Virus record (IMG/VR): IMGVR_UViG_3300046779_000920
Location: 1-30,499 of that record
Strand: one strand, 5' to 3'
From: a virus
Taxonomy: Duplodnaviria; Caudoviricetes
Length of the DNA stretch: 30,499 nucleotides
The notes under the pieces are model-generated. The model was not told the DNA's origin. It saw only the letters and a list, made by a program, of their open reading frames with translations, and searched no databases. This document shows positions 1 to 30,499 of this stretch, piece by piece; position 1 is the first letter of the stretch, and every line of letters starts with the position of its first letter. A program made the position numbers and the translations under genes.

Positions 1-47
1 CAATCGTAGTGTGTTTGGTTTGGTAATAATTTTATTTTCTTAGCCAT
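1..47 (-). CDS. 5' end of hypothetical protein (partial, MAKKIKLLPNQTHYD...)
   Basis: ATG at 47 with an open frame running off the window edge; follows the replication gene on the same strand. Confidence 0.6.
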   Translation of the reverse strand, partial: MAKKIKLLPNQTHYD

Positions 48-106
48 TGGAAATATAATTTATATAATAATAAATATGCGGTAATCTTGATTCCGCTAGT
101 CTGAAT

Positions 107-619
107 CTACTGATTAAAAACTTTATTAAATTCTTCATCTTTATCAATATCCTTATCTATGGATTTATCCATATCAGTATCCATATCCATATCCTTAGTG
201 GTTGTGTAACCATTAGATAAGGGTTCTATAAGGGTTATTGAAGGGTTACTTAACTCTTTTGTAATCTTATTAAAAGAGTTATCTGATGGTTCTATAATAC
301 TATGTGAGATAAGTAATTCTCTAGCTGATTTAATTGCTGGAGTATTTGATGTAAAGAAATTCTTATATTGAAATGTAATAAACTTAGGTATAAACCATTT
401 ATCACCTTTAATATAAATTCTATCTTTCAGATATTCTATGATTTCAGTTTCACTTCTTTCACAATCAGTTTGAAATCTTAATAACTTTAAATTTACTTTA
501 TAAACACCAGCATGGTCACAAGTATCTAATAAGTAATTCCATACTAACTTCATATCCATTGGTAAGTTAGTGTACCAGTTGTCACTCCATTTGTTAGAGT
601 CAGTTAATCTTTTTGCCAT
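107..619 (-). CDS. Putative phage replication initiator (N-terminal wHTH-type domain, D/K-repeat tail)
   Basis: MAKRLTDSNKW...YLLDTCDHAG N-terminus, linker with DNA repeats, and KDMDMDTDMDKSIDKDIDKD tail, as in lambda O/DnaD-like phage initiators. Confidence 0.6.
   Translation of the reverse strand: MAKRLTDSNKWSDNWYTNLPMDMKLVWNYLLDTCDHAGVYKVNLKLLRFQTDCERSETEIIEYLKDRIYIKGDKWFIPKFITFQYKNFFTSNTPAIKSARELLISHSIIEPSDNSFNKITKELSNPSITLIEPLSNGYTTTKDMDMDTDMDKSIDKDIDKDEEFNKVFNQ
217..258. repeat. Iteron-like direct repeats, candidate replication origin
   Basis: AAGGGTT at 219-225, 230-236 and 241-247 (11-bp period), followed by an inverted variant TAACTCTT at 251-258. Confidence 0.5.
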
Positions 620-679
620 TGTTACTTTTACTTTTGTTGTACTAATATAAATACAAGGAACTTTCAGAAACGATATATT

Positions 680-2791
680 TTATACAATTTTTTTATAACC
701 TTTTATCTTTTGCCAACCTTTTACTCTACCAGTACCTAACCAATCGCCCCAACCATCCCATTGAGGATAAATTTTTTCATCATTTGGCCAACGAGGTATA
801 TCAATAGGTAAATTGCCAGTATTAATAAATTCATTCCATTCTTCTCTATTTTTAAGTTTTAAACTTCTAGCAAATTCTCTAGCAGATTTAAAATCTTTAT
901 AATTTTTACTTCTTTCTTGATTTGATGGAACACCATGTCCCAAATAATCTCCCCAACCTTTCCATGTTCCTTGATTACGATATTTACCTTGTGGTGCTTG
1001 TGATAAAAAATCTATATTATTATCTTTAACATAGTTAAAATATTCTGTTGAACTTTTAAATTTAAATGGTTTTATATATTGTTTAGCATCATCATATGAT
1101 AAATGTTTTTTACCAATTTCAAATGCAGAAACTATTCCATTACCTAACCAATCTGCCCAATCAACCCATTCTCCATTTTTCATATATATACCTCTTGGCC
1201 CATATGGTATTCCACTTGGTAATTCTCTTAATTTTACAAATTCATTCCAACCAGTTTGGGTTTTTATACCTAATGTATGCACATATTTTTTAGCATCTTC
1301 ATATGATAACCATTCATTATTTTTACCATTATATGTCATACAATAAAACTCTCTTCTACAATCTTCTAAAGTAGTCCAAGCAATAGTTCCAAACTTATCA
1401 TTATCTTTACGATATGCTGATTTAAAAAGGTTTAAATCTAATGGAATACCCAATTCAGTAATATTAACTTTTGGTTTTACTGTCTTACTACTTACGTTTT
1501 TATTTGGTGATTTTGATTTTGGTTTATTACTTGTCAATACTTTTGGAATAAGAATACCACCCATATTCTTACCATTGTATTTAGAATACCATTCTTTACT
1601 AGTCAAACACAACATTGCTGTCATCAAATCCACATAGTATGAAGCAGTATTCTTAGTAGCAACTTTGTAATATGTTTTTGGTTTATCAGTTTTAGATAAA
1701 CGTAACACCCTACCATACATCTGCATTAACATATCTAAGGATTGTGTAAGGGTAAAATCTACTACATTGAATAACTCTGGAATATTAAATCCTAACTTAC
1801 CTCTATCTACTGCAACTAATACCAAATATTCATCAGAATCTTTGAACTTAATAAATCCTTCACTATTGGTATCATTCTCACTATGTGATACTAAAACCTT
1901 ACCTGTCAATTCACTAAATCCATTTAGAGATTTGTAGATAGCATCTGCTTGTTTTAGGGAGTGACAGAAGATAATTGTTTTACCAATCTGATTGAATACA
2001 CTTAATACGTTTTTAGTAACTCTACTAACGTTTGGTTGTTTGATTGGATTCTTAATTCTCTTTAACATTTCCTTACAAACTGCAGTTAAAGCCTCATCGG
2101 TAGATTTCTTACTCATTTTAGAACTGGCCTTTAAGTTACCATATGTTCCATTGTAATCACTTTGTTTGAAATCGTAGGTAGATGATACTACCTCAACTCT
2201 TACATTAGTTACCTGTTTTAAATCAAATAAATCCATAACAGGAACGAATTGGAAATTAAACCTATCACCCTTCATAATGAAACGAGATGGTGTTCCAGTC
2301 AAAAGTAATTGATAGTTAGGTTTGATTTGTTTAAGGATATCAGTAATAGTTTTCTTACCATACCATTGATGTGCCTCATCTAAAATAAAGTTGTGGAACT
2401 TTGGTAGTAAATCTGATACGTTAGAAAGTGATTGTGGTAATGCAACTACTACCTGACAATCTGATTTTAAACAATCTACCAATTCTTCTTTGGTAGTTGC
2501 AACACAATAACTGAAAGAAGGTTTGAATGTATCTAATTCAGTTGAGAAGTTATCTCTTAATACTTTCATTGAATACGGAATAATCAAAGTACGTTTGTTT
2601 TTGTTTTGAGGATATGAGTAGAAAATCTCTAACTTCATAATCGCCATAAACGTTTTACCAGAGGAAGTACCTGCTGCTAATACGAAAGGTTTATCTGATG
2701 TATATTCAGATGTTAAAAACTCTTCTTGATAATTTAACTTTCGTAAACCTCGTGTTTTAATAATTTCGTTGTAAATTGATAAGTTGTTCAT
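680..2791 (-). CDS. SF2 (DEAH, ResIII-like) helicase fused to three C-terminal integrase-repeat-like units
   Basis: Walker A AAGTSSGKT, Walker B ILDEAH, motif III LTGT, motif VI QMYGRVLR; three repeats of SYxxAKxY...P...Y...WxxWxDWLG at about 725-1315. Confidence 0.85.
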   Translation of the reverse strand: MNNLSIYNEIIKTRGLRKLNYQEEFLTSEYTSDKPFVLAAGTSSGKTFMAIMKLEIFYSYPQNKNKRTLIIPYSMKVLRDNFSTELDTFKPSFSYCVATTKEELVDCLKSDCQVVVALPQSLSNVSDLLPKFHNFILDEAHQWYGKKTITDILKQIKPNYQLLLTGTPSRFIMKGDRFNFQFVPVMDLFDLKQVTNVRVEVVSSTYDFKQSDYNGTYGNLKASSKMSKKSTDEALTAVCKEMLKRIKNPIKQPNVSRVTKNVLSVFNQIGKTIIFCHSLKQADAIYKSLNGFSELTGKVLVSHSENDTNSEGFIKFKDSDEYLVLVAVDRGKLGFNIPELFNVVDFTLTQSLDMLMQMYGRVLRLSKTDKPKTYYKVATKNTASYYVDLMTAMLCLTSKEWYSKYNGKNMGGILIPKVLTSNKPKSKSPNKNVSSKTVKPKVNITELGIPLDLNLFKSAYRKDNDKFGTIAWTTLEDCRREFYCMTYNGKNNEWLSYEDAKKYVHTLGIKTQTGWNEFVKLRELPSGIPYGPRGIYMKNGEWVDWADWLGNGIVSAFEIGKKHLSYDDAKQYIKPFKFKSSTEYFNYVKDNNIDFLSQAPQGKYRNQGTWKGWGDYLGHGVPSNQERSKNYKDFKSAREFARSLKLKNREEWNEFINTGNLPIDIPRWPNDEKIYPQWDGWGDWLGTGRVKGWQKIKGYKKIV

Positions 2792-2823
2792 AATTTATTT
2801 GTTTATCTCTTAATCTTATACAG

Positions 2824-2855
2824 CTAATATACGATGATTTTGTGAGATTTCCAAA
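2824..2855 (-). promoter_or_regulatory. Bacteroidota housekeeping-type promoter for the helicase
   Basis: TTTG-N20-TATATTAG on the minus strand, one mismatch to the -33/-7 consensus TTTG-N19-21-TAnnTTTG. Confidence 0.65.
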
Positions 2856-2974
2856 CATTTTAACATATATTTTATACTATTTTTACAATAAAACGCATGA
2901 GATTGAGTATCAATTAGTTATGAAAACTAACGATTTAACGATTTTATGATTATTTTTGAGATTTCCAAATGGGC

Positions 2975-3010
2975 AAACAAAAACCCCCTCCAAAGAAACG
3001 GAAGGGGTTT
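2975..3010 (-). terminator. Intrinsic terminator downstream of bS21 and at the sRNA 3' end
   Basis: AAACCCCTTCC-GTTTCTTT-GGAGGGGGTTT 11-bp stem followed by TTGTTT. Confidence 0.8.
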
Positions 3011-3066
3011 ATACTAAGTAAAAGTAAATCGGGGTAGTTCCAATGGCGGGAGGAATTACTACCTTA
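2975..3066 (-). ncRNA. Candidate multi-target antisense sRNA (or functional 3'UTR of the bS21 mRNA)
   Basis: Hairpin GGUAG-UAA-UUCC-[UCCCGCCAUU]-GGAA-CUACC, single-stranded linker and terminator; segments perfectly complementary to start regions at 43-52, 615-633 and 29352-29364. Confidence 0.6.
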
Positions 3067-3108
3067 TGAATAAATATCGAGTAGTTTGGCTAAAACGAAA
3101 AAGTAGAA

Positions 3109-3345
3109 CTAAATTCTACTCTTTGCTTTTATTAATCTCTCTTTTTCCAATATCTTTTCTACTTTACGTTTAAATTCAACATCATTTTTTCTTGCACGTT
3201 TAATTGCTGATGGTTTGACAAAGTATTTTCTTTCTCTTAATTCAATCAAATGACCAGATGATTCTACCTTCTTCTTAAATCTTTTTAATAAAGAGGAAAT
3301 ATCCTCTCCTTCTCTTTTTTTAATTCCTACTAATGAAACACTCAT
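3109..3345 (-). CDS. rpsU: Phage-encoded ribosomal protein bS21
   Basis: GEDISSLLKRFKKKV..SG.L.ELRERKYFVKPS.IKR is the bS21 family signature. Confidence 0.93.
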   Translation of the reverse strand: MSVSLVGIKKREGEDISSLLKRFKKKVESSGHLIELRERKYFVKPSAIKRARKNDVEFKRKVEKILEKERLIKAKSRI

Positions 3346-3395
3346 TCTTTTATTTTTTTGTTATTCTTGCCCGCTTAAAATCGTTTTAATGGGTA

Positions 3396-3524
3396 TTATC
3401 TCCCTTGTCCTCTATACGCTTTTGGCTTTGGATTATGTTTGTTGTATGATGTCTTACCTGTTGGTTGAGATTTCTTTTTACCGAAACCAACTTTGGTATT
3501 TGAATTAGCTGTTTTCTTTGCCAT
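3396..3524 (-). CDS. Small basic protein with C-terminal YRGQGR motif (42 aa, absent from ORF track)
   Basis: Manual translation MAKKTANSNTKVGFGKKKSQPTGKTSYNKHNPKPKAYRGQGR*; a YRGQG terminus recurs in small phage proteins. Confidence 0.8.
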   Translation of the reverse strand: MAKKTANSNTKVGFGKKKSQPTGKTSYNKHNPKPKAYRGQGR

Positions 3525-3657
3525 CTAAAAATTGGGTTATTTTTTTATCAATATCGTTTATGGTATAAGATAGAGAAATTACAATATCTCTGATTTCATC
3601 GATATCTCTCTTTGCTCTTTCCATATCTAATTCTAATTGTAGTATCTTAGTTTCCAT
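3505..3657 (-). CDS. Small coiled-coil hypothetical protein (50 aa, absent from ORF track)
   Basis: METKILQLELDMERAKRDIDEIRDIVISLSYTINDIDKKITQFLDGKENS*; fills the gap between neighbours with tight packing. Confidence 0.7.
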   Translation of the reverse strand: METKILQLELDMERAKRDIDEIRDIVISLSYTINDIDKKITQFLDGKENS

Positions 3658-3658
3658 A

Positions 3659-3970
3659 TTATTCCTTTATGGGTACACAATTCGGTACTTCTCTACCATC
3701 CAATTCTTTTGTACCAATTGCTTCATATCCTGGCCAACAAGTATCTTCTAATCCTAAATCAACTGCTTTAAGGTTGATACCTCTATACTTTTGTTCTTGT
3801 GATAAAATACTTTTGATTTTCTTTGCAACACTCATATTCGTTTCAGTACGATATGTTTGGTAGCAAATTGCAGCTGATTGTTCTTGTCCGTATTCATCGT
3901 ATATTTCACCGATACATCTACTTACAAATTGTTCTTCTGTTTCTTCTGATTTTGGATTTGGGATTGGCAT
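3659..3970 (-). CDS. Small head-associated-type protein with two Cys-pair modules
   Basis: PIPNPKSEETEEQFVSRC...AAICY and CWPGYEAIGTK..DGREVPNCVP modules typical of phage head gene clusters. Confidence 0.7.
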   Translation of the reverse strand: MPIPNPKSEETEEQFVSRCIGEIYDEYGQEQSAAICYQTYRTETNMSVAKKIKSILSQEQKYRGINLKAVDLGLEDTCWPGYEAIGTKELDGREVPNCVPIKE

Positions 3971-3974
3971 TGTA

Positions 3975-4070
3975 TTAGTTTTGTTCTATGTAAGTATAAT
4001 CATTAATACTACCAGATGATGGTAGAGGTTCTCTAATGATTATTGTTCCTTGTGGGTTTAATTCTTCCAT
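3975..4070 (-). CDS. Tiny hypothetical protein (31 aa, absent from ORF track)
   Basis: MEELNPQGTIIIREPLPSSGSINDYTYIEQN*; fills the gap between neighbours almost exactly. Confidence 0.55.
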   Translation of the reverse strand: MEELNPQGTIIIREPLPSSGSINDYTYIEQN

Positions 4071-4072
4071 AA

Positions 4073-4381
4073 TTAATCAACGTACATGGTTTCACCATCT
4101 ACTATTATTTTTTCTATATTCTTTAATACAACAGTTCTATATCCACTTGCATCTCTATCCCATAATACCCAATATCCTCTTTCCTCATAATCATATACAG
4201 GTGGATTACCAGTAGGGTCAGTAGTGTACATTTCTCTAACCATATTTCTACCACTTAGTTTAGTGGTATATATTTTAACAAATTCATATTTGGTTTTGAC
4301 AATATCAACCATTTCACTAAATGAAATGTAATTCTTTTTACGGAATTGATAAAGTTTATTACCTACGATTGTTGAGTTCAT
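4073..4381 (-). CDS. Hypothetical protein, possible SH3/Sm-like (WYL_2-like) fold
   Basis: VLWDRDASGYRTVVLKNI motif resembling WYL_2-type beta-barrel phage proteins. Confidence 0.5.
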   Translation of the reverse strand: MNSTIVGNKLYQFRKKNYISFSEMVDIVKTKYEFVKIYTTKLSGRNMVREMYTTDPTGNPPVYDYEERGYWVLWDRDASGYRTVVLKNIEKIIVDGETMYVD

Positions 4382-4382
4382 A

Positions 4383-4721
4383 TTACTTATCCAATTCTTT
4401 TAATTTATTGATTGCCCATTCTACACCTGATGTTCCACCCCAAGCATCCCACATCAATCCACCACATCCTTCTGAATAAGGTACATCTTTGTGTTGTTGA
4501 TGTCTTTTGAATGAAGCCATCCTTGCTATCGTATCTCTACTAATTGGTTCTTTATTTGCAAGTTGGTTAGCTCTTTGTTTTCCTGTTGCTTCTCCACAAC
4601 TTCCCCAACCATTCTTTTCAGCCCAATCCAATGCTCTTCTTGCATTGTTTGATGCAGATTGTGGATAATCAGAATAACTTTCAAATTTATATATCTTATT
4701 ATGAACTGAATTTTCGTACAT
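4383..4721 (-). CDS. Conserved phage head-cluster protein
   Basis: YSDYP..A.NNARRAL.W...G..GKQRANQLA..E.IS..TI.RM.SF.RH...W..WGG module, often next to or fused with prohead proteases. Confidence 0.7.
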   Translation of the reverse strand: MYENSVHNKIYKFESYSDYPQSASNNARRALDWAEKNGWGSCGEATGKQRANQLANKEPISRDTIARMASFKRHQQHKDVPYSEGCGGLMWDAWGGTSGVEWAINKLKELDK

Positions 4722-4722
4722 A

Positions 4723-5757
4723 TTAGTCAGTTATGGGACCTCCAGTTACCCAAGCATCACAAGTTCTACTTGCTGCACACTTAAAATCAAATGCTTCACA
4801 ATATCCTAAATCACCTGCTTGGATTGTATCCCACTCATCTTTTACTTCTCCTCCGATACCAGATGCAATACAATCCAACATTTTTTTGGTTTGGATGAAA
4901 AACGCACAATTTCCACATAATGCTTTTTTAGCGGATTCAACGTTTCCCTCAAACATATCTGCTTTCTTCTTCCAATAATCTTCGTTCGGTTCATTTGGAT
5001 TGAGTGGACCATATTGTGCTATTTTTACTGCATTCTGTCTATTCTTTAAATTTACAGGAATACTTTGAGTTGCTTCTGGACATCCTTCTTCTAATAATGC
5101 TGGAGATATGAATCTATCTTCATCTTCATCAGGATTAGGTATCTCACCACTATAAGATGGTGAAACTAATGATGGTTGTGCTTCTAAGATGATTTGTTTG
5201 ATTTTACCCAATAGGTATTCAGCTCTTAATTCATCTTTACTAGCTTTCACTAATTTATGTTCGAATACTCCTTCAATAGAAAATCCTTTAATCTTACCAC
5301 TCTTTACAAACTCATTCCAAATCTTATCATCAGTTACTTTCATCATACCTACCCAAGTTCCCTCTGGTAAGTTTAATCCGTAATTGTTTGATTTATCTAA
5401 TTTACCTTCTTTAACCCACGACTCAACAAGGGTTACACCTTTGATTTTCTTATTATGTTCTAAGGTTGCTTTATCAGTATATTTTTTTGCAAGATAATTC
5501 TGTGCTAATTCCTTAATTGTTTTTGGTGTAAAGAATACCTCATAAGGTTGTCCTTCTCCATCTACTCTTAGAATACGTTTGTTAGGTATAAGGATTGCTC
5601 CCAATACGATTCTTTGTTCCGTATCAACCTTTGCAAATGCAACTTCATCTTTATTGAAATAAACCCAATCAGATTCAATTGCTGGAGCTTCCACTAATGA
5701 GATAGCGAATACTTCATCAACGTTCGGGTCTTCTATTGTAAGTTCATATAATTTCAT
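4723..5757 (-). CDS. XkdF-like phage serine (prohead) protease with C-terminal Cys-rich domain
   Basis: AISLVEAPAIE, EQRIVLGAILIP, ATLEH, VESW, LPEGTW, V.SGKIKGFSIEG motifs; C-terminal CGNC...C...C...CDAW. Confidence 0.8.
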   Translation of the reverse strand: MKLYELTIEDPNVDEVFAISLVEAPAIESDWVYFNKDEVAFAKVDTEQRIVLGAILIPNKRILRVDGEGQPYEVFFTPKTIKELAQNYLAKKYTDKATLEHNKKIKGVTLVESWVKEGKLDKSNNYGLNLPEGTWVGMMKVTDDKIWNEFVKSGKIKGFSIEGVFEHKLVKASKDELRAEYLLGKIKQIILEAQPSLVSPSYSGEIPNPDEDEDRFISPALLEEGCPEATQSIPVNLKNRQNAVKIAQYGPLNPNEPNEDYWKKKADMFEGNVESAKKALCGNCAFFIQTKKMLDCIASGIGGEVKDEWDTIQAGDLGYCEAFDFKCAASRTCDAWVTGGPITD

Positions 5758-5762
5758 AATAC

Positions 5763-5771
5763 TTTAACAAT
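5763..5771 (-). promoter_or_regulatory. ATTGTTAAA motif (candidate late promoter)
   Basis: 5 nt upstream of the protease ATG; recurs in structural-region intergenic gaps. Confidence 0.55.
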
Positions 5772-5787
5772 TTAGGTTTGTTTTATG

Positions 5788-7686
5788 TTAAAACGTTGCT
5801 GCTGATGTAGTTCTTCTATCAAGAGCTTGTTGTGAACTCATATCAGTACCAACAACATATGCTTTGATTGGTTTATTTGATGCTCTACTTAATCCCTCAG
5901 CAATTTGTGTTGTAGGATTTATACCTGCTCCACTTTGTAATTGTGGTGCTTGAGGTGCTGAAATAGATGGTGCTGAAATAGATGGTGCGGACATACTTCC
6001 ACCACCTCCACCTGTTGCACCAGGCATTGCTGGAATTTTAGTAGAAATAATTTTCTTAACATTTAATAAACCAGCAAGAATAACTGTACCTGCAGCAATA
6101 GCACCAAATGGAGGTGGGTATGTTGCAAGTGCTTTAGTAGCACCTAAGTAAGTATCAATCGTTGCTTGTGCAACTGCAAGTGCTTTACCTGCTACTGTTT
6201 GTTCACCAACTGCTTGTGCGATTGTTCCTAATGCATTAGATACGATACCTAATTTAGCTTCAGTTGCTGCTCTTTCAATTTCAACTCTTGTCTTTGCGGT
6301 TTCTGCATCAAACGCTGCAAGTGCATCTGCTGATGCCATCTTTGCAACCATATCCGCTCTTTCTAATTCTCTTACCTTATCGAAGGTATCAATTTGAGAT
6401 TGGAATGATTGTGCAGTTAGAGTGTTTTGTAATTCGTATTCTTGATAGATTCTTGCAGCCTTATCTGCTCTTGCTTGAGATTCTGCATCTGCTAATTTCT
6501 TAGCATCCTCTTCCTTCTTCTTAGCATCCTCTTCATCTTTTTTCTTTTTATCTTCTGCAGCCTTTTCATCTTCTTTCTTCTTCTCTTCAGCTCTCTTCTT
6601 TTCTTCATCGATGATTTGACCTTCCATCTTCTTCTTATCCTCAAGATACTTTGCCTCAGCATTAGTTCTATCTATAAGAAGTTGTTTTCTTTCTTTCTCT
6701 GCAAGACCCTGAACCTTTAATAGATTGTTAATTCTATCAATTTCAATTTTATATGCTACATCTGCTTCAACTTGTTCGTTTTTAATCTCTTCGATTCTAT
6801 CATCAAAACGTTTCTTTCTTGCATTAGCAAGATTTTGTTCTGCAGATTGTGCCTTAGATGCTAATTCTATCGCAGATTTAGCTTCTTCAATTCTTTTTTG
6901 TTTTAATTCCTCAGCCTTCTTTCTTGCTTCTTCTGCCTGACGTTTAGATTCTTCTGCTCGTTTCTTAGCATCTTCCGCTTTCTTCTTAGCATCAGCTTCT
7001 GCTTTATCAGATGCATCCTTTGCAGCCTTTGCAGCATCTTCATTTGCTTTCTTAAAATCTTTAATTCCAGAAGATGCTTCTTTGATTTTAGAATCAGCAA
7101 TACCTAATTTTCTTGCAACGAATGCAAATCCTTCACCTACTTTTTCTAATACAACTGCTAAACCTTTAAACAAAGGTAATGCAACTGCTTCGATAGTAGC
7201 CATAATAGGACCTAATATCTTACCAAATGCTTCTGAAATACGATTTAAAGTTGCTTGTCCTTCAGCAGTAGATTCTAATGATTTTTTGAATAATAAGAAA
7301 ATACCAATGATTGCACCGATTACAGCAATAACAGGATTAGCAAGTAATAACTTAAATGCCCCATCTACTGATTTAATCGCATTACCTGCCTGTCCTGCTG
7401 GACCAGGTAAAGATGCTAATTGGTCATCAAATTGTTTTGCTTGGAATTGAACTTTTTCTAATCCTTCTTCCAAATCATCCAATTGACTTCTTAATTGTTG
7501 GAACTTTACCTTATCACCTGCAGCTGCAGCTTCTTGTAATGCCTTTTGAGTTTGACGGATTTGTAATTGGAGTTTGACGAATTTATCACCCGTCTCTTCG
7601 GTCTTATCACCTAAGTCTTTTACTTCATCAGCACCCTTTACTTCCGCATCAATTACGGCTTTATATGTTGTAGTATTATCTGCCAT
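5788..7686 (-). CDS. Tape measure-like protein
   Basis: Long Ala/Lys/Glu coiled coil, hydrophobic ANPVIAVIGAIIG segments, C-terminal IKAYVV..D...QQ.LDR; follows tail genes. Confidence 0.75.
   Translation of the reverse strand: MADNTTTYKAVIDAEVKGADEVKDLGDKTEETGDKFVKLQLQIRQTQKALQEAAAAGDKVKFQQLRSQLDDLEEGLEKVQFQAKQFDDQLASLPGPAGQAGNAIKSVDGAFKLLLANPVIAVIGAIIGIFLLFKKSLESTAEGQATLNRISEAFGKILGPIMATIEAVALPLFKGLAVVLEKVGEGFAFVARKLGIADSKIKEASSGIKDFKKANEDAAKAAKDASDKAEADAKKKAEDAKKRAEESKRQAEEARKKAEELKQKRIEEAKSAIELASKAQSAEQNLANARKKRFDDRIEEIKNEQVEADVAYKIEIDRINNLLKVQGLAEKERKQLLIDRTNAEAKYLEDKKKMEGQIIDEEKKRAEEKKKEDEKAAEDKKKKDEEDAKKKEEDAKKLADAESQARADKAARIYQEYELQNTLTAQSFQSQIDTFDKVRELERADMVAKMASADALAAFDAETAKTRVEIERAATEAKLGIVSNALGTIAQAVGEQTVAGKALAVAQATIDTYLGATKALATYPPPFGAIAAGTVILAGLLNVKKIISTKIPAMPGATGGGGGSMSAPSISAPSISAPQAPQLQSGAGINPTTQIAEGLSRASNKPIKAYVVGTDMSSQQALDRRTTSAATF
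5954..5988. repeat. Perfect 15-bp tandem repeat (2.3 copies, encodes APSIS)
   Basis: GGTGCTGAAATAGAT x2 plus GGTGC. Confidence 0.9.
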
Positions 7687-7822
7687 GCCATGTTCGTTTT
7701 AATAAAGTTAATGCTTCGGTTAAAGTATTTGGATACGCATATTTTCCTTTTGCAATATCAATTGTTTCACTTTCTCCGTAAAAATCACTTATTTGTAATA
7801 GGTCTATAATTTCTTTAATCAT
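7676..7822 (-). CDS. Small conserved-type phage protein (48 aa, absent from ORF track)
   Basis: MIKEIIDLLQISDFYGESETIDIAKGKYAYPNTLTEALTLLKRTWHGR*; overlaps the tape measure start and has ATTGTTAAA 4 nt upstream. Confidence 0.8.
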   Translation of the reverse strand: MIKEIIDLLQISDFYGESETIDIAKGKYAYPNTLTEALTLLKRTWHGR

Positions 7823-7826
7823 ATCA

Positions 7827-7835
7827 TTTAACAAT
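7827..7835 (-). promoter_or_regulatory. ATTGTTAAA motif (candidate late promoter)
   Basis: Intergenic, just upstream of the ATG at 7822. Confidence 0.55.
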
Positions 7836-7846
7836 TTGAATGTAGT

Positions 7847-8359
7847 TTATAAGGTACGATTAATCGCTCCTGGTAATATTGGTCCTAATAATTGGATATC
7901 ACAAGTACCATCTTTTAGATTGTAATTGTTTATTGCACGTAAGTGGTAAGTATTTCCTCTAAACTCAATTATATCGTTTAATTCTAACTTAAAGTAATCA
8001 CCAAGAGGAATAATCCCCTTAGCATTAATCAAACGTGTTCTTGGATTATATAGAAGGGAAATGTACTTATCCCAATAATCAGTATAAAGTGAACCAGATG
8101 GAATTGAACCATAGACAGGATTTTCATTCTGAAAAAGAAGTGTTTTACTTGCTTCATTTGGGAAACTACCAGTTACTACATTATAATGGTCAAAGTATGG
8201 AAACGATGATTGAGAACGTGAACTATTACTCTCATCTATGAACCAATAAGTTTCACAATCTACTTTACCATTGTAAAAATATAAACGTGGTAATACATTC
8301 GCCGGGTCATAATTGATTGACGAAATAAATGTTGGAATGTATATAGGAATTTTAGCCAT
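7847..8359 (-). CDS. Tail tip protein, C-terminal-type module (probable start MAKIPIY)
   Basis: PRLYFYNG...LYTDYW..YI..LYNP.TR...LND.I......Y....I.NY motifs; ATG at 8359 lies 10 nt after the upstream stop. Confidence 0.7.
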   Translation of the reverse strand: MAKIPIYIPTFISSINYDPANVLPRLYFYNGKVDCETYWFIDESNSSRSQSSFPYFDHYNVVTGSFPNEASKTLLFQNENPVYGSIPSGSLYTDYWDKYISLLYNPRTRLINAKGIIPLGDYFKLELNDIIEFRGNTYHLRAINNYNLKDGTCDIQLLGPILPGAINRTL

Positions 8360-8369
8360 AAAAATTATT

Positions 8370-10379
8370 TTAACATAATGTTGGAGTACCAACTACACCA
8401 GTTGATGAAACAAATGTACTTTGATATTGTGAACCAATTGCAGGTACAAATTTCCAAATTGAATATCCACCATTAAATGGATATGTTAATCCTGAATCAG
8501 TATATACAACATCACCTGATGTTAATGGAGATGCTGAAGAATATAATGTGTTAGGGAAATATGATGTATTATTACATGCATCTGAACTATTTCCAAATCC
8601 TGCGTTACCAAAGTAGTATGCATAAGTTGTACCTGATGGAGGTGTAATACCTGCAGCAGAACCTGATAAACCAGTTCCTGGTAAATAAGTTAATGGACTT
8701 ACTGCAAAAGTTGTTTCAACTTTAAACTCACCTTGTGAAAAGTAGTTTTCAGTATCAGTATAATATGTTTTACCGAATTCACGTGTATTCTCCTTTTGAA
8801 ATTGTTGTGCAATATAATCGTTACCTAACGTATCACCAAATTGTAATTTATTTACAGCAAGGTTGTTTGCCGGAACTACTTCTATAATTTCATCTAAGTT
8901 GATGTATTTATCAAAACTTTTAATTTCACCATTATCATACCAAGTGTTAAATGGTTCAATAATAAAATGATTTTGTTTTGTATTATCAGGATAAATTACT
9001 AAGTTAAATTTCTTTTGTAATCCTTTAATAAAATCTACTAATTTAATACCACTCTCACCATATGGCATATTGGATTGTATATCCATTATTCTACCATCTG
9101 CTGCTTGTAATAATTTTTTAATTTGAATATAAGATTTAGCTTGTCCACCTGGGTCTAATGTAAATTGGAAATTATTATAAGGTGCACTAAATTGGTCTAC
9201 CCAATCAATACCAATATTGTATGTGCCTGGATTAATCTTAGAAGTATTAAATTCAGTTGTCAAAGTGTATGTTCTACTTTGTGCATTAGCACCTTCAGCG
9301 AACATTGCATAAGTATTTTTAGTGAAAAATGAATTAATATTCACAAGAGCAGTAGTAGATACAGCGGTAGTACTACCAGTAGGATATACGTTTAATGCAA
9401 TTGAAGGACCACCTAATGAGCCTGAAAGATTTAATTCTAAATTTAAAATTCCTCTTAATGCAGTTGCTTTTGATATAGTATATGTACCATCTGCTCCAAC
9501 TACTGATGATGGGTCATTTAATTTATTATACCACGGAAGATATGTTGCTGTACTTTTTGGTACAACTAAATCAGTCATTCCACTACCACTAATTGCACCC
9601 CACTTTGCAACACCATAAGTTTCTAAGTTTACACCTGAAAACTCTGGGTATTTTAAAGAGTTATTACAAATCATATAAACCTCATCTAACCATGTTTCAT
9701 TAAAGAAGTTAGATTCGTATGTATATCCAGTAAATTCAAAAATTGCATCTAATACTTTCTTAACTCTAATTGCTGGTTTATAATCTTGTACTGTTATACC
9801 ACCCTCATTATCATCTAAACCAAAGTAAGCATCACCACCGGTAAATTTCCAAGCAGTTCCATATTCAGCAAAAGGATAAACAATATCACCATCAAATAAA
9901 TTACCATCCCAACTATCTACAATATTTTGATAAGATGCTGTATGATTATAAATTGATAAATTACTTAAATCAGTTAAAAACAATTTATTGATATCTCTAC
10001 TGAATGATGATAGTGTACCATATAAAGAAACTTCATATGATTCAATGAATTTATTTGCTCTTACATTAACTTTGTTAAGTTGTAGATATCCTTGTGAGAT
10101 ATAGAACCCATCAAAATCAAAATAAGCCGGCACCTTTACGTTCGTAGCGAAGAGGTAAGGGTTTTCTACCGAAATATCATAAACGTGTTTAAAAAACGAA
10201 TTATTATTCTTTGTACCTGGTATGGTTATTTGACGTGTAAAATCTGATGGGAGAATACCAATATCAAATAAACCTGTTACGTTATTTGATACAGTTATCG
10301 TTTCATCTTGAAATAAATCTAATTGAGAACCACTCGCAATTAGTTTAAAATTAAAACCTTTACTACTATTAACTCCCAT
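8370..10379 (-). CDS. Large tail tip/hub protein with appended C-terminal domain
   Basis: LDLFQDETI..., DFTRQITIPGTKNNN.FFKH.Y, DFIKGLQKKFNL..., IEP...WY motifs; lies among tail genes. Confidence 0.75.
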   Translation of the reverse strand: MGVNSSKGFNFKLIASGSQLDLFQDETITVSNNVTGLFDIGILPSDFTRQITIPGTKNNNSFFKHVYDISVENPYLFATNVKVPAYFDFDGFYISQGYLQLNKVNVRANKFIESYEVSLYGTLSSFSRDINKLFLTDLSNLSIYNHTASYQNIVDSWDGNLFDGDIVYPFAEYGTAWKFTGGDAYFGLDDNEGGITVQDYKPAIRVKKVLDAIFEFTGYTYESNFFNETWLDEVYMICNNSLKYPEFSGVNLETYGVAKWGAISGSGMTDLVVPKSTATYLPWYNKLNDPSSVVGADGTYTISKATALRGILNLELNLSGSLGGPSIALNVYPTGSTTAVSTTALVNINSFFTKNTYAMFAEGANAQSRTYTLTTEFNTSKINPGTYNIGIDWVDQFSAPYNNFQFTLDPGGQAKSYIQIKKLLQAADGRIMDIQSNMPYGESGIKLVDFIKGLQKKFNLVIYPDNTKQNHFIIEPFNTWYDNGEIKSFDKYINLDEIIEVVPANNLAVNKLQFGDTLGNDYIAQQFQKENTREFGKTYYTDTENYFSQGEFKVETTFAVSPLTYLPGTGLSGSAAGITPPSGTTYAYYFGNAGFGNSSDACNNTSYFPNTLYSSASPLTSGDVVYTDSGLTYPFNGGYSIWKFVPAIGSQYQSTFVSSTGVVGTPTLC

Positions 10380-10380
10380 A

Positions 10381-11610
10381 TTATAATATTAATTTATATC
10401 CTTGACCATAATCAAAATCAAATCCGTATTGAATTACTTTATCAACTACACCAGTTTTAAATTGAATAGTTTCAGTTTTTATTGTGATAGGACAGAAACC
10501 TGTGTATTGTGGTACATAGTTTTCAGGGTCATTTATCCAATAAATTTCATCTGATACTAATAATTGTTTAAACAATTCGTTGTAATCTTCACTAACCCAA
10601 TCAGTATTTACTGAAATAGATTGTTTTGTATCAACTAAATAATTTACAATTGAACTATCGTATGGTTTATAAGTTAAAGTGTTGTTATTCCATGTACCAA
10701 TCTGTGGTTGATATTGTGAACGATTCACTTGGAATGCTTGTCTATTCACCATATTAAAATCAAACCAATCAAATTGACCAAAACGATTCTTCCATTTGAT
10801 TCTTACATTTGGATATTTTTGGTTACAAACTACGTTGAAACGAATACCACTACTTAATGCAGCATACGATGAAGGACCGGTTTGAACTGCAGGTATTATA
10901 TTATACCAAGTAAATGGTAATGAATCATATAAGAATGATTCAGGACTATTATTAAATATTAGAATTTGTTCATTAGATGAGCCAGATGGTTCTGGTGCTA
11001 CAGGTGTAATGAATGTTGTTCCATTACTTGTTTGTGTGTACATATGTGTACATTGTGTTGCACCAACATTACCAATAAAAACAGCATTAGACATATAACT
11101 ATCTGATAAAATAGATTGAGTTACAGGTCCATCTGTCATCAATGGCCATAAAGTATATCCAAAATTTGTAATTGAAGATGATACTATATTTGCATTAACT
11201 GCTTCTGGAAATAATTGATATCCATCTATTGCATAATAAGGTTGTCTACCTGCAGGTGCGATATAATCTGAACCTGTCACAAATACACTACCACTTTGAT
11301 ATTGCCAATACAATCTTGCCTTAAACCATTTAGCGTTTGTAACGCCTGGTTCTTCTGCAAGTGTATTTAATTCGGAATTCATAATTCTACTAACATCGAA
11401 GATACCACTATCTGAACTATTAGGGTATTTTACAAGAGTATAATTAGGTATTGAACCTGATGCAGATTGTGAACCAGTCCAATAGTATAAATCCAACATA
11501 TATTGGAATGAACTACTCGTTATTACATCACCAGTTTCTTTAAATGAAAATATAATTGGTGATTGTGATAATGATGCTGATGTTGGAGTTTGAGATATTG
11601 TAAGTGACAT
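10381..11610 (-). CDS. Tail structural protein (distal-tail-like)
   Basis: IFDVSRI; C..KY....I.WKNRFG..D.F.F; ISVNTDWV.E.YNE..KQLL.S motifs; gene position. Confidence 0.7.
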   Translation of the reverse strand: MSLTISQTPTSASLSQSPIIFSFKETGDVITSSSFQYMLDLYYWTGSQSASGSIPNYTLVKYPNSSDSGIFDVSRIMNSELNTLAEEPGVTNAKWFKARLYWQYQSGSVFVTGSDYIAPAGRQPYYAIDGYQLFPEAVNANIVSSSITNFGYTLWPLMTDGPVTQSILSDSYMSNAVFIGNVGATQCTHMYTQTSNGTTFITPVAPEPSGSSNEQILIFNNSPESFLYDSLPFTWYNIIPAVQTGPSSYAALSSGIRFNVVCNQKYPNVRIKWKNRFGQFDWFDFNMVNRQAFQVNRSQYQPQIGTWNNNTLTYKPYDSSIVNYLVDTKQSISVNTDWVSEDYNELFKQLLVSDEIYWINDPENYVPQYTGFCPITIKTETIQFKTGVVDKVIQYGFDFDYGQGYKLIL

Positions 11611-11623
11611 AAATCTTAATTAA

Positions 11624-11639
11624 TTTAACATTTAACCAA
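11624..11639 (-). promoter_or_regulatory. Tandem TTGGTTAAA/TGTTAAA motif (candidate late promoter)
   Basis: Intergenic, upstream of the ATG at 11610. Confidence 0.45.
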
Positions 11640-11663
11640 CAGAAATCGTTTTGTATTGAAGGG

Positions 11664-12050
11664 TTACTTAACTACGAAACCCATTTTCTTCATATCTTTG
11701 GAGAATTTAGCTTGCCAATCAACTAAAAATTCATCAACTTTACCATTCATAAACTCATCTACTGCCACTTTCATTTCGGGTGAATTAGCAGCATTCTCAG
11801 CAAATGGTCTTGCTTCCATCTTAGATGTTCCTTCTTCTACAAACTTACCATACTCTGCTCCATCTGGTGCATAGTTTAGTGTGATTACATACTTCCCTTT
11901 TGAGGGTTCTGAAATCATTGTTTCTGCTCTATTTCGTTGAGTTACTTGTGTGTAAAGATTACCAGTTTTATATGCACGAGTTTTACCCGTAACCAAATTA
12001 GTTTGAGCTAAGGTTTTATATAATCCTGCTAAATCTTTTAGTGTTTTCAT
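11664..12050 (-). CDS. HK97 gp10-like tail completion/neck protein
   Basis: KTGNL and EYGKFVEEGTSKMEARPF signature. Confidence 0.8.
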   Translation of the reverse strand: MKTLKDLAGLYKTLAQTNLVTGKTRAYKTGNLYTQVTQRNRAETMISEPSKGKYVITLNYAPDGAEYGKFVEEGTSKMEARPFAENAANSPEMKVAVDEFMNGKVDEFLVDWQAKFSKDMKKMGFVVK

Positions 12051-13741
12051 TATCCTGGTGAATTAGAAGTTGAACCTGAAATTGGGTAAACAATAGATAA
12101 GAATCCAGCACTACCACTAACACCATCAAATGGGTCAGCACCACTACCATCAAATGGTTGATTATCATTTAATTTTCTACCTTGTGTGAAAGCACTATTT
12201 CCAATACTTCCACCACCACCTTTTCCAATATATGGATTAGATGTGAATAAACTTGCAGTTAAATAAGACCAAATTCCAGTCAATTGGTAACCCGGCCCAC
12301 CTGCAGCAGTATCAAAACTACCAGTTGTACTACCACCTACACCTGTGGCTCCACCACCACCTCCACCACCGCTAATTCCTGCACCTTGATATGCATTACC
12401 ACCGGCGTATCCTTGTCCAGCAATACCTGCAGCTCCAACACCACCTGCTGATGAATCATCTCCACCACCACCAGAACCACCTACTTGTGAACCCGTTGTT
12501 GAAGTTGGACTACCTTGAGTAGTAGCTCCAGCACCACCACCAATTGTTTCTACAAATACAAAATTTGTATCAGCAGCATCTATTATAGTATTATTACCAT
12601 TTCTTTCTGCGGGACCACCATCACCAATAGTAATTAAATTATTTAAACCAGCAAGTGATACGTTATTACTAATAGTTAAACCACCAGCTCCGGCACCACC
12701 ACCCCATAAAGAAGCAACACTACCTGATTGTGTAGTTGATGAACCTGCTCCAGCTGCAATTTGTATTACCTTCGCTTCGTTTGTAAATCCTCTTCTTACC
12801 TTAAATAATTGAGTACGTCCTGCAGGTGCAGAAAAATTATGATATTTGTATGTGATACTTCCACTAACAAAAGTTCCAGTTGTTCCACCTTCTGCAAAGA
12901 AAGTTTCATCTGGTATAGTTACACCACTACCACTATATAAACATCCAGTTTGTGGAATAAATAAGAATGCAGCTCCTGGTTGACCTGAATTATATTGGTT
13001 ACCTTCACCACTAGCACCAGAACCTAATGCATCAGATGCAGGAGCAAAACCTTCAAATCCAGCATAAGAATCACCTGCTCCACCTGCTGCAACTACTGAA
13101 TATCCAACAATTGAATCAAATGGTGCATATATTATACTACCACTACCACCATTTCCACCATATCCACTACCACCACTTTGTGTAGCATCAGTTCCATTTC
13201 CAGCAGAACCTGCACCACCTCCACCTGCTCCTTGTGAACCACCTAAACCAGTTCCACCACTATATGAAACGTTATCACCACCATTAAAGGTATCATTTGT
13301 TTGACCACCTAAAGCTTTTTCAACATACCATTCAGCTGAATTTGAAGAATCAGTTCTAAATACAGCATCACCACCACTACCAGTAGTTAAATTATAAGAA
13401 CAACTCATAAAATATCTACCTGGTTGTAAACTAACTTCTTTTTGTATTACTTGTCCTGCTCCTGCACCACCTGTATTACTATCTTCTGATGGATTTGATG
13501 GATTTATTTCGTATGGGATTACACTTCCACCTCCACCAATTAAAATTAATTTAGCTTGTGAAGTTAAACCTGATGCTATATCAAAATATACTTGACTTCC
13601 ATCATCTACTCTTATATAAAAATAAGATTCACTACCACTTGCAAGTTGTCCAACTGATACACCTAATGGTAAAAGACTACCTGATATATCGACACTTACA
13701 CAACCTCCTTGTGAACCAAAAAATATAGTTGGTATATACAT
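12050..13741 (-). CDS. Glycine-rich fibre tip protein (two tandem Gly-rich domains)
   Basis: Two units of the form LIGGGG...GGAGAG...GGGGAG...GG.G...; follows a fibre gene. Confidence 0.75.
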   Translation of the reverse strand: MYIPTIFFGSQGGCVSVDISGSLLPLGVSVGQLASGSESYFYIRVDDGSQVYFDIASGLTSQAKLILIGGGGSVIPYEINPSNPSEDSNTGGAGAGQVIQKEVSLQPGRYFMSCSYNLTTGSGGDAVFRTDSSNSAEWYVEKALGGQTNDTFNGGDNVSYSGGTGLGGSQGAGGGGAGSAGNGTDATQSGGSGYGGNGGSGSIIYAPFDSIVGYSVVAAGGAGDSYAGFEGFAPASDALGSGASGEGNQYNSGQPGAAFLFIPQTGCLYSGSGVTIPDETFFAEGGTTGTFVSGSITYKYHNFSAPAGRTQLFKVRRGFTNEAKVIQIAAGAGSSTTQSGSVASLWGGGAGAGGLTISNNVSLAGLNNLITIGDGGPAERNGNNTIIDAADTNFVFVETIGGGAGATTQGSPTSTTGSQVGGSGGGGDDSSAGGVGAAGIAGQGYAGGNAYQGAGISGGGGGGGATGVGGSTTGSFDTAAGGPGYQLTGIWSYLTASLFTSNPYIGKGGGGSIGNSAFTQGRKLNDNQPFDGSGADPFDGVSGSAGFLSIVYPISGSTSNSPG

Positions 13742-13744
13742 AAA

Positions 13745-15724
13745 TTATACAAAGTTTTTAGCTGATACACCATATAAACTACCTGTATCAAAACTTACAA
13801 AAGTTAAAATATCTGTTTTATCATTACCGGTACTCATAGTATATCCAAATCCATATGGGAATTTAATACTACCAGTATCAATTGTCATTGTGGCATTAGT
13901 ATTTGTTTTAGATATTCTTAAAGTAATAGTTTCACCTGGTTGGATATTAGTTGCTTGTAATCTGAAATTATCACCACTACTAGCATTGAAATTAAAGAAA
14001 TTACCTAATGAACAATCTATACTTGCTGTTAATGATGTTGCTGTAATAGTAGTTACTTGTCCTTGAACACTTCCACTATTAATCATAGTACCGATATGGG
14101 TTGTAGAACCTGATACTATCAAACTTCCACTAATTGTTTCAGTACCAATAAAGTTATTTGAACCAGTAGTTGCATAACTTCCAGTTAAATTACCTAATGT
14201 ACTCCATTTTGTATCGTTACTTGCAGTATAACTACCGATTGTATTGAACTTAGTATCAACTGATGCAGTATATCCACCTAATGTGTTCCATTTTGTATCA
14301 TTAGAACCTGTATAAGTTCCAATTGTAGTAAATTTAGTATCTACACTACCTGTATAAGTTGCTAATGTAGAATCTTTTACTTCTTGTGAAGATGTAAAGG
14401 CCATTAAAGAAGCAGTTACACTTGCAAGAGTAGTAAATTTATCATCTACTGATTGTGTATAAGAATTAAATTTCGTATCAAACGATTGTGTATAACTTTC
14501 AAATGATGCAGAATCCAATTTCTTAGCGATTGATACTTCTAATGCACCTGTTGCTGCAGCTAATTCTGCTTGTGTTACGAAATCTAAACTAACTGATGAA
14601 CTCCATGCTTCAATTTGGTCTAATCTATAATCAACTGATGAACTAAATGGAATAAATTCAACACCTGCTACAAACAAAGTATTAGGGATTGTGACAGTTC
14701 CATTTAAAGTTTGAGTATCAGATACATTATCACCGAGAACATTCGACCCTGAAGAGAATATCACACTGCTTGATTCAATGATAGTATGTATCTCATACGC
14801 ATTGATTGAACCAACTACATTTATATTACCATTAAAGTTTACATCAGTTCCACTAGCAGTAAATGCAGTTCTTAAAGATGCTGTATAATTTTCAATATTT
14901 GAAATTCTTGTATCATTACTTTGTGTGTATTGATTCATCGATGCAGTATAAACACCAACCGCATTGAATTTATTATCTACACTACCTGTGTAAGTTGCAA
15001 GAGTTATATCTTTTGCTTCTTGTGAAGCAGTAAAGAACTCAATAGAATCTAATCTTTGGTCTACTGATGTACTAAATGCACCTTCTAAATAATCCAATCT
15101 ACTATCTACTGATGTAGAGAACGGACCTTCTAAGTAATCTAAACGAGTATCTACTGATTGAGAATATAATGCTACATTACCAATTCCATTTATTGTTGAA
15201 GATGAGATTTCGTTTGTTACGAATAAATTACCAGTATTAGTTTGTGTACCAGTTACACCTAAACTTCCACTAATAGTAGTTTGACCTACAATAGTTTGAG
15301 TATCAGATGTAGAATCACCAATTACGTTAGAACCAGAAGAGAAAATTACTGATGAACTTTCAATTAAGGTAATAACCTCATACGCGTGAATTGTTCCACT
15401 TACAAAAAGGTTTTCACTAATCGTTACACTGCCTGTAATATCTACATTTCCTCTTAATTCTACATCATCGTGTACAATTAAATTACCAGAAACGATTAAG
15501 TCATTATCTACATAGATGTCATTTGTAGTGATTGTAGACGATGATACATCATTCACAAGATATAGGTTACCATCTGAATCAATTGATGCAGACATCCAAA
15601 CTCCAACACCATCTTGTATCTGAACATAACCTTGTCCAATTGAAGATGTGATAGATTGGTTTGTACCTAAGTGTAATAACCCTTGGTAACTTTGTGAAAT
15701 GTATAAAGTTGATAAAGTACTCAT
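13745..15724 (-). CDS. Tail fibre protein (S/T-rich, repeats, paralog of 22392-25127)
   Basis: IESSSVIFSSGSN and YTGSVDTKF repeats; C-terminal IDCSLGNFF...DILTF...KNFV domain. Confidence 0.75.
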   Translation of the reverse strand: MSTLSTLYISQSYQGLLHLGTNQSITSSIGQGYVQIQDGVGVWMSASIDSDGNLYLVNDVSSSTITTNDIYVDNDLIVSGNLIVHDDVELRGNVDITGSVTISENLFVSGTIHAYEVITLIESSSVIFSSGSNVIGDSTSDTQTIVGQTTISGSLGVTGTQTNTGNLFVTNEISSSTINGIGNVALYSQSVDTRLDYLEGPFSTSVDSRLDYLEGAFSTSVDQRLDSIEFFTASQEAKDITLATYTGSVDNKFNAVGVYTASMNQYTQSNDTRISNIENYTASLRTAFTASGTDVNFNGNINVVGSINAYEIHTIIESSSVIFSSGSNVLGDNVSDTQTLNGTVTIPNTLFVAGVEFIPFSSSVDYRLDQIEAWSSSVSLDFVTQAELAAATGALEVSIAKKLDSASFESYTQSFDTKFNSYTQSVDDKFTTLASVTASLMAFTSSQEVKDSTLATYTGSVDTKFTTIGTYTGSNDTKWNTLGGYTASVDTKFNTIGSYTASNDTKWSTLGNLTGSYATTGSNNFIGTETISGSLIVSGSTTHIGTMINSGSVQGQVTTITATSLTASIDCSLGNFFNFNASSGDNFRLQATNIQPGETITLRISKTNTNATMTIDTGSIKFPYGFGYTMSTGNDKTDILTFVSFDTGSLYGVSAKNFV

Positions 15725-15744
15725 CTTATATATTTTTTTTTATT

Positions 15745-16620
15745 TTATGTGTATTGCCACTTTCTTAATGCTACATCAACTCCTGTACCCCACTTCTCTG
15801 GTGTTGTACCCCACACTTTTGGTGATGTCCATAATTCACATAATGCACAATTTCCAAAATCGTAGTAAGGTATTGATAGAATCGGTAAATTGTAGAAATC
15901 GTAATTATCTCTACCAGTTATCTCTTCTAATATTGTAAAACATTTTATATTTTCATAATTCTGCAAGTAACTGATTGGTTGAGAGTTCGGATAAATGTTT
16001 GTAGCAAATACTTGTCCAATACTTCCAGTTGTTGCAGTTACTGCATTGTATATATCACCCGTTTCGCAATCTTCTATTCTATAATAACTTCCAGATGGAT
16101 TAATTAAAAAAAAAAGACAACGATTTTTGTCGTTGTGAACCGTCAGGTCGAATGTTGCGGACCAACCTGCCAGTCCATTATCAAACTTATCTTTAAAGGG
16201 TTCACAACTTATCTCTCCGTTGATTTCAAACCCCTCTACACTCCTTTGTGTATATGAGGTTAAATCGTTCAGGACACTCAAAGTATTTGCATGTATATCA
16301 ACCACATCATCCACTCCATAGTACGGAATTTCTTGACTATTTGTTTCACCCTCTGATTCATCATTTTTTAATTTGGTTTTATCAGCAACAATCAATTGAA
16401 TTTGATATTCAGTTATGTTACTACCAAAGTTAGCACCTTGCACTAAGATATTACCAACGGGATACATTGGAAATTCTCTATCATCTATACTGAAAACATC
16501 ACCTTGTGTTACGTGTCCAATAGATGGGTGGTTCGTCATTATCGTTTTAAAATAATTTAGAACATTGTAATACAAAGAGAAGTTTGTAGCGTTATTATGT
16601 ACTATTTGTTGATTACTCAT
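15745..16620 (-). CDS. Tail terminator/completion-like protein with Cys-containing C-terminal extension
   Basis: HPSI..VTQGD, YPVGNI and PFKDKFDNGLAGW motifs; follows the adaptor gene. Confidence 0.6.
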   Translation of the reverse strand: MSNQQIVHNNATNFSLYYNVLNYFKTIMTNHPSIGHVTQGDVFSIDDREFPMYPVGNILVQGANFGSNITEYQIQLIVADKTKLKNDESEGETNSQEIPYYGVDDVVDIHANTLSVLNDLTSYTQRSVEGFEINGEISCEPFKDKFDNGLAGWSATFDLTVHNDKNRCLFFLINPSGSYYRIEDCETGDIYNAVTATTGSIGQVFATNIYPNSQPISYLQNYENIKCFTILEEITGRDNYDFYNLPILSIPYYDFGNCALCELWTSPKVWGTTPEKWGTGVDVALRKWQYT

Positions 16621-16626
16621 AATTTT

Positions 16627-17145
16627 TTATAGTTGGATACCACCAAAATATTGATTTGACATATCAGGAAAAATTTGTGTTGCATTTCCTACTGACTCAT
16701 AGTATTGAGGTATTTGTACGGAGTATGCAATCAAATAATCTTGTAATCTTGTTGCGTAATAATCTGCATTGTTCAATGCTTTACTTAAAAGATAATCAAT
16801 TTCACCCTTTGTAGGAGCAACTGATTGGTCTGATAAGTGTTTTACTGCACCAGCAGATTTAAATTGAACTGAACTGAATGGTATATACTCTACACAAGCA
16901 TACCACAAAAGAACATACTTAATATGTTGGTTCATCAGGTCTTGATAATATTCACTTAAACTACCAAAAGTTCCTGCTTCAATCTGTGCTTGTAAGTAAT
17001 CAAATAGGACAGTTCCTAAAAGATTCTTCAAATACTTGTCTTGAGCCGTACGAACGAAGGGTAATAGTGCATCAGCATCTATCGCACCTTGTAGTGGTGA
17101 GTTCTTAATGATATCGTTTCTTGTAATAAATAATGCGTAGCTCAT
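16627..17145 (-). CDS. Head-tail adaptor/connector (probable start MSYALF)
   Basis: Immediately after the portal; IDAD.LLPFV..AQD......LGT.L motif; helical. Confidence 0.65.
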   Translation of the reverse strand: MSYALFITRNDIIKNSPLQGAIDADALLPFVRTAQDKYLKNLLGTVLFDYLQAQIEAGTFGSLSEYYQDLMNQHIKYVLLWYACVEYIPFSSVQFKSAGAVKHLSDQSVAPTKGEIDYLLSKALNNADYYATRLQDYLIAYSVQIPQYYESVGNATQIFPDMSNQYFGGIQL

Positions 17146-17146
17146 A

Positions 17147-18415
17147 TTATTCAAATTCGGTTTTAAAGAATGGTTGAGTTGTTCTCAAATATTTTGGTTC
17201 TTCTTCCATTTGGATGTGGTTATATCCCATTTCTGTTGTATCACCACTTTCCATTTGTTCGTTTACATCTTCTTCTACCTCTGCAATAGTTTGTCCAGTT
17301 TCTTCTGCTGTAGTAGAAAGGATGACTAATGGGGTTAATTGTTCGAATGACAGGTCTTTTTTACCCCAACCACCATTCACTAAGGCATCAGAAATAAAAT
17401 TCAAGATGATGTTCTGAAATGGTTGTATTGTCATCGTTTGGAAAATAGAATAGGCCGTTTTCATCTCTTCACTTTGTGATGAGAAACCATTATTAGCAGT
17501 ACGGATACCAAAAAGTAATGGAGAAACTATTCTATGTGCAACTAAGATTCTATCTTGTGCGTATTCTGCAACGTATTGATACTTCTCATGTAAGTTATCG
17601 ATATTGATTGCATCTAATGTTGGTTTGTTTGCTGCATCATCGTTAAATGATAACATAAATCTACCAGCATTACGAGTTCCTGTGAATTTAGAGGTAATCA
17701 TTGCTTCGATTGTTTCTCTTTCTTCAGGTGCAGGAACACCATTATTCATATTAATCATTACTAATGGTAAGAAACCATTCTCAATATTATTGAAATGTAA
17801 ATTAGATAATTCTGCTTCTACAAATGAAAATTGTAATGCAGATACCCAATCTGGTAATGAATAGTAGTATCTATTTGGTTCGTATTCCTTAATGTAAAGA
17901 ATTTCTAATTTCTCATTAGATGTACCGAATGCAGGAATTTTGATTTTCTCTTTTTGTTTCTTAAAATCATTCCAATCAGTACAATAGAAATAGTTTTGAA
18001 TCTTTGTATGTTCGTATAATTTCTCTGCACGTAAAGTTTGTACTGGAATATGATAGAATTTCTTTATCTTTGTGTGGTCATCGTTCCAAAACACTTGGAA
18101 TGCTGCATTACCATATAATTTTAAATCAAATGCAACCTTTCTTACATCTTCACCAGGTAATAACCTTGCTAAATCCTCTTCAAAAGTGATATCGCCGGTA
18201 GTTAGACCTTTACCATAAATTAAATCGGCAGAACCTTCAACACATGCTGCGTTCGTTGTAGATGTGTTATACGCTTCAGTTATCGCTTCAAAATAATCAT
18301 CGTGTCCGTTGATTCCTACTGGTACCCAATTATAACGAGTCTTTGTATCCTCCGTTACGATAGGAACATCCATTCTTGACAAGTTTAAAACTGAAAGATT
18401 TTGTTGTTGTTTCAT
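17147..18415 (-). CDS. Portal protein
   Basis: 422 aa; D..LYGNAA.QV, YY.LPDW, H.NNI.NGF.P, F.GT.NAG, I..AHR..SP.L.GI motifs of PBSX/HK97-like portals. Confidence 0.85.
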   Translation of the reverse strand: MKQQQNLSVLNLSRMDVPIVTEDTKTRYNWVPVGINGHDDYFEAITEAYNTSTTNAACVEGSADLIYGKGLTTGDITFEEDLARLLPGEDVRKVAFDLKLYGNAAFQVFWNDDHTKIKKFYHIPVQTLRAEKLYEHTKIQNYFYCTDWNDFKKQKEKIKIPAFGTSNEKLEILYIKEYEPNRYYYSLPDWVSALQFSFVEAELSNLHFNNIENGFLPLVMINMNNGVPAPEERETIEAMITSKFTGTRNAGRFMLSFNDDAANKPTLDAINIDNLHEKYQYVAEYAQDRILVAHRIVSPLLFGIRTANNGFSSQSEEMKTAYSIFQTMTIQPFQNIILNFISDALVNGGWGKKDLSFEQLTPLVILSTTAEETGQTIAEVEEDVNEQMESGDTTEMGYNHIQMEEEPKYLRTTQPFFKTEFE

Positions 18416-18416
18416 A

Positions 18417-18779
18417 TTACGTTAAAATTATATATTCGTTAGAAGAGCCTGTATATGAGATATATCCATCGTTTTGTGTTTTATACTCACTCTTATCAAC
18501 TGATTGTGATGCAAATACCTGAATACTACCATGCCATATAGGAGAAACACTACCACTATTCAAAAGAGTTGCACGATATTCAGAACCAACTATTGCACCA
18601 CTAATACTAGCAGTGAATGATATGAATGATTCATAACCTTCAAATGATGCAGATGTTAAACTCGCAGTCAAATTGTAGTTTCTATTCATATCTTGTAAAG
18701 ATAGAGTAAACTCATTTGAGGCGGTTGGTTCGGTTCTAATAGTGAATCCGTTACTTCCAGATATAAAATAAGTTAGCAT
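18417..18779 (-). CDS. Virion structural protein (beta-rich)
   Basis: 120-aa ORF between tail tube and portal. Confidence 0.6.
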   Translation of the reverse strand: MLTYFISGSNGFTIRTEPTASNEFTLSLQDMNRNYNLTASLTSASFEGYESFISFTASISGAIVGSEYRATLLNSGSVSPIWHGSIQVFASQSVDKSEYKTQNDGYISYTGSSNEYIILT

Positions 18780-18810
18780 TAGGCCGTATTTAAGTTGATT
18801 TATCTATAGC

Positions 18811-18819
18811 TTTAACAAA
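18811..18819 (-). promoter_or_regulatory. TTTGTTAAA motif (candidate late promoter)
   Basis: Directly downstream of a terminator and upstream of the portal operon. Confidence 0.5.
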
Positions 18820-18842
18820 TAGAAACGAAAAAGTTGTGAAAT

Positions 18843-18871
18843 AAAAAACCCACTCCGTAATGAAGTGGGTT
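18843..18871 (-). terminator. Intrinsic terminator after the tail tube gene
   Basis: AACCCACTTC-ATTAC-GGAGTGGGTT-TTTT. Confidence 0.85.
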
Positions 18872-18895
18872 CTTAGTATGTAAAGTGAATATAGA

Positions 18896-19432
18896 TTAAC
18901 TATACACAATTGTTGGTTGAGTACCTAATCCAGCGAATGGATTAGTTGTAGTTGAACCAGATAAGAATGCTGCTGGTAATTGTTCTTGACCAGTGAATGT
19001 TGCTGAATAACCATATAAGTCACCCATTGCTCCACCTGTTTGGATTGTACCTGCAGTCAAATCAGCACCTTCGGTTTCACCTACTAATAAAGCATCACCT
19101 TGTTTTGTCCATACAACGATTTGTGGTCTGCCGTATGCCATCAATTTCAATTGTGTTGTCATTTCGTTAGTCAATTTCTTTAAGTTAAGAGTTAATTCTT
19201 GATTAAAGAAAGTTGTACCATTTTCACGAGATGAGTTGACAGTTTCAGTATATGCACTTGTACCTTTCAATTCATAATAGTACACTGTACTACCTGATGG
19301 AAGAGCAGTGACTTCACCACTTGCGTTCTTTGTGAATGAGCCAGTTGTAAAGTTTAAAAAGTAAACACCTTGTAAACCTCCTACTGATTCTTTACAAACT
19401 TCTTGTCTTCCTTGTGTTAAATTACAAGCCAT
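18896..19432 (-). CDS. Major tail tube protein
   Basis: MAC.LT.GR...CK.SVGG, SRENGTTFF.Q.L, G...GD..GY..TF...E motifs; follows the capsid gene and is bounded by terminators. Confidence 0.75.
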   Translation of the reverse strand: MACNLTQGRQEVCKESVGGLQGVYFLNFTTGSFTKNASGEVTALPSGSTVYYYELKGTSAYTETVNSSRENGTTFFNQELTLNLKKLTNEMTTQLKLMAYGRPQIVVWTKQGDALLVGETEGADLTAGTIQTGGAMGDLYGYSATFTGQEQLPAAFLSGSTTTNPFAGLGTQPTIVYS

Positions 19433-19458
19433 AGTATTGAGTTTTGTTTTAAGTTATT

Positions 19459-19484
19459 AAAAGGGTGAGAAATTAATCTCACCC
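19459..19484 (-). terminator. Hairpin/terminator after the major capsid gene
   Basis: GGGTGAGA-TTAATT-TCTCACCC-TTTT, perfect 8-bp stem. Confidence 0.75.
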
Positions 19485-19504
19485 ATTAATTTTGAAATTG
19501 ATTA

Positions 19505-20479
19505 TTAGTAAGCTCCGTAGTAAACTACATCAGATAATACACCTACTTGTGTACCAGCTGTATATCTCATAATAATACGGAAGTTTTGGCTACCGTCTAA
19601 GTCTGCCATATCCAACACCTTAACGGTATTGTAATCAGATAATAAACCTGTACCGAAGAACAAGTTAGATTTTTGTGCTGCAACTACTTTAGATGCAGTC
19701 ATACCTGGGCAGTGTACGATTTCGATACCATTGAAGTTGAATGGTTTTTCACCAACGTTTAATTGGTTGTTCCATCCGTTTGCTCCGATAGCACCACCTG
19801 CTAATGCTTGTTGGTAAGCTTTTGCTACGTTTGTTGGAACGTATAACAATAAGTCTTCTTTACCATAAACTGTGTTAGGAATTGATTCTACGATAGAGTT
19901 CAATTTATCTAATACGTTTGCAGAAGTGATTGAACCAGAGATAATTGTAGAACCTGAAGTTGCTGCAACTACACCTGTACCTGCTGCTACTGAAGCTGAT
20001 AAGATAGTTTCGAAACCACCGAATTGTCCGTTTGTAGCAGTTGCACCACTCCAAATTGAAATTTCAGTTGCTTCAGCTACTTTACCACCTACATAAGATA
20101 CTAAATAGTCTGTGAATGATTTTGGAATTTCATCGAAAGCAGAATATCCTAAAGAAATTGCTTCCCATGATTGTACGAATTCGTCCTTACATAATTGTAA
20201 GTTTACTTGTAATTCCTTTGGTTCGATGATTCTCTCAGCGATAGATGCAGAAGCATTTGCTTGGAAATCACAAGATGCATCAGAGATAATGTTATCTACT
20301 GCTACTTTTTGGATAACTGATTTGTACTTCACGTTTGGCATGATAGTTACATATCCGTTATCAAGAGTTTTTGCACTTAACAACGCTGCGGCAATGAAGC
20401 CAGAAGCTGCCTCACCTGAATATGTGCTATTAGCAATAGTAGGCTGTGCGATTGTTGCGAAATTTTGATTCTTTCTCAT
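19505..20479 (-). CDS. Major capsid protein (HK97 fold inferred)
   Basis: 324 aa, follows the acidic scaffold and precedes a terminator; PNVKYK, LQVNLQLCK, SNLFFGTGLLSD motifs. Confidence 0.85.
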   Translation of the reverse strand: MRKNQNFATIAQPTIANSTYSGEAASGFIAAALLSAKTLDNGYVTIMPNVKYKSVIQKVAVDNIISDASCDFQANASASIAERIIEPKELQVNLQLCKDEFVQSWEAISLGYSAFDEIPKSFTDYLVSYVGGKVAEATEISIWSGATATNGQFGGFETILSASVAAGTGVVAATSGSTIISGSITSANVLDKLNSIVESIPNTVYGKEDLLLYVPTNVAKAYQQALAGGAIGANGWNNQLNVGEKPFNFNGIEIVHCPGMTASKVVAAQKSNLFFGTGLLSDYNTVKVLDMADLDGSQNFRIIMRYTAGTQVGVLSDVVYYGAY

Positions 20480-20499
20480 TTTGATAAGTTTGTTTTTTA

Positions 20500-21225
20500 T
20501 TATTTGTATAATTTTTCTAAAAAGCGATTTTGTGTACTCGCTGATTTTTCTTTTGTTCTAACTGATGAAAGTTTTGTGTTACCACTTACTTTTTCAGTTG
20601 GTGCTCCATCTAATTTAGGAAGTTCATCTTCTTCATCTACCTCTTCAGGTTCGATATCAGATTCTTCTTTAACTTCTTCCATTTGAGCGATTTTCTTTTC
20701 TAACTCTTCGATGCGGTATGAAAGTTTTTCATAAGCCTTCATCTCTTCTGTCTTTTCTTCTACTTCTGGTTTGTCAGTATCTTCTGTCAATGGGTCAACT
20801 GATTCTTCAACACCATCTCCTGATGGTAATTCAGTTTCAGCTAATTTAGTTGAACCAGAGGTTACTGAACCTTCTGCAGTTGGTACATCATTTGCTTCAT
20901 CCTTTTGGTTTGCCTGAGGAATATCTTTTACATCAACGATTTCTAATTCAACGTTTTCTCTTTCTTCAATCTTACCATCTTTTGTGATAACTTTGATGAT
21001 TGTTTCGTTTCCTTCTGAATCTTTTAATGCAATCTCATGCTCTCCATCTGGTGCTGGTGTTTTAGTACCATCTTCTGAAACTACTTCAACAGGTTCACCC
21101 ACATCAAATGTAGGAGATTCCAAAATAGTTCCATCTTTTAGTCTTGCGTAAGTTAATGCAACTTCTCCCTTTGTTTCCAAAGAAAGTAATGTCATTATCT
21201 TTTTTAGTACGATGTTTGAGGTCAT
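20500..21225 (-). CDS. Capsid scaffolding protein
   Basis: Highly acidic, L.DGT.LE...PAPDGEH motif and coiled-coil C-terminus; directly upstream of the capsid gene. Confidence 0.7.
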   Translation of the reverse strand: MTSNIVLKKIMTLLSLETKGEVALTYARLKDGTILESPTFDVGEPVEVVSEDGTKTPAPDGEHEIALKDSEGNETIIKVITKDGKIEERENVELEIVDVKDIPQANQKDEANDVPTAEGSVTSGSTKLAETELPSGDGVEESVDPLTEDTDKPEVEEKTEEMKAYEKLSYRIEELEKKIAQMEEVKEESDIEPEEVDEEDELPKLDGAPTEKVSGNTKLSSVRTKEKSASTQNRFLEKLYK

Positions 21226-21245
21226 AATATTATTTTGTTTTTAAT

Positions 21246-21254
21246 TTTAACAAT
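21246..21254 (-). promoter_or_regulatory. ATTGTTAAA motif (candidate late promoter)
   Basis: Intergenic, upstream of scaffold and capsid genes. Confidence 0.55.
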
Positions 21255-21290
21255 GTGTGTGTATTCTGTATTAAATTTTTTTGTATTTTT

Positions 21291-22388
21291 TTATGCTCCG
21301 GTCATTCTACTGATGATTCCGTTCCATTCTTGTAATGGTCTTAAAGTTCCACCATTATTTAAGAATGCCTTTTTATAGTAAGTTCCATCACTTGCAAACA
21401 TATGTAAATCACCATTTGGACCCATTACAATTGTTTGCCAATCTTTGTTTACAATTGTTTCATACGATACTGAATTATCTATTGGATTAAATATTACCAT
21501 TGTATTCGTATTACCAACTGTGTATATCTTACCATCAGCACCCAATGCATAGTTGTTTGCTTTTGTATCAGTGACACCTGTTGCAACTGATGTTGCTACG
21601 TTTGTAGTTGGATTGATTCTCCAAATTGTAGATGCACCATATGCTGGAAATATGTAAAGGAAACCATTTGGATGTTGAACCACATCTCTATAATAATCAC
21701 TTACATCACCACCTAAATTAATATATTCAATTCCATCGGTAAATGGATTGTAACAATGTATTCCAGATGAAGCTCCTCCACCTGCACCATAGTATATCTT
21801 TCCATTTATACCCATAGTTCCGTTTTGAGGGTCACCCGTCACCGATGTTACTCCAGTATTACTAATAGTATTGTTTAATAAATCCATTTTCATTACTGCA
21901 GTACTACCAATCCACTTACTACCATATGCATATCTTCCATCATAAGATGTTCCAAACCAAAATGAATAAGTTCCACTTGTATAGTTTACGGATGTTACAT
22001 AGGTATCAGTTAAAGTATCAAATACTTTCATCGCACCACTACCAGGTAAATAAACCTTTTTAGTAAATGGTGAGTAGAAACAAGAATAAGTTGCAAGGTT
22101 ACCAGTAGATGTAATTGTACTTCTAGCATCAGTATTAGTATCAATAACTGTGACTGTTGTAGAACCTGCATCTGCTGCACCATATAACTTACCATTATCA
22201 GCAAGTATCATATGGTTGATTGCTCTACCAACTGATGTCATTGCTGTTGCTGCTGCATAACTTCCACCATTATTTGGTGAGAAATAACTCATTCCAGCTC
22301 TACACCATTGATTGGCCTCGTATTGAGACCAATCTAATAGTGATTGTTGTGGAAATGTAATATCTTCGAATGCTGCTGGTGCAATCAT
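21291..22388 (-). CDS. Beta-propeller protein (Vgb/YncE-like), putative receptor-binding tip
   Basis: About 40-aa repeats: LADNGKLY, SYDGRYAY, GINGKIY, HPNGFLY, GADGKIY, GPNGDLH. Confidence 0.75.
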   Translation of the reverse strand: MIAPAAFEDITFPQQSLLDWSQYEANQWCRAGMSYFSPNNGGSYAAATAMTSVGRAINHMILADNGKLYGAADAGSTTVTVIDTNTDARSTITSTGNLATYSCFYSPFTKKVYLPGSGAMKVFDTLTDTYVTSVNYTSGTYSFWFGTSYDGRYAYGSKWIGSTAVMKMDLLNNTISNTGVTSVTGDPQNGTMGINGKIYYGAGGGASSGIHCYNPFTDGIEYINLGGDVSDYYRDVVQHPNGFLYIFPAYGASTIWRINPTTNVATSVATGVTDTKANNYALGADGKIYTVGNTNTMVIFNPIDNSVSYETIVNKDWQTIVMGPNGDLHMFASDGTYYKKAFLNNGGTLRPLQEWNGIISRMTGA

Positions 22389-22391
22389 ATC

Positions 22392-25127
22392 TTATAAAAA
22401 GTTTTTAATTGATGTTGCTAAGACAGTTGAACCTGTGATAGCAGCTAATGTTAATAAATCAATTGCAGAACCCGTTGCTGTTGCTTGGTAATCATTACCA
22501 CCTGCGAATAAAATCGTTGGTGAGAATACCACACTACCAGTTGAAGCACCTGCTGGTTGATTTATTTGTATGTTTATTGTTTGTCCCAATATAGTATTAG
22601 CAACTTCAAAACGAGTTGTTGCTCCACCTGCTAAAGTTATAGAGAAGAAGTTTCCTTTTGTGAAATCAATTGATGCTGTATTTGATGTTACAACTAATTC
22701 ATTTACCAATCCACTCATACTACCAGTAACTTGTAAACTACCAGAGATTGATGCAGTACCACTATAAGGGAATGTAGAACCTCCACCTCCACCGAATGAA
22801 GATGTAGGAACTGTTGTTGTTCTACCATTTACATCTCCTACCCAAACATATCCTTGTTGTAAAGAAGATGTTAAACTACCAGTGATTTCTAAGTTTTGTA
22901 ACATTGCTACATTACGTGGGAATGTTACTCTACCATCACTAAATCCAGAACCTGATGGTTGTAATTCAATAGCAACATAAGGTTGTCCTGAACTACTCAT
23001 TGCAAGTACACCTGGTTTAGTAGATGTTGTTAATGAAGGTGCACCTGTCTTTGATGGATTACCTTGTATAGAGATATAACCACTACCTTCTACTGAACTT
23101 ATGAAACCATTTTTACTTATGGTTGAAGCATAAGTTCCATATGCACCACTACCTGATTGGAATGTTATTGCGTTAGGTGAAATGTTTGAGTTACCAGTTG
23201 TTCCACTTACCAATAGTTGGTTTGTAGATGGGTTGTATAGTAAAGTATCTACTGAATCTTTTGAAATCGTACCACCACCACTTATGAAAAGTACAGGATA
23301 TGATGCGTTTGTAGATACTGATGCTGCTTGTCCACTTATGTTACCACTTGCAGTAATATTACCTAATATTGTTTGATTACCAATAAATGAATTAGAACCA
23401 GTTGTTGCAAACGTTGCATTTAATACTTGTTGTGATGCAGTAAATGCGTTTAATGAAGTTAAATCAGTTCCACCACCACTCCAACTACCTGATTGAGTTC
23501 CAATTGTATCCCATTTGGTATTATCTATTGATTGTGATGTACTCAAATTAGTTAATTGAGTATCTACACTACCTGTGTAAGATGCAAGTGTACTATTTTT
23601 AGTTTCTTGAGATGCAGTAAATGCATTCAATAAAGTTAAATCAGTTAAAGATGCGAATGAAGATGTTGCTACTGCAACGGGTTGATTAGAACCATTACCT
23701 ACCCAAGTGTATCCAGTTTGGATATTTGGCATTAAGACTGGGCCAGGATTCAATACATTTAATTGTCCACCTGCACCTGTTTTTGTTACAACACCGATTG
23801 GTTGTACTATATCATTACTGCCAGTAGGACGAGTTGATGTTAATTGACCTAAACCATCTGTCCATAATATAGTTCCTACCGGATATCCTGTCATATCGAT
23901 ACCAGTAATTAAACCTAATGTAATACCTCTACCATTTTGATTTGCTAGGATATCTTCCATTGCAAGGAAAGTAACTGGCATTTTAGTTGGGTCAGATGTA
24001 TTTGCTCTATAAACAATTGGATTAGCACCTAATGCTCCACTTACAAATAAAGGTGTACCAGTTGTGATTGTTGTACTTTCACCATTTCTGATTGTTTCGA
24101 ATACTGCGTTTACATTACCAAAAGATAATTGACCTGCTGCGTTTGTTTGTAATACTTGTCCACTAAATGTTCCATCAGTTGTAGGATAATGTAATCCACT
24201 TGCAGTTAATTGATTTACTACGTTTACTGAACCATTTAAGGTTTGTGTATCACTTGCTGCATCACCTAATATGTTAGAACCACTACTGAATATTACTGAT
24301 GATGATTCAATAATTGTATGAATCTCATTTGCAGTAATTGTACCAGTAACGTTTAAATCACCAGTAATGTTTTGTGTTGCAGTAAATGTATTTGATACGT
24401 TTGTTCTTGCGAAACTACCAGTCTCTGATTCAGTTACCCAACTTCCACTTTGTGAACCTATGTTGGTTAATTGTTGTTGAAGAGAAGCAGTAACACCACC
24501 TAATGTTGTGTTCTTTGTTTCTTGTGATTGGGTAAATGCATTCAATAAAGTATTATCCCAACTACCAGATTGAGTACCAATAGTAGTAAACTTTGTATCT
24601 ACACTACCTGTGTATGATGCAAGAGTAGAGTTTTTAGTTTCTTGTGATGCAGTGAACGCGTTTAACGATGTTAAAGGAACGTTCTCCCAACTACCTGATT
24701 GAGATGCAATGTTATTCCACTTTACATCGTTAGATGCAGTGTATGCGTTTACTGATGTAAGGATACTAACTACTTGTGAACTACCTGAAACTAATCCAGA
24801 TGGTTTATCAGTTATGTTATCCCAATCTACTGAACCAACTGATGCTGTTACTGCAACATCAAATGTAGAACCATCACCCTTTTCGAATGTGATTGTACCA
24901 CCTGCTGCACTTGCAGTAATCAATGCACTACCAGTAAAGTTCTCTAATGAATCTAATCTACCATCTACCAATGCTGATGCAGTGGTATATGCTTCTTGAT
25001 TCACAGTAGAATCAATCATATCCGTATTAAAGTTACGAAGGATAGTAGGAGTAATCGCACCTGTGTTGTTATTAGGGAACGATGTGTTGTTTTCTACTAA
25101 AAGGGCTTGTTTAGTTAGTTGAGCCAT
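22392..25127 (-). CDS. Long fibre protein (mosaic, possibly head fibre)
   Basis: N-terminal FPNNNTGAITP.ILR, FTASQETKN repeats, internal capsid-cement/DUF2190-like segment, C-terminal IDFTKGNFF...KNFL domain. Confidence 0.75.
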   Translation of the reverse strand: MAQLTKQALLVENNTSFPNNNTGAITPTILRNFNTDMIDSTVNQEAYTTASALVDGRLDSLENFTGSALITASAAGGTITFEKGDGSTFDVAVTASVGSVDWDNITDKPSGLVSGSSQVVSILTSVNAYTASNDVKWNNIASQSGSWENVPLTSLNAFTASQETKNSTLASYTGSVDTKFTTIGTQSGSWDNTLLNAFTQSQETKNTTLGGVTASLQQQLTNIGSQSGSWVTESETGSFARTNVSNTFTATQNITGDLNVTGTITANEIHTIIESSSVIFSSGSNILGDAASDTQTLNGSVNVVNQLTASGLHYPTTDGTFSGQVLQTNAAGQLSFGNVNAVFETIRNGESTTITTGTPLFVSGALGANPIVYRANTSDPTKMPVTFLAMEDILANQNGRGITLGLITGIDMTGYPVGTILWTDGLGQLTSTRPTGSNDIVQPIGVVTKTGAGGQLNVLNPGPVLMPNIQTGYTWVGNGSNQPVAVATSSFASLTDLTLLNAFTASQETKNSTLASYTGSVDTQLTNLSTSQSIDNTKWDTIGTQSGSWSGGGTDLTSLNAFTASQQVLNATFATTGSNSFIGNQTILGNITASGNISGQAASVSTNASYPVLFISGGGTISKDSVDTLLYNPSTNQLLVSGTTGNSNISPNAITFQSGSGAYGTYASTISKNGFISSVEGSGYISIQGNPSKTGAPSLTTSTKPGVLAMSSSGQPYVAIELQPSGSGFSDGRVTFPRNVAMLQNLEITGSLTSSLQQGYVWVGDVNGRTTTVPTSSFGGGGGSTFPYSGTASISGSLQVTGSMSGLVNELVVTSNTASIDFTKGNFFSITLAGGATTRFEVANTILGQTINIQINQPAGASTGSVVFSPTILFAGGNDYQATATGSAIDLLTLAAITGSTVLATSIKNFL

Positions 25128-25142
25128 ATACTTGTTATGTTT

Positions 25143-25382
25143 TTATGATATTTCAAATCCGTTACTGAAACCAGAGGAGAATGCACCTAATGATACTCTC
25201 GTTGATGTAATGTTACCAATACCTTGATTGATTAAGTATCCATCACAGCAATTACGTGAATAGGTGTTGGTATCTAAACATAGACACGCTCTTCTATCAT
25301 TCTTTGGAGAAGATAAACCTAACGTTGGTCCTATGTAGATGCCTGTGTCTTTATATTTTCTTAGTAAACGTGATACGGACAT
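25143..25382 (-). CDS. Small Cys-rich virion protein
   Basis: SSPK..RRACLC.D..TYSR.CCDG.L..QGIG plus C-terminal GAFSSGFSNGF. Confidence 0.7.
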   Translation of the reverse strand: MSVSRLLRKYKDTGIYIGPTLGLSSPKNDRRACLCLDTNTYSRNCCDGYLINQGIGNITSTRVSLGAFSSGFSNGFEIS

Positions 25383-25400
25383 GAGAATATTGTTTCTAAT

Positions 25401-25409
25401 TTTAACAAT
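25401..25409 (-). promoter_or_regulatory. ATTGTTAAA motif (candidate late promoter)
   Basis: Intergenic, upstream of the ATG at 25382. Confidence 0.55.
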
Positions 25410-25415
25410 CAGAAA

Positions 25416-25685
25416 CTAATTTATTTTACTCATCGCCTGTTTATGTAGTAAATTTTGTAAGGTTTGTTTATCGTTTAGATACGCAAGGAATAACAAACAC
25501 TCTTCTAACGGACGTTTAATTACCTCATCAAACTTTAAAAGGTCTTCCCCTGCAATAAGTGCAATTGATTGATAGCCTCCCCACTTTTTTCCAAAATTGA
25601 TTTGATGTTGAGTGGTATCTCCGTCTCCTTCCTCAAAGAGTTCAGGATACCGAGGCTTAAGTCCTTGTATAAACGATTGAAGAAA
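25416..25685 (-). CDS. -1 frame extension (T part) of the tail assembly chaperone
   Basis: Frame is -1 relative to 25535-26197; protein-like sequence (FGKKWGGYQSI..IA..D.LKFDEV) starts right after the T9 run. Confidence 0.7.
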   Translation of the reverse strand, partial: FLQSFIQGLKPRYPELFEEGDGDTTQHQINFGKKWGGYQSIALIAGEDLLKFDEVIKRPLEECLLFLAYLNDKQTLQNLLHKQAMSKIN

Positions 25686-26197
25686 AAAAAACAACCAAAG
25701 TGAAATTCCATATCCACATCTAACCATTTTTGAGTTTCCCATTCCTTCCATCCCTTATAATCAGAGATAGAGTACAACGCACCTGTTTCTCTTTCAATAG
25801 GACGATATAGAATAGAAAGTATCTTTGGCCAATGTTCATCTATACCCATAGTAGGGAACTTTGTTAAATCTAAATACGCACCATAGGCCATCTTAGATAG
25901 ATTAGGTTCGAATCCGTACTTTACACCTTCAATGGTAATTGTTCTTTTAAGTAAGAAGTTGATATTGCCTAAGAATGAATACAATTGTGATTTCACTTTT
26001 GTAAACGTTTCTGAATCCAATTGTTGCAATACTAATGGGTCAATGCCACAAATGTGATAAAAGAGTGCAGCGTTAGTTGCCTCTTCATCTCCCTTGTAGT
26101 TCTCTATATCCTTTTGTAAATTCAGATATTGTCTTAGTGTTATTGCTGAATAATCATTTGGGACAGTGATTTCGATTTCTACTTTTTTCTTACTCAT
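25535..26197 (-). CDS. Putative tail assembly chaperone (G part)
   Basis: VP.....ITL.QY, YGFEPNL..M.YG.YLDL, ILYRP motifs; slippery TGT TTT TTT TTC at 25682-25693. Confidence 0.65.
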   Translation of the reverse strand: MSKKKVEIEITVPNDYSAITLRQYLNLQKDIENYKGDEEATNAALFYHICGIDPLVLQQLDSETFTKVKSQLYSFLGNINFLLKRTITIEGVKYGFEPNLSKMAYGAYLDLTKFPTMGIDEHWPKILSILYRPIERETGALYSISDYKGWKEWETQKWLDVDMEFHFGCFFFFNRLYKDLSLGILNSLRKETEIPLNIKSILEKSGEAINQLHLLQGKTF

Positions 26198-26408
26198 ACG
26201 TTATGTCTATTGTGTTGTTTTTAATATTGATATCTTTGATGTGATTGTTCATATGTCCAACCATGGCCTTCAATTGTACTATCTCACCTCTTTTAATTTG
26301 TAGTTGTGATTCTAATACTACCTTATCGTATTTTAACCCTTCGATTTGAGTTTGTAGTTGATGCACCTTCCATGCAAGTATTTCAACATCTTCTTCTGTG
26401 TATTTCAT
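26190..26408 (-). CDS. Small coiled-coil hypothetical protein
   Basis: Heptad pattern; tightly packed after TerL. Confidence 0.65.
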   Translation of the reverse strand: MKYTEEDVEILAWKVHQLQTQIEGLKYDKVVLESQLQIKRGEIVQLKAMVGHMNNHIKDINIKNNTIDITYE

Positions 26409-26409
26409 A

Positions 26410-27582
26410 TTATCTAATTGATAGGGTATATTTACCCGCGTTTATTTTCTTTGCGTTTAATCTTTCCATTACCACATATCTCACTGCATCTATTGTATGG
26501 TTCGAATAATCCACTGGAACGTTCTCAAAGTTTCCGTTCTTATCAACCATCCAAACGTATTCAGAAAACTCTCTGATGCAGTTCTTAGAACGTTTAGTCA
26601 CCCATATACGATAGTTCATCATTAAATCAATTCCTAATTTGATACTATCCTTACCTTTCTTCACTGGTTTGATATTGAATCCACTACGATAAATCTCTTC
26701 AATCAATCTACCTTCTGCAGAATCACCCCATATTTCAGCTCTACCTAAATCCAATCCTTTTAAGAAATTAATAATATCGCCGGTAACCATTCCTGTCTTA
26801 TACAATAACTCATCGATGTAAAGGTTATTATCCCACTTTGCAACCATCATAAATGTAGTAGGGTCTATACTAAATCCGTAATCCATACCGAATGCAACTA
26901 ACTCTGCCTCTTCTGGTATTTCATCTACTACACTAATTGAGAAGATTGTTCCTACATTATTGCCAGGTAATCCTAAACCATATATCTTGTAATACTCTGG
27001 ATTAGTTGTTTTAAGACGTTCTATCTCTTCAACGATAGATTGTTCCAAAAAAGGATTATCTCTGAATGTAGATATGAACAAATCACTCTCAGGGTGTGTT
27101 TGTATCTCATTAAAGATATAGTTGTTAGTTCCAAAGGATGGGTTATACGCAACGATGGTTTTAATACGAGTTCTAATAAATAATTGGAAATAGTCCTCTC
27201 TACTCAATTCATTTACCTCATCACAAAATAAGTAATCTCTGCTCGTTCCTTTTCTTTTCTCTGCATTATCAATAGACATGAACTCAATCATACTACCATT
27301 ATCGAAATTGTAGATGTGTTCAGTTGCACTCCATCTATCTTCACTCCATATACCCAACTCCTTCATCATCATTTGGAAATCTCTTAAAATAGAAACTCGC
27401 ATTGATGGAAATGATTTTCTTACTATGGATATGATTGTGTGTGGGGTTGATAGTGCCTGAACTAATAACCATTGAAGTGCAGAGTGAGATTTGCCACTAC
27501 GTGTTCCTCCTTGCAAGATACAAATCTTTCTGGACTTATCTATATCTCTATACGTCTTCGATGTGTTGATTTGTAATTCCAT
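26410..27582 (-). CDS. terL: Terminase large subunit (PBSX/Terminase_3 type)
   Basis: Walker A QGGTRSGKS, Walker B LFCDEVNE, YNP coupling motif, nuclease GMDYGF...NHTIDAVRY. Confidence 0.95.
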   Translation of the reverse strand: MELQINTSKTYRDIDKSRKICILQGGTRSGKSHSALQWLLVQALSTPHTIISIVRKSFPSMRVSILRDFQMMMKELGIWSEDRWSATEHIYNFDNGSMIEFMSIDNAEKRKGTSRDYLFCDEVNELSREDYFQLFIRTRIKTIVAYNPSFGTNNYIFNEIQTHPESDLFISTFRDNPFLEQSIVEEIERLKTTNPEYYKIYGLGLPGNNVGTIFSISVVDEIPEEAELVAFGMDYGFSIDPTTFMMVAKWDNNLYIDELLYKTGMVTGDIINFLKGLDLGRAEIWGDSAEGRLIEEIYRSGFNIKPVKKGKDSIKLGIDLMMNYRIWVTKRSKNCIREFSEYVWMVDKNGNFENVPVDYSNHTIDAVRYVVMERLNAKKINAGKYTLSIR

Positions 27583-27859
27583 CTTTAATGTTTATTGAGA
27601 TTTGTTGTATCTTTTGTTCTACCTCTGCTTTCATTTCAATACGAGATTGTTTTGGTAAGTGGAACTCTAATAACTTTAACGCAATATCTACTGCACCCTT
27701 TGGGTCTTTCTTTATCATATCTTCCATAATACGTGGTAGGTCATCTAATACTTTATTAGTTGCTCTTGCGATACTAACCTTCATCATTTCGGTTGAACGA
27801 TTGATTGAACCCTTAGGCCTTCCAGTTGCTAGTTTATGTCCTTTTTCAAACTTTGCCAT
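27548..27859 (-). CDS. terS: Terminase small subunit
   Basis: KFEKG....GRPKGS.N motif; overlaps the TerL start. Confidence 0.75.
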   Translation of the reverse strand: MAKFEKGHKLATGRPKGSINRSTEMMKVSIARATNKVLDDLPRIMEDMIKKDPKGAVDIALKLLEFHLPKQSRIEMKAEVEQKIQQISINIKDGITNQHIEDV

Positions 27860-27889
27860 TATTCTTCATTATTTAAATGGTATATTAAG

Positions 27890-27898
27890 TTTAACAAT
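27890..27898 (-). promoter_or_regulatory. ATTGTTAAA motif (candidate late promoter)
   Basis: Intergenic, upstream of terS at the start of the late region. Confidence 0.55.
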
Positions 27899-27949
27899 TA
27901 GGTCTTAATTCGTAGTTGATGTATCTATATATACAGATATATAAATATA

Positions 27950-28144
27950 TTAGTGAATAGAAGATTGGTACGATGATTCATTAAAGTATTGGAAATCTAC
28001 CGGTCCATCCCACATTGCATCTACTATGATTAAAAAATGATAATCATCCGATGCAGGATGTTGTTTAAGATAATCAGAGATTGCCTTTTGTTGTATAGAA
28101 TCGTTTAATAATTTAGGAAATCGTAAAATGATTAGGGGTTTCAT
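27950..28144 (-). CDS. Hypothetical protein
   Basis: 64-aa ORF with ATGA overlap to the upstream gene. Confidence 0.65.
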   Translation of the reverse strand: MKPLIILRFPKLLNDSIQQKAISDYLKQHPASDDYHFLIIVDAMWDGPVDFQYFNESSYQSSIH

Positions 28145-28299
28145 CTAATTTGTTTTAAGAGTTGTATTTGTAGTTCGGGGTTGAAGAAGTGTAATAGTAT
28201 CATTAGGATATCAAAAGATAAAGCAAAGATTACCCATAGTAGGACAACTATAACATAAACTTCGAATAACCTTTGCAATATATCTTTTTTATCTCTCAT
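28141..28299 (-). CDS. Small single-pass membrane protein (52 aa, absent from ORF track)
   Basis: MRDKKDILQRLFEVYVIVVLLWVIFALSFDILMILLHFFNPELQIQLLKQIR*; fills the gap. Confidence 0.7.
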   Translation of the reverse strand: MRDKKDILQRLFEVYVIVVLLWVIFALSFDILMILLHFFNPELQIQLLKQIR

Positions 28300-28302
28300 C
28301 TC

Positions 28303-28794
28303 TTATTTCCAATCGTATTCATCGTTTCTCCCATCATATTCATCTTCTCTTTCCTTTTGTTCTTCCCACCACTGGTCTTTATTTCTTTCTATTAGAGTTC
28401 TTGTTTCCCATTTCCATTGCTTGTAATCTTCATCGTTCTGCATTAAATCCCAAACTCTACCATAGTATTCTCTACATTCTTCTCTACTCATATGTACCCA
28501 CTTTGGATATTCCTGTCTTATTTCATTCTTCCTATCCCAATATCTCATATAGTATTCCGATTTCTTATCGTAACAATATGGTTTACTTCTACTACTAATA
28601 TCATCTTTTCTATTTAACCACTTACCTCTTTCTTCTAATGGTCTTACTGTTCTTGCAGTTTTAGGAATGTATTTGTTTGGGTTGTGATAATACTTTCTAC
28701 CACTCTTACTCATACGAACAACGGATTTACCTGATGCACTTACATGTCCAACTTCTTTATGGTGGTGTCTATCCTTTGATTTTTCGTTATTCAT
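28303..28794 (-). CDS. Hypothetical basic, Trp/Tyr-rich protein
   Basis: 163-aa ORF overlapping the sigma gene stop. Confidence 0.7.
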   Translation of the reverse strand: MNNEKSKDRHHHKEVGHVSASGKSVVRMSKSGRKYYHNPNKYIPKTARTVRPLEERGKWLNRKDDISSRSKPYCYDKKSEYYMRYWDRKNEIRQEYPKWVHMSREECREYYGRVWDLMQNDEDYKQWKWETRTLIERNKDQWWEEQKEREDEYDGRNDEYDWK

Positions 28795-29341
28795 TACCGA
28801 ATGGATTTTGTATTTTTGATTTTAGGATTCCTTTTGTTTTTTTAACGTGTAAGAAACATGTTGCTTTACTTATTCCTACATCGTTTGCAACTTCATCTAA
28901 TGTCATATCTGAAAAATGGTAAATCTCAAATAATTTACCACTTACCCATTTAGGTGTTGCTTTCATTTCGTTTAATTCAGTCATTACTTCCCAATATGCA
29001 GTTTCAAACTTTTGGTCTGAATCTACATCATAGGGAGTATCTTCTAATTGATGATAGGTTTCTACTACATCAATATTTGTTTTTCTACCTTCTCTTTTAC
29101 GCGAGTTTAAAAATCTCGAATTAATGAATGAACGTAGATACTGTAAATTGAATGAGTCTAAATAAAATAACTTTGGGTTTATTTTCTCACCTAAGAAAAG
29201 ATAAACCGAACTTACTAAATCACATGCCTCATCATAATCTCTTGTTAGTTTATACGCAACTGCGTTTAACCAATCGTTGTGTTTGATGTAGAGTGTTTGT
29301 AACCTAATGTTATTTTCCCATTCTAAACTACCACTTATCAT
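28787..29341 (-). CDS. Sigma-70 family (ECF-like) RNA polymerase sigma factor
   Basis: Region 2-like LY.KH..WL..VAY.LT...DEA.DLV..VYL and region 4 HTH MTLDEVANDVGISKATCF..VKK. Confidence 0.8.
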   Translation of the reverse strand: MISGSLEWENNIRLQTLYIKHNDWLNAVAYKLTRDYDEACDLVSSVYLFLGEKINPKLFYLDSFNLQYLRSFINSRFLNSRKREGRKTNIDVVETYHQLEDTPYDVDSDQKFETAYWEVMTELNEMKATPKWVSGKLFEIYHFSDMTLDEVANDVGISKATCFLHVKKTKGILKSKIQNPFGNE

Positions 29342-29571
29342 TTATTTCTTTCTTCCGTTTCTTTTATAAAGTTTTTACAAACATCAACAGCTTTTCTCCA
29401 AAGATTTCCACTTGAGGGACAAGTACAAGGTTGTGATTCTCTTGTGTTTGCTATTCTTTGATATGCACCCCAAATGAAATTAGTTTGATTATCTGGTAGA
29501 AATTCTTTAATTGGTATAACTACATCTTTCAATATTTGATATTCTTCAATTGTAAATGGATGTGTATTCAT
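29338..29571 (-). CDS. Hypothetical protein with PCTC motif (probable start MNTHPF)
   Basis: ATGA overlap with the sigma gene; ATG at 29571 follows the upstream stop. Confidence 0.7.
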   Translation of the reverse strand: MNTHPFTIEEYQILKDVVIPIKEFLPDNQTNFIWGAYQRIANTRESQPCTCPSSGNLWRKAVDVCKNFIKETEERNK

Positions 29572-29575
29572 AATA

Positions 29576-29863
29576 TTATTTTTCGTTTTCATCTAATTCC
29601 GGCATTGGTGCTGATTGAGGCATCATTGGGATTGGGTTATCAGTTGCTAAAAATGGTTTTACCATATCGATGTGTGGGTGTGATTTATGGAATGAAACTC
29701 CCATTGCAGCAATAATTGTAATTAAATCATTTACTGATTTTAATTTAGTAAAATCTACTAAATACATTGAATCATCTCTTAATTGAATTGGTTGTTGAAT
29801 AACTCTATTACCATTGATATCAAGAGTAGTTGAACCTGAGGTTGGTGTTAAAATTGTAGCCAT
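29576..29863 (-). CDS. Hypothetical protein
   Basis: 95-aa ORF with TAATG coupling. Confidence 0.7.
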   Translation of the reverse strand: MATILTPTSGSTTLDINGNRVIQQPIQLRDDSMYLVDFTKLKSVNDLITIIAAMGVSFHKSHPHIDMVKPFLATDNPIPMMPQSAPMPELDENEK

Positions 29864-30144
29864 TATTTTGTGTTTTGTTTATTTGTATATGAAAGATAGT
29901 GTAATCTTTCTTGTCTTAGTTGTTCTAAATCGTTTAGGATGTCTTCCAATTGCTGAGTAGTAAGTGGTAAATCCTCATCCCATAATGTCATATGAGGTGG
30001 TAATCCTAATCCTTTTACTTCTGGATTTTGTGATGATAATAAATGTTCGAATAAATCCCACTTATTCCATATTTGGTAGTATCTCGTTCCTTTCAGTTCG
30101 AACATATACCAATCTTCTTTTATTTGTTTGTGTTCTCCAATCAT
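29863..30144 (-). CDS. Hypothetical protein
   Basis: 93-aa ORF with TAATG coupling. Confidence 0.7.
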   Translation of the reverse strand: MIGEHKQIKEDWYMFELKGTRYYQIWNKWDLFEHLLSSQNPEVKGLGLPPHMTLWDEDLPLTTQQLEDILNDLEQLRQERLHYLSYTNKQNTK

Positions 30145-30356
30145 TAGAATAATTTTATTTGATTACATTTACCATCGAAAGATTTACAAGTCAATCGGTT
30201 CAGCCACTGTTCACGTTCGCAGCAACCACATGATTTAAATCCTAATAAATCCACTGCAATCCATTTACTGATATCTTTACCCTTTCCAAAGGAGATAATC
30301 GAAATTAGACCGGCTAGACGAGTTCCTAGCAATATTTTACATCCTATATCTTTCAT
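30144..30356 (-). CDS. Small Cys-rich protein (CGCCERE.WLN motif)
   Basis: LG..L..LI......G ... CGC..R..WLN pattern seen in phage proteins. Confidence 0.7.
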   Translation of the reverse strand: MKDIGCKILLGTRLAGLISIISFGKGKDISKWIAVDLLGFKSCGCCEREQWLNRLTCKSFDGKCNQIKLF

Positions 30357-30357
30357 A

Positions 30358-30498
30358 CTATTTTACTTTCATTGTGTTAAGAACTGGTTTGTTTTCTGAA
30401 ATCCATTGTTGAATGTATTCTCTTTCTCTTTGCATCAACTCTTTTCTATCACCTTCCCACTCTTCTAAAACATACATTGAGTTAATCATAATCTCTAC
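30358..30498 (-). CDS. 3' end of a probable GIY-YIG nuclease (partial)
   Basis: Manual translation ...YVLEEWEGDRKELMQREREYIQQWISENKPVLNTMKVK*; LEE...L..RE..YI...LN matches the GIY-YIG C-terminal half. Confidence 0.55.
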   Translation of the reverse strand, partial: VEIMINSMYVLEEWEGDRKELMQREREYIQQWISENKPVLNTMKVK

Positions 30499-30499
30499 C

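Follow-up and report, generated by a model that had tools for sequence, protein, structure and literature searches.

CopA and Inc, the antisense RNAs that control plasmid copy number, limit the synthesis of the replication initiator through loop-initiated pairing; they are fully complementary cis-antisense RNAs with a single target. As far as the available part of PMC12197685 goes, the known RNAs that repress phage genes are mostly cis-antisense, tied to lysogeny and from enterobacterial phages, and sar of P22 and OOP and aQ of lambda, which repress development-deciding phage genes by mRNA pairing, are transcribed opposite their targets. The same partial source describes PreS of lambda and VpdS of VP882 as trans-acting phage small RNAs that affect phage replication; both are Hfq-bound and favour replication, PreS by acting on host dnaN. 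The c4 RNA of P1 and P7 is phage-encoded, about 80-90 nt long, and exposes two seeds, one of which occludes an initiation region while the other gives phage specificity, its targets lying elsewhere than opposite the RNA gene (PMC5320573, seen in part). RalA, from the cryptic rac prophage, is a trans-encoded, Hfq-dependent RNA with a short (16 nt) complementarity to the mRNA of a single toxin, a DNase (PMC4041452, likewise in part).

Here we analyze an entire virus record of 30,499 bp, hereafter the window. It carries, at 2979-3066 on the minus strand, a conserved and structured element with complementarity to the start regions of two genes of its own phage. We take this element for a predicted small RNA gene, the product of which probably works in trans to repress, by antisense pairing, a putative replication initiator gene, rep (start at 619), and an endonuclease-like gene (start at 47). 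Comparison among related phages gives good support to the reality of the element and, by co-variation, to two of the three targets that an earlier note on this DNA had proposed.

Genome context and probable host

The minus strand holds all of the main genes: terminase, portal, tape measure, head protease, bS21, helicase, rep and the gene that starts at 47 (gene 47). Along this strand the late genes are followed by bS21 (3109-3345; PF01165, E=1e-11), which is the final gene of the late operon, and then by the RNA element, the helicase gene (680-2791), rep (107-619) and gene 47. A sigma-like gene (PHROG 1740), for whose product no cultured phage was matched, is located at 28787-29341 on the same strand. 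The earlier note had seen no repressor or integrase, and Pfam and PHROG scans of the ORFs of the window agreed in matching neither. No integrase was found in 5/5 related records either, and a scan of GTDB genome contigs gave no prophage, its sole return being one 3.3-kb contig.

The host is probably a member of the Bacteroidota. This assignment draws on the putative capsid, whose sole cultured matches are Nonlabens phages, on the bS21 profile, whose best PDB match is 7JIL (presumably a Flavobacterium ribosome), on the rarity of Shine-Dalgarno-like words (1/39 window starts) and on a TAnnTTWG box at the helicase gene. In the portions of the sources at hand, TAnnTTTG is given as a consensus (PMC9723704) and Bacteroidota are described as ignoring Shine-Dalgarno sequences (PMC9976891).

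The C-terminus of the helicase contains repeats of a W-x-x-W-x-D-W/F-L-G motif, and among relatives the helicase gene varies both in its presence and in the strand that carries it. Upstream of it, the segment 2830-2970, common to many related phages, includes two alike TTTGGAAATCTC boxes (~2960 and ~2855). The position of bS21 is also variable in the family: it is inverted with respect to the late operon in three loci (L037:6563-6766, L110:619-807 and L034:730-930), and in another a bS21-like gene is found downstream of sigma (L129:5820).

A conserved, predicted RNA element with an exposed loop

The predicted RNA is about 88 nt long, its 5' end being placed from an upstream promoter-like motif. 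It folds with a minimum free energy of -29.3 kcal/mol (z=-3.18) into hairpin 1, a weak linker hairpin and an intrinsic terminator (2979-3010), in this order. Hairpin 1 (3033-3063, with its stem at 3058-3063/3033-3038) displays the loop sequence GCCAUU (3042-3047), the constant seed, which complements AAUGGC start codons. A variable specificity arm at 3016-3027 complements the rep 5'UTR. According to the earlier note all seeds were unpaired. This is the case for GCCAUU and the linker (mean unpaired probabilities of 1.00 and 0.78), but not for a GGAA segment (0.01), and only in part for the proposed sigma seed (2992-3004; 0.49), the first 5-6 nt of which, about half, are locked inside the terminator stem in the fold.

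Compensatory changes were seen at 6/20 pairs among five close homologues (against 0/500 shuffles, and 0-3 when slid), a small sample in which the structure was taken from that very alignment; the outer stem of hairpin 1 has changes on both sides at 4/7 pairs. Among the variants listed for four runs, none falls within 3039-3054, with the exception of a one-base insertion just behind 3038, and the five terminator substitutions of run X9 every one preserve the stem.

Two other readings of the element were rejected. A small peptide encoded on the plus strand behind GGAGG (35 aa, start ~3067) is not favored as the product, as the ORF lacks conservation: in four relatives it measures 57, 4, 9 and 2 aa. 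The CCUCC of the loop is not a convincing anti-Shine-Dalgarno sequence: CCUCC and GCCAU do not come in the order that pairing with a Shine-Dalgarno sequence plus AUG would require, and by sequence inspection CCUCC was found in the closest clade only. The c4 antisense RNA, an Rfam family, was not among the 11 weak matches (E<=10) that Rfam returned for 2700-3500, and in 14 related loci only a tRNA reached the gathering score.

Complementarity to start regions within the window

All three complementarities described in the earlier note were verified exactly. GCCAUUG (3041-3047) and UUACUUUUACUU (3016-3027) together complement 615-633 contiguously (7+12 nt), which amounts to 19 nt from -14 to +5 of rep, across the start at 619. 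GCCAUUGGAA (3038-3047) complements 43-52, a stretch of 10 nt that spans the gene-47 start codon. CUUCCGUUUCUUU (2992-3004) is complementary to 29352-29364, a stretch that lies 11-23 nt upstream of the ATG of sigma at 29341. When the 39 start regions of the window were ranked, rep came first (-15.0 kcal/mol) and gene 47 second (-9.0 kcal/mol); the sigma site was fifth with accessibility included.

The matches exceed shuffled controls, at P values between 0.002 and 0.01. With 3000 dinucleotide shuffles scored against the same 39 start regions, P was 0.0017 for a two-helix cover of at least 19 nt, 0.0037 for three starts with at least 10 nt each, and 0.0097 for a single helix of at least 13 nt, the best single helix in shuffles having a mean of 9.0 nt. 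Other 86-nt windows of the genome reached the 19-nt two-helix cover in 5/1512 cases and the three-start count in 8/1512. Genome-wide, the RNA would form four helices of at least 10 nt (shuffle mean 3.4), and three of these are at starts. The GCCAUU seed by itself fits the 8/39 window genes that start with ATGGC.

The element in related phages

Related loci were gathered by bS21 and sigma searches, and 49 of them were scanned for non-coding terminators of the early region, blind to the targets. One element was taken in 34 loci; L024 was added from a GCCA-aware scan, L182 was dropped as a duplicate, and in loci with several terminators the element was picked by hand with the motif known. A non-coding unit of ~90-115 nt, made up of one or more hairpins and a terminator, was taken in 35/49 related loci. 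Manual inspection of the 13 loci that were negative by the scan criteria found eight without the element, some of them truncated or rearranged, and recovered it in five, where the endonuclease start ranked 1 (L138), 1 (L148, with the endonuclease labelled by a zinc-finger motif), 3, 4 and below 4.

GCCA is present in 32/36 RNAs (5.5 expected), in 29 of them with an accessibility of at least 0.7, a count biased upward because the choice of elements was partly GCCA-aware. All four RNAs without GCCA occur with endonuclease genes that lack ATGGC. In 14 cases the element has the placement seen in the window, behind the late operon (class 1), and in 22/36 it lies directly before the endonuclease-slot gene (class 2); the element has shifted between two genomic positions with its features retained. 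The association with bS21 made in the earlier note is accordingly incidental, and L035 and L036 have bS21 with no RNA element behind it. The joint alignment of class-1 RNAs has 57% column identity with the seeds unaligned, and any common ancestry of the clusters is conjectural. RNAalifold recovered only the terminator in the L010 cluster, owing to alignment slips.

A possible second small RNA was noticed in the early region, a shorter non-coding unit of hairpin plus terminator with CAU in some of the loops (L020:7093, L022:1388, L023:8044, L138:7980, L152:1241 and L180:4803).

Pairing with the start regions of the same phage

We scored pairing over start regions from -25 to +12 with a home-made model in place of IntaRNA (ungapped helices, Turner stacks, two-sided accessibility, up to two helices). 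For seven genes N-terminal homology pointed to an internal ATG, which was taken as the start when scoring; the rep of L037 and the slot gene of L157 were left out as doubtful. With 20 RNA clusters at 66% identity, not fully independent of one another, and 5000 permutations, the RNAs were predicted to pair better with rep of their own phage than with rep of other phages (-8.6 vs -5.7 kcal/mol, p=0.0002; 16 loci, 13 clusters), and likewise with the endonuclease gene (-7.1 vs -4.6 kcal/mol, p=0.0002; 32 loci, 16 clusters). Nine control genes, sigma among them, gave no own-phage signal (p=0.31-0.88).

The signal was also obtained in loci uninspected at discovery (rep p=0.012, 8 loci; endonuclease p=0.0008, 25 loci), with the 5'UTR only and the AUG excluded (p=0.0002 and 0.0018, respectively), and with GCCA RNAs and ATGGC starts only (p=0.0004 and 0.0016). 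The start of rep was in the top three of its own locus in 12/16 loci (2.6 expected) and that of the endonuclease gene in 22/32 (4.9 expected). When slid along the genes, the signal peaked only at -20..0 (z -2.35 for rep and -1.21 for the endonuclease), which is not what neutral duplication predicts. The pairing with the rep and gene-47 starts, put forward in the earlier note from the window, is thus phage-specific across the family.

Nine rep genes without a structured leader form UTR helices of 9-14 bp with their own RNA, against other-phage means of 6.7-8.2; these leaders are unrelated in sequence, and the genes belong to several protein families. Even within the rep family of the window the leaders are unrelated, yet the own-RNA helix is 10-13 bp (window 12, L026 13, L112 12, L114 12, L171 10). 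Seven rep genes with a structured leader of their own gave no UTR-specific pairing, and the 14-bp rep match of L030 is a likeness of one terminator to another. L030 and L032 have nearly the linker of the window with the rep match missing, and the own pairing of L032, L113, L162 and L164 ranks 11th-16th against the targets of other phages. In the largest cluster (the L010 group) the endonuclease gene pairs only weakly, with little beyond the 5-7-nt seed, and in L151 and L171 this pairing is absent. In L111 (10633, 10884, 11658 and 13465) all three early genes start with ATGGC and pair with the RNA, and an HNH gene that directly follows sigma has a further long match over its start.

The two target genes

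We infer that the gene at 107-619 encodes a replication initiator. The 170-aa protein had no Pfam or PHROG hit and its fold search returned nothing at E<=0.001; a profile comparison matched it to the replisome-organizer family PHROG 6251 (probability 88.6%, E=2.7e-6). In the ESM Atlas it matches viral clusters; DnaB_2, Lin1244_N and Phage_rep_org_N came up there as sub-0.9 leads only. In relatives, initiators from a number of PHROG families (2562/38715, 6251/1701, 4707 and 428) occupy the same slot.

Gene 47 (1-47) runs off the contig, its C-terminal part being at 30358-30499 and its middle missing from the contig. The N-terminus is identical at 13/15 positions to the L030 orthologue, the C-terminal part matches the same orthologues, and these match the endonucleases of PHROG 1035/2340/2255. 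The slot is occupied in relatives by endonuclease-VII/GIY-YIG-like or NUMOD4-HNH proteins. What had been listed simply as the next gene is upheld as to its start-region pairing, and is now given an endonuclease-like identity.

A structured leader of ~100 nt, with a hairpin and U-run that end a few bases before the rep ATG, was observed in nine relatives (L002:4310-4415, L030:720-825, L032:12185-12290, L036, L113, L148, L162, L164 and L180) and is absent from the window. The loop of its first hairpin complements that of its last, and which half bears which sequence differs from phage to phage (L002 and L032 vs L030, L036 and L113), a pattern that suggests a kissing-loop switch. The rep genes with this leader are those unmatched by the small RNA. 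A strong hairpin without a U-run is present in the window at 82-100 (minus strand), between the rep stop and the promoter-like motif of gene 47, and a similar one is seen in L030.

Probable transcription of the element

The RNA is preceded by the promoter-like motif TATTTATT (3069-3076, minus strand; class TAYDTATD), a putative promoter that includes the TATTTAT at 3070-3076 already pointed out in the earlier note. TAYDTATD sites in the window stand before the RNA, rep (646-653), gene 47 (69-76) and terS. In the family they precede 11/14 class-1 RNAs, 28/32 endonuclease genes, 7/16 rep genes and 18/29 terS genes. A terminator-like hairpin with a U-run lies over the bS21 stop codon (3098-3124, minus strand), between bS21 and the RNA, and a hairpin of this kind covers or follows the bS21 stop in 11/11 bS21 loci folded. 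This hairpin and the separate promoter-like motif lead us to argue for an RNA that would be its own transcript and not just the bS21 3'UTR, with read-through possible. The own promoter is thus favored over the plain 3'UTR, the other origin that had been suggested; a 3'UTR-derived small RNA fits poorly with the intervening hairpin and with the 22/36 elements before an endonuclease gene. In the one RNA run covered, no contig lay over the element, an outcome that speaks neither for nor against the transcript.

TTGTTAA is found in 5/9 late intergenic gaps of the window (minus-strand positions 27897, 25408, 21253, 18818 and 5770), with eight gene-strand copies altogether, and is a candidate promoter for the phage sigma-like protein. 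The shorter TGTTA precedes 21/22 class-2 RNAs and 1/14 class-1 RNAs; it also precedes 20/29 terS genes in relatives. The window RNA has the motif of its targets and is without TGTTA, so for the window late timing is conjectural. A housekeeping-like TAnnTTWG box is found at 9/22 class-2 RNAs.

Proposed mechanism and alternative readings

We propose that the RNA pairs over the start codons of rep and gene 47 and would so block the loading of ribosomes. The exposed GCCAUU loop would nucleate on AUGGC, and the variable linker could then zip onto the A-rich 5'UTR, giving 19 bp on rep. In Bacteroidota such a leader would carry the upstream adenines that serve initiation in place of a Shine-Dalgarno sequence. 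More tentatively, the RNA might be a brake on the synthesis of initiator and nuclease that grows as infection proceeds, because 21/22 class-2 RNAs follow the late-operon TGTTA motif and because the RNA of the window closes the late operon, after a hairpin that may leak, and has its own TATTTATT. Class-2 RNAs would rise late from a late promoter, and class-1 RNAs from their own motif plus read-through.

It is quite possible, though rather less likely than not, that a large family of uncultured and apparently repressor-less Bacteroidota phages of ~30 kb end their replication phase with one trans-acting RNA, the arm of which is re-fitted to the leader of whichever gene occupies the slot. If true, these phages would have a late-to-early switch that needs no protein and suits hosts without Shine-Dalgarno pairing, and a constant anti-AUGGC loop with a re-programmable arm would serve unrelated initiators or selfish nucleases.

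The main rival reading has the RNA made early or constitutively, as a protein-free dormancy or immunity element of the c4 type, which would hold replication off in a carrier state and exclude close relatives, with immunity specificity set by the variable arm. The constant and variable seeds do parallel b' and a' of c4 (PMC5320573, in part), scans matched neither repressor nor integrase in the window and no integrase in the five related records, the upstream motif is common to the window RNA and its targets, and 9/22 class-2 RNAs have the housekeeping-like box. We nonetheless regard this reading as unlikely, since no temperate or plasmid sign was seen, the GTDB scan gave no prophage, and the late-operon motif is ahead of nearly all class-2 RNAs.

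The RNA could alternatively be an antitoxin-like restraint, similar to RalA, on a selfish or toxic endonuclease, with the rep pairing secondary. Two unrelated nuclease types do hold the slot, most RNAs lie directly before the slot gene (22/36), and the endonuclease signal is own-phage specific (p=0.0002). This is improbable given that pairing is longest and strongest at rep (window -15.0, L026 -20.0, L111 -14.9, L151 -14.0) and that in L111, where the RNA is present, the slot has no detected endonuclease homologue.

We assign little probability to the full model of the earlier note, in which the RNA represses rep, gene 47 and sigma together and so jointly silences replication and late-gene activation; as a trait of the family it fails. 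The 13-nt sigma match is perfect, with P about 0.01 against shuffles, and the seed is identical in L030. Yet 29352-29364 (minus strand) is a doubtful target, located within the coding sequence of the previous gene. Half of the seed is taken up by the terminator stem, the RNA of L032 has a mismatch to the 13-nt site that this phage retains, and three of the five terminator substitutions of run X9 alter the seed (3/13 positions). Across the family, sigma pairing did not differ between own and other phages (p=0.56), and sigma was in the top three of its own locus in 4/30 loci (4.5 expected). It is rejected on these grounds as a family-wide target. We prefer to read the match as chance or as a lineage-restricted extra, and sigma is outside the conserved circuit. 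In five loci (L024:2510, L130:9733, L123:4721, L129:4520 and L018:6095) the top start is that of a small gene immediately upstream of sigma; in the window the stop of this gene and the ATG of sigma overlap (29338-29341). Within one subclade the RNA might reach sigma indirectly, though the small gene as a whole gave no family signal (p=0.31).

It is very improbable that the element is only a terminator or 3'UTR whose matches are neutral inverted duplications or a by-product of a U-rich RNA meeting A-rich leaders. The genome is AT-rich and shuffles do produce helices of considerable length (the 9.0-nt mean above), but the own-phage tests contradict this reading, with specificity limited to two genes and to -20..0; hairpin 1 has compensatory changes, and the element moved yet kept its features. 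Scarcely credible is a GCCAU loop that mainly targets host mRNAs or a protein, with the phage matches a side effect: in L030 and L032 the linker is retained though no phage match goes with it, and AUGGC starts are common (8/39 in the window), but the variable arm follows the UTRs of the phages when the AUG is left out (p=0.0002).

Comparison with known antisense RNAs

No description of this RNA was found in the literature searched. Six supplementary files of PMC10690425 held no match, and three more may list an unnamed candidate; the words 'small RNA' do not occur in the available parts of the bS21 papers PMC9723584 and PMC6375957. The repressor of rep and gene 47 that we favor would be a trans-acting, multi-target RNA of Bacteroidota phages, with targets named by co-variation alone, which makes seed and compensatory pairs available for work in F. 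johnsoniae. At issue are the means by which small phages halt replication when they have no repressor, the containment of nuclease genes by phages, and the recognition of start regions by small RNAs where, as in this phylum, Shine-Dalgarno sequences are ignored (PMC9976891, in part).

The element is non-coding, with conserved structure, its own terminator and an accessible seed that co-varies with a distant locus, as expected of a trans-encoded small RNA. Like sar, OOP and aQ it would repress development-deciding genes by mRNA pairing. It differs from them in being encoded on the strand of its targets, 2.4 and 3 kb away, with 10-19 bp of pairing, so that complementarity must be kept by co-evolution. 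With CopA and Inc it shares a predicted loop-initiated limit on an initiator, but here in trans and with two targets. PreS and VpdS likewise act in trans, whereas the predicted targets of the window RNA are the start codons of its own phage. RalA is also trans-encoded and phage-derived with a short complementarity to a nuclease mRNA; the window RNA has at least two predicted targets, and the RalA model scored it at chance level (13.1 bits, with a cut-off of 170 bits).

The comparison with c4 is the closest. The window RNA has no Rfam match, no three-stem cloverleaf and probably no 5' end cut by RNase P, and it ends in an intrinsic terminator; no lysogeny system is visible around it, and where c4 acts on an antirepressor operon, it is predicted to act on a replication initiator and a nuclease, with a constant seed that is anti-AUGGC. 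The model and fold tests for c4 thus fail, yet c4 of P1 and P7 is the RNA that the window element appears to work most like: both are phage-encoded, of similar length and directed at targets away from their own locus, and both pair one seed over the initiation region, here the GCCA that recurs throughout the family, and use the other, here the arm that matches its own phage, for specificity.
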